Position numbers and translations under genes: made by a program. 64,000 bases of DNA. It comes from Octopus vulgaris (taxonomy: Eukaryota). This document shows positions 1-64,000 of this stretch, piece after piece. The stretch is taken from positions 84,072,001 to 84,136,000 of the forward strand of contig OX597825.1 in assembly GCA_951406725.2 (NCBI GenBank), written 5' to 3'. A model generated the notes under the pieces. That model was not told the origin of the DNA. It did not search any database and worked only from the letters and a program-made list of their open reading frames with translations. How positions within the stretch are numbered: the stretch's first letter is position 1; each line of letters starts with the position of its first letter.

Positions 1-132
1 GCATACGTGTGCGTGTGTGTGTGTATGTATATACTTCCACAGAGAGCCGTGTGTATGTATGCGTATTCGTATCTATCACTGCTTGCATATATGCATACTG
101 GCTTGTATGAACGCGTACGCGCGCACGAGTGA

Positions 133-191
<59 letters not shown>

Positions 192-198
192 TATATAC

Positions 199-284
<86 letters not shown>

Positions 285-476
285 GTATATATGTATATGT
301 ACATAATATATTTACATTTATAAACATATATATACATATATATATATATTTACATATATATTTACACACACATACACACACACACATACACACATATATA
401 TGCATGCATAAAAGTACATTATCATTATTCATAAGAAATAATATTAGTGGCTGTAAGCATAAAACCGTATAAGTAA

Positions 477-513
<37 letters not shown>

Positions 514-571
514 ATTAGGGTATCAAGAAGAACCAGCTTTGCTAAAAATAGGAACCTTAAAAAGCTCCGAA

Positions 572-616
<45 letters not shown>

Positions 617-692
617 GTGTGTATAAGTATGTGTGGATGGATGCATGTGAATTCGCATACATGCGAGTGTATATATGTGCGTACCAGCATAT

Positions 693-792
693 NNNNNNNN
701 NNNNNNNNNNNNNNNNNNNNNNNNNNNNNNNNNNNNNNNNNNNNNNNNNNNNNNNNNNNNNNNNNNNNNNNNNNNNNNNNNNNNNNNNNNNN
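693..792. other. Assembly gap (100 N)
   Basis: Run of exactly 100 N, a typical fixed-size scaffold gap. Confidence 0.99.
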
Positions 793-1427
793 AAAATTAA
801 AATACCGGTAGTTTACGTTTTGATATTAATAAACACCTACGATTGTCGTTATTATTTTTATACAGCCATTATATCGTTTATACTATTATTATATCTTTAA
901 CCCGTATTTATAGTTTATACATTACTCACACCGGATATTGGTTATAACTCATCGTTCTCGACCAAATAACCACGTTCAAGTTATTTTCTTGAAATTTATT
1001 TCTCAGAGTTTGCTGATTATTATTGTCGTTGTTTTTATTGTTGTTGTTGCGTGTGTGTGTGTACGGGTTTATGTTTGTGTTTGTGTGCCCCACTTTGAGT
1101 TAATCTCATGGTTACAGACTCAATCCGACGCAATGAAATTGCTTAGAGGGGGAATATGTTAGCTGATCAAATTTCACGTGTCTCTAATTAACACACTGCG
1201 TCACGCAGATTCTGAGCGAAGGTTATATTAAGAATATATTAAGTGATTGAGTATATGTGGTATACTCAGCCACACATACTCAACTATAAGATGGACTATA
1301 CCACTAACTCAAACGCTGTGTCACACCGGTTTCACTCGAAGTTTACGCTCAAGGCACATGCGCTTGAGGTATATTCAACCACTTACACTATAAAGTCTAC
1401 ATGATAATAATGGTTTCTAATTCATGC

Positions 1428-1845
1428 ACAAGGCCGGCAATTTTGAGAGCAGGAGATCAGTCGATATCATCTTGCTCAGTAATTCTCTGCTACTTTATTT
1501 TATCGACCTTAGAGGTATGAAAAGCTAAGTTCACCGTGACAAGATTTGAACTCAGAATGTGAACGTAGAGTCGAAAGACATGCCGCCAAACATTTTCCCG
1601 ACGCTCTGACAATCCTACAAGCTCTCTGCCTTGGCCTACATTTATAATAACGCTTTCACATTTTGGCACAAAGCCAGCAATTTCGGGGGAGGAGGTAAGA
1701 CAATTGCAACAGCCCCAATACTCGGTTGGTACAGTTTTTATCGACCTCGAAAGCAAGAAAGGTAAAGACGACCTCGAAAGAAATTGAACTTAGAAACTAA
1801 AGCCCCGCGAAACGCCGCCAACGATTCTGCAAGCTCGACGCCCCA
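1428..1845 (-). mobile_element. Two adjacent degenerate SINE family B copies (approx. 1428-1635 and 1660-1845)
   Basis: Both match the reverse complement of the family-B core seen at 39303 and 54790 (TTTATCGACC..GAAAG..AAAG..GAC..TTGAACT). Confidence 0.7.
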
Positions 1846-1977
1846 GTCTGCAATCGTTATTGTTCTTATCTGTTATGTGGTCTTTCAGTTGGAGTGATTT
1901 CTGACAGATACGATTAGTCAGAAACCGCACCAGATGGAAGACTAATCAATCTCTCCAGGGCATCGGTTGTTTAGTCC

Positions 1978-2582
1978 TAGGAAAGGCTATATAGTAAGAA
2001 GTTTGTTTCCCAACCACATAGTTCCGAGTTCAGATCCAATGCGTGATACATTGGGCAAGTGTCTTCTACTATAGCCTCAGGCCGACCATTGGAGTGTTTG
2101 CTGCAATGTGTGTGCTGTGTATGCATGTGTGCGTGTGTGTGTATGCTTGTATGTGTATCTGTGTGCGCGCGTGCGCGTGCGTGATGTGTGTGTATGTGTT
2201 TGTATATTTGTGTTTGTGCATACGTATGTCTGTGTGCGTACTTGTATGTGTGCGCGTGTGCATGTAAGTTTTGTGTGCGTGCGCGCGCATTCATGTGTGT
2301 GTGTGATGAGCGTGTTTGTGCAGTATGTTTTAGAATATTTATTATCCTCCAATGTGTGAATATTTCTAAGATGGTGATTTCTAGAAGTTTTCTGTATTTC
2401 ATTGGTTGAGAAATAGCCAAGGTATTCCGGATGTCAATCTGACGCTTGGTGACAAATTTCCCCAAATCTCATGAATCTTTCTTAAGATTCGTGCTGGGGT
2501 TGATTCTTTCGAGTAAAAGTTCTTCAAGGTAGTGCTCCAGCATGGCGGCAGTCTAATGGAATAAAACAAGTAAAATATGAAA
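1978..2582 (+). mobile_element. Degenerate SINE family A (CORE-like), head and tail separated by a TG microsatellite
   Basis: Head CCAACCACATAGTTCCGAGTTCAG..TTGGGCAAGTGTCTTCTACTATAGCCTC and tail GTGCTCCAGCATGGCGGCAGTC match the copies at 12082, 23965 and 55506. Confidence 0.7.
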
Positions 2583-3649
2583 CGATAAAAAAATAGATAA
2601 CACTCTTCTGTAGGTGATCGAGATGAAGATTCTGAGATTGGTGATACAGAAAGACTAGTTGTTACATTAGTCGGAGTAAAAGCCTGTTTGGAGCTGAATT
2701 CTACCCGGAAGAATTGGGAATATAAGGAAGAGTGAGAGAGAAAAAACCCTCAACAAACCTCAGTTTCCAGAGTCCCAACAGTTAAAAATGCTCCAGGAAC
2801 AACAAAGGAAATATCTATTGGCTAAAGGTTCTGTAGGAATCTTAAGAGGAAAAATGCTGAAAACATCAAAGAAAATGAAGATTCAGCAGGAAAATCGAAA
2901 CAGGGAGGAGAAAAATTCTTTCTAAAAGATAATGAAACACATTCTCAGTAAAATACTGATCATACCATGATGAAATGGGATTATTGCAATTACGTATTTG
3001 AGGCACGATGGGCTCTCCCTAGAAATTAGAATAATAAAAGCAATTAGGTTCGAAATATAAACAACATGCAAAAGATAGATTAATAATAAAATTAAAATTA
3101 CAATGACATTATACCGAATTTAAAAGAAAATGGTCTTTAAACGCTGATGTTTCTCGACACCAAATGCAACAGAAAACGCTTAATGTTATGTTTCACTTGA
3201 AGACAGCTGCAGAAATGATTAAGTAACAATGCGCTGGGGGTGCACTAACGCAACCTAACCAGAAAATCTTTCACGTCATTTTTCTTTAAATTATACATTG
3301 CCTTAACTATTATTTGTTTTATTCATTGAATAAATTCGTGTAAGTATATATGCGTGTATGGACATATGTATGTGTGTGTGCAAGTACATACGTATGTGTG
3401 TGTGTATTGTACATATATATAGAGATCCCACGTATAAATGTAAATATACATACATATAGATGGGGTCTGTAAGTGCATGTGCGCAACTTAAAAATTCTAA
3501 ATACCCCCTACCGCATATTGCATGACGTCGTAATTTCTAAGCATGTATTTTCAGACTCCATGTTTTTTCTCTTTCTCCGTAATCCCCAGTGAAGGTTTCG
3601 TATCTTTCGCATCCCTTCGAGTTCCTGTGGCTAATAATAAAAAAGAGTT

Positions 3650-3961
<312 letters not shown>

Positions 3962-4839
3962 GCCGTAGTCGCTGTTGCTACACTTTAGCAACAGTTGTTT
4001 TTTGTCATACACACACCCACACCCACACACACACTGTCCCAATTTTTGAATTGTCTATTAAATGTAGAAGGTAAACAGTAAAACATCACTTATACAATCT
4101 GAGAGAAAACATTAATAGAGGTAGTGTGCAGCTGCTGTTGATATTCGAGATATCATCTCCAGAGTTGATATCCTTACAATATCACACACATGAGACCGTG
4201 CTTTTTCCTCCATATTCCTCGCGTTGTTCCTTAATCCCAGTTCTACCAAGCATTACCTTGTCTTGCCAGATACTCTATCGCTAATTCCACATGCCAATTT
4301 CGTCATTCCAACCACCGAAAAGTATATTGGATCTTATTTCTCTTTATCAAACTCTATTGAATATCGAAATATCAAAGGAATTCTACGTTTCTTTATTCTT
4401 GTATTTTTTTTTATTCGATTATACCAAAGGGTTTGTATTTTTATCATTTCTCCACTCTTTGTTAATCGCAGTTTCTCCGCAATTCCCACGGAACAATGCA
4501 CAATCTGTGCAACGCTATGACGTGTCTTTTGTCATCTGCCATCTTGAATCTGTTTACTTTATTACCTTATGATATTCGCTACACTTTCTTTCTCTTCTCT
4601 TTCTCTCTCTATTATCACCACGCGTTCTATATTAGGGTGATTCAATGGTGATATCTTAAAAAAACCAAAACAAAAAACAAAACCACATTGATGTAGCTTA
4701 CTGTGCGAGCCGAGGAGCTTGTTACACAGCTACAAATATTATTCCTTCTACATCATATCTTCTTAGGTTTAGCTTTCTCACCAACAATCATGTTCTTACG
4801 ATATATAAATCATTTCATCTCCTTAAAAACCTTTCCATT

Positions 4840-4892
<53 letters not shown>

Positions 4893-5426
4893 TTTCTTTC
4901 TCTCTTTCTTTCTTTCTTTGTCTTTGTATTTCCAAACTTGCTGGAAACAACAGCTATATATCACTCGAACAATACACTACGGTATTTTAAAAGAAGAAGG
5001 CTGATGGATGATGTAGTCTTAAATACAACGTGAAAATCATTTTGGTTACATGAGCAGTTTACAAAATCTACAGATGGAGACATAATTGTGTGGTTTACTT
5101 TCGAACTACATGTTTTCTAGTTCGATTCCACACCACGGCATCTTGGGAAAATGATTTTACCACCCTCTCATAACAACCAAATTTTTCTGAAAGAAATTTG
5201 ATGGTGAGAGACTACGTGAAAAATTCCATTGAAGGAACATTTCCAGTTTTAATGTGGCAAGTTTATTCCGGGTTTCAAGTTAACACCATTTCTAGGGTCG
5301 CAGGAGATTTAGTGGATTCCACTCTGTTATAGACATGGATAGAATTATACTCCAGCGGCAGCTTTTCCTTTCTTCTCTCCAGGCAGGAAGACCTTAGAAG
5401 AGGTCATGTGACCTGCCCTTCTAGCC

Positions 5427-5790
5427 ACCACCAATTTATTTTCCTAACACTAGCTTAATGATAACTAAGTTATTTTACTAAGTTCTTTGTTAGATTTAAA
5501 ATTAATTGAAAGTAACACAAAACATCTCAAAATAAATATGGTAGCAAAATGGTTAAGGCATCAACCCTTTTGATACCAACCCAGCTGGAACTGCCTCTGG
5601 CTCTGTAGTATAAATGTCTTGTTTTCGTAAGTTCTAAATTAAAAGCTTCCACCAAACCTTAGTCACAATTTATGTTCCTAACACAAGCTTAATGATAACT
5701 AAGTTATTTTACTAAATTCTTTGTTAGATTTAAAATTAATTGAAAGAAACACAGAGCATCTCAAAATAAATATGGTAAAAAAAGGGTTAA
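5427..5790. mobile_element. piggyBac-like MITE (5565-5786) with a tandem partial copy upstream (5427-5555)
   Basis: Termini CCCTTT...AAAGGG flanked by TCAA/TTAA (degenerate TTAA target duplication). The upstream 130 bp duplicates its 3' half and also ends GGTTAA. Confidence 0.7.
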
Positions 5791-6455
5791 ATAAAATGAA
5801 TTTTAGTTATACAAAACACACGAGTTCTTCTTTTGTATCTGTTGTTTGGTATGTAGCAAACATTTTCGGAACTCACAGGAAAATGTCGCTGAATTATGAT
5901 AATTATAAACCTATACATTATTTACAACTAATAAATTATCGTTTCTTCTTAAAAGTCATCCTCACCATCTATAATGGCACCCCCCACCACGAACTGTAGA
6001 AACAGGAACCTATATAAATAAAAAATAACATAAATAATAATAAAATAATAATAAAAATGAATGATAGATATAAAGCTAGAATGATTATTCTTTTTAAATA
6101 TTTACAAAACATTTAGAGTTGATAAATTGGATTTTGAAAATACAGAAAATTTATTAGCATATTAATTGTGGTCCGGAATTAAAAATATAGTTTCTATTAC
6201 ACTCATCCTCACACACACACACACACACAGACTTACATACACAAGCGTAGTCATTCACACATATTTTTACTCAGATACTCACACACTCATATACACACAT
6301 CCTTTTCCCACACATGAAGATTATTCATTCACGATGATGCGCGCACACACGCATGCACTCACATCACATTTCCATTTAAACACGTGTAGTCGTAGTGACA
6401 CACACACTTCCCTACTCGCAAGTACCTGGAAACAGTTATACACACATATCTATGA

Positions 6456-6793
6456 TGGCACTCCGTCGGTTACGGCGATAAGGGTTCCATTTGAAATTAA
6501 CGTGCAAGTGGCTGAGCGCTCCACAGGCATGTGTACTCTTAACGTGTAGTCCTCGGGGAGATTCAGCGTGACACAGACTGTGACAAAGCTGGCCCCTTTG
6601 AAATACAGGTACAACAGAAACAGGAAGAAAGAGTGAGAGAAAGTTGTGGTGAAAGAGTACAGCAGGGTCCGCCACCACCCCCTGCCGGAGTCTTGTGGAG
6701 CTTTAAGTGTTTTCGCTCAATAAACTCTCACGACGCCCGGTCTGGGAATCGAAACCGAAATCCGCTGCCCTAACCACTGGGCCATTGCACCTC
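6456..6793 (-). mobile_element. tRNA-derived SINE family C, near full length
   Basis: Minus-strand head GGTGCAATGGCCCAGTGGTTAGGGCAGCGG..GGTTTCGATTCCCAG (A/B-box-like). The body is shared with 17859-18230. Confidence 0.85.
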
Positions 6794-7545
6794 CATACAC
6801 ATCTCTTTACACACTCACATACTCTTTAGACAATCTATAACACGCACATATCTATACACACTCACATACTCACACATATGCAAATCACTCACTCACACAC
6901 ACACACACACACACATACACACCACATATGCTCATTATTCCTTGATATTTATTTCTAATATTTTAACAAAAGGAAACGGGAATGATGAATACTCTGAGAG
7001 AAAACTGCAGTTCTTTAATGAAAACAACACACACAAACACACACACACAAATACACACAGTCGCATGAACATTTCACACATGCTCACACAGACTCATACA
7101 AATTCCCATAGATTCACGTACATATTCATTCATACTTAGACCTACACTCTTTCTCTCTCCTTCTCTCTCCCTCTCTCTCTTACACACTTAGATCCAACCA
7201 CTCACCTACAATGTTACTACTTATCAGTTTCTAATATATAACGAAAAAAGTAAAGTTGATTAATGTTAGAAGACTAAACGGTACTTTTTCAAGCAGTGAA
7301 CACGTATACCAAACTAGAGAGACACACATCCTTATGTATGCATACCTTCACACGCATGTATACACGCGTGCACACGTACATCAGACAAATTGGTGCATTT
7401 TATTTATAACACAAGTATTGAAAAGTTAGTAATTTAACTGTTTCTTAGGTGTTCATACAGGTTGGAATGTCTCAAGTATTTGTATACATCACTGCTTGGC
7501 GGTTCTAATTCCGCTCTCTCTCTCTCTCTCGATCTATCTTCCTTA

Positions 7546-7666
<121 letters not shown>

Positions 7667-7689
7667 ATAAGAGCTTGTATGATTTTGAA

Positions 7690-7865
7690 AAGAAGAATAT
7701 ATTAATCACTAAAATTCGAACTTAGTCTAATTTTCACGTTTTAGTATTTGCAGTTTTTACGATTTTCCAATTTTCCAATATTGAAATAAACTAGTACTTT
7801 CATGCGTTACGCAATCATCAGATTTATGCAGTGACAGCCGTATTTCACAAGTGACAACTGTGAGA
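7690..7865 (-). mobile_element. Short hammerhead-bearing repeat, HHR family 1 (Penelope pseudo-LTR-like)
   Basis: Sits between TA-rich microsatellites and carries a complete hammerhead motif. Penelope affiliation is inferred from that motif. Confidence 0.5.
7786..7827 (-). ncRNA. Minimal type I hammerhead ribozyme, apparently intact
   Basis: RNA: AUAAAU-CUGAUGA-UUGCG UAA CGCAU-GAAA-GUAC-UA-GUUUAU. It has a 6-bp helix I, a 4-bp helix II with a U.U at its base, palindromic helix III AGUACU and cleavage triplet CUA. Confidence 0.75.
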
Positions 7866-7893
7866 TATATATATGTATATATATATATATATA

Positions 7894-8102
7894 TAGTAAA
7901 TCCCCAAAACGATGAACGAACACAAAAAACAAAAACGCGAGGACGTGGTACATATAAAGTATTAGCAGACGCTCAGGGAAGGAAAGAGAGATGGTTTAAC
8001 GTTTCGTGCAACGCTCTTCTTCAGGAACGGAGGAAAGTCCAATCGAAAGGAAGACAGAGGAAGAATATCGCCAACGATTCACATGTGATTACATTTTGAA
8101 AT
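7894..8102 (-). mobile_element. Hammerhead-bearing repeat, HHR family 2 (copy 1)
   Basis: Collinear with 27583-27798. The minus strand contains GUUC-CUGAAGA-A-GAGC GUU GCAC-GAAA-CG-UU-AAAC at about 7993-8029. Confidence 0.7.
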
Positions 8103-8771
8103 GTATATATGGGTGTATACACATACACGCACACACAACGTAAGCGTTTGGTTATATGAGAGAATAAGAAATCTGAACTTGTGGTAGTTTATAATTTCCT
8201 GTTCCTGTGGGTCTTTCTGTACTGATCGTATGATATGGTGCATGTTTTGAGGTCATCACTGTCTAATCTGATCTTAGTGCAATTAGTTGTTCTGTGGTGA
8301 GGTTGTAAATTTTGTGTTACTAAGTGGATATCGTGTACACAATAAAATAATTTAGTCTAAAATGTGTTTTTAAACGTTAATATTGTATTGTAGTATTTTA
8401 AAGATTTTGTGACTTGTTTTACAAAATTTGGCTTCATTAGTAACGTCACTGTTGGAAAGTAATCTCACGACAACCATTAGAAAGTTGTCATCAACCACAT
8501 AGCTATGAATCGAAAAAGAAAATAACAAAAATTATTTCATTCACACACAAAAAAAACGAACAAAAAACATGAAGGAACCATCGAGGAAGCACCATTTTAT
8601 TTAAAGTGACATTATTATTGACAGCAAAATGAAAAGAAAAAATCTAAAAAAACAATTATTAAGAGCTAAAAAAATAATTCAGTGCTTCTATCATTTTTTG
8701 TTTTTACAAGTCATAAATTCCAACCGCTTTTCCAATTTTTCCACCCATACAAAATTTTATTATCTCTATCG

Positions 8772-9020
<249 letters not shown>

Positions 9021-9293
9021 TTTTCGTTAGGCAATGTTACGCATTGACTAGTCTAATGGACGTTCAGTGACATCCAGATATAGCGGAGAAGTGTCCATTA
9101 AAGGAGATACTTGTGTTCAAGAATTGCCAAAGATAAGAAGCATATAAAGAGCTGAGTTAGATTTTTATTAGCAATATATTCCCGTAGTCTTGAGAGCATG
9201 AAATAACATAATGTTAACGTCTACCACGAAAATGTATCGCTCGCGTGCGCGCACACACACACGCGCACGCACCTCCAAATATGTATATACATA

Positions 9294-9343
<50 letters not shown>

Positions 9344-9549
9344 TATATATATACACACACACGTAAGTCCATAGTTATGTGTATATATGTGTGTGTATAT
9401 GTGTGTGTATGTGCATGTGTGCGTGTATATAATTATATGTGCCTATATGTATGTACGTATGAATGCATGTTTGTATGATAATATGAAATATACGTCTGTG
9501 TATGAATGTACATTTACATTAAATCACACTCCTATCTATCTATCTATCA

Positions 9550-9894
<345 letters not shown>

Positions 9895-10340
9895 TATATA
9901 TATATACATACATACATATATGGCCGCAGCCTTCGGGTTGAAACATTTTTAAGGATTTAAGGATTTTATATATACAAGAATTTGGTAGACGGAAACTGAA
10001 AGAATCCCGTCATATATACATGCATACATACATATACACACACACACATTCACACATTCACACACACGCACAAACACACACAAACACACACACACATGTG
10101 CATATATTTGTGCATGCGTTTGTGTCTGGTGTCTGTAGTAAGTGGACAGTTAGGTAATTATGAGAACTAGTTAGTTTTGACAGTTCTATATGCCCACTAC
10201 GCCATATGTTCAAGGACATATGGCGTAGTGGCTAAGAGCACAGGCTACTAACCCCAGGATTCCGAGTTCGATTCCAGGCAGTTACCTGAATAATAATAAT
10301 AATAATAATTTATTTTTTATTCTATTTAATTTTTTTTTAG

Positions 10341-10483
10341 ACATCCTCTAGTACAACACAAAAAACAACCAAATATATGGCACACTAGGCATAACAACAA
10401 CGTGAACTTCCAACCTGTTGTCTCTTGAGGTCTCTGGGTGTGACTTGGAGCCAACTTGTAAAAATATAAAGCAAAAGTCAAAC

Positions 10484-10520
<37 letters not shown>
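10341..10520 (+). mobile_element. LINE-like 3' end with (TAA)n tail, inserted in a (TAA)n run (R4/Dong-like by target)
   Basis: About 150 bp of non-repetitive sequence flanked on both sides by TAA/AT-rich runs and ending in (TAA)n. The clade is inferred from target preference only. Confidence 0.4.
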
Positions 10521-10522
<2 letters not shown>

Positions 10523-10573
10523 CAACAACATCGAAAAATACCTTAGCAATGATAAGGTTCGAAATTTCCCGAA

Positions 10574-10619
10574 GACACCTGATGAAGACTGGAGGCTATA
10601 TCAGCCGAAATGTTGTGTT
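10574..10619 (+). ncRNA. Hammerhead motif, HHR family 4 (decayed copy)
   Basis: GACAC-CUGAUGA-A-GACUG..CAGCC-GAAA-UG-UU-GUGUU. It has one helix II mismatch, and the helix III palindrome is mutated (ACGU to AUGU). Confidence 0.65.
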
Positions 10620-11675
10620 AACAACAAACAAGATGAGGACAAATATCCGTCAAATGTAAATAATGTAAATTATGTAGTTAGTTTTTTGAATTAGGATGTA
10701 CACTTAGCTTAAACCTTAGCTTGCTCAAGCTGCTAGTTTGTGGGATCGATCACTATACGCCGTAATTGCAAAGCAAACTTCTGAATCACTGGGCCATGTC
10801 TTAAAACACCGATGATGAAAGTAATAATTGTTTTGTTATAGAATTATATCTTTCTCTAAAAGTTTATCGTTAATATCATTACTTGTCTAATATTCACGTG
10901 AGACTATTTTCTGTAATCAACCATACAGATTGGTTAAAGCGTAAAGTATTTTCTGAGAATTGATCTGAAGATTGATAACCGTTTATAGAAGATTGATATG
11001 TATATTAAATCAATGACGTTTCCATCTGTAGCAGAGACAATCACCAGTATTTCTATGGAGATTATCTACTTGAAGCAAAAATCCAATTCTAGAAAACTCA
11101 ATTTGAATAAACTTACGGGAAAATATAGTTTCAACAGCATTCATTCTTATTGTTTTCGATAATATTGTTTATATATTTGATATCGTCAAGATGTATTCTC
11201 CCGCGTTCCATTCAGGTAGAAAGAAATAAAGGCACACACAAATACGAACGTACAAGTGAATAGAAACACAGAACTACAAGTACATACAAACGCAAAACGC
11301 TCACAGATGCGCGCATATGAACGGGCAAACACGCACGCAGAAATATACTGCGGAATAATAATTGTAAAAAATAAGTACCATTTAAATATAGATAACAATA
11401 ACGACACGTTCTCATATACAGACCACTTCACACACACACACACACACACACATGCAATGACTCACACACATACACATACATACTTGTACATTTATTTCAC
11501 ACTTTAATTATCAAAAAATGCATAGATTCAGAAAATGGCATTCATACATACTTCCTACTATAGAAGCGCGTGTATACAGATATACATACATCGATGAATA
11601 AGCATAAGGAGAATGAAAGGAGGAAGGAAATTTACTATCAGTTTGGAGTTTCTTTGTCTTTGCCTCCTTATATAG

Positions 11676-11769
<94 letters not shown>

Positions 11770-11848
11770 ATATATGCATATGTATATATATATATATATA
11801 TACATACACACAAATATGCATATATATGTGTGTACAAATATGAATATT

Positions 11849-11938
<90 letters not shown>

Positions 11939-12081
11939 GTAGACAGATAGCTATATACAAATATGCCTATATATGTAGAGAGAGAGAGAGAGAGAGAGAG
12001 AGTGAGTGAGATTCAAATATATATACATAGTTATATATATATACAATATATATATATATGCATATATATGCATATATATGT

Positions 12082-12243
12082 AGGCGCAGGAGTGGTTGTG
12101 TTGTAAGATAGCTTGTTTACCAACCACATGGTTTCGGGTTCAGTCCCACTGCGTGGCACCTTGGGCAAGTGTCTTCTACTATAGCCTCGGGCCGACCAAA
12201 GCCTTGTGAATGGATTTGGTAGACGGAAACTGAAAGAAGTCTG

Positions 12244-12302
<59 letters not shown>

Positions 12303-12497
12303 TGTGTGTGTTTGTGTGTCTGTGTTTGTCCCCCTAGCATTGCTTGACAACCGATGCTGGTGTGTTCATGTCCCCGTTACTTAGCGGTTCGGCAGAAGTG
12401 ACCGATAGAATAAGTACTGGGCTTACAAAAGAATAAGTCCCGTGGTCGAGTTGCTCGATTAAAGGCTGTGCTCCAGCATGGCCACAGTCCAATGACC
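12082..12497 (+). mobile_element. SINE family A, near full length with internal (TA)n
   Basis: GGCGCAGGAGTGG..GGTTCAGTCCCACTGCGTGGCACCTTGGGCAAGTGTCTTC (CORE-like) through GTGCTCCAGCATGGCCACAGTC. Confidence 0.9.
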
Positions 12498-12660
12498 CTT
12501 CCCACCTGGAAGTGTAACAGCCATGCCCTTCCTGACATCTGTCTTTACTTTCTCATGCGCAAATCGAGATTTCTCAAAAGTAGCTGTTCCCTCTTGCACA
12601 ATCCTTCTCCACCGGCTACGATCAATAGCTATACCTTCCCATGTGTCAGGGGAGATGCAA
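12498..12660 (-). mobile_element. RTE-clade LINE ORF2 C-terminal fragment
   Basis: Minus-strand translation ISPDTWEGIAIDRSRWRRIVQEGTATFEKSR resembles the RTE/BovB-type W-E-x-x-A-x-D-R-x-x-W-R C-terminus. Confidence 0.75.
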
Positions 12661-13145
12661 GCATACATACATACATACATACATACATACATACATACAT
12701 ACATACATACATACATACATACATACATACATACATACATACATACATACATACATACACACATACATACATACATACATACATACATACATACATACAT
12801 ACATACATACATACATACATACATACATACATACATACATACATACATACATACATACATACATACATACATACATACATACATACATACATACATACAC
12901 ATACATACATACATACACACATACATACATACATACATACATACATACATACATACATACATACATACATACAAACATACATACATACATACATACATAC
13001 ATACATACATACATACATACATACATACATACAAACATACATACATACATACATACACACATACATACATACAAACATACATACATACATACATACATAC
13101 ATACATACATACATACATACATACAAACATACATACATACATACA

Positions 13146-13175
<30 letters not shown>
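12660..13175. repeat. (CATA)n tetranucleotide array, about 510 bp
   Basis: Read directly. It generates six spurious ORFs in the track. Confidence 0.97.
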
Positions 13176-13176
<1 letters not shown>

Positions 13177-13833
13177 GTACATTAACGTAAGATACATAAT
13201 GAAATTCAAAGTTTTTCTGAGAAGCATCAGATACAAATTTCATGGCGCTAACAGTCAGATTGAACACGCAAGTATCACGCTGGTAAATACATCACAGATA
13301 ATGTATTTACAACAATGAGTCGTTAAAACGCATTACGTAACATCACCAAAGATTAGTCGATAACACAGACGTCTTATGTCAGAATTCACTGAAAAAAAAG
13401 TTTGCAAGTTTAATCATAGCAGCTGAATTCATGACAAACACAGAGCGAAAATAAACACAAGTAAAATATAGAATGAGCCGAGACCAATTACTGATTACTG
13501 AAAAATTACAGGGTGTTAACTTATAAGTATTTTCATTTCTAGTAAAACAATATTATCGTTCATGAAACATTTGCCTCATTATTCTTACTCGTTATAAAAA
13601 TAGAAGAATACACTTCATCAAAAATCAAAAGTCTAGAAGTGTCAAAGACGATAAAGAAATAAAAATAATTAAGAAGAAGAAATCGAAAGTATTTACTGCT
13701 CCAACTAAAATATGAAACGAATAGTAAGGAAGGATGAAAGCGCCATAATAAGATATAGAAATCCAGCCGAGCACTGAAGGGTTTTTAATAATAGATATAT
13801 CAAACACATAGAAAGTTGTTCTGTCTGACTTTT

Positions 13834-13901
<68 letters not shown>

Positions 13902-14029
13902 CAGCTAACTGTATGTACCCATACACACACATATTTGTATATATGTATGTGTATAGATGATGTGTATGTATATACACACACATGCACGTACATATATTTA
14001 TATATACTAGATGTACCCGCCGTGACCAA

Positions 14030-15034
14030 GTTGAAAACTCTTGATGTTCTGTGGGAAAGGAAAAAAATAATATTTCGAATTCCATGCAATGAAATTCTTA
14101 AATAAAAGTCTTCTGTCCTTTGATGTGACAACATAAACATGTTCAAATGGCCTTCAGCATTTTTCCGCGCTCGTTTCTTTGCCATTCTTAGTTCCAACTG
14201 TTCCAAGTGAAATACATTCAGCAGAAAGTAATGTGTTTGCAAAGATGCAGAAGCAGGATTTGTCGCTCCAAAGAACTTTTGACCAGTCTCCGGTCGTCCA
14301 TTCAATTTGGCTTTTAGCAAACTTGATCCGCTTCCATCAGATCGTCTCAGAAATTGTCGGCTTCTTTCGAGCGATCCGGCCGAACCGTCCAAATTTTTTT
14401 AGACCTTTCTGACAGCTTATGATGTAAAGCTGATGTCACTTTCATCAGATAATTGCTTGCAAATGTCCACTGCTGTTAGCATTCGGTTACCTTCAGAGAA
14501 CCTAAGAATACGCCGATCGATCTGTACTGTTGTTTTCTCGGAGCGCCCGTTTTTTGCCGATCTTTGTATTGGCCAGTGGCTCGGTAAAGCCTCCATGCTT
14601 GAACACAAGCCATTTTGCTGTATCCTAATTGCTTGCTAGTGTTCACAAGGGACACATTTTGCTGATGAAGCAGCATGATCTTTGATCTAGTGATTGGGCT
14701 GATACTACAACTTATTCGCATTGCTAATTAACATGTAATAATGTGCGATTATTAAACAAAACGGTGCAGTACGACCAGCCATATGACCACCCATTCGGTT
14801 TATCAATTTGCATAATATTGGCGCAGTTTTAAACCTATTTCTAATCATTTGAATTAATTGCGCATTAAAATTATTGAAATTGTAAAAAGATATATAACGC
14901 CTATATCATTGGAAAGAGAAAAAATTCTATATAAACTGTAAAAAGTAAAATAACTTTATACAGTTTCATTAAAGACAAACTAATGAAGGAATAGGACGGT
15001 CATCATCGGTCTTAAACTTATTTTGACCAGAGTA
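14030..15034 (-). mobile_element. Tc1-like transposon remnant (one terminus plus degraded transposase)
   Basis: Frameshifted minus-strand pieces ISPITRSKIMLLHQQ.., GRSEKTTVQIDRRILRFS..LTAVDI and EWTTGDWSKVLWSDKSCF (the Tc1 W..VLWSDE motif). Candidate terminus TA-CTCTGGTCAAAATAAG at 15034. Confidence 0.75.
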
Positions 15035-15437
15035 CATGGTGGTAGTCTACACCTTATGAAGAGTCTGACCACCTCTTGTACTTACATCTTAGTTCCATCA
15101 TGGCGTCTGATGTGGCTTTTTAAACTAGACAATGTATTGAAAAAACACCCCACATAAATTTGGACCACCAAGAGCTGCAGTTAAGTTTTGATCTTTGTAG
15201 ATCTTAGAATGTCTTTTGAGGCCTCCGTTAGATTTTTCAGACTTTATAGATAGTCTGCCTGGCTATCTATCTATATATTGACCTCTGTGTGTACATGAGT
15301 CTGTTTGTCAATCTATCTATCTATCTATCTATCTTTTTTTTTTCTTTTGTTTTTTGTTCTCTTCATCCCCCAAAAGAAAAGCTCTACCTTGTAACTTGTC
15401 CCATCTGTGTGCAGCCCTGTGTGGCCAATAAAGAAAC

Positions 15438-15596
<159 letters not shown>

Positions 15597-15599
15597 AAC

Positions 15600-15912
15600 A
15601 TGTATTAATCTATCAACATCTATACACTTAGTTAACAGATATCTTAGATATGTTTTGGCCAAAGATTGCACCACTTTATAGGATCTGCTAATACGTTTTT
15701 AAATCAAGTCTTGTGGTATCATAGCTCATTCATGTAGGGATTTGTTGTTGACTGAAATGTATCCAATTATTGGTGGCTTATCTGGTATCCCTTGAAGAAA
15801 TTTGTCCAGGTTTCCTTTGAAGGTGATGGGATTTTTTTCTTTGATTTGTTTTGAGATAATGAAAAATTGAGAAGGGACTGTTGAGGAAAAAAAGTTGTGT
15901 TGGTGCGAATCT
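15600..15912 (-). mobile_element. CR1/L2-like LINE 3' end
   Basis: FKGNLDKFLQGIPDKPPIIGYISVNNKSL. Same family as 41163-41430. Confidence 0.7.
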
Positions 15913-15915
15913 ACG

Positions 15916-16124
15916 TGATGGTGGGGGAACAAACACACATACATAAACACACACACACCACCACCCATATATATATATACGACGGGCTTCTTTCAGTTTC
16001 TGTCTACCAAATCCACTCACAAGGCTTTGGTCGGCTCGAGGCTATAGTGCCATGCAGCGGGACTGAACCCGGAACCACGTGGCTGGGAAGGAAGCTTCTT
16101 ACCACACAGCCATGCCTGCCCCTA
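15916..16124 (-). mobile_element. SINE family A, 5' half with an internal deletion
   Basis: Reverse complement of the head and ..GGATTTGGTAGACAGAAACTGAAAGAAGCCCGTCG. The CORE-like segment is missing. Confidence 0.85.
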
Positions 16125-16326
16125 TGTGTGTAAACATATATAAATATGTGTTCGTACGGGTGCGCGCGTATGTATATGTATATGTGTCCATCGATACATA
16201 CAACCATACATGCATATATATATGTGGAAAAATAGAGATTTAGGTATACACATATGTACACACACATACACAAACACACCTACGTATACACACACATATA
16301 CGTATATATATATATATATATATAAG

Positions 16327-16361
<35 letters not shown>

Positions 16362-17858
16362 TGCATACATCCATATATATGCACACACAAAACATGAACC
16401 AAACATGAACCGCGTGTGAATAATTTTTACACACGCGTACACACGCATATATATATATACACCCATATTTACAGGTATACATTCACATATATACATACAT
16501 ATATAAATACACATACACATGTAGACACATATATGCATGCAAATATTATCATATATGCAACCGCATTCGCACACACACACACACACACGCGCAAACACAA
16601 ATAACACACACATAATCTTTAAAGTTTTACATCACGATTTCTTTTATAAGGTATCTGAATTTTGTAAATTACCTATTGAATCTGACATTTTCTCCATGCG
16701 GTTATTTAGAGCTAAAAGAAAGCAAGAGGCTCTAATGCACAAAAATAAACACACAAACATATATATACACCCACGGATTAACATACACATACCACTCACA
16801 CTCTCTCGTTATTCTAAACTAACCGAAGCAAATTTCTTCTTTATTTTTGTTTATTTTAATTTTTTGGTTTGCGAAATTCATTTATCCATCGTCTGTTTTT
16901 TTTTTCCTTTTTTCTAAGTCTCTCTTCTCTTTTGTTACTTCTTTTTCTCTTTTCCTGTCTTCTTTCTTCCTCTCCATAACGGAATCTGTGATAGAAAATC
17001 TAAAAAGATGTGAGATGTGAAATTTGATTGCACAGTGAGAAACGACGTAAGATTAACTTCATTCCAAGCTTTAAATTGTTTAACTTGTCAAAACAACACC
17101 AACATGAACAAGAACTTACTTTGCAACAAAAACTACAGCAAAAATGACAATAGCTACAACAGCATTAATAACCACAATGTCAAGAGTAGTACAATCGAAA
17201 TTTAAAACCAACAAACAACTGAAACTTAAAATTTATTAAAACACACGTTGTTGTTGCTGTTGTTGTTGTTGCTATTTTCCTCTGTTACTCTTATTGCTGT
17301 TTGTGTGGTTTTCGGTTCGTTTTTCTTCCCAAATTACCTATCATTGCTAAATGTAAGCACAATATTTTCAATGAATTGATGTTCTTCGTGCTGTTGTTGA
17401 AGATAAAACGATGGTATCTTATAGAACAACTAGGAAACCAAACAGGAATTATAACGAAATAAGAGCTTCCTAATGCTGGATTCTTATTCATTCTTTCACA
17501 AATTGCAACCAGTGCATGTGGCCATGCTGGGGCACAGTAAAAACAAAGTGCAGCAGGAACAGAAATCAATAAGAGAATCTTTACACGTGCCAATGAAGGA
17601 ACCGCATCATGATCCAATACGGAAGCATCCAGATGAACCAGGGAGAATGCTTTACGTCGTCTGAGGAAATGCTAGAAGTAGCAGCCATGTTACTCTCGAA
17701 CTATGTCCTACAATCTTTAAAAGCGGAAGAGCATACTGAATACTATACTCTTAGTTGTACTACGTACATAAAAAGAAAAGATTGGTCAGTCACAACTGGA
17801 ATTTGTTGGGCACCAATCAACAATAAGATAGTTACGTAATGAATCTTGATATTACTAC

Positions 17859-18230
17859 GACACTTTGTCGGTTATGACGACGAGGGTTCTAGTTAATCCA
17901 ATCAACGGAAGAGCCTGCTCTCGAAATTAACGTGCAAGTGGTTGAGCACTCCACAGACACGTGTACCAGTAACGTAGTTCTCGGGGAGATTCAGCGTGAC
18001 ACAGAGTGTGACAAGGCTGTCCTTTTGAAATACAGGTACAAGAGAAACAAAAAGAAAGAGTGAAAGTTGCGGTGAAAGAGTACAGCATGTTTCGCCACCA
18101 TCCCCTGCCGGAGCCTCGTGGAGATTTAGATGTTTTTGCTCAATAAACACTCACAACGCCCGATCTGGGAATCGAGACCGCGATCCTACGACCGTGGGTC
18201 CGCTGTCCTAACCACTGGTCCATTGCGCCT
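17859..18230 (-). mobile_element. tRNA-derived SINE family C, full length
   Basis: Collinear with 6456-6793 and has a tRNA-like head. Confidence 0.88.
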
Positions 18231-18349
18231 GCACAAATCTTCATATAACAGTGTCTAGATATAGCATTACTCAGAAAATTTTGCATCAAAAATATCTCAT
18301 GTCACGAGCCAGAACAGTGAATATTCAATAAAAACTTCTGATCTTTGAA

Positions 18350-18528
18350 AAACTTTGTTCACATTTACATTATGTACATTATTTACATTTGACAGATATT
18401 TGTCTTCATCTTGTTTGTTATTAGCACAACGTTTTGGCTGATATACCCTCCAGCCTTCATCAGGTGTCTTGGGGAAATGTCGAACCTGGATTCTCATTCC
18501 TAAGGTATTTTTTCGATGTTATTATTAC

Positions 18529-18609
<81 letters not shown>

Positions 18610-18612
18610 CAT
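18350..18612 (-). mobile_element. Family G tail with hammerhead (HHR family 4) and (TAA)n linker
   Basis: Minus 18468-18424 reads GACAC-CUGAUGA-A-GGCUG..CAGCC-AAAA-CG-UU-GUGCU (G12 mutated to A). Flanks match 10525-10680. Confidence 0.75.
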
Positions 18613-18621
18613 TCAGTAGTT

Positions 18622-19080
18622 TTATTTTTATAGCGTGCTTTCACTTCACTACCGAGCGCAGCTCTGTGTGCCTTAGGTATGTGCTGTGATTTGTTGTGAT
18701 GCTCTGATGGTTATGTGTGTAGGATAGAAATGTATTCCTCACGTGTCCATTTATGTCTTTTGGGTTTTATCTGCGGGACATGAGGAACAACGTCCGGCCC
18801 ATTATTTTCACGGTCGTCATTTTTGTAGGGTACCGGTCCGTTCATTTCTGTTGTCACATTGTTTTGCACGTGTAGTTTTTCGCACATTTTGTGTTGTAAG
18901 TTTAAGGTACGTACCTCCCGATTGTTATTCTTGGGTTGAATAATATCGGTGGTATTTAATTTCTTCGTAGTTTCTTTGTACATGGTGTTTGGGGTCGGGG
19001 ATGATCTGGTGTTGATTGATCGTAATGTTTCACGCATGTTTACATGTGTTGTGTTAGAGGTGGAGATGATATCGAGTCAA
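18622..19080 (-). mobile_element. R4/Dong-like non-LTR element, apparently internally deleted
   Basis: ORF 18711-19037 ends in KRHKWTREEYISILH, resembling the N-terminal R-x-K-W-T-x-E-E motif of R4/Dong ORFs. It is joined to a short tail ending in (TAA)n. Confidence 0.55.
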
Positions 19081-19269
19081 AATACATCATTTCGTTTCGA
19101 AAATAGTAATACATTTTAATGAGCATTACTTACTCGGGTACAGTCCAATCCTTTGTTAGTAAATCTTTGGTTTCATACGATGTCCTTGTTTGCGATGTTT
19201 GTGTATAGATTTCAGAGCTCTGTTGTATCGTTCTTACATCTTAAACGTCCCCCGGTGTTCCTCTTACAT

Positions 19270-19270
19270 C

Positions 19271-19362
<92 letters not shown>

Positions 19363-19680
19363 GAGTGAGAGAGCAGTGCATGCCATCAAAGTGACACTGG
19401 GGTAAAATATATGAAGCCCAGTATACCCATCATGACTACCCGTCTCATAAGGGTACACCAGGCACATGCATCACAACCATATGTGCACGACATGGTGATC
19501 TCATATCAAGATAAACAGCACATGACCTTGCAGGTGGGGCCCAGTTAGAATTTTCTTCAGGTTGAGTAGCCCATCCCGCTCAAAAGGTCCCTGAATAAGG
19601 GTTGTTTAAGGATGTTGAAAGAACCACCCATGTTTCCAGAGGTGAATTATTCAAACCCCAAAGAATCCCTCTCAACACAT
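19270..19680 (-). mobile_element. Unclassified element of about 325 bp (19355-19680) with a (TAA)n tail, embedded in TAA arrays
   Basis: Complex sequence bounded on both sides by long (TTA)n runs. No coding similarity recognised. Confidence 0.45.
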
Positions 19681-19691
19681 ATCATTATTAC

Positions 19692-19767
<76 letters not shown>

Positions 19768-19769
<2 letters not shown>

Positions 19770-19935
19770 GTTCTGAGTTCAAATTCTGCCGAGGTCAACT
19801 TTGCCTTTCATCCTTTCAGGGTCGATTAAATAAGTGCCAGTTACGCACTGGAGTCGATATAATCCACTTACTCCTTTTGTCTGTCCTTGTTTGTCCCCTC
19901 TCTTTTTAGCCCCTTGTGGGCAATAAAGAAATAAA
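19768..19935 (+). mobile_element. SINE family B, 5'-truncated
   Basis: GTTCTGAGTTCAAATTCTGCCGAGGTCAACTTTGCCTTTCATCCTTTCAGGGTCGATTAAATAAGT. Confidence 0.85.
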
Positions 19936-20877
19936 TATATTCGATCACAAAGAAAATCACTTTAGATGGTAACCAAAATTATTTTTAGCGTTGAATGAAA
20001 GTGTATAAATACCATCTTGTAGTTCTTCTTGTATATTTTCGTTTTATTTTAGAAGATACTTATGTAAAAATGAAATCGTTCTCCTTTCATCCACAATTAA
20101 CGTAAATTAATTTTTTCAAACATTAGAAAGTGGTTCATTATACTAAGATAAATTCCTAAGACGTATATATATATAAAGTGTTAAGTAAATTCAATTTAAA
20201 CGAAAATATCGATAAAAAAATACAAAAATACAAATTTAGCAAAGCTCTTCAGTTTGAAGATGTTGAGCTTTAACTTATTAATATCCTAACTCATTAATAT
20301 CTTAAATTTTATCACTACAAGAAAATCTTTGAAGAATTAATGAATACACAATACCTTACTTAACTTTTCTTTTTTTTTTTCATTTTTCGTTCATAATGTC
20401 CTCTAATTATAAATATCTTCATCTTTAGGTTTGGCAGCACTGTTTCATAATTTCATAAACCTTTAGATTAATTCCTACAATCACAGAAATATTAAGCATC
20501 CTACATACTGTTGCATACAAATACCCACACTTTTCACCCGAACATAGCTTTACCTCATTATTTCTCCCCTGTTAACCGTATATTTCACATTATTCCTTCT
20601 TTGGCTATTTCTATCGATTCTTAATAATTCCCTTTTATCGATAATTCCACTCTATCCGTTCGAACGATTTCTATCACCTTTAATCTGTTTATCAGGTTTC
20701 TTTTTTTTTTACAAATATTTATTCTTTCTTCACAATGGCGAAGCGTCGATGTTACTCTTACACATACACGTTTATATATATATATATATATATATATAGA
20801 TATATATATAATTTTTTCCGTAATGAGATAAAAAAAACAAGGCTGTGTAGATTTTAGAGCATTTATAAATAGTGTTA

Positions 20878-21142
20878 TAGTAATTCCTCGCTATATCGTG
20901 GATCGCTTATCGCGGTTCACCTGTCGCGATTCACCTATCACGGTTCGCCTATCGCGGATTATTATTTAAGCTTACGTCGATCACTCCATGGAGGTGTTTT
21001 GCATTTCTGATAAAATAACTTTATACAAATTATAAAAATAATAATTTAAAAAATGTACAATACAGTAGTTTCTACTTCGCGGATTTTCATCTACCACGGG
21101 GGATTTTGGAACGTAACACCCACGATAGTTGAGGGATTACTG
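20878..21142. mobile_element. Tigger/pogo-like MITE
   Basis: TA-flanked inverted termini TAGTAATTCCTCG / GAGGGATTACTG (CAGT..CCTCG type), with four degenerate 14-bp subterminal repeats (CGCGGTTCACCTGT-like). Confidence 0.75.
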
Positions 21143-22519
21143 TATATACATATACAACACACACATATGCATATATATATATACGACACACACACACACA
21201 TATGTATATATGCATATATGTATATATATATGTATATATGGATATAATTCATGCGTATTTGTTTATTTATATACGTGTATGCATATATATAAACATTTAT
21301 ATTTAGAATTATATATATATACATTCATATATATTTGCACACACACACACACACACATTCATACATACGCACACAGACACACACGCAGGCACACAGACAC
21401 ACAGACACGCAGACACATTGACACACATACATAATCAAAAGTTTCGGAAGCCAACGGAACGTAAGAAAAACCCCGACAAAAACATGAAACGAGAAATAGA
21501 AACGAAACGAAAACTACAATAAGCATGGAAACATAACAAAACAATAACAAAGAAAAAAGAAAACAAATAGAAGACAAATACGAAACAAAAATTTCAAAGA
21601 TTACTGTCTGATAAATGAGATGATTAAGATAATAGTCGAAAATTGATCAATTACTGAAGAATCTTTTGTCTTTAGAAAAGAACGAGGGACGAAGTGTTTG
21701 TGAGAGTTTTTTTTTTTATTATACATATACAAGACGAAAAAAAGATTTATGTATTCCAGTCCCACCGTACGCAGTGAGGTTAATTTCTGAAGCGATGTCT
21801 TTGTTTTTCTCATATTATTTTTTCGTATCTTAATTTCTCTGTTCTTTCTTTTTCCATGGTGAATCTAGGATGCTGCAGAAATGGGTTGCGCTCTATAAAA
21901 TGGTAATAACATGACATAGTAGTGAGGTTAAGGCAGCGGTAATTACTTTAACGCAGCTTTCTACCAAATTAAAGCATGGAAATAGTGCGAAGAGCAGCGC
22001 CAATATAACGAATTCTTGCTAAACAGCCATCTTGTTACTACAATCTATTACATTCGAATTTAGCTGAAAATGACACACACACTCACATACACATACACAC
22101 ACACAAACGTACTCATATACTGATATGTGCATATACATAGCTAGACGCATACCTACTTGCATGTATACAAACAAGCAAAGAGACAGACGAAGAGAATAAA
22201 AAATGTAATGGAAAAGAATCAGGAATGGTTCTTTTCCAACTATTTATACACAAGATCCGTGCGTTACATAAAAGATTATGACGAGAATTGAAGAAGGCAA
22301 ATGGCGGTATGTGACGGAATTGACCAAATCCGAATGAAAAAGAAAACACACGCACATACACAGACAGACATGCACACAGGCACACATATACGCACACACA
22401 CAGATACATACATAGATATCTATATACATATACACATCAATACATTCACGCCCACACTTCTCTCTCTCTCTCTCACACACGCACACAAACACATATATGT
22501 ATGTATATACATACATACA

Positions 22520-22584
<65 letters not shown>

Positions 22585-22718
22585 GAAGAGGGAGAGAATG
22601 TATGTGTTAGAGTGATAGAAAAAGGAGAGAGAGAGAGAGAGAGAGAGGGAGCGTGTGTGTGTATGTAAGAGAGAAAGAATACAACACAGAAAAGACAGAA
22701 TCCCTTTTTTTTTTTACT

Positions 22719-23147
22719 CTAGGCACAAGGCCCGAAATTGTAGGAGAAGGGACAAGTTGATTACATCAACCCCAGTACGCAACTGGTACTTAATTTAACG
22801 ACACTGAAAGGAAGAAAGGCAAAGTCGACCTCGGTGGAATTTGAACTTGTCAAATTTTGACTCAATGCCAATAATTTTGGAGGAGGTGGTAGGTCGATTA
22901 TATCGACCCTAGTACATGACTGGTATTTATTTTATCGACCCCAAAAGAATGAAAGCTAAGATCGTCCTCGTCGGATCTCGAACTCAGAACAAAAAGATAG
23001 TCGAAATGCCTCCAAGCACTTTTTTCGCCCGGTGTGCTAACGATTCTGCCAGCTCGCTGCCTTGAGAGAAGTAGTAGCAGCAGTAGCAACAACAGAAGCA
23101 GAAACAGCAGCAGCAGCAGCAGCAGTGGTGGGAGTAGTAGTAGTAGT

Positions 23148-23182
<35 letters not shown>

Positions 23183-23402
23183 TAGTACTAGTAACAATAA
23201 TGATTTCAAATTTTGGAACAAGGCCAGCAATTTTCGGGGTAGGTGGTAAGTCGACAACAACGACATCAGTACACAACTGGTACTTATTTTACTAACTCCG
23301 AAAGAATGAAAGACTAAATCGACTTTGGCGGAATTCGAACTCAGAGTGTAAAGACGGACGAAATGCCGCTAAGCATATTGCCCGGTGTATTAATATTATT
23401 AT

Positions 23403-23459
<57 letters not shown>

Positions 23460-23681
23460 GTAATAATCCTTTCTATTATAAGAACAAACCTTGAGATTTT
23501 GCGGGGGGGATTAGTTGACTCCATCAACCCCAGTGTTTCACTGGTACTTAATTAATCGACCCCAAAAGGATGAAAGGCAATGACAACCTTGGCGGAATTT
23601 GAATTCAGAACTTAAAGACTAGTGAAATACCACTAAGCGTTTTGCCCGGCGTGCTTAGCGATTCTGCTAACTCGCCGCCTT
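22719..23681 (-). mobile_element. Four co-oriented SINE family B copies (22719-22848, 22867-23063, 23200-23392, 23468-23681)
   Basis: Each matches the family-B core. They are separated by (GTA/GCA)n and (AAT)n microsatellites. Confidence 0.85.
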
Positions 23682-23769
23682 GTCTAACAACAACAACAAG
23701 GATAATAAGGTTCACACACATACACACACAGCCATCGAAACAATACACACACTCACTCATACAAACATA

Positions 23770-23955
23770 TTTTCTTTCGGTCAGGTCAGTCTGTTGCTGC
23801 TCTGGAATTTCGTCTGTGTGGTGACATCTTCACCAAGCAAATTATAATTTTCCTGACGTCGTAATATGCCTGATGAGCCCGTGAACTTACGAGCGAAACT
23901 CCGGAGCAGCGAGTCATTCACCCGGTAAATAAATAGAAAATAAATAAATAAATAT
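23770..23955 (+). mobile_element. Hammerhead-bearing repeat, HHR family 5
   Basis: 23867-23911 reads UGC-CUGAUGA-GCCCGU..ACGAGC-GAAA-CUCCGGAG-CA-GCG. Helix III is palindromic, but U16.1 is C in this copy. An A-rich tail follows. Confidence 0.6.
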
Positions 23956-23964
23956 TATTAACTT

Positions 23965-24390
23965 GGAGGCGCAGGAGTGGCTGTGTGGTAAGTAGCTTGC
24001 TTACCAGTCACATGGCTCCGGGTTCAGTCCCACTGCGTGGCACCTTGGGCAAATGTCTTCTACTATAGCCGCGGGCCAACCAAAGCCTTGTGAGTGGATT
24101 TGGTAGACGGAAACTGAAAGAAGCCCGTCGTATATATGTGTATATATATGTGTGTGTGTGCGTGTATATTTGTGTGTCTGTGTTTGTGAGTGGATTTGGC
24201 AGACGGAAACTCAAAGAAGCCTGTCGTATGTACATATATATGCTTGTGTGTCTGTGTTTGTCCCCACCACCTTCGCTTAACAACCGATGTTTGAGTGTTT
24301 ACGTCCCCGTAACTTAGCAGTTCGGCTAAACAACCCGGTAGAATATATACTAGGCTTACAAAGAATAAGTCCTGGGGTCGATTTGTTCAA
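23965..24390 (+). mobile_element. SINE family A with an internal duplication of about 50 bp
   Basis: TTGTGAGTGGATTTGG(T/C)AGACGGAAACT..AAGAAGCC occurs twice, near 24088 and 24183. Confidence 0.9.
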
Positions 24391-24535
24391 CCACACGCAC
24401 ATACAAACGCAGACATACAAACACACACACAACCACACACACACACAATTACACACACAGCCACACAACCACCCACTCATACACGCAACCACGCACACAA
24501 CCACACACACATACAAACACACGCACACAGGCATC

Positions 24536-24567
<32 letters not shown>

Positions 24568-24775
24568 TAAATTTGTTCTCTTTATGGGTTCCATCATTAC
24601 TGTTGTTGTTGTTGCCGTCCTTTTCGTTCATTTAGTTTTAATTTTTAAATTTCTTTTCAGCTGATGTACTGCAAGGAGTTGGGGGTTTGCTAGGTCCTCG
24701 CCAGTTCTTTATGTTTGTACGTGTGTGGATGTGGATGTTTCCATAAATGTCTGTGTATGTATGCGCATTTATAAC

Positions 24776-24814
<39 letters not shown>

Positions 24815-24875
24815 ATGTGAATGTTTTTGTCTATTCATGATGGTATACACACACACATAGACATATCTGCTCATC

Positions 24876-24876
<1 letters not shown>

Positions 24877-24956
<80 letters not shown>

Positions 24957-24964
24957 TTATTGAG

Positions 24965-25029
<65 letters not shown>
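24877..25029. repeat. Inverted pair of (CTAT)n and (ATAG)n arrays
   Basis: About 80 bp of CTAT, a spacer of about 9 nt, then about 64 bp of ATAG. Confidence 0.9.
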
Positions 25030-25030
<1 letters not shown>

Positions 25031-25671
25031 GTACTAACTTAAAAGAATAAGTCCTGGGGTTGATTTGCTCCACTAAAGGTGCTGCTCCAGCATGGCCACA
25101 GTTAAATGATTACAACAAGTAAAAGAATAGCATAATATATATATATATCTACATGCATATGTACGCACACATATATACACACATATGGTATTACAGCAGC
25201 TATATACAGATGTGTTATTACTTTTAACTTACGCAGAGACTTTATAGTAATTGGTACCTGGTGTTTAAATTCGTATACTGCACACACACACACACATATA
25301 TGTGTGCGTGCGTGTGTGAATGTGTGTGTGTGTGTGTGAGATGAACCTATCTATGTGAACGTGTATGTATATGGTTACGTATATATGTATGCGTGCATAT
25401 ATGTATTAATGTATAAATTATAAATGCAAATATGTATGCAAATATACCTGTATATTCATAAACATTTACTGCATACATATACAGAAATACACATACATAC
25501 ACACTTACCGATATATATATACATACAGACAAGCACATAGATACAAATGTATATGAATACACACATTTATATGTACATATATGTATATATATATATATAT
25601 TCACACATACACATATATGTGTGTGTGTGTATACACACATATATATGATGATATATGTATATATATATGTA

Positions 25672-25767
<96 letters not shown>

Positions 25768-26174
25768 CAAACATATATAGAAACAAAGATACACATGTAT
25801 ATGAATATATGTGCACACACGCACACATATATGCATACATGCCTATATGTACACATACACGTACACGTAGAAACACACATTCACGTACACATATATGTAT
25901 TCGTACACACACGTTTCATGTATACAAGTTTACGCACTTTATTAGCAAACTTTGCAGAACACTATGTCCACTTCCGTAATCAAATTTTTTGTGTAATTTT
26001 CATGACATCGCCACTGAAGTCTCAGCATATGCAACAATGAAATTAACTTATCGACGGGTAGAAAATATATTTATCCAATCTGTGATCGTGAACAGAATAG
26101 AACATTTTATAATTTGTATTTCGTAATTTATAGAATTTATATTTTCCACACATACACACACGCACAAGCACAGA

Positions 26175-26279
<105 letters not shown>

Positions 26280-26468
26280 TACATATATATACACATGCAC
26301 ACAAAGATACATGCATACAAACACACACATACATATATATACATGAATGTATATGTACATATGTATGAATGTATGTATATATAATATAAAACATACTTTA
26401 TACCCACATATTTATATATGTATATATATGTGTGTGTATATATGTATATATATGTATGTATATATATG

Positions 26469-26510
<42 letters not shown>

Positions 26511-26637
26511 TAAGAACATACATACATACACACACACACACACATTTATATATATATAACTGCTGAAAGTTATAAAATCTTTGTAACTTTGAACTGATAA
26601 AAAATAATAAAATTTATATATATATATATATATATGT

Positions 26638-27532
26638 ATAGCGTGCGATGGGTTAATTGTTGCCATTTCACAATTTTTATTTCGCGCATGCGCATTGTTT
26701 GTTTCTGATTTTATCGACTACACATTATAGTAGGGTCAGTTGGGTTCCGTCTGTGAGAGAAAAAGGACCATGGCACAATTCACTTCGCAAGAAATATGGA
26801 AACGATATTCTGTACTGCTTGGCATTGATGCGGCGCTGGGAGTTCCAGTATGAACGGATTGTGAACACACGGAACAACCGTTGACTGACCGTGTCCCCAA
26901 AACATGTACCGAGAGTGATAAAAATCAAACATCCAGTCAACATCATGGTGCTTGGAGTGATCACTAGTGATGGCAACGTTATGCCTCCATTAAGCTTCCC
27001 ACACGACCTGAGGTTCAACACGGAGGCCTACATCAAATTCCTGGAGGGGGTAGTGCTACCCTGGGGCAAGAGAGTGGCTGCAGGAAGACTCTATGGCTGG
27101 CAACAGGACTCTGCACCATGTCACACAAGCAGAGAACCCAGTCATGGTTTTCAGAAATGTTTGCGACCACACCACCCCTGTCATCTGGTCACCTAACTCC
27201 CCGCACTGCAACCCCCTTGATTATTATGTGCGGGGTGCAGCTGAGCGAGAGACCAATACACTCCTAGTAACGCCAAAAATAAACTAACAGGAAAGACGAT
27301 AGCAGCATTTATTAACTTTAAAATAAAAAGTGCGCCCAGAAATGTTGCAGGAATTTCCGAAGTCGTCCGGAGGCCCTGGTTGAAGCCAATGGCGATTTAA
27401 TTGAATAAATTAACTCTTTAGTATTTCAAGATATTTTAACGCAGTTTTGGTAAATATATCTGTTAAAATGATATGTCTGTTAATATTCATCATTGGGTAA
27501 TTTACACGATAATATATTCACCGCAACCTGTA
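26638..27532 (+). mobile_element. Internally deleted Tc1/mariner-superfamily element, DD37D(maT)-like
   Basis: KHPVNIMVLGVITSDG..WQQDSAPCH..WSPNSPHCNPLDYY, with D-to-D spacing of 36-37 after frameshift correction. Degenerate inverted termini TATAGCGTGCGATG / CACCGCAACCTGTA. Confidence 0.8.
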
Positions 27533-27541
27533 CACACACAT

Positions 27542-27576
<35 letters not shown>

Positions 27577-27582
27577 AATATA

Positions 27583-27798
27583 TAGTTAATCCAAACAAGA
27601 AAGCACAAAAAAACACAACAGCGCGAGGACGTGGAACAAATATAGTATTATTGGACGCTCAGGAAAGAAGGAAAGAAGGAGGGTTTAACGTTTCGAGCGG
27701 AGCTCTTCGTCGGTAATATAGGAGTAGGAAAGATCCAGAGAAGGGAAGACAGAGGAAAAAAAATCGCCAACGGTACACACGAGGTCACATTTTGAAAA
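27583..27798 (-). mobile_element. Hammerhead-bearing repeat, HHR family 2 (copy 2)
   Basis: Minus 27717-27683 reads CCGACGA-A-GAGC UCC GCUC-GAAA-CG-UU-AAAC. Helix II is perfect, the core has U4C and helix I is degraded. Confidence 0.7.
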
Positions 27799-27811
27799 TA
27801 TATATGTGTGT

Positions 27812-27845
<34 letters not shown>

Positions 27846-27851
<6 letters not shown>

Positions 27852-28470
27852 CTTCATTGCCCTGGCCCGCTCCTTTCATCACAGTATGGTGGGTGGGGTA
27901 TGCCATCAAAATGCTCTCGGAGACCCATCTCCCGTCACTGGGGGTCTGAAGCAAGGATATGTCCTGGCACGAACCTGTTTCTCTTTGCACGTGGTCACCA
28001 TGTTCAACGAAATCCCATTGCACTCACCTTAAATCAACTCACCTTGTATCCGCTATCATCTTCTATCCGCTATCGCTTGGATAGCGTTCTCTTCAATCTC
28101 GCACGTCTCCGCGCAAAGATGAGGACCTTCGCCATCTCAGTCCGTGAGATACAGTATGCCGACGACAGTGCCATCCCGAGCCGGACCGTAGATTGCCTAT
28201 AAAGGACGGCCGATCTTTACAATGCGGCTTATGATGCAGGTAAACATATTAAAGACCGAAACCCTGATCCAACCTGCACCAGGCCAGAACTGTCCCCCTA
28301 CGAACATTAGCATAACGGCCAACCCCTAAGAAGTTGAACACTTCCCATAACTTGGGAGTATTCTTTCGAAGATCCTCACGTGTGAAAAGGACTTGGAGAA
28401 CCAGATCAGGGAGGCCCACTCCGCCTTCGGTAGACTCGGCCAACGTGTATTCTTCAATCACCCACTGACC
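27846..28470 (+). mobile_element. RTE-clade (BovB-like) reverse transcriptase fragment, pseudogenised
   Basis: FIALARSFHHSMVG..VTGGLKQGYVLA..RYRLDSVLFNLARLRAK..QYADDSA..IREAHSAFGRL across frameshifts. Confidence 0.9.
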
Positions 28471-28486
28471 TGTGAGTTTTCATCAC

Positions 28487-28487
<1 letters not shown>

Positions 28488-28527
<40 letters not shown>

Positions 28528-28531
28528 GATA

Positions 28532-28580
<49 letters not shown>

Positions 28581-28594
28581 TAGTAATAATAATC

Positions 28595-28660
<66 letters not shown>

Positions 28661-28687
28661 GTAATAATAATAATAGTAATAATAATA

Positions 28688-28723
<36 letters not shown>

Positions 28724-29000
28724 GTAATAATAATAATAATGATAATAATAATATGATGATGATGATGATGATGTTGATGAAGATGATGATGATGATGACG
28801 ATGATGATAATGATGATGATGAAGGTGATGATGGTGATGGTGATGATGGCGATGATGTTGATGGGAACGACGGATGATGACAGTGACGATGACAGCGATG
28901 ACAAAGGCGACGACGACGATGACGATGATGACGATGATGGTCGTAGTGGTGGTCGCAGTGGTGGTGGTGGTGGTGATGATGATGATGATGATGATGCTGA
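28488..29000. repeat. Compound trinucleotide array (AAT)n>(GAT)n>(GAC)n>(GGT)n
   Basis: Read directly from the sequence. Confidence 0.95.
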
Positions 29001-29368
29001 CAGCAGTATTTCTCACTGTAACATTACATTATGAAAATTCTGTAAAAAAAAACTACAAAAAAAAAACAACCAAAAAAGAAAACCAAAAAAAAACCAAGAA
29101 TCACTTCCATCTTTATTGCATTTTAATAAAACTTTAATAACTTTTAAATTATGAAACATTTTAATACAAACCAAAAAAAAAAAGAAGAGAAAATACAAAG
29201 ATGGGGACAAATATTGAAATTTTCCTACTTAAATATTTTAAAGATGATTTCAAGTTGATGCGTTTCCTAACAAAGAAAAGCTTTTAAAACCGGCAACTTT
29301 AACACCACATTTAAATGCAATACAAGTATTTGGAGTCCAACACTTAACAAACTAAGGCTCTCTCTCTG

Positions 29369-29405
<37 letters not shown>

Positions 29406-29826
29406 CATGTATACATACATGTATATATATAAATATATATATATATGTATATATATATATATGTACATGTATATGTATGTTTATGTATATATATATATAT
29501 ATACACTTATATACATATAAACTTATACGTACATACGCACACACACAAACACACATATATATATACATGCATATATATATATATATAGTAGGTATATATA
29601 TATGTACATATCTATATCTGTGTAAATATATATATGTGTAAATATATATACGTACATATATATATATATATATAAATATGCATAAATGCATATAAATTTA
29701 TACACATAAACACACACAAAAACATATATATGTATGTATGTATATATATGTATATATATGTATATATATATATATATACATATGTACATATATCAATACG
29801 TATAGCTGTTTTGAATAATATATTGG

Positions 29827-29862
<36 letters not shown>

Positions 29863-30164
29863 TATATATGCATGTTTTTGTTGTGTTTTATTTGGTATTT
29901 AATTTCAAGAATTCATTTATACGATTTCGTTCAGTCAATTTGTATGAATCACAAAACTGTTATTACTAAAAAGTAAATTGTAATTTTTCGAGTCGTTCAA
30001 AACTTGTTCGCCGCGTTTCGTCATGGCTTCATCCTATTATCACTTTCACTATCCGCTCGCTCGCTCTGTCTTTCACTACCCGCTCATTCTCTCTCTCTCA
30101 CTACTCTTTTCGCCTCTCTCTTTCACTAGCCGTACGCACTCCCCTCCTGCTTCTCCTCTTCCTC

Positions 30165-30345
30165 CTTTCTTCTTCTTCTTCTTCTTCTTCTTCTTCTTCT
30201 TCTTCTTCTTCTTCTTTTTCTTCTTCTTCTTCTCCACCTCTTCCTCCTTTCTCCTTCGTCTTCTTCTTCTTCTTCTTCTTCTTCTTCTTCTCGTTCTCCT
30301 CCTCCTCTTCATCCTTTCTTCTTCTTCGTCGTCTTCTTCTTCTCA
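30165..30345. repeat. (CTT)n/(CTC)n polypyrimidine array
   Basis: Read directly from the sequence. Confidence 0.95.
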
Positions 30346-32286
30346 CCTCACCTACACAATCTCTTGCTTAAACTTTTCTGCTCACCCACTTGTAACCGAA
30401 CTATGCAAGCACGTATACACATGTTCAAAACTGAATTTAATTTTGTATATAAATATGCGTGTGTATATATATACATACATAAAATAAATATGTATGTACA
30501 TATATCATATATACATACAGCACATACACACACATATATATATAATATATACTCATATTACATATATGTCCATATCTATTGTCTACGTGTGCATGTGTCT
30601 GTCTGGATATATACATATATATATGTCTGTATATACACATTCAAGTGTATACTTAAATATGAGTCGGTGTATGAGTGTGTGGTGTGTATTTGTTGAGATT
30701 ACTTAATCCCAGATCAATCCTACTTGACCTCCCAGCTTCAAAAGCAGCCCACCTGCGAATATTTCTCACTTCTTTTGGAAGAGTGTACCGAAGATTACAT
30801 TATCTCATGTGTCGTTTCTTTCGTTAAGACGGTGGGGTACGATTTTTAAAAAATATGAATTCGATATATATATATATATATATGCATGTATGTATATGAT
30901 TATATACACGTATTTTTAAACATATATATATGCATACATACTTGCATATATATATATATATGATATACGTATATCTAAATGAATATATACACGTATATAT
31001 ATGTATATAAGTTATATATGTGTGTATATATAAGTATAAATATATATAATATATATAATTTATATAATATATAAATTATATATATATGTGTATATTTATG
31101 TATGTATGCATATATTAATATGTACATATTAATGTATAAATATGTATATATGTGCATATATATACATAGGAATATATGTGTATTGAATATAATGGTGTAC
31201 GTGTGTTTAAACGGTTATAAATATATCCCGTGATGCATTTTATATGTGTGTATATTCTATTATATACACACATAATGTGTTCTTGTAAATATGCACGCTT
31301 GAATGTGTGTGTGTGTGTGTATATGTGTGCGTGTGTGTGTGTGTTCCTAAACTATAGAACTCATTCAAACATAGAATTACGCAATATTACGCAACTAAAC
31401 ACCAATCTTTACTTTATAGAAATTCGCAGCAGTTTCCTTTCATAACTGTTGCCAATATGGAGACTGCACACGATTAACAACTTTCGTTTCTTTTTGTGAT
31501 TCGATGCTTATAGCAGAAAGAACAGCGATTCTATATTCCCAGCTCGTTCTTGATCCACTACTTACTTAATAGGATCATTTGGCTTCGGCTAAAGTATTCT
31601 CTGGCATTATTTTCATATAAACATTCCAAGGTTTCCCCTTCAATAAGTCCGCCAAAAATTCATATTTCACAGTTCGCTTGAGTCTTTATTGACGCTGATA
31701 TCTATGTGACACATGATAACTCGGTGGAATTTAAACAATTGAGCAGAAGGTGGGATTTGAAATCGATATTATATTAATAGTTATTATATTTTATAATCAC
31801 GTGACACAATGTTTTCTAGCGTGAATCGTTCGGTAAATACTTAACAGACCGAAACTACGGCACACGTTTTACTACAAACTGAAAACATTTTCAGTATCAC
31901 CAATGATGTAAAAAGCATAAACGTTACGACTTTCTACTTTACTCTAATTTACGAGACTTTTGAAGGTTAAAACTATAAAGTAAATATTAAGCTGCCATTG
32001 AGCCGTGTTGGCATTGTAGTTTCAGATCCCAATCGGAACTGATTGTTGATGGCATCGCGTAAAATGTGGTTACTAAATTTGCCATTTGCGCTTCCTTAAA
32101 ACATCAAGGTTCATGTTCAAGTGGAGAAAATAACGAGTCACATCTTCAGTTTCCTCCACCTCCCCGAGTCCATGTGTCAAGCCTTCAGGCATCGGCTGTC
32201 ATGGTGCGCTGTGCAAAAGTCTAAAGGTTTATTACATGGTTGTCAGGCGATGGTGAGGGGACAAACACAAACACACAAACATATAC

Positions 32287-32358
<72 letters not shown>

Positions 32359-32371
32359 ATATGTATATGAC

Positions 32372-32518
32372 TCTGTGTCATGCTGAATCTCCCTGTGAAC
32401 TACGTTAAGGATATACGTGTCTTTGGAGTGCTGAGCCACTTGCACGTTAATTTAACGAGCAGGCTGTTCCGTTGGATCAGCCGGGACCCTCGTCATTATA
32501 ACCGACGGAGCGCCACTA
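32372..32518 (+). mobile_element. SINE family C 3' half
   Basis: GCTGAATCTCCC..GAGCCACTTGCACGTTAATTTAACGAGCAGGCTGTTCC matches 17859-18230 reversed. Confidence 0.8.
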
Positions 32519-33384
32519 TCAAAGCAACAAATCTTGCTTCCTAAGAATGAAGATAGTCCCAGAGATTTGTGAAGAAAGTCCGAGGTGAGGTGTGAGTGGT
32601 GGTTTATGCTTTATTGTCTATGTTGCTCAGCGAGGATTTCGTGACTATTTTTGACTTTTGACCGTTGTCTACATGTATGTTAGTTGCCATAATCAATAAA
32701 CTTTCCAGACTCAAATTCTCCATCTTGATGTCACTTCAGTAGAAAATAGTTACCTATATATAGCATTAGCTACACCGCTTGGACACCTCTTTCAAAGAAA
32801 TTATTAACTAACAAACTCAGCAAAGAATTACGACTAAACGTAACTGAATTAAACTATCAATCTAGAAATATCTGATCGATATTTTTCTAAACTTATTTCT
32901 TATTTGTTTAGTTTTATCTCCACTAGATTTTTTATTGCTTATAAGGTGTCATCATAAGCTGAAACAAAAATGGTGATAAAATTTCGTTTTCTTTTACTTA
33001 CATATTTTTTTTTATTTTGTCATCGATTAGATTGGTTTTTTTCTTTATTTGTTATCGAGATTCTCCTTCAATTTTTTTTTCTGCCAATTCTCACACAAAT
33101 AAAATACTTTCTAAAAAAATTGATATATCTTAAATATTGTCTCCTGCTGATATGTTATAAACACGTGTGAGATATGATATAAAATAGAATTATTGGTATA
33201 CTAATATTTGAGTATTTATTTTGTATACCATTTTAATGTTTACTTGACTAGATAACTTACAATTAAAACAATCGTCTAGCCGTCATTTATAAGAGAGTAC
33301 GGGCTTCAGGATCGAACCAGGATTTCTATAATTGCTTTAAGAGTCGATGGAGTCACGAGCTGACATGGAGTCCTCTCCTCCTTC

Positions 33385-33470
<86 letters not shown>

Positions 33471-34129
33471 ATACATATATATATGTATGTATATATATAT
33501 ATAAATACATACATTTATATGCATACATATATACACACATATATATACATATATACATTTATGCATGTATATGAAGAAATAACAAATAAGCACATATTTA
33601 TATATATACTTACATGTATGTATATATACATATACATACATACATCTATATATATATACTCACACGCACACGCATGCACACACAAACACACACACAAATA
33701 CATGCATTTATGTATGTTGCTAAGACGAAATGTGAATCATTCTTTGCCAAAAGCTAATTTCGGATATTTCTTATACTTGGAAAGGTATCTAAATATCGCT
33801 CACGTAAACACACCCCAAAAGTGACATACATCTTCATATGGACACAAAACACATATACAAACACACACTGATGTACAATATTTATTCTATGAATCTGGAT
33901 ATTTCTTGTATCTCATGTGACAATTTCATTGTCGTTATTTTCTCCATATTATACATAAAATATTTGAAATGCGATATTTTTCTGAAAACATATCTGCAAT
34001 ATATTTACACATGGTATATAACGTATGTAATTTGGACAATAGATCATCATGCGAAAAATCACACACACACATACACACGTACATATATATTTATATATAT
34101 ATATGTATATATATGTATATATTTAGATA

Positions 34130-34186
<57 letters not shown>

Positions 34187-34821
34187 TTATATATACATAT
34201 ATACAAATATATATGTATCTATAAATATATATGTGTATATATATATATATAAATATAAATACATATATATATATATAAAATATATATGTATATATGCTTT
34301 TAGATATATGTATATATATATATCTATATATATTGATAAATTGATGAACATAAATATTTATAGTTATGTATATACATATCTATCTGTCTATCTATCTATC
34401 TATCTATATATATATTTATAATAAGTGTATAGATATACATACATTATATACTTAGACTCATAGAAAGTTTTATACATACATTTATTAAGGAAGTCCGTTC
34501 CTGCGAAGCAGGTCTAACCTATCTCATCTCTCCTTAGTGAACCTCTTCTTATTTTGTAATACCGCTGTATTACCATAGCCTACGCGTACTTCTCATACAT
34601 ACATAAATTCTGTGTTCCTGCTTCTGGACCTGGAGTACCTGATTGGAATACCAATTTGTGGAAAACCTGTTGGCCAGGATTACCAGAGGCCGGATGTGGA
34701 TTTGCCGTGATTTGAATTGTCTTCCTTCCTTCTTTTTCTCTGCACTGTCTTTCTACTCTTTTATATATTTTGGATTTTAGAGTATTTATCTTGAACTACT
34801 TAATTTTCTTTTTCTGCAAAC

Positions 34822-35336
34822 ATGGCAAAAATGACTGCTTTAGATTGGGAAATTGTGCCTCCGAGGCAGTGGTTGGAAAATTTCCATGAGAGAACAGTAG
34901 TGTTGAGAACTTATTGTAAGTCTCTCGACACCATTACGGTATTCCCTTGAATTAAGATTGAAAAAGAGTTGGCAGAATATCTGCCAACTATTAAGTTTAT
35001 TGGCAGGGGTATCAAATATGCAATGGTGAGGAGGCTCGCAATTTTGCAAGCCAGCCGTTAGGAGGGCAAACAATTCTGTTTCTTCCCACATATGGTGGGA
35101 AGAAATTAACAAGAGCTTGGGTCTGTGGTCTGCCACCCGGAATAGAACCCGAGTGGATAGAAGACATTATCCTTCGGGGTTTGGGTGGCAGCAGAGCCAA
35201 GCTCATTAATGATAAAATGTTGCCTGCGGCTGAAGAGGCGGGAGGGAAGGAAGATCTTTCGGACAAAACGAACGAACTCCACCCTCCCGTCATAAAGGAG
35301 AAAAGAGGAAAAAAGAAAAACGGAGCATTGCCGTAG
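34822..35336 (+). mobile_element. Decayed ORF of about 170 codons, probably LINE ORF1 (L1/Tx1-like)
   Basis: MAKMTALDWEIVPPRQWLENFHERTVVLRTY..*IKIEKELAEYLPTIKFIGRG..(frameshift)..LFLPTYGGKKLTRAWVCGLPPGIEPEWIEDIIL... It has one stop and one frameshift. The clade call comes from general resemblance only. Confidence 0.5.
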
Positions 35337-35380
35337 GTTGCTAGTACACTGCCGGCATGTCCCGAAACCCCTTCGGTCGA

Positions 35381-35695
35381 CTTGTGAGTAGATTTGATAG
35401 ACAGAAACTGAAATAAGCCCGTCGTATATATGTATATGTGTGTGTGTATGTGTGTGTGTGTATGTGCGTGTGTATGTTTGTATATCTGTATTTGTCTCCC
35501 CACCATCGCTTGACAACCGATACTGGTGCGCTTACGTCCCCGTAACCTAGTGGTTCGGCAAGAGAGACCGATAGAATAAGTACTAGGTTTACAAAGAATA
35601 AGTCCTGGGGTCGATTTGCTCGACTAAAGGCAGTGCTCCAGCACGGCCACTGTCAAATGACTGAAACAAGTAAAAGAATAAAAGAATAAAAGAAT
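35381..35695 (+). mobile_element. SINE family A 3' two-thirds with (AAGAATA)n tail
   Basis: Matches 12200-12497 and 55620-55906. Confidence 0.88.
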
Positions 35696-36589
35696 ATGTA
35701 TATATATATATGTATATACACATGCATAGTAAATATGTATATATATGAATATGAATATATATATATGTATATACACACACACATGCACACACACACACGC
35801 ACACACATATATATATATAGACATAGATAGATATTTATTCACACACCCATACACTCATATGCATATATACGCACACACACACATATATACAATTATATAT
35901 AAATATATATATATATACACAATTATATATGTGCATGTGTGTGTGTGTGCGTGTGTGTGTGTGTGTGTACTTAGATATGTATGTGTACATATCTGTGCAC
36001 ACTCACAAGCACACATACTCTCTCTCACACACACACATTCCCAAACTACACCATAAATGCATCTTGAAGCAAAAACTGTCTACACGACTTCCCAATGAAC
36101 ATGGTTCAGTGCATTATAAATTGATAGAATGTAAACTTAACTGAATAATGGACGGTTTGCAGGCATATCTCTTTAATAAACATGTCACTAAATATTTCTT
36201 TATTCACTTAAATCTACATTACATTAAGCTATATCTCAGTGAATCATGTCCGTTCTATCTCTCGTAGATCTGTTTTCGTTTTGAAGATGATTTTTTTCTC
36301 CTGTATTTAGAGAAACAATCATATTAAGATAACGCTCTAAGTTTTACTAAAGTTGCATTTATTGAATAACTTTATAGCGCTAAGTCTACATAAAGTTTAA
36401 GAATTTTGAAATTTATGAGGTTTCTCAGTTTGTTCAAATCGCGTGACTTTACTGTCAAGGGTGTATATGTAGTCAGGAAATATTCAAATATATGCAAATT
36501 CGCACTGAATTTTCTGGCTGATGATGCTGCAGTCTATACTCCTGGCGGTGTAGCAAGTTCGCAAAATCAATATATATTAAATGAGGATG

Positions 36590-36930
36590 ATTCACCGGAT
36601 TATCGGTCACCATTGTCAGATTTCGTACCCAACCAACAACTCAGCTCAGAAACTGGCATGCGTCCTGGTATGTATCGGCAGCGCCAGCTCAGACTGTTTG
36701 GCCATGCTGGTTGCTCGATTTTCTGACTTAGACCCAGCTTACTGTGTTCTCTTCACAGAGGATCCGGCTGAGGCGACGGCTTGTCTTGGCCGACCACATG
36801 CCACGTGGTCATGGTGACAGATGAGGAGGAATATTTCACAGACTGGGATTCTGCTCGATATATTGCTCAGGAGGACCCGGGAATATAAAGAGAAATGGTG
36901 ACAGCACTTACTCGCCACACCTCATCTGAA
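36590..36930 (+). mobile_element. RTE-like LINE 3' ORF2 fragment
   Basis: RQRQLRLFGH / VARFSDLDPAYCVLF..GRPHATW across a frameshift. Confidence 0.75.
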
Positions 36931-37129
36931 ATAATATACGTCGAAGAGTATTTTATTCATTTAACAATAGAACGAGATCACTGCAGCGAGGTAGTGAGTT
37001 GAATGTTTGATCGTTAGCAGTAATATGTTTGTATGCGCATGCGTTTGTGTGTGTGTGAGTGTGTATATACGTGTGTGCGTATTTATGTATATGTGTGTCT
37101 ATGCCCATTACATTTATTAAAACAAAAGG

Positions 37130-37412
37130 AACACTCAGTCGGTTGCGACGACGAGGGTCCCTGCTGATACGATCAACGGAACAGCTTGCTCGTAAAATTC
37201 ACATGCAAGTGGCTGAGCCCTCCATAGACACGTGTACCCTTAACGTAGTTGTCAGGAAGATTCATCGTGATACAGAGCGTGACAAGGCTGGCCCTTTTTG
37301 AAATACAGGTACTACTCATTTTTGCCAGCTGAGTGGATTGGTGCAACACGAAATAAAGTGTCTTGCTCAAGGACACAACGCGTCGCCGGGAATTGAACTC
37401 ATGACCTTACGA
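37130..37412 (-). mobile_element. SINE variant D (family-C body plus TGTGTCCTTGAGCAAGACACTTT domain)
   Basis: Shares the 3' body with family C but has a different 5' module. Fragments of that module also occur at about 40092-40200 and 56455-56585. Confidence 0.8.
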
Positions 37413-38508
37413 ATATGTGAATTAGTCGATTTCTCTGAAGCTACGGATCTCTCTGGGATAGGTAAAGTGACGTACACACCTCTCATGAGCTTTGGTTTCT
37501 CAGTCTAGGGAGAAGTAGTTAAAGCTGTCTGTTTGCACAGGTTTCATCTCTCTCCTCTGCTCTCTCTCTCTCCTCTCTCTATCTCTGTCTGTCTCTCTTT
37601 CTGTCTGTCTCTCTGTATGTCTGTTTGTGTCTCTCTCTTATATATATATATATATATATAGAGAGATATATATATAGAGAGAGCTGGATTATATATAGGT
37701 ATGCGAATGATTTTCTTGACCCATTTGCTCCGTACAGTTGACTTATCTAGTTATTATCACTGTCATTTTTTCGGCGGTTTAAACAAGAGTTTTGACTCCT
37801 ATTTCGAGCAGGTAGACATACTCAGTATGTCCCTTGATTAAAACATCTGTGTGTATGTGTATGTGTATGTGGGAGCAGGTGTGCGCGGTGCAAATGTGAG
37901 CCTAGATGAAAGAATATCTTCGTAAAGATCGGGCTACACCCGTGCAAAAGAGACGAAAGAAAAAGAGAGTGTAACATTATCGAGACTAACAAGGAAGGGA
38001 GCATGCGCTCTGGAACTTCGCTGACTGACGTTGATGGAAGAGATGTCGCGTATAAATGGTATTCACGGGTCGGATTGGACGAGATTTGTTGTGTACATGA
38101 CTAGGGAACAATTTAGGAAGAGTTTATTTGAGTACATATCACAGGAGATATGAATAAAAATTTGGACAATTTGTGAGTGAGAATGCAGCTTACGAAACCG
38201 TATCGTATTGACCAAAGGTGGGAATCATGATTCCCAGAGACAGAAATTCTTCACTTAGCAAAGTAAGATATTGATATAAGTTGAAGCGTTTGTACGAGTT
38301 GGCGTTGGGCTTAAAGACCTCTTAGTTGTGGTTGTTGTAGTTGTGGTGGTAGTAGTAGTGGTGATGTACCTTTGAACGATTTTACAAATTGAAAAAAATG
38401 TGTTTAGTCTCCGTATAAAAGCAGATAGCGGAGGAGTAAATCACTTAGAGCTTACAGGCTTTTATTGAAGTAGAAATGGAAATGCCACACACACACACAC
38501 ATACACAC

Positions 38509-38540
<32 letters not shown>

Positions 38541-39302
38541 CCACACATACACACACACGCACACACATACATACATACATATATATACATATATATATGT
38601 ATATATATGTATATATATGTATGCATATATATATGCATATATATATGAATATATATATATGTATATTATATATATATATATATGTAATTATATATATGCG
38701 TGTGTGTGTTCTTGAAAAATAAAATAAAAGCTATTTTAAGTAATGTCTAATATATTCTGTATAAATGATGGAGTATTGAATTCACTCAATGACATCTGTT
38801 TACACGAAATACAAAAACTAAGAGCATACGAAACGTTCAAGAAAATCACTCTTAGATTGAAAAATATCAAAAAATTGAGAATAAATGTTAAAAATATATT
38901 CCATCATATAAAGCATATTCAATAGTTAATTTTTAAAAAATTATAATGAAATATGTATCTCTTAAATAAATTCTCTCTTGAGATGGAATAATTTGGTTTA
39001 AGCTAAAAGCATAATTATAGAATATTTCACCATGTTAAGTATTACGTTTCTGCCTTCATTGAAGATGGCATTTACATTGAAATCTTTGGTGAAAAATATG
39101 TGAGTTAATTCAATAAATTGGTTAAGTAATTTTCAGCTAAGTTAATTAATCAATCAGCTAATTATATCAAGTTAAGAAAGCTGTGGAAATAAAGAAGACA
39201 TTGTTTGGTACTTAGATACAAAATCATATTTGAATCATTTTTGTATCGTTCTTGTGAAACATCGAAATTGTGGTCTTCTCTGCTAATATCTCAGCACCAG
39301 AT

Positions 39303-39521
39303 TAAGGCGGTGGAATGGCAGAATCGCTAGCATGCCGGACGAAATGCCTAATAACATTTCAACCGTTTTTACATTCTGAATTCAAATTCCACCGAAGTCG
39401 ACTTTGCCTTTCATCCTTTAGGATAACGATAAATGTACCAGTTGAGCACTGGGGTTGACATAATCGACTTAACCACACCCCACCCCAAACTGCTGGCCTT
39501 GTGCTAAAATTTGAAACCATT
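39303..39521 (+). mobile_element. SINE family B, full length
   Basis: AAGGCGGTGGAATGGCAGAATCG..GAATTCAAATTCCACCGAAGTCGACTTTGCCTTTCATCC..CTGGCCTTGTGCTAAAATTTGAAACC. Confidence 0.88.
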
Positions 39522-39750
39522 GTCTTAGCACCGGTGGTGTCATATTGACTTTATGCCTGATAACGGAATTATGAGAAATATAAAGAACCATAGATTATTC
39601 TGGTGCCTAGCATAGAGTTCATAGCATTCAGTACTTGAAAGATATGTATTTACTGTCTACGGACGCCATATTGACCATGGCAAAACTGAGGTTTAGCACT
39701 CTGGCATGACAGGTTTATCACTATGTACAGAGGTGAGCTTTATTAAATCG

Positions 39751-39795
<45 letters not shown>

Positions 39796-39968
39796 AGTGT
39801 GTAATTATTGTAGTAATTCTCGGTAACCATGAGAGCTATGATAAAATACAAAGCCCAGCATCACTATCAGACCATTTTACATATATGTATAGATTTTCGC
39901 GCAATTCCACCAGCCGTTTAACTGTGAATCCCAAGACAAGAAAGAATCGCCCATGTCAAATTTATATG

Positions 39969-40066
<98 letters not shown>

Positions 40067-41077
40067 ATATATATATATACGTAATTATACATTGGACTGG
40101 AGTAACGCGAAAGGAAGTGACTTGTTGAAGAACACAACACATCGCCCTGCCCAGGAATAGAAAACACAATCTTACGATAATGAGTGGGAAACTTTAACCA
40201 ATAATCACGTGCCTCCAAACGCACACACACATGCGTGTATGTGTGTGTGTTTGTGCATATATATATATACATTAAATACACACACTCACACATACACACA
40301 CACACATATATATATATATATTTATATATATATATAAATATATACACATACACATATATGTATTTGTGTTGAAAACTATCACGTGTTAATACACACGAAC
40401 TTTTGATTGGTGAACCAATATCTCATGTTAATTGCTCAGAAGGAACTATTCATATCTCTAATAGGAAAAAAATATCAACACATACACATATCATATATTT
40501 TTCGAAATCGTGAATAGAAAAAATACAAAGCATAATTTCTTTGCAAAGACCGAAAGCAATAAAGAAGTGAAAAAATTTATATAATTATTTTTATTGAAAA
40601 AAATGGAAAAAAATCATCAAAATAATTCTATGAAATGACGAATATTTCATAATATCTGTCTATGAAACACTGGCATTATTGGTAGTTTTAAATCTCCAAC
40701 TAATGAGAGAAACCTCATCAAAACAAACAAGCTGAACTGGATAAATGCTTAAAAGGTGAAAAATGTAACTTCTGTAAAACACAAACATCGAGTTAGAAAT
40801 TTGGTGTAAAAGCAAAGAATTCGAATATTTTAATCGATTATGTGATGGGGTTCAAGTATTTGAAAAAAATTGTATGAGATTTAAAGGAATTTCCAGAACT
40901 TACGATAAAACTAATCAGGGCATTGTGGGTGTACGAAATACGATGCTAGAAGCAGGCATATCTGTGTGGTTAAGGAGGTAGCTTTACGACCCCGTGGTCT
41001 CGAGTTCAGTCCCACTGTGTGGTACCTTGGGTAAGTATCGTTTGCTATAGTTCCGGGTCAATAATGCCTTCTGAGTG

Positions 41078-41150
<73 letters not shown>

Positions 41151-41162
41151 GCGACACAATTT

Positions 41163-41430
41163 CTTCACTGCAAATGGTGCTACACTTTTCAATGTTATTC
41201 CGAAAGAAATTAAAGAAGAAAAAGACACCACACCTTTCAAACGGTACCTGGACAAATTCCTTCAGGAAATACCGGATAAACCACCTACACCTGGATAGGT
41301 CTCAACCAACAACAACTCTCTGCTTGAGTGGTCCATGTTGTACCGAATTAATTAACTAAAATACTTTTCCAGGTGGTGCTAGTGAGTTAGTCATGGCCTG
41401 GAAGGATAGTGGCCGAAACCAACCTAAGTT
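41163..41430 (+). mobile_element. CR1/L2-like LINE 3' end
   Basis: FTANGATLFNVIPKEIKEEKDTTPFKRYLDKFLQEIPDKPPTPG*VSTNNNSLLEW, followed by a short UTR. Confidence 0.75.
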
Positions 41431-41481
41431 ATGTATATATATATATTTATTTATTTATATTTATACACACACACACACACA

Positions 41482-41560
<79 letters not shown>

Positions 41561-41571
41561 CGACTTAAGTG

Positions 41572-41735
41572 ATCCCTGCTGTACTCTTTCACCACTCTTT
41601 CTCCCACTCTTTCTTCTGTTGGCCTGCTCGCTTAGCCAGCGGGGTGGCGTCATTCGAAGGCTAAAACAATGCGAACGCATTGTGACCAGCGATGTGTAAC
41701 AACATCTGATGGTCTGGTCAGTCACGTGATCACGT
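41572..41735 (+). mobile_element. SINE variant E 3' half (family-C-type head region with a different tail)
   Basis: Reverse complement of the tail of 49842-50132. Ends in CACGTGAT repeats. Confidence 0.8.
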
Positions 41736-42406
41736 GGTCACGTGATATATATATGTATATATATGTACATGTGTATAGACACACGCACATATATGTATAG
41801 AATATTCATATATATTTGTGTGTGTATATATGTATACATACAATATACATACACATATATCTTTGTATTTTGTATATGGCAGATGTCTAACATTGCGCTC
41901 ATAAAAGCTCCATGTTACTTCTTGCTGGTTACCGTATATTATTCTGAACATGGCTAGTTATCTGTATGGGATTGTTATGTATGCGGTACCCCGTGGAGTG
42001 TAGGATAAATATATTAATAACGAGAAATATTTCATGGTTGAAGTATTTATATTTTTATTAATGCTCTGCTACATATGTTTCGGCGTTATATGTACTCTTA
42101 CGGGATAACCTCACCATATCCATTGGATATTATTAAATATTATTTATAATAGCCATGAACCCTATGGGAGCCCATTAACTCGACGTGAATATTTCTTCAG
42201 ACACCAAACAATTTTTGCATTATTAACCAGAAACTGATAATGATAAAAACAAATATTTACTCACCATTTTATTTATGAAATTTATCTGTCCATCAGAGAA
42301 ACACGGGGTTTAAAGTTCTATTCTTATGAGAACTAAATGTCTCACCCTTGGTACACTATAATTTTTATCCTTCTTCATTTCTTTCTCTCTTCTCTTCATT
42401 TCTCAG

Positions 42407-42538
42407 ATCTTTTATCCTTCCTGTCGTCAGTCTGTGCCACAGTGGTGGTTGGCATCGATGAACATGAGTTTTATGGAAGTTAGAGTAAAATACGGATGTT
42501 GCGGATTTGTTGATGTCCTTAAACCTAATGTTTGTGGC
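42407..42538 (+). CDS. Candidate internal exon of an unidentified host gene
   Basis: A pyrimidine tract of about 35 nt plus CAG acceptor, a GTAAGT donor, 132 nt (a multiple of 3), and only phase 0 open: IFYPSCRQSVPQWWLASMNMSFMEVRVKYGCCGFVDVLKPNVCG. No homology recognised. Confidence 0.4.
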
Positions 42539-43404
42539 GTAAGTAGCAATAGAAATATAGACATGTCCTTTTATCCGATATTCACTCAGTAGAAAACATG
42601 CGGAATCTAACTCAGATAATTTTCTTGATTTTAGTTTCTTTAAAAACATCCCCAATCAAAAAGAAAAAATATAACGCGAAATGCAACAAACTCAAAATAA
42701 AACAGTACAAAACAATAACAAAACAGCAAGAAAAATATTCATTAAAGAAAAAAAATAGAAAAAGGAATCGTCCCAATATATTTTCTGACTTCCACTTCTA
42801 AATGAGAATTTTTTCTTATTAGCTTGCATATACTATAAAATATATAAGATTACTCGGTGCCAACAAGACGTGGCTAATGAATTTTTCTTCAGGATAAGAA
42901 ATCCAAAGTCTGGAATAGTTGTTCTGTGTAGTATAGGAGATGGGATTTATTTACATTAGATCTCAAAAACAATTACAAAGCATATTGGAAATGTTCTTGC
43001 CAGTATTGTTAGTCACCGAGTCAGTAGATATGAAAATAGTAATAAAAATACTAAGACAACAACAACAACTACAAAACGCTAAAAAGAAGAATTATGAGAT
43101 TTGCAGCATGGCGACAATGTGGACAGGAAAGCTGCAGAAATAAGAATGAAGATGTGAGTCTAACAGTTAATTATGTAAATAAGAGCATGACGGAAGTTTG
43201 ATTAGATATATGCTGCGTTCAGACCAGCAGAACGTGTTGTGGTGGTCACGTTTTCAACCAATGAATATCTATCGCTGAGGAAACTGGGGACGAAAAATGT
43301 AACGTGAAAATATTGTGTGGTTACACAAGCGGAGATATACAGCCACATATATACACACATACACATGCGTATATATATATATATATATATATATAGATAT
43401 AGAT

Positions 43405-43453
<49 letters not shown>

Positions 43454-43476
43454 AATTTATATAAATAAGAATAAGA

Positions 43477-43655
43477 TTGATATTTAAATACCGATCTTAT
43501 CTGGTGGCTATCATGGGAATTGTCCAGTTATTTTTTTAATAGTTTATTTCGTCACTTTGTCTTCTCTCCTGGTACTATAAGAACATTTAATGTGGTTTAA
43601 GTTTTGACTGCTATTTCCAGCGTGTGGTGGTATCTCTTAGATACCCTAAATTATA
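43477..43655 (-). mobile_element. Unclassified element of about 180 bp with a hairpin at each end
   Basis: Collinear with 50164-50317. Contains GGTATCT-AAG-AGATACC and a GATATTTAAATA(T/C)C palindrome, and is flanked by (TA)n. Confidence 0.6.
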
Positions 43656-43705
43656 TTTATATATATATATGCACATGCATACATACTACGTACATATGCA
43701 CATAC

Positions 43706-43737
<32 letters not shown>

Positions 43738-45019
43738 CTGTATGCTTGAAAGTATACGTAATTAATTCTTGTGCTGGTACAAAGCCAAATATTTGCAAGA
43801 GAGGAGCAATAATCGATTGAATAGATGACAATGTATTCTGAGGATTTATTACTTCGACTGCAGACGAAATGTTAAGTCAACGCTGATGATATTTCAACTG
43901 AAAATAGTAAGTGATTTAACTAAATCCTCCAATTTATTTAGTCACTCATTTTTGGCACTTAATCAGGATTAAGAAAGAAGCTTATACTTAGATGCATGAC
44001 TTGCTGAATATAGTAGCCAAATCTACTATATTTAAGTTTGGGAGAAACATCAATGTGTCTCTGATTTAAGGTGGCAATGTCGTAGGTATACTATTGCTCG
44101 TATAGTTGTTTTATCACTAATTGGTAAAAAAAAAAATTCAGTTGAGATATGATGTTAACGTTCAAAGAAGGCGAAGATTGCTGTTGTATTGCTGGATAGG
44201 AGACTGAATATTATGAAATCCTGTTTCATCCATGCTAGAAGACGATACATATTACGAAAAGGCTGAAAAATAGAACCAACAGAAATTAATGGAAAACTTT
44301 ACAATTTTTACAGTTTCACCAAAAAAGTTTAACCGGTAAAGGAATGTGATAACAAAGTTTAGAAGCCATTCATGTATCGTAATGTAAATACATTGTGATA
44401 AGCAAAATTTACGGCAGTATTCGACCGGGGACAATATTTTCTGTGGACGCACTGTGTTTAAAACACAGTATCTGTATCAGAAGACGAACTCCAGCAGCGG
44501 CGATTAAAAGCGAATGAGAACCTTGTTTTTACCAACAGTTCATAAGAACATTATATAACATGTGAGACATGCAAAGAATGTACAATTTTATGTATCGATA
44601 TTTTCACACTAAATAGTTTAAAATTAGGGCCAACAGTATCTGACCCATCATGGAATTAGCGTCTGAGTTTTGTAGACAATTGAAACAACTGCCAAAACGC
44701 ATTAAATTTTATAAATAAGAGATAGCTTTGATAAATGAAATTACCTTCCGAATACGTCAATGAAAACAAAATTTGATGTACTCAAATTTTATACCAACAA
44801 CATTCATGATTATAAAATAAAAGCGATGGAATCGTGGATGGAGAGATTCTCTGATAAATTACCAAAAGTATAGAAATAAATTAATAACTGAAGAATTACA
44901 ATTTATTCTCGAAAATAACAATTCTGTATTTACTGTTAATTATTATCGACAATCTTGTTTATTTATTGATCCCATCTGATATTTACTTCATATTACATAA
45001 ATATGTTATTGATTGTGAG

Positions 45020-45333
45020 ACTGTGAGAGTTCTTGGAAGAATGATGGAGACCCAAGTAGCCATAACCTATGCAAATTTAGTTAGGGGGTACTTTTTAAGT
45101 GACAGTGTATTTGTTGTAAGCAATGAGAGCAGAGAGAAAATATATGAATTTAAAACAGATATTTCTTAATGGGGTAAATCATAATCTTCAATTTGTAATG
45201 GGAGACAGTCAAGACAAACAATTGCTTAAAGATATCTTAGTAACAGAAGTCAATAACCGATGAGAGATGGGTAAATGTTATGCATTCAGAACCAAAATAA
45301 AGTCTACACTTTGCTTCGCACCACCGAAAACAC
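45020..45333 (+). mobile_element. Penelope-like reverse transcriptase remnant
   Basis: GRMMETQVAITYANLVRGY (cf. the PLE motif G..MGT..AP.YANL.MG), FLNGVNHNLQFVM..KQL..DIL, and LHFASHHRKH (cf. YL.F.S.HP.H). Confidence 0.7.
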
Positions 45334-45398
45334 TAGAAGAAATATTTCATTTTATTTAACCAGAGCAAAAAAAGGAACAACTGAATCCTACATAGATG

Positions 45399-45722
45399 CG
45401 AGGTGGTATCAAAACATTTCTGGACTGGTTCTCTAGTGTGCCAACATATGGAAGCACATGGTTATGTGTGCAACGAGAGCTAACAGAGAGCTTCATGAGG
45501 CAGTGTGTCGAGTGACATCGCTGTGTTTATTTCTCAGGTTGTGGAATTTGTGTTTTTGTGATCACGTGTATGCTGTAGTCTGCGATTTTGTCGTAGACAG
45601 GAACGAAGAGCCAACGTGAAATTTTGTGTTAAACTTAGGAAGTCTGTTACTGAAACACTGAGCATGCTTCGGCAAGCTTACGGGAACGAGTCCAAGGGTC
45701 GAACGCAATGTTTTGAGTGGCA
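45399..45722 (+). mobile_element. mariner-like transposon 5' fragment
   Basis: Terminus CGAGGTGGTATCAAAACATTTC and N-terminal RANVKFCVKLRKSVTETLSMLRQAYGNE..RTQCFEWH. Confidence 0.85.
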
Positions 45723-45724
45723 TC

Positions 45725-45880
45725 TTTCGGCTGATATACCTTTCGGCCTTCATCAGGTGAAGGCTGGAGAGTATATCAGCCGAAACATTGTGTTAACAAC
45801 AAACGAGATGAGGACAAATACCCGTCAAATGTAAATAATGTAAATAATGTACATAATTCCTCTTCTCTTAAATATAGAAC
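45725..45880 (+). mobile_element. Family G / HHR family 4 tail preceded by an inverted partial copy
   Basis: TTTCGGCTGATATAC (45725-39) pairs with GTATATCAGCCGAAA (45771-85). The minus copy carries CAC-CUGAUGA-AGGC, and the plus copy starts at AAGGCTG. Confidence 0.8.
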
Positions 45881-46991
45881 TATATCTCCATAAATATATA
45901 TTCTTTCGGGACTAAGGGATGCATTTCATCTCTTTTCAGTGATTCTCGTCACGACTGACCCTTTAGGCGAGTAAAAATATACAGGCCAATGTATACGTGG
46001 AAATGTGACCATAATAATAAAAAAAAAAACCATAATTCAAATGACAGTTCTTTCAGTAACAGATGGAGACAAAGATCTATAATGTTAGTTCCTCAGTTCA
46101 CCACAGAAAACATTATTCTAAAAGCCAAAATAAACACGAAACCTTACCGTCGCACACTATGTAAGAAAATATCAAGGAGAGCCTAGGATATAATACGTAC
46201 GATGATGCAAAAGACCGGAGCATGAAAAATATATGAGATTTAAAAAGAAACACAGAAACAAAAAGAAAAAAATGAAAATATAATATGGAGTTTTAGAAGC
46301 AGGAAATGGTATAATGTATACAATACGTAATGATGAAAACGAAAATCATATAAATAATAAATACTTAGAAATAAAACGGCTTAAGAATCATGGATGTTTA
46401 TAATTATAATTAAAGAAAACCTTTCAAGAAAACATGAGAACTTTCTCGTAAGTAGAGAGAAGACCTACTGAGGTAATCGCAAGAACTTTCTGGAAAAGAA
46501 AAGAACCCCAGAACAATCCGAAACACGATGTCATCTTAAAATACGATAAAGGATAGAAAAAGAAATGTAAGGAAAGGTAAATACGGAAAAAATAAAAGTG
46601 AGCGATGTATATATGAAAACACTTGCGGAATCAAGAGAGATAAGTATTGACAACAATGTTAGCCGTAAAGATTTATGTAAATGAAAGGAGAAAAACCAAA
46701 ATAAACAACAACATGACTATGAGAAGAAAACATGGCGTATTATATAAAAGAAACAATAGCAAAAAAAAGACAAAAAAGAAATGATTGTGCATGATGTAAA
46801 AACTGAGATGGAGAAATATACAACAAGAACAAGAGCAACAAAACATAGAAATCTGCAAACAAAGTTGGTGGGAAGAAATGCACGGATAACTAAATTAGAG
46901 CTCACAGATATATATCAAAGAAATAATCAGATTAACCAATATTGTAATTCAACAAATCTTATTAGACATTGGCAATGATTTATACACACAC

Positions 46992-47054
<63 letters not shown>

Positions 47055-47143
47055 GACACACACACGTATATATATGTATATGGGTATATATATGTGTGTG
47101 TGTATATGAGTGTGTGTGATGTATGTGTGTGCATGTGTATGTG

Positions 47144-47220
<77 letters not shown>

Positions 47221-48672
47221 ACATATATATATGTATATATATATATATATATATATGTGTGTATGTGTGTGTATGTATAACATTTTGTACTCATACATAT
47301 CCATATAAAGTTTTATTATATGCCTATAAATTTTTTATATATTGTATTCTGTTATATATGTATAAATGCACATCATACATACATACAAACATACATACAT
47401 ACATACATTCATTCATACATACATACATACATATATACATATATACATACATACATACATAATATATACATACATATAGTATGGGTGTATATATGTTTAT
47501 ACACACACACACACACACACACCAATGGTCCAGGTCGTTGTTAATGTTACACGCATAAATGTCAACGTAGTCACGTAGAATAAGTTAAACGATAAAAAAG
47601 AAAATGGAGAAAATAAATGGAAGAAAACAACTCCTCGGCGTAGATAAAGATTTCGAAGAGAATTACATAAAATAAAAAATAAAGCGAAAAAAAGAAATTT
47701 CTAAATATTAATTGAAATGCATTACCAAAAAAATTCTCAAGTGACACAAGAAGAAACATAAGAACTTGCAAGAAATACAACGCAAAATGTGTGGAGAGGT
47801 TTCCAAAAGAAACGAGGATATTGAGAGAAGAATTTGGAGGAAACAATAACAATAAATATTGAGATAAGATGTAAGAAAAACGAAACGTCGAAGAAGATAT
47901 TATGTAAGTGGTAGATCGATATTGGATGAGATGTATTGATTGGTAAATGGTCGAACAATCATGTGGGCGAAAATACTGTGATAGCAGGGCAATAACGGGA
48001 CAAAAGCAAGACAAAAACTAGCTTCAAACAGTCGAAACTGTGACAGCAGATAAAAAAGATAAAGAGCTAGACATGGGTGTTTGAAGAGTTTGTACAACGG
48101 ACGAAAATACGCGTAGATATTACAATTAATAATTGATACTGGTAGGAAGAGGTTAAAACTTTCTGCTTTTATAAAAAGAAAATCAACATATTAAGTACCA
48201 GGTTTAAAGGTAAAAACTAAAATCCTGGGTTGATACTTTCGAATAAAATTTCTTCAAGGAGGCGGCGCCACAGTATGGCCGCAGTCTAATGATTGAAATG
48301 AGTAAAGGAAAAAAGATAGAAGATAACTAGACTTAGAGAGGATCAAAAGGGGTTGTGGATGTTGAAATCAGCAAGGATGATGGCTTCACAAAGAGGGAGA
48401 CGAAATATAGTCGCCCAAGTGCTGGCGGTTAAAGTAACGGGGCCCCTTTTTAGTCATAGTAACGTCATCTAAATTCAGTGGTCAAGGAGCTTCGGGCATT
48501 TATAAACCATTGTATCGACCCTCTCTCTGGACTGGCATTCTCTGTACGCATTCCGGAAAGTCGGAAGGTAAAGTCGTTCGAAGCCGATTTTGAATTCAGA
48601 ATATACAAAGATGGCGACACAAAATACCTGAAGGTATTGTTAGTCGTCTTCCTATTCTGTAGTTCATCGCTA

Positions 48673-48752
<80 letters not shown>

Positions 48753-48852
48753 ACGAGTATAGCAACAATAACTGAAGAAAATGTTCGGCCCTTGAGTCAC
48801 TCTGACATTTCTGTTAACTATTATTATTATTATTAATAATAATAATAATAAT

Positions 48853-48914
<62 letters not shown>

Positions 48915-49411
48915 CATACATGTATATATGTATATATACATACATTCATGTATATATATATATACATGTATGTATATATACATATATATATATACATGTA
49001 TATATATATGCCTATTTATAACCATATAAAATACACACATATAAGGTGCAGACCTAGTTTTGGGCAATGAAACCCCCCTGTGTTGTGTATATGCATGTGC
49101 GTGTATGTGTGCCTATGTGTGTGTGTGTGTTTGTGGTTTAACATTAAAACATAAAAGTGCTCAATACACTTCTTGTCAGAGTTGAGTTGCATCTATAATG
49201 TGACTGCCCATGAATGTACGTGGGTGTTTGTTTGAGTGTGTGTGAGGCTGTGTGTGTGTGCCTGGGATTATGTGTGTGTTTGTATTATTCTTATACACAC
49301 ACACTGCATATCACACGAACATATGCTCACATTGTTCTGTCTATTTAGGTCGATGTATTTACAGCATGTGCTTTATACATGTTTTACTACATGTGTGCAT
49401 TTGTGTGTATA

Positions 49412-49444
<33 letters not shown>

Positions 49445-49841
49445 AAATTTTGCGCATTTCTTTCTTTTTAATTCTCCAAGACACTCACATGCTGAATAAT
49501 AACAGTATTTACAGAGAATTAAACAGCAATTTGGAACATTTGCAACGTTCACTCATTGTCTTTCCGTTTGTGAATGAAGGAATCGATTCCATTTGGATCT
49601 TCTGAAAATTCTACCATTTCTATCTGGTTCTCAGTCATGTTGACACTTATCCAAACGTCACAGAAGCTTCACCGAAAAGCAAAACAGAAGCTGCAGACTT
49701 TGCATTAGTTTTCTCTAAACATCCTCATTTGGCTTAGAGAGCATATTCGTGTTTTCATTGCTAGGCTTGCGCCTATGTAAGCTGTAGGAAGAAAAGAAAA
49801 TGATTAGCAACCACTAACTCTCCATCTTCTTCTCTTAATTT

Positions 49842-50130
49842 ACCGACCAGGCTATCAGATGTTGCTACAAATCGCTGGTCACAATGCGCTTCGCATTATT
49901 TTAGCCTTCAAATGACGCCACCCCACTAGCTAAGCGAGCAGGCCAACAGAAGGAAGAGTGAGAAAAAGTTGTGGCGAAAGAGTACAGCAGGGCTCGCCAC
50001 TAACCACTGCCGGAGCCTCGTGGAGCTTTAGGTGTTTTCGCTCACTAAACACTCACAACGCCCTGTCTGGGAATCGCAACCGCGATCCTACGACCGCGAA
50101 TCCGCTGCCCTAAACACTGGGCCATTGCGC

Positions 50131-50132
<2 letters not shown>
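49842..50132 (-). mobile_element. tRNA-derived SINE variant E, full length
   Basis: Family-C head AGGCGCAATGGCCCAGTG..GGTTGCGATTCCCAG, with a tail different from family C. Confidence 0.88.
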
Positions 50133-50163
<31 letters not shown>

Positions 50164-50166
<3 letters not shown>

Positions 50167-50317
50167 AACTATAAATTAGGGTATCTGAGAGATACCACCA
50201 TGCTGAAATAGCAGTCAAAACCCTGACCCTAAAGCCACCTTAAATTTTCATATCGCGCCAGGAGAGAAGATAGAGAGTCAAAATAAACTAGCAAAAAAGA
50301 TTTTTCTGGATAATTCA
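50164..50317 (+). mobile_element. Second copy of the 43477-type element, 3'-truncated
   Basis: AATTAGGGTATCTGAGAGATACCACC..GAAATAGCAGTCAAAA..CCAGGAGAGAAGA..AAATAAACTA is shared with the 43477 copy. Confidence 0.6.
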
Positions 50318-50568
50318 AGATCCTGGATTTCTTACTTCGCATCAGAGAAACTATGCCTTCTTCAGTTGAATATACCAGATAGGCACATAAATACAGATAT
50401 ATATATATACAGAACATATGTTATACTTACATATACGAACTCTCATACATATATACTCACGTATGTACAAGGCCCGCTTAATTTGCCCGCCAAACATCTC
50501 CAAGCGCGATATAGTCAAAATAAACACCGCAGTGAATACAATGACGAAATATATAAATTTATAAATAT

Positions 50569-50797
50569 GGATAATATCGATATTTAAATATCGATCTTAT
50601 CATGTAGTCAGCATGAGAATAAAGACCATATAAAGGTAATAATTATTTAAAACTATAAATTAGGGTATCTGAGAGATACCACTAAGTCGAAATATCAATA
50701 CCCTAATTTATAGTTTTAAATAATTATTACCTTTGTATGGTATTTATTCTCATGCTGGCCACTTGATAAGATCGATATTTAAATATAGATATTATCC
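50569..50797. repeat. Fold-back palindrome with 100-bp arms and a 29-nt loop
   Basis: Arms 50569-50668 and 50698-50797, with 6 mismatches by manual alignment. Confidence 0.92.
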
Positions 50798-50971
50798 TTA
50801 TATCTATATATATGGATGTGTGAATGTGTGTGTGTGTGTATGTGAATGTGCGTGCGAACTCGTGACCGTGTGGTAATAATTTATTGAAAGGAGATGTGGT
50901 AGAAAATGGTAGAATATTCTGGAACAGAGAACGAAATACTTTCTATTATTTACTTGAATTCCATTCCTCAG

Positions 50972-51028
50972 AGCCCTCAATTCAAGCCAAACTCTCCCCA
51001 ACTCTCTCATTCCTTCAGAGACAATATG
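50972..51028 (+). CDS. Weak candidate exon (57 nt; alternative acceptor at 51019)
   Basis: CCTCAG acceptor and ATG|GTAAGT donor, open in phase 0 (SPQFKPNSPQLSHSFRDNM). The internal pyrimidine tract could instead define a 10-nt exon AGACAATATG. Confidence 0.25.
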
Positions 51029-51499
51029 GTAAGTACATGTCATATCCTAAGGGCAAATTTGGGAGTTTCATACTTATGTCGAAAAGAAATCAATATTTCT
51101 AATTACGAAATAAATATTTTGCTAATTAGTAGAAGTCGCCGTCGAGACAATATCGCGACACGGTTTCGAATCGTTTCTCTGGTTTCTTAAAAGTTCAAAA
51201 GCAATGATACGACCAGAAGAGAAAATTTTTCACTTCCCTTTAAATGTCTGTAGCTTGGTGCATAAATAAACATCATATTTACGGCTAGCAGAAAGACAAG
51301 AATAAAGAAAACCATCAAGATCTTCTTTCTTGGAATTCTTTGGATTGTTCCATTTTTCGTGTTTTTGGTTTTTTTTAATTTTACATTTTAAATAATAATT
51401 TTCTTCTAAATCTCTTTCCGTTTATTCTTTCACTTCTATAATGTTCTTGCTTTTAATCTACTTAAGAATGTTCGATCTGAATGGATTATGTCAACGAGA

Positions 51500-51567
51500 A
51501 ATAACAACAACAACAATAATAATAACAATAACAATAATATTAATAATAATAATAATAATAATATTAC

Positions 51568-51657
<90 letters not shown>

Positions 51658-51685
51658 TGATAATAATAATGATAATAATGATGAT

Positions 51686-51726
<41 letters not shown>

Positions 51727-51747
51727 TAATAATGAATGATGATGATG

Positions 51748-51829
<82 letters not shown>

Positions 51830-51875
51830 ACAAAACAAAGACAATAGTGATAACAATAATAAAAACAAATAATGC
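51500..51875. repeat. (AAT)n/(GAT)n compound array
   Basis: Read directly from the sequence. Confidence 0.95.
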
Positions 51876-52254
51876 AATGAAACAATAACGAATAAAGAAT
51901 GTAAAAATCTTAAGAAACCGAACACAATTACAAAATATATAAAACTGAATAAACACAATAAAGACAAATTTAAACGATATACTTAAGGTACTCGAGATTA
52001 ACATGACATTAATGGTTTTCGTATAAAACTTCGTAGAATGTTATTCCACGAGGAAAAATTTAAACCGTCAATAATAATAAATGAATTAGAGAAGAAGAAT
52101 AGAAAAAATAATAAGAAAAAACAAAGAATCTAAAACTCAAAAAAGTAAAATATACAATAACATTTAAATAAAGACAAAAACAGAACGAAAATATTAAGAT
52201 TGGCATCTGCCATTGTTTGCTGTTTGTTATCGCCTGTACGTATGTCTATGCCCA

Positions 52255-52261
52255 CACATAC

Positions 52262-52307
<46 letters not shown>

Positions 52308-52885
52308 GTATGTATGTATGTATATATGTATATGTATATATGTATATGTATGTATGTATGTATGTATATGTATGTATATGTATGTATGTATGTATGTATA
52401 TATATGTATATATATATGTATATGTATGTATGTATATGTATGTATATGTATGCATATATGTATATGTATGTATATGTATGTATGTATATATATGTATATG
52501 TATGTATGTATATGTATGTATATGTATGTATATATGTATATATATGTATATGTATGTATGTATATGTATGTATGTATATATATGTATATGTATGTATGTA
52601 TATGCATGTATATATGTATATGTATGTATATGTATGTATGTATATGTATGTATGTATATATATGTATATGTATGTATGTATATGTATGTATATGTATGTA
52701 TGTATATGTATGTATGTATGTATGTATATATATGTATATGTATGTATATGTATGTATATGTATGTATATATGTATATGTATGTTTATGTATGTATGTATA
52801 TGTATGTATGTATGTATGTATATATATGTATATGTATGTATATATATGTATATATGCATATATATATGTATATATATCTATGTAT
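52255..52885. repeat. Mixed (TATG)/(TA)/(TATATG) array, about 630 bp
   Basis: Read directly. It is the source of five long spurious ORFs. Confidence 0.95.
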
Positions 52886-54789
52886 GTACGTGTGAGTGTG
52901 TGTGGGTGGGTACATGTGTGCATCTATGTGATTATGTGAATGTATTATGTATGCGTGTGTCTGTGCTGACTTGTTGTTTTTCTTGCTTGCTTCGCTGGAA
53001 TACTCTTACGACCATATAATTATTCCTAATGACTATTTCTAATCTTTATTAGAGAGTCTGCAACATCTGTATCAATGCGAGTTTAATGATGGAGAGAGGA
53101 GAGCGGGCGAAAAACAGAAAGAGAGAGAAAGAGAGAGAGAGAAAGAGAGAGAGAGAGAAAAGACAAAAGGTAGAAAGGCTGAAAGCCAGAGGCAGACTCA
53201 GTCTTTTTTCTATTTGCATCCTTATGTTCGCTGTCAAATTATACTAATTCTTCAAACTCTTTAAATACATATATACATACATACATACATACATACATAC
53301 ATACATACATACATACATACATACATACATACATGCATACATACATGCATACATACATACATACATACATATATATACATGTATTCCTGCATATATATGT
53401 ATATATATACAATCCTTTGAGTGTACCGATTCTTATTGCAGAAATAACTGTAAGCTAATGAAGTTGGTTACGTAATTCTTGCTTTCTTGCCATTCAAGAA
53501 TTAATATTACTGTCTGAATTCGCCCAAATCTTTACTCTAAAGCATGTGTATATTCAGTTCTAACTACTGGTTGGTAGTGTCGCTTTGGCCTAAGCAATAT
53601 ACTAATACACACCCACTTATATGTGGGTGTATACATACATACATACATACATACATACATACATACATACATACATACATACATGCATGCATATATGCAT
53701 GCATATATACATACGCCCCCTACACACATGTGTGTACTCAATAATCGTTTCGCAGACAACGTGTTTCTTAAACTTTTGCTAAGAAAAGTTTGAAGATTCC
53801 GAAGTTTCGGCCTCGTCACTTTCGCCAGAATGTACTTTACTTGGGCTTATCTTGGTTTTGTAGTATCTTTAGTGAGTTCTGTGTTGTAGCTTGGAGAGAT
53901 ATGTCAAATGAAATTTGGCTTGACGTTGGTAGCCCGGGGAAAATTGTGTAGAAGGGGATAGAGGAGATCAACAGAAAGTATGTGTATGTAGGATGTAGGT
54001 TGATAGAAAGTTGCGAGGTGATTTTCTTTGATTTGACGTCAGAATTATATCATTGTTTAGGATTAATTCAACTAACGTTTTCTGGAAATGACAAATGACC
54101 ATAATTTGGGATGTACAGATTCACAGAGGCGGGGAGTTTCAATTCCAAAACTGTCAAAGAAACTTAAAGTGACATCTAGCTATTAATTTGAAATACGGTT
54201 TTGAAATATATGTAGCCTAAACGCTGTAATGACATCAACGGAGGAGAATGTATAAAGAAATGAAGAATATATACACAGGAATATAAGTGAATAGAATTTA
54301 ATAGATTGCCGTTCAACAGTACAGAGTTTGCAGGGTGTGTTGTTAATTTGGTATAGCTTTGCAAGGGACAACCAACGCTTTCCAATTAATAGCCAATAAG
54401 TTATTTTAAAATTTTACTGCTTAAATATGTAAGAATGTTATAGTTATCGCTACAGAGTTTGCAGTGTTTGTTATTCATTTGATATACTTATGTATGTTGT
54501 TCCCTTGGTATGATTTTGCGTGGATGCTTTTAAAATTTGCTGTCTATATATGGTAGTATTCATCGTTTTCTTTGTCCCCATGGTGGCACTGTACATGGAA
54601 AATACTTTGCCAGGGATGCTAAATGTTGTCCATTTATGTTACAAGGAATTGTAGTTCAGAAATTTTGCCTCCCTTTGGCTTGGTCAGACAAAATTGTTTT
54701 CGTTTTTGAAGACTTTTATATACATTTTTGATTGAACTTGTGCGTGGAGCCTAGTGATTGCAGCCTTTTCTCCTCATTTGAATATAAAC

Positions 54790-54978
54790 ACAGAGGGGAC
54801 AAACGGATTAAGTCGATTACATCGACCCCACTGCGTAACTGGTACTTAATTTATCGAACCCGAAAGGATGAAAGGCAAAGTCGAACTCGGCGAAATTTGA
54901 ACTCAGAACGTAACGGCAGACAAAATACGGCTACGCATTTCGCCCGGCGTGCTGACGGTTCTGCCAGCTCGCCGCCTT
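54790..54978 (-). mobile_element. SINE family B, well-preserved copy
   Basis: Minus strand AGGCGGCGAGCTGGCAGAACCGTCAGCACGCCGGGCGAAATGC..GAGTTCAAATTTCGCCGAGTTCGACTTTGCCTTTCATCCTTTCGG. Confidence 0.9.
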
Positions 54979-55505
54979 TCTGTCTATCATTATCGTTGCA
55001 ATGATAAGCAGTGCCTGAGTCATTATCACAAGAATTGCTGCAAAATTCTTCCCCACAGACGTCGGTAGCCTCCCCCCTACCACACACCCAAACTCCACGA
55101 ACACAAATGAAATCAGAAAGAAGATAAAGAAAACAGTCTGGAAAATGTCATGTCTTCGAAATGTCCTTTACACATGAAGAATACATATTTTTATTTCAGA
55201 ATAATAAATATTTAAGTCTGAGCGATTGTCGTAATTAGTGAAGAGAAGAGGAAGTGAGGAGTTAATTTATTAAACGAGACGCAATCAAGTCGGTTTTTTA
55301 AAATCATTATCTAATAAAACAATCAAAGGCAATAAACATTGGAAGTACACATGCTCTAATATAACTTTAGACACACACACACATACACACGTACACACAC
55401 ACGCGCGCACATACCCACACACACACACACACGCACACATGCACATACACACACACACACGTATACATACGCGCACACACACACGTGCACACACACATAT
55501 ACTTA

Positions 55506-55906
55506 AGCGGAGTGGCTGTGTGGTAAGTAGCTTGCTTACCAACCACATGGTTCGGGTTTCAGTCCCCACTGCGTGGCACCTTGGGCAAGTGTTTTCTACT
55601 CTAGGCTCGGGCCGACCAAAGCCTTGTGAGTGGATTTGGTGAACGGAAACTAAAAGAAGCCCGTCGTATATATGAATATAGGCATGTGTGTGTGTGTGTG
55701 TGTGTGTCTGTGTTTGTCCTCCCCTCCAACATCGCTTGAAAACCGATGATGGTGTGTTCACGTCCCCGTAAATTAGCGGTCCGGCGAAAGAGACCGATAG
55801 GATAAGCACTAGGCTTACAAAGAATAAGTCCTGGGATCGATTTGCTCAACTAAAACCAGTGCTCCAGCATGGCCACAGTCAAATGACTGAAACAGGTAAA
55901 AGAATA
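55506..55906 (+). mobile_element. SINE family A, full length
   Basis: Collinear with 12082-12497 and includes the terminal GAAACAGGTAAAAGAATA. Confidence 0.92.
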
Positions 55907-56169
55907 ATTATCATACAGTTGGTAAAATAACTCCATGTTGAAATGATTTTTATATAAGATACAGCTTATATTTCGAATCTTTGTGTCTCATGAAATATCT
56001 AAACATATAGAGAAGGAAGAAAGCAAGGTGTATTTATGACAAATACCTAGATTGTAATGACGTCATAACAAAACTACAAGAATTATGTCAAAATACAAGA
56101 ACAACAACGTAAAAACAAAGAATAATTTACTGAATCTATTACCACTCACCCTGAACAAATTTGAAGAGA

Positions 56170-56320
56170 ACGTAATCAAATGCGTTTGAAACGTGGGTGC
56201 AGAGAATATTATGGATCTCTTATAAGGACCGTCGGACAAATGAATGGGTGAAAGGTTACAACTTCTGAAAATTGTGAAAAAAAGCCAGACACTCTTCGGT
56301 CAGGATCGACCGTGGTATTG
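56170..56320 (+). mobile_element. RTE-like ORF2 fragment
   Basis: AFETWVQRILWISYKDRRTNEWV..LLKIVKKSQTLFGQ (cf. AFEMW..RRML.ISW..R.TNE.V). Confidence 0.65.
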
Positions 56321-57900
56321 CACCTGGAATGTTACCCTCCGAGATGCAGGTCCGGGCATGTTTGTTTATGGAAGACCAACAGTCGCCCATGCATACCAGC
56401 TTCCTTTCTCCACGCCACCGATGTTATCCAAGGGAAAGGAAAAAGGGGCCGATATAGCTTGGCACCTGAGACGTCGCATCTCATTTCTACAGCTGAGTGA
56501 ACTGGAGCAACGTGAAATAAATAATTCTTCTCCACAACACAACACACAATCCGGTCCGGGAATAGAATTCACGACTTACGATTGATCAAGCGGTCCTGAA
56601 CTGCATTGAAAACCCGGATTGGCCTCCGCAGGTTGCTGCGGAAGTCATGGCGGGAAAATATTTCCACAGAGTGATAGATTCCTTTACCAAGGATGAATAT
56701 AATTATCTTTTATGGGGCCCCGGCTTTCGACTGCAGGCGGCAAGAGACTTAATCTGGGAGGTAGAGTAAGAGGTCCTAGTGCCTCGATTCGAACTTGGTT
56801 ATTTTGGTAAGAGCCTCAGCGCCTCAAGTTGAATATATTTTGCTTAACTTTGTTTTGATTGGTAAGAGGCTCAGCCCCCTCAATTTGGGTTGTAAGAAGT
56901 TTAATACCTCATTCGTGTTTTAAAAAAAGGAACAATGTTAACGGGAAGTAACAATCGGTGGGCGTTGGCTGCTTCCCCCACCAACCATCTCTTTTTTCAT
57001 TCCATCATCATCATTATGTCTGTGTCCAGTCCGCAAGCTTCCATCTGTATTATGCCTTTATGGCAAATGTAATGAAATAAAGGCAGCTGGACAAGTCGCG
57101 CTTTATCGGGCAGACTTTGGTGTGTCTTCAATGCGCTGCAGGCGTACGAGACATGACGGCAATGATTGCCCTCCCACACATCTCTTTAATTTTAAAATAT
57201 CTAGCATGAAATGATGTCACAATAGAAATATATTAGAAGTTTCAGCCAAAAAAGAAAAAAGAAAAAACCAGAAAAAAGTCACAGTGAACGCTAATTTTGC
57301 TAAATCTATTCTTTTTAATTCTCTTATTTTAAAAAATTTGATTCATATGACGTCATAACTAAATGGTTTTATAATCAAACAAAATATCGGGACTTCTGAA
57401 ATCATTGAAAATTTATTTAGATTACGAATTAATTGCTTTAATGAAATTATTCCTTTATCGACGAAAGAAAACCACATTAATATTCTATACACTCACACAG
57501 CATACAAACACATACATTGATATACATAAATGACTTACACTCATTAATCTACATATTTACATATATGCTTACACACAAATAAAGATACATACATAAGATA
57601 CATACATATAAAAACACACGCATATGATTACAAAGCTTCTGTTATTGATGATATTTATTTTTATTGAACGTAAAATGACGAGCGATAAAAAGCAACATTT
57701 TAGACAATCCACTTCTGAAAGAAAAGATACAATCAAAAGAAATATATCTATCTCAGCAGTTTGTTCTTGTTACAAATGTTATGTTTAATATGAGGACGAA
57801 ACGGAAAACGTGGATTCGTGGCATTCATTATTTTCTCATTAACATTTTAAACGACAATGATGCGTGACAATTCCAAAAGCAGAAGTGGAATTCATTCTGG

Positions 57901-58573
57901 ATTTATGACATAAAATGTCCTCTAGTATTAGCCAGAGCTAATAATGACAAACTTTAATTACTAAATATTGTTAAACACACCTCTGTTAATGCAATATACA
58001 CAAGCAATTCTCTTTAAATACATTTTATCATAATTTCCAAAATGTTTCACGTATGAAGAAAATTTAAATACTATATCCTATTTTAACTCCTAAGACACCT
58101 GTCAAAATCAAAAAAGCATGAATAAAAAACTTTGGCAGTTTCTGGAGAATTTTCCACAGTGCATTTCTATTAATGGTATCAAAGGCTTTTGTCAGATCGA
58201 CAAAAACCTGATATAAAACCAGTCATTGTTCCACACACTTCTCCTTAAACTATCGAGCTGAAAGATCACACCAGCGGTCCCGCGTCCCACGCGAAAGCCA
58301 GATATGCATTATCAGGGCATATCAGGGCATTAAAGTAGATTGTTAGAATTAGTGAAATGTTGGCCTGGATGGCATTTGAACATTAATCCATTGCTCGTCA
58401 CGAGCCCCGTTTGAGGATTTTCTTAAAACAGTCCCACTTCCGGTTGTTCGTTGTATTTAAAGAGAATTGCTTGTGTATATTGCATTAACAGAGGTGTGTT
58501 TAACAATATTTAGTAATTAAAGTTTGTCATTATTAGCTCTGGCTAATACTAGATGACATTTTATGTCATAAAT
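57901..58573. repeat. 122-bp inverted repeat pair (57901-58022 / 58452-58573)
   Basis: One mismatch in 122 by manual alignment. Confidence 0.93.
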
Positions 58574-59042
58574 CGCAATTTTTGACAACAAAAATACTGA
58601 CTGTTTTCAAAAGTTAGCATTTTCTATCTATATCATTCATTGATATTTCATACACATTCGCATTTCATACTCTAGTTCCAAAAAACCTAATATGTTTATT
58701 ATTGCAATTGAAGGATAAATAGGCTTTTTTCCAGCAATCCCTATTTGGGACTTTTCGAGAAATTTATCATAATTTCCAAAATGATTCACGTATGAAGAAA
58801 ATTTAAATACTATATCTTATTTTAACTCCTAAGACACCTGTCAAAATCAAAAAAGTATGAATAAAAAAATTTGGCAGTTTCTGGAGAATTTTCCACAGTG
58901 CATTTCTATTAATGGTATCAAAAGCTTTTGTCAGATCGACAAAAACCTGATAAAAAACCAGTCACTTTTCCACACACTTCTCCTTAAACTATCTAGCTGA
59001 AAGATCACACCAGCGGTCCCGCGTCCCACGCGAAAGCCAGAT
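58024..59042. repeat. 280-bp direct duplication (58024-58303 / 58763-59042)
   Basis: About 9 mismatches by manual alignment. Confidence 0.93.
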
Positions 59043-59062
59043 TGACTTTCTGGAAGAAGACA
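58865..59062 (-). mobile_element. RTE-clade RT fragment, partly duplicated at 58125-58303
   Basis: [19 protein letters not shown] / LYQVFVDLTKAFDTINRNALWKILQKL on the minus strand. Confidence 0.88.
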
Positions 59063-59063
59063 A

Positions 59064-59096
<33 letters not shown>

Positions 59097-59141
59097 ACGC
59101 AAACCATCCTCCATATTTCTCTCTATATATGTATATATGTA

Positions 59142-59194
<53 letters not shown>

Positions 59195-59198
<4 letters not shown>

Positions 59199-59577
59199 TT
59201 TTATTCTTTTACTTATTTCAAGCATTTGACTGCGGCCATGCTGGAGCACCGCCTTTAGTCGAACAAATTGACTCCAGAACTTATTCTTTGTAGGCCTAGT
59301 ATTTATTCTATCAGTTTTTTTTGCCGAACTGCTTGGTTATGGGGACTCAAACACACCAAAACCCGTTTCCAAGCGATGGTGATGGTGGGGAAACAAACAC
59401 AAGCACACACACTCGTATACATACGACCGACTTCTTTCAGTTTCCTTCTACCAAATCCACTCCCAAGGCTTTGGTCGGCCCGAGGCTATAGTGGAAAACA
59501 CTTGCCCAAGGTGCCAGGCACCCGGAACCATATGGTTGGGAAGCAAGCTTCTTAACACACAGCCACTCCTGCGCCTA
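59195..59577 (-). mobile_element. SINE family A, near full length
   Basis: Reverse complement of the family-A consensus, with a small deletion in the head. Confidence 0.9.
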
Positions 59578-59964
59578 TATACATACACAGACAGACACAC
59601 ATAATTTGGATTATGAAGAAAGTCACCAATTAATTGTCGAATATAGCAGTTCTGTAAATGAATTTATCTTCGATATACACAGCCATATTCAAATATATCG
59701 ATCGAAAAACATGCTCCAGCTTGGCCGCAGCCGAATGACTAAAACCAATAACAGAATGCAAGACCATACAATAGCACTGTATGACTCATGGAGATTCTCT
59801 GTAAGTAACGATGAAGTTTCTAATTAGAGTTTTCTCAAATATAGAATGGCTATTTTCGTTCAGTGATAGTTTCGTAACGTGACATAAATATACTTTAATA
59901 AACTGCCATATTAATTTACATAACCGCTGCCTTCAACATTTAATTGCCCACACTGATCGCATTG

Positions 59965-60006
<42 letters not shown>

Positions 60007-60187
60007 ACAGACACAGACACAGACACAGACACACACACAAACACACACATACACACATATATATGCATAGGTATAGATATATGTCTATATCTCTATATGT
60101 ATACACACATACAGGCACACACACGTAATATGTATATATATATAATATATATATATATATATAATATGTATATATATATATAATATG

Positions 60188-60227
<40 letters not shown>

Positions 60228-61946
60228 GATATATACATACATACACACATATATATATATGCATGCATAGATATTTGTCTATATATATCTATCGATATAT
60301 CTTTTATCTATATATAAATCATCATACACACACACAGACAGACACATACACACACAAACACACACACATATACATACATATATATATATATGCATAGGTA
60401 TAGACATTTGACTACATATCTATCATCTCTCTACATGTCTTTATCTCTATACGTAAACATACACACATACAGACACACAAACAGATATACACAGACACAC
60501 ACACACAGACAAAAACACACACACAGACAAAGACACATACACACACAGACACGCATATGCTTTACACACGCACACACATATATGGGCGGAATTGATTATT
60601 TCAAATAACTACTGTTTGAAGTTAAAAAAAAAACTGGATAGAAGGTTTATAATTTTAAATAGATATATACCTATGAAGAATTTGAATAAAATTTATTGAT
60701 TAGAGAAAAATGAAAGAAAGACGAAATATTTATTCAATGATTCCAGTATGGAGGAAGCATCGATATTTATAGACTATCAAATTATAAAGTTCGATTAAGA
60801 CCCGTTCTGGGGTTTCCTAGTATAAACCAGCAGACTCACGTAAACATAAATATTATGGTCCACTGAAGTAAACCACCGCCTTCACTAGCAAGGGCACACT
60901 CCTCAATATGCTACAAGCAGGAGGTGCTGCATTGAGGCCCCTTATTCTTCCTAATACAACTGTTTTCGATTCCTTGAACAAGTTAATCTATTCCTCCGTG
61001 GGTGATAAGATAAATACACAGGATTGGAGCCAATAAAATGAAGTACCAATCAAGTAATGGCGTTCCACAAAATAAAGTACAGTTCAAGAAAGGAAGTCCT
61101 TCTTCTTCTTCTTCTTCTTCTTCTTCTTCTTCTTCTTCTTCTTCTTCTTCTTCTTCTGTATCGTCCTTGGAGCGATAGAAGACCAAAATCAACGACAGCA
61201 GGATTCGAACGCTGATATAAAATGTCGCTGCTTAAATAATCCAGCATATTTGTTTCCTTTGTTGACCAATGTAATCGACCAGCCCCACCCCCCACTTGCT
61301 TTTAGACCATAATGCAGGCTTCAATACGAATGCGAACTCAGTCCCTAATTCACAAAGGAAGTCAATGGAGGTGAGTTGAGGTGGGGCTCCAAATGGTTTT
61401 TTTTTAAACTGCTAAGAATAGCAGCTAACTGTTCATTAAATTATAAAGTCATATCTTTGAAGGATACACAGCATGATGGAATCTTAAATTTATTCTGCCC
61501 GGGAGAAAAAGAAAATGAAAAAAAAAAAAGAAGCTAATACGACAGAATGGTCAGGCTGGAACGCTTTTGATATGAGATCCGGATCAGGTGTGATGTTGGG
61601 TTAAAGACAGTACAACCACAACACTGAAACGAATGTACTGTTATAATGACTTGCAGCCCCTTATTCCTGTATAATTGGAATCGAAACGGTGGGAAAAACT
61701 TACTTTCGGAAAAAGAAGAGAAAGGAAGGAGAGTGAGATGAAGCAGATGTTTTGAGATAAGACCAAAGAAGTGGTCATTGTTCGTGTAATTGCTTTCTGG
61801 CAGCACAACATCAGCAATGGCCATTACACAATATAGAGATACAATAGCTGCAATTATTTCAGTATGTGCGTGTATATATATACATATATATACACACATA
61901 TATATATATACATGTATACTTACACGCAAATACATATATACATACT

Positions 61947-61987
<41 letters not shown>

Positions 61988-62083
61988 CATACACACCCAA
62001 TACACACATAAATATATATACACAGATATATCTATATATATACGCATATATACATTATATTATATGTATTATATATATATATC

Positions 62084-62134
<51 letters not shown>

Positions 62135-62257
62135 TATATATATATACATATTTATACATATATACACACATATGTAAATGAATGTTTATGTATATTTATA
62201 TATGTACATTCACACGTACACATATATGCATACATTCATATAACGCCTATGTGTGTG

Positions 62258-62314
<57 letters not shown>

Positions 62315-64000
62315 GTTTATATATATGTATGTTTACTTATATATATGTATATATATATATATATATGTGTGTGTGTATATATATGTATGTATATATATTT
62401 ACTGTGTAAAACAATTTGTGCTGTGATAATGCGTTGCTGGAGATTAGTTACTATAACATAATTCTTAGAAAAATTCATAAATGAATGTAACCGATTATAT
62501 ACACCCCCTATTAAATAAAAATATCATTATACACCATTGACACCGACAATATCTCATGCCTACACGTTTCTGGAGAATTATTGATTTTAAGTGACTCTAC
62601 AAAACCATTCTATACAAGTACAACTTTTATAAGAAAAGGTTTTTGTGGATTGAGACGCCATAATTGAATGCTGTCGAATATTGGGTTTGCAGCGAGTCAT
62701 TCGTCTTTCTAGAAATAGCAGCCAAATGTCTACGGTAATCATTGCTGTACCGTTTTTGAAACATTTTAACTTTTACCTGTTTCGGTTCTTGAAGTGCAGC
62801 CATGCTGGGGTACCACCAAGAAGGATTTTAGTCAAATAAATCTAGGGTTCCCTAGTATAAACCTGCATACTCACGTTCACGTAAACATTATAGTCCACTG
62901 ATGAAAGCCACCGCTTCCACGAGCAAAGGAACACTCCCCAATATGCTTCAAGTAAGATGTGCCTCCTTCAGGCCACTTATTCTTCCTATTACGACTGTAT
63001 GTGACTCCTTAATCGAACTTTATAATTTGACTGTCTATAAATATCGATGCTTCCTCCATACTTTATTTTTTAAAAATCTGGTACTCATTCTATCGGTCGT
63101 TTTCCGAACTGCTATGTCACGGGGACGTAAATAAACCAACGCAGCTTGAGATCCATCTATGTATTAAGTAGATTTTTATCTACCCTTTCGGAAATTGATG
63201 CATGAACTAAGATTCGAAGAGAACGGTACAAGGTGAACAACTCCAAGGTGAACAACTCCAAGAAGTGATTTTGATAATTCTTTCATGGACACTCAGCGTG
63301 ATGAACCAGCCTAAACTCGCATCTCCAATTCAAAACTATTTGTAGCTCCATACGGTATATATATATATATAGGAAATTTAAGGAGGAAAATGCACACAAT
63401 TTACATAGTTTTAATAATACTTAAAATTTTTTTAATATTTATTACAACTCACCACGTGGGGATAACCGAAATTCCTCCCTTTCTATTACTATATATATAT
63501 ATGTACACACAGACACACACCCATATGTATGCATGCATGTGTGTCTGTATGTATGCATCTATGCATGTATGTATATATGTATGTATGTATCGAATGATCA
63601 GTTTTCCATTCTAACAACTGCACTGAGGTGGATTAATAAACCCAAAACTTGTGCGTTGCGTTGTTTCCATCAGATGGTTATAATAATGAAATCCATTATT
63701 ATCCATGCAGTCTATATTTTCTCGTTGAAGCTATCTGTCTTGCTTGTCTTTAGATATTAAAAACATATCTGGATGAAGTCTTTACCAAGTAATTAAATAT
63801 TCGTACGTAATTTGAGTTTTCCAACTCACAATGTTACAAGGATGAAACCTTAGGGAAACCTCTGTCTCTTTCTTTCTCTTTCTCTCTCAGTAATAAATTG
63901 GCGAGATGTGTATAAGAGACATCGAAGTTGCTAATCTATTGGAATGACATGACAAACGCATTACTCCGTCATTACGTACAATTCAATTTGTTCTGCGTTA

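What the first reader, a model, noticed from the sequence alone, without database searches (positions are those of the whole stretch)
10221..10680. Possible tRNA-headed SINE whose 3' tail is a hammerhead-containing, Penelope-type terminus
Seen: a Pol III-type head with A and B boxes (10221-10290), then (TAA)n, then a tail of about 150 bp containing the family 4 hammerhead. The same (TAA)n-plus-tail unit recurs at 18350-18612(-), and the tail alone at 45760-45880. The three copies carry different single lesions, so their consensus is a perfect GACAC-CUGAUGA-A-GGCUG..CAGCC-GAAA-CG-UU-GUGUU. Established: SINE tails normally derive from LINE partners such as L2, CR1 or RTE. Inference: this SINE may instead borrow a Penelope-like 3' end and be processed by its own ribozyme. 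Head-tail linkage rests on one locus here, and that locus is interrupted.
Basis: partly seen in the sequence, partly recalled or inferred. Interest (0 to 1): 0.75.

Follow-up and report, generated by a model that had tools for sequence, protein, structure and literature searches.

The report
Hammerhead-tailed SINE with Penelope-type insertion scars
The window holds three dead copies of a very abundant short retroposon that joins a tRNA-type promoter head to a tail carrying a minimal hammerhead ribozyme motif, and its insertion scars suggest that Penelope-like elements, not ordinary LINEs, copy it.

Summary
Head and tail belong to one element. In the window, one 9-bp target duplication (10170-10178 / 10677-10685) encloses both, and the "interruption" is a younger retroposon nested in the internal (TAA)n.

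In the genome (2.8 Gb, probably an octopus), 26 of 30 head-seeded loci have a co-oriented tail. 20 of 30 tail-seeded loci have a co-oriented head. The 40-nt ribozyme region occurs 14,470 times at up to 3 mismatches, against 0 for the control.

The motif meets the published description of the minimal hammerhead of Penelope-like elements (PLEs). It has no helix III hairpin, a palindromic ACGU, an unpaired A before stem II and a 5-bp helix I.

The insertions carry PLE hallmarks:
- head-to-head twin copies inside a single 10-15-bp duplication;
- a 37-nt terminal extension on exactly one outer end (23 of about 24 twins);
- a 4.4-unit tandem array.

A control SINE shows none of the twin copies (0 of 27).

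Not shown: no autonomous PLE or LINE carrying this tail was found. The dominant, apparently intact PLE has a different hammerhead module. Cleavage and Pol III transcription are untested.

It is a new member of a known kind, closest to schistosome Sm-alpha and to animal retrozymes.

The parts
10170..10178 (.). 5' target-site duplication GTTAGTTTT of copy 1
   Evidence: Identical 9-mer at 10677-10685; sequence
10180..10191 (-). Reverse-complement fragment (ACAGTTCTATAT) of the 37-nt terminal extension, lying 5' of the head and inside the duplication
   Evidence: The same arrangement is seen in L010, L059 and L051.
10192..10207 (-). Inverted 16-nt fragment of the head (reverse complement of ATATGGCGTAGTGGGC). 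It is a minimal inverted arm.
   Evidence: (hairpin picked up as a pseudo-miRNA)
10216..10289 (+). Pol III-type head. A box at 10221-10231 and B box at 10265-10275, 44 nt apart.
   Evidence: (91% to the head consensus). No cloverleaf by ARAGORN or Rfam.
10290..10309 (+). First block of the internal (TAA)n microsatellite
10310..10487 (-). Nested younger retroposon that interrupts the (TAA)n. Its A-rich tail reads as T-runs on the + strand.
   Evidence: at least 854 first-look candidates in the genome; 40 scored at 95-98% identity
10488..10528 (+). Second block of the internal microsatellite, (TAA)n(CAA)n
   Evidence: The same junction is seen in most genomic copies.
10529..10676 (+). Tail of copy 1 (consensus positions 1-152), with no 3' extension
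   Evidence: 93% to the consensus
10574..10619 (+). Minimal type I hammerhead motif: GACAC / CUGAUGA / A / GACUG-loop-CAGCC / GAAA / UGU / U / GUGUU. It differs from the consensus at two stem positions (G10.2>A, C15.2>U) and once in loop 2.
10677..10685 (.). 3' target-site duplication of copy 1
18363..18612 (-). Copy 2: long (TAA)n plus tail, with no head (5'-truncated in the microsatellite). The hammerhead at 18423-18468 has G12>A and a helix I change.
45725..45759 (-). Foldback fragment of copy 3: reverse complement of tail positions 53-87, overlapping the start of the forward arm
45760..45883 (+). Copy 3: tail truncated at position 61 (inside the ribozyme), ending in the 37-nt extension at 45844-45883
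   Evidence: 96% to the consensus

Best explanation
The finding is a high-copy composite non-autonomous retroposon with at least about 14,000 ribozyme-bearing copies.

Its parts, 5' to 3', are:
- an 83-bp head that keeps tRNA-type internal Pol III A and B boxes but no cloverleaf;
- an internal (TAA)n(CAA)n tract of variable length;
- a 147-bp tail with a minimal type I hammerhead motif about 57 nt from its end;
- on some copies, a further 37-nt terminal extension.

Most likely mechanism:
- Pol III transcribes the unit from the head (inferred).
- The RNA is copied into the genome in trans by the reverse transcriptase and GIY-YIG endonuclease of Penelope-like elements (inferred from the scars).
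- The endonuclease makes nicks staggered by 10-15 bp. The duplications are shown; the enzyme is inferred.
- In roughly four events in ten, reverse transcription is primed at both nicks. This gives two copies head-to-head with their 3' ends outward. One is primed at the extreme 3' end and so carries the extension. The other is primed at the internal AAUGUAAAU repeats.
- Template switching, or a multimeric or circular template, occasionally gives tandem arrays.

The hammerhead has no helix III hairpin. It could cleave only when two motifs pair, either in tandem transcripts or between two RNAs. It may serve mainly as the fold that the Penelope enzyme recognises.

The three window copies are inactive relics. 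One is interrupted by a nested insertion and two are 5'-truncated.
For: Linkage of head and tail:
- 26/30 head-seeded and 20/30 tail-seeded loci are linked.
- Single duplications enclose whole units in the window (GTTAGTTTT), in L017 and in L010.
- A tandem array of 4.4 full 240-bp units has its first unit truncated inside the ribozyme.

Abundance: 848 exact 46-mers and 14,470 40-mers at up to 3 mismatches, with controls at 0.

Ribozyme type:
- The consensus has the full conserved core, a 5-bp helix I, a 5-bp helix II, an unpaired A before stem II, a palindromic ACGU in place of helix III, and U17.
- These are the features listed for PLE minimal hammerheads in PMC4209133.
- The descriptor finds 36 sites against 0.37 in shuffles.

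Penelope-type scars (as described in PMC8557442):
- 34 of 76 heads have an inverted same-family neighbour at the 5' end. The figure is 0 of 27 for a CORE-type control SINE in the same sequences.
- About 24 twin complexes were found, and 23 carry the 37-nt extension on exactly one outer end. This is far from the half expected if the two ends were independent.
- Duplications of 10-15 bp enclose at least 9 of 18 whole complexes.

A supply of enzyme exists. There are 5,955 GIY-YIG candidates, including many copies with an open 781-aa frame carrying RT plus a C-terminal GIY-YIG domain. These elements have their own minimal hammerhead in a conserved 125-bp 3' module.
Against: - No autonomous element carrying this tail was found. 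The tail has no similarity to 30 PLE loci or to the dominant PLE 3' module (z = 0.37).
- Genome-wide pattern searches for the tail start or the ribozyme with non-SINE upstream sequence gave only 18 and 122 heterogeneous hits, with no recurrent junction.
- The dominant PLE uses a different core variant (U3-A8) without the unpaired A.
- Rfam hammerhead and tRNA models do not match.
- A large subfamily, including the young tandem array, carries an A-C mismatch in helix II.
- Genomic copies show no extra conservation of the ribozyme.
- The unit RNA is no more structured than shuffles (z = -0.01).
- The double-hammerhead fold (-22.7 kcal/mol) is less stable than two monomers (-27.2).
- The sampled loci are the best-scoring matches, not a random sample.
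Confidence: 0.72

Rival explanations
1. It is an ordinary tRNA-type SINE mobilised by a conventional LINE. The hammerhead-like motif is either fortuitous or an inert relic.
For: - The 3' end is a short tandem repeat (AATGTAAAT)n of variable copy number, as in L019. Many stringent LINE/SINE pairs end this way.
- Duplications of 10-15 bp are also typical of LINEs.
- No PLE with this tail was found.
- The descriptor has a false-positive rate of about 1 per Mb, so some repeat family could carry the motif by chance.
Against: - Twin copies with both 3' ends outward hold the same sequence twice, so L1-type twin priming on one RNA cannot make them.
- They occur at 34 of 76 heads, against 0 of 27 for a control SINE.
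- The one-sided 37-nt extension and the tandem array are described for PLEs, not LINEs (PMC8557442).
- The motif has PLE-specific details beyond the core: the unpaired A and the palindromic ACGU.
- No recurrent LINE junction was found upstream of the tail or the ribozyme.
Confidence: 0.12
2. It is primarily a retrozyme. Tandem genomic copies are transcribed, the hammerheads cut out a 240-nt unit, a tRNA ligase circularises it, and rolling-circle reverse transcription spreads it. On this reading the Pol III head is incidental.
For: - A tandem array of 240-bp units exists with a 5' end truncated at an arbitrary point.
- The unit size falls in the 170-400-nt range of animal retrozymes (PMC7761336).
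- Schistosome repeats with a full tRNA are already counted among putative retrozymes (PMC4918200).
Against: - Most sampled copies are dispersed monomers or inverted twins. Only 1 of 60 seeded loci held a tandem array.
- The unit RNA is not rod-like (z = -0.01), unlike the described retrozymes.
- Insertions end at a fixed 3' region, not at the cleavage site.
- The intact A and B boxes in the consensus argue that the head matters.
Confidence: 0.12
3. Head and tail are two independent elements. A hammerhead element targets (TAA)n microsatellites, which happen to be the 3' ends of an older tRNA-SINE.
For: - PLEs have a microsatellite insertion bias (PMC8557442).
- The junction is always a (TAA)n(CAA)n tract.
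- Tail-only copies begin in a microsatellite (L003, L008, L013, L019).
- A few heads end in (TAA)n without a tail (L037, L039, L046).
Against: - Single duplications enclose head plus tail.
- The tandem array repeats the whole unit with only (TAA)3.
- Twin complexes duplicate head and tail together.
- 26 of 30 heads carry a tail.
This may describe how the family first arose, but not how it spreads now.
Confidence: 0.04

Closest known systems
Sm-alpha / Sj-alpha SINE-like retroposons of Schistosoma
   Same: Both join a tRNA-derived Pol III head to a hammerhead ribozyme motif in a short, very abundant element found dispersed and in tandem (PMC2770079; PMC4918200).
   Different: The schistosome elements keep a full tRNA-Gln and a canonical type I hammerhead, said in PMC2770079 to be retrieved with the Rfam motif. 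Here the head is not a recognisable tRNA, and the ribozyme is the minimal, helix III-less type that Rfam does not detect. The host phylum also differs. Sequence homology was not tested.
[quoted passage not shown]
   Same: [quoted passage not shown] Both show frequent pairs of motifs on opposite strands 100-700 bp apart, and thousands of dispersed copies (PMC4209133).
   Different: Those dispersed copies were interpreted as truncated PLEs. Here the carrier is a discrete element with its own Pol III head. Helix II is 5 bp, against 7-8 bp in the schistosome families.
Animal non-LTR retrozymes, proposed to be non-autonomous PLE derivatives
   Same: Both are short non-coding hammerhead-bearing units that can form tandem arrays and have no coding capacity. 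A PLE origin or dependence is proposed for retrozymes (PMC7761336; bioRxiv 10.64898/2026.07.22.740005).
   Different: Retrozymes are defined by tandem organisation and rod-like circular RNAs. This family is mostly dispersed, its unit RNA is not unusually structured, and it has a Pol III head.
Non-autonomous Chlamys elements such as MRC1 (Craig et al. 2021)
   Same: Both are short non-autonomous elements showing PLE-type pseudo-LTR and head-to-tail insertions (PMC8557442).
   Different: The Chlamys elements share 3' sequence with an autonomous family and have no Pol III head. Here no autonomous element with the same 3' end was found.
Octopus tRNA-derived SINEs OK, OR1 and OR2 (Ohshima and Okada 1994)
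   Same: They are tRNA-type SINEs of octopus. The family studied here may be one of them or a relative.
   Different: This could not be checked, because the paper is not held. At least one of OR1 and OR2 is a CORE-SINE. This family has no CORE domain. The CORE-like SINE in the same loci served as the control.

Membership tests
SINE, tRNA type (SINE2) | Internal Pol III A and B boxes at tRNA-like spacing | tested here: met
   TGGCGTAGTGG fits TRGCNNAGTGG. AGTTCGATTCC fits GGTTCGANNCC at 10 of 11 positions. The two start 44 nt apart. The box consensus sequences are from my own knowledge.
SINE, tRNA type (SINE2) | Short, non-coding, dispersed and high-copy, flanked by target duplications | tested here: met
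   The unit is about 240-330 bp. 14,470 ribozyme regions occur at up to 3 mismatches. Duplications are 9-15 bp.
SINE, tRNA type (SINE2) | Head recognisably derived from a tRNA | tested here: not met
   ARAGORN finds nothing even at 60% thresholds. There is no Rfam tRNA match at E up to 10. Derivation rests on the promoter boxes only. A resemblance to tRNA-Arg recalled from memory is a lead, not a test.
SINE, tRNA type (SINE2) | 3' tail shared with an autonomous partner | tested here: not met
   Searches found no partner.
SINE, tRNA type (SINE2) | Transcribed by Pol III | not testable with these tools
   The consensus sense strand has no run of four T, which is compatible but not significant.
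Hammerhead ribozyme, minimal type I (PLE type) | Conserved core C3 U4 G5 A6 N7 G8 A9, G12 A13 A14, A15.1-U16.1 and H17 | tested here: met
   Met in the family consensus and in 848 exact genomic copies. Among the window copies, copy 2 has a core change (G12>A) and copy 3 lacks the 5' half. Copy 1 keeps the core but has helix II and helix III changes.
Hammerhead ribozyme, minimal type I (PLE type) | Helices I and II paired; helix III reduced to a palindrome usable only in a dimer; unpaired nucleotide 5' of stem II | tested here: met
   GACAC/GUGUU, GGCUG/CAGCC, ACGU and an extra A. Matches the description in PMC4209133.
Hammerhead ribozyme, minimal type I (PLE type) | Match to curated hammerhead covariance models | tested here: not met
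   No Rfam hammerhead hit at gathering score or at E up to 10. This is expected for a motif without helix III.
Hammerhead ribozyme, minimal type I (PLE type) | Self-cleavage | not testable with these tools
   The predicted double-hammerhead is less stable than two monomers. PLE minimal hammerheads are reported to cleave poorly in vitro (PMC4209133).
Element mobilised by Penelope-like elements | Inverted copy adjacent at the 5' end, within one insertion | tested here: met
   34 of 76 heads, against 0 of 27 for the control. Single duplications of 10-15 bp enclose whole complexes.
Element mobilised by Penelope-like elements | 30-40-nt extension present at only one end of the insertion | tested here: met
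   A 37-nt extension lies on exactly one outer end in 23 of about 24 twin complexes (L020 was resolved by its duplication).
Element mobilised by Penelope-like elements | Partial tandems (pseudo-LTR-like) | tested here: met
   4.4 x 240 bp array with a 5'-truncated first unit. Such arrays are rare in the sample.
Element mobilised by Penelope-like elements | 3' sequence shared with an autonomous PLE of the same genome | tested here: not met
   Endonuclease-bearing PLEs with open 781-aa frames are present, but they carry a different 3' module.
Animal non-LTR retrozyme | Tandem repeats of 170-400 nt, each with a type I hammerhead | tested here: inconclusive
   One array among 60 seeded loci. Most copies are dispersed.
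Animal non-LTR retrozyme | Unit RNA highly self-paired | tested here: not met
   MFE is -47.6 kcal/mol against a shuffle mean of -47.6, z = -0.01.
Animal non-LTR retrozyme | Accumulates as circular RNA | not testable with these tools
   No transcript data are available.

The most novel reading that the evidence does not exclude
This may be a clear natural case of a Pol III-driven SINE whose partner is a Penelope-like element rather than a LINE. If so, the thousands of 'orphan' minimal hammerheads scattered in animal genomes are partly SINE tails rather than truncated PLEs. The hammerhead fold, not shared sequence, would be what the Penelope enzyme recognises. The twin insertions with a one-sided extension would then record a two-ended priming mechanism at thousands of independent sites.
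Probability: 0.45. Interest if true: 0.7.

Novelty: new member of a known kind. Interest (0 to 1): 0.55.

Why it matters
SINEs are textbook partners of LINEs. How Penelope-like elements integrate, and what their hammerheads are for, remain open questions (PMC8557442, PMC4209133).

A short, very abundant element with PLE-type scars gives thousands of small, easily aligned insertion events. Nick spacing, two-ended priming, the one-sided extension and tandem formation can all be read from them.

It also offers a compact substrate of about 250 nt for a retrotransposition or cleavage assay.

It would also help annotate the large fraction of "unclassified SINEs" reported in octopus genomes (PMC13282606).

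Tried and rejected
- Rfam at gathering and E-value thresholds, and ARAGORN at default and relaxed thresholds, recognise neither a hammerhead nor a tRNA.
- Partner search, part 1: the GIY-YIG Pfam search gave 30 PLE loci, none with tail similarity. Local alignment of the tail to the dominant PLE 3' module gave z = 0.37.
- Partner search, part 2: patterns demanding non-microsatellite sequence before the tail start, or non-SINE sequence before the ribozyme, gave only heterogeneous hits. A tblastn with the PLE protein found only a decayed RT fragment at window 44564-44952, unrelated to copy 3. Ten window ORFs have no relevant Pfam domain.
The count of the helix II variant subfamily, a head count and a tandem-junction count were therefore not obtained.
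- Conservation of the ribozyme among copies was uninformative, as expected for neutral decay.
- Retrozyme-like rod structure is rejected.
- A BLAST of the second hammerhead-like repeat was swamped by microsatellites.
- The Ohshima and Okada 1994, Ferbeyre 1998 and Lunse 2017 papers are not held.
Full report
**What is in the window**

The window is G000:C12:84072001-84136000 of a 2.8-Gb, 227-contig eukaryotic genome. From its size, chromosome number and SINE content I infer an octopus. This was not tested.

At 10216-10289 there is a head with an A box (TGGCGTAGTGG, 10221-10231) and a B box (AGTTCGATTCC, 10265-10275). The two start 44 nt apart, as in a tRNA gene.

A (TAA)n tract follows. A 178-bp insert at 10310-10487 breaks it, and it resumes as (TAA)n(CAA)n. 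The insert is itself a young dispersed retroposon, with at least 854 candidate copies at 95-98% identity. The interruption is therefore a later nested insertion.

The tail runs from 10529 to 10676 and holds the hammerhead motif at 10574-10619.

The 9-mer GTTAGTTTT occurs at 10170-10178 and again at 10677-10685. Head, microsatellite and tail thus arrived as one insertion.

Two short inverted pieces lie between the upstream duplication and the head:
- the last 12 nt of the family's terminal extension (10180-10191);
- 16 nt of the head (10192-10207).

Copy 2 (18363-18612, minus strand) is (TAA)n plus tail without a head.

Copy 3 (45760-45883) starts inside the ribozyme. A 35-nt foldback of the same region precedes it (45725-45759), and it ends in the full 37-nt extension.

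**Is head-tail linkage general?**

The tail alone has 1,651 first-look candidates in the genome and the head has 1,263. I compared the 60 best loci with a consensus of head and tail.
- 26 of 30 head-seeded loci have a co-oriented tail within 900 bp.
- 20 of 30 tail-seeded loci have a co-oriented head. The others begin in the microsatellite, as expected for 5' truncation.

These are best-scoring loci, not a random sample.

A tandem array on contig 22 repeats the whole 240-bp unit (head, (TAA)3, tail positions 1-147) 4.4 times. Its first unit is truncated inside the ribozyme.

The idea that head and tail are separate elements meeting at microsatellites is therefore rejected as a present-day mechanism. 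It may still describe the family's origin.

**Abundance and age**

The 46-nt consensus ribozyme occurs 848 times exactly. The 40-nt core region occurs 14,470 times at up to 3 mismatches. The reversed control patterns occur 0 times.

Eighty-four aligned copies differ from their consensus by about 5-8% per site. The ribozyme is no better conserved than the rest, which is what neutral decay after insertion predicts.

**The ribozyme motif**

The consensus reads GACAC CUGAUGA A GGCUG-GAGGGUAUAU-CAGCC GAAA CGU U GUGUU. This gives:
- the full conserved core;
- a 5-bp helix I and a 5-bp helix II;
- an unpaired A before stem II;
- U17 at the cleavage position;
- the palindrome ACGU with no loop in place of helix III.

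Cervera and de la Pena describe exactly this architecture for the minimal hammerheads of Penelope-like elements. [quoted passage not shown] They also note pairs of motifs 100-700 bp apart on opposite strands (PMC4209133).

Rfam's hammerhead models do not match, as expected without helix III.

A descriptor written for this architecture finds 36 sites in 346 kb of fetched sequence, against a mean of 0.37 in block shuffles. A chance match in one 270-bp consensus is therefore unlikely, though not impossible across a whole repeat library.

Thermodynamic prediction does not favour the double hammerhead (-22.7 kcal/mol against -27.2 for two monomers). A large subfamily, including the young tandem array, has an A-C mismatch in helix II. 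Whether the motif cleaves is open.

**Insertion scars**

Many copies sit head-to-head with an inverted copy, with both 3' ends pointing outward. 34 of 76 heads have an inverted same-family neighbour at their 5' end. The figure is 0 of 27 for a CORE-type SINE present in the same sequences.

I found about 24 distinct twin complexes.
- Duplications of 10-15 bp enclose at least 9 of the 18 whole complexes examined, so each complex is one event.
- 23 carry the 37-nt extension (ATAATGTACATAATTCCTCATCTCTTAAATATAGAACTGT) on exactly one outer end. L020 was resolved by its duplication AATCTTGCTTAT.
- If the two ends were independent, about half would be expected to show this.

In single copies without a 3' extension, a reverse-complement stub of the extension can abut the head. 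This is seen in the window, L010, L059 and L051. It looks like a twin whose inverted arm is almost fully truncated.

Craig et al. list these traits as typical of Penelope-like elements and not seen in LINE integration: partial tandems, an adjacent inverted 5'-truncated copy, and a 30-40-bp extension present at only one end (PMC8557442).

L1-type twin priming cannot explain the twins, because both arms contain the same sequence.

**The enzyme source**

The GIY-YIG Pfam model finds 5,955 candidates. Many copies have an open 781-aa frame with a reverse transcriptase followed by a C-terminal GIY-YIG domain.

Subfamilies of this element differ in most of the 3' UTR but share a terminal module of about 125 bp. 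That module holds a minimal hammerhead of the U3-A8 core variant: UUGAUAA GGUUC-loop-GAACC GAAA CAUGU U/A. The stems are conserved and the loops vary. This variant is known from Cercyon PLEs.

This module has no sequence similarity to the SINE tail.

Pattern searches for the tail start, or for the ribozyme, preceded by non-SINE sequence gave 18 and 122 hits. All had different upstream sequences or were internal deletions of the SINE.

No autonomous element, PLE or LINE, carrying this tail was found. Either the donor lineage is rare or extinct, or recognition depends on fold rather than sequence.

The search was cut short.

**Retrozyme reading**

The 240-nt unit between two cleavage sites folds no better than shuffles (z = -0.01), unlike the rod-like retrozyme RNAs. 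Tandem arrays are rare in the sample. A circular-RNA route may exist for tandem copies, but it is not the main picture.

**Comparison with what is known**

Hammerhead-bearing, tRNA-derived SINE-like elements are known from schistosomes (Sm-alpha and Sj-alpha; PMC2770079). They are counted among putative animal retrozymes (PMC4918200).

Animal retrozymes have been likened to SINEs (PMC7761336). A 2026 preprint proposes that they are non-autonomous PLE derivatives.

No held paper links an octopus SINE to a hammerhead or to PLEs. A recent Octopus vulgaris repeat annotation reports 11.6% SINEs, mostly unclassified, and does not mention ribozymes.

I therefore rate this a new member of a known kind. 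Its useful extra is a clean, quantifiable PLE-type insertion signature attached to a Pol III-headed element.

**Verdict**

- It is a SINE with linked head and tail: about 0.95.
- It is mobilised by Penelope-like machinery: about 0.7.
- The ribozyme actually cleaves in vivo: about 0.35.

Noticed in passing
window 10310-10487: A young short retroposon is nested in the SINE's (TAA)n. Its A-rich tail reads as T-runs on the + strand. The genome has at least 854 candidates at 95-98% identity. Its family was not identified.
   Followed up: partly
window 27690-27725 (-) and 7876-8116; also L038 near 1768, L077 and L037: A second short repeat carries a hammerhead-like motif of the same layout: CUGA(A/C)GA, an unpaired A, GAGC..GCUC, then GAAACGUU. 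The window copy has U4>C. The copy near window 27700 is flanked by microsatellites on both sides.
   Followed up: partly
L067, L072, L080, L086 and other PLE loci: The dominant Penelope-like family has many open 781-aa frames (RT plus C-terminal GIY-YIG). It has a conserved 125-bp 3' module with a U3-A8 minimal hammerhead and ends in (TA)n. L073 shows two such 3' modules facing outward, like the SINE twins.
   Followed up: partly
L069 455-545 (+) and the inverted partner about 250 bp away: A third hammerhead type occurs as an inverted pair next to a PLE 3' end. It has CUGAUGA, a very long helix II, and the palindromic ACGAUCGU as helix III.
   Followed up: no
window 44564-44952 (+): A decayed fragment of a PLE reverse transcriptase (tblastn E = 7e-9), about 800 bp upstream of copy 3 and not contiguous with it.
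   Followed up: no
window 45598-45723 (+): An open frame reads RRANVKFCVKLRKSVTETLSMLRQAYGNESKGRTQCFEWH. From memory it resembles the N-terminal helix-turn-helix of mariner transposases. It is cut off by copy 3. This was not tested against Pfam.
   Followed up: no
window 12084-12237, 23969-24134, 55509-55670, 59433-59574 and others: Copies of a different tRNA-type SINE with a CORE-like segment (CTTGGGCAAGTGTCTT). It served as the control family, and none has an inverted twin.
   Followed up: partly
head consensus, first 16 nt (for example L091 2926-2941): The family consensus itself begins with a small palindrome, TATGCCC-AC-GGGCATA. The source copy may have fixed a miniature inverted arm at its 5' end.
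   Followed up: no
window 18200-18232 (-): Another Pol III-type head (GGCGCAATGGACCAGTGGTTAGGACAGCGG) lies just downstream of copy 2 on the minus strand. It belongs to a different SINE.
   Followed up: no
L003 1150-1330: A tail-only copy sits behind a long (TAA)n. That tract follows what looks like the C-terminal coding end of a LINE (...LQKTALLGTARILRKVLE...). This is probably an insertion into that element's microsatellite tail, but it is the one place where a LINE lies directly upstream.
   Followed up: no
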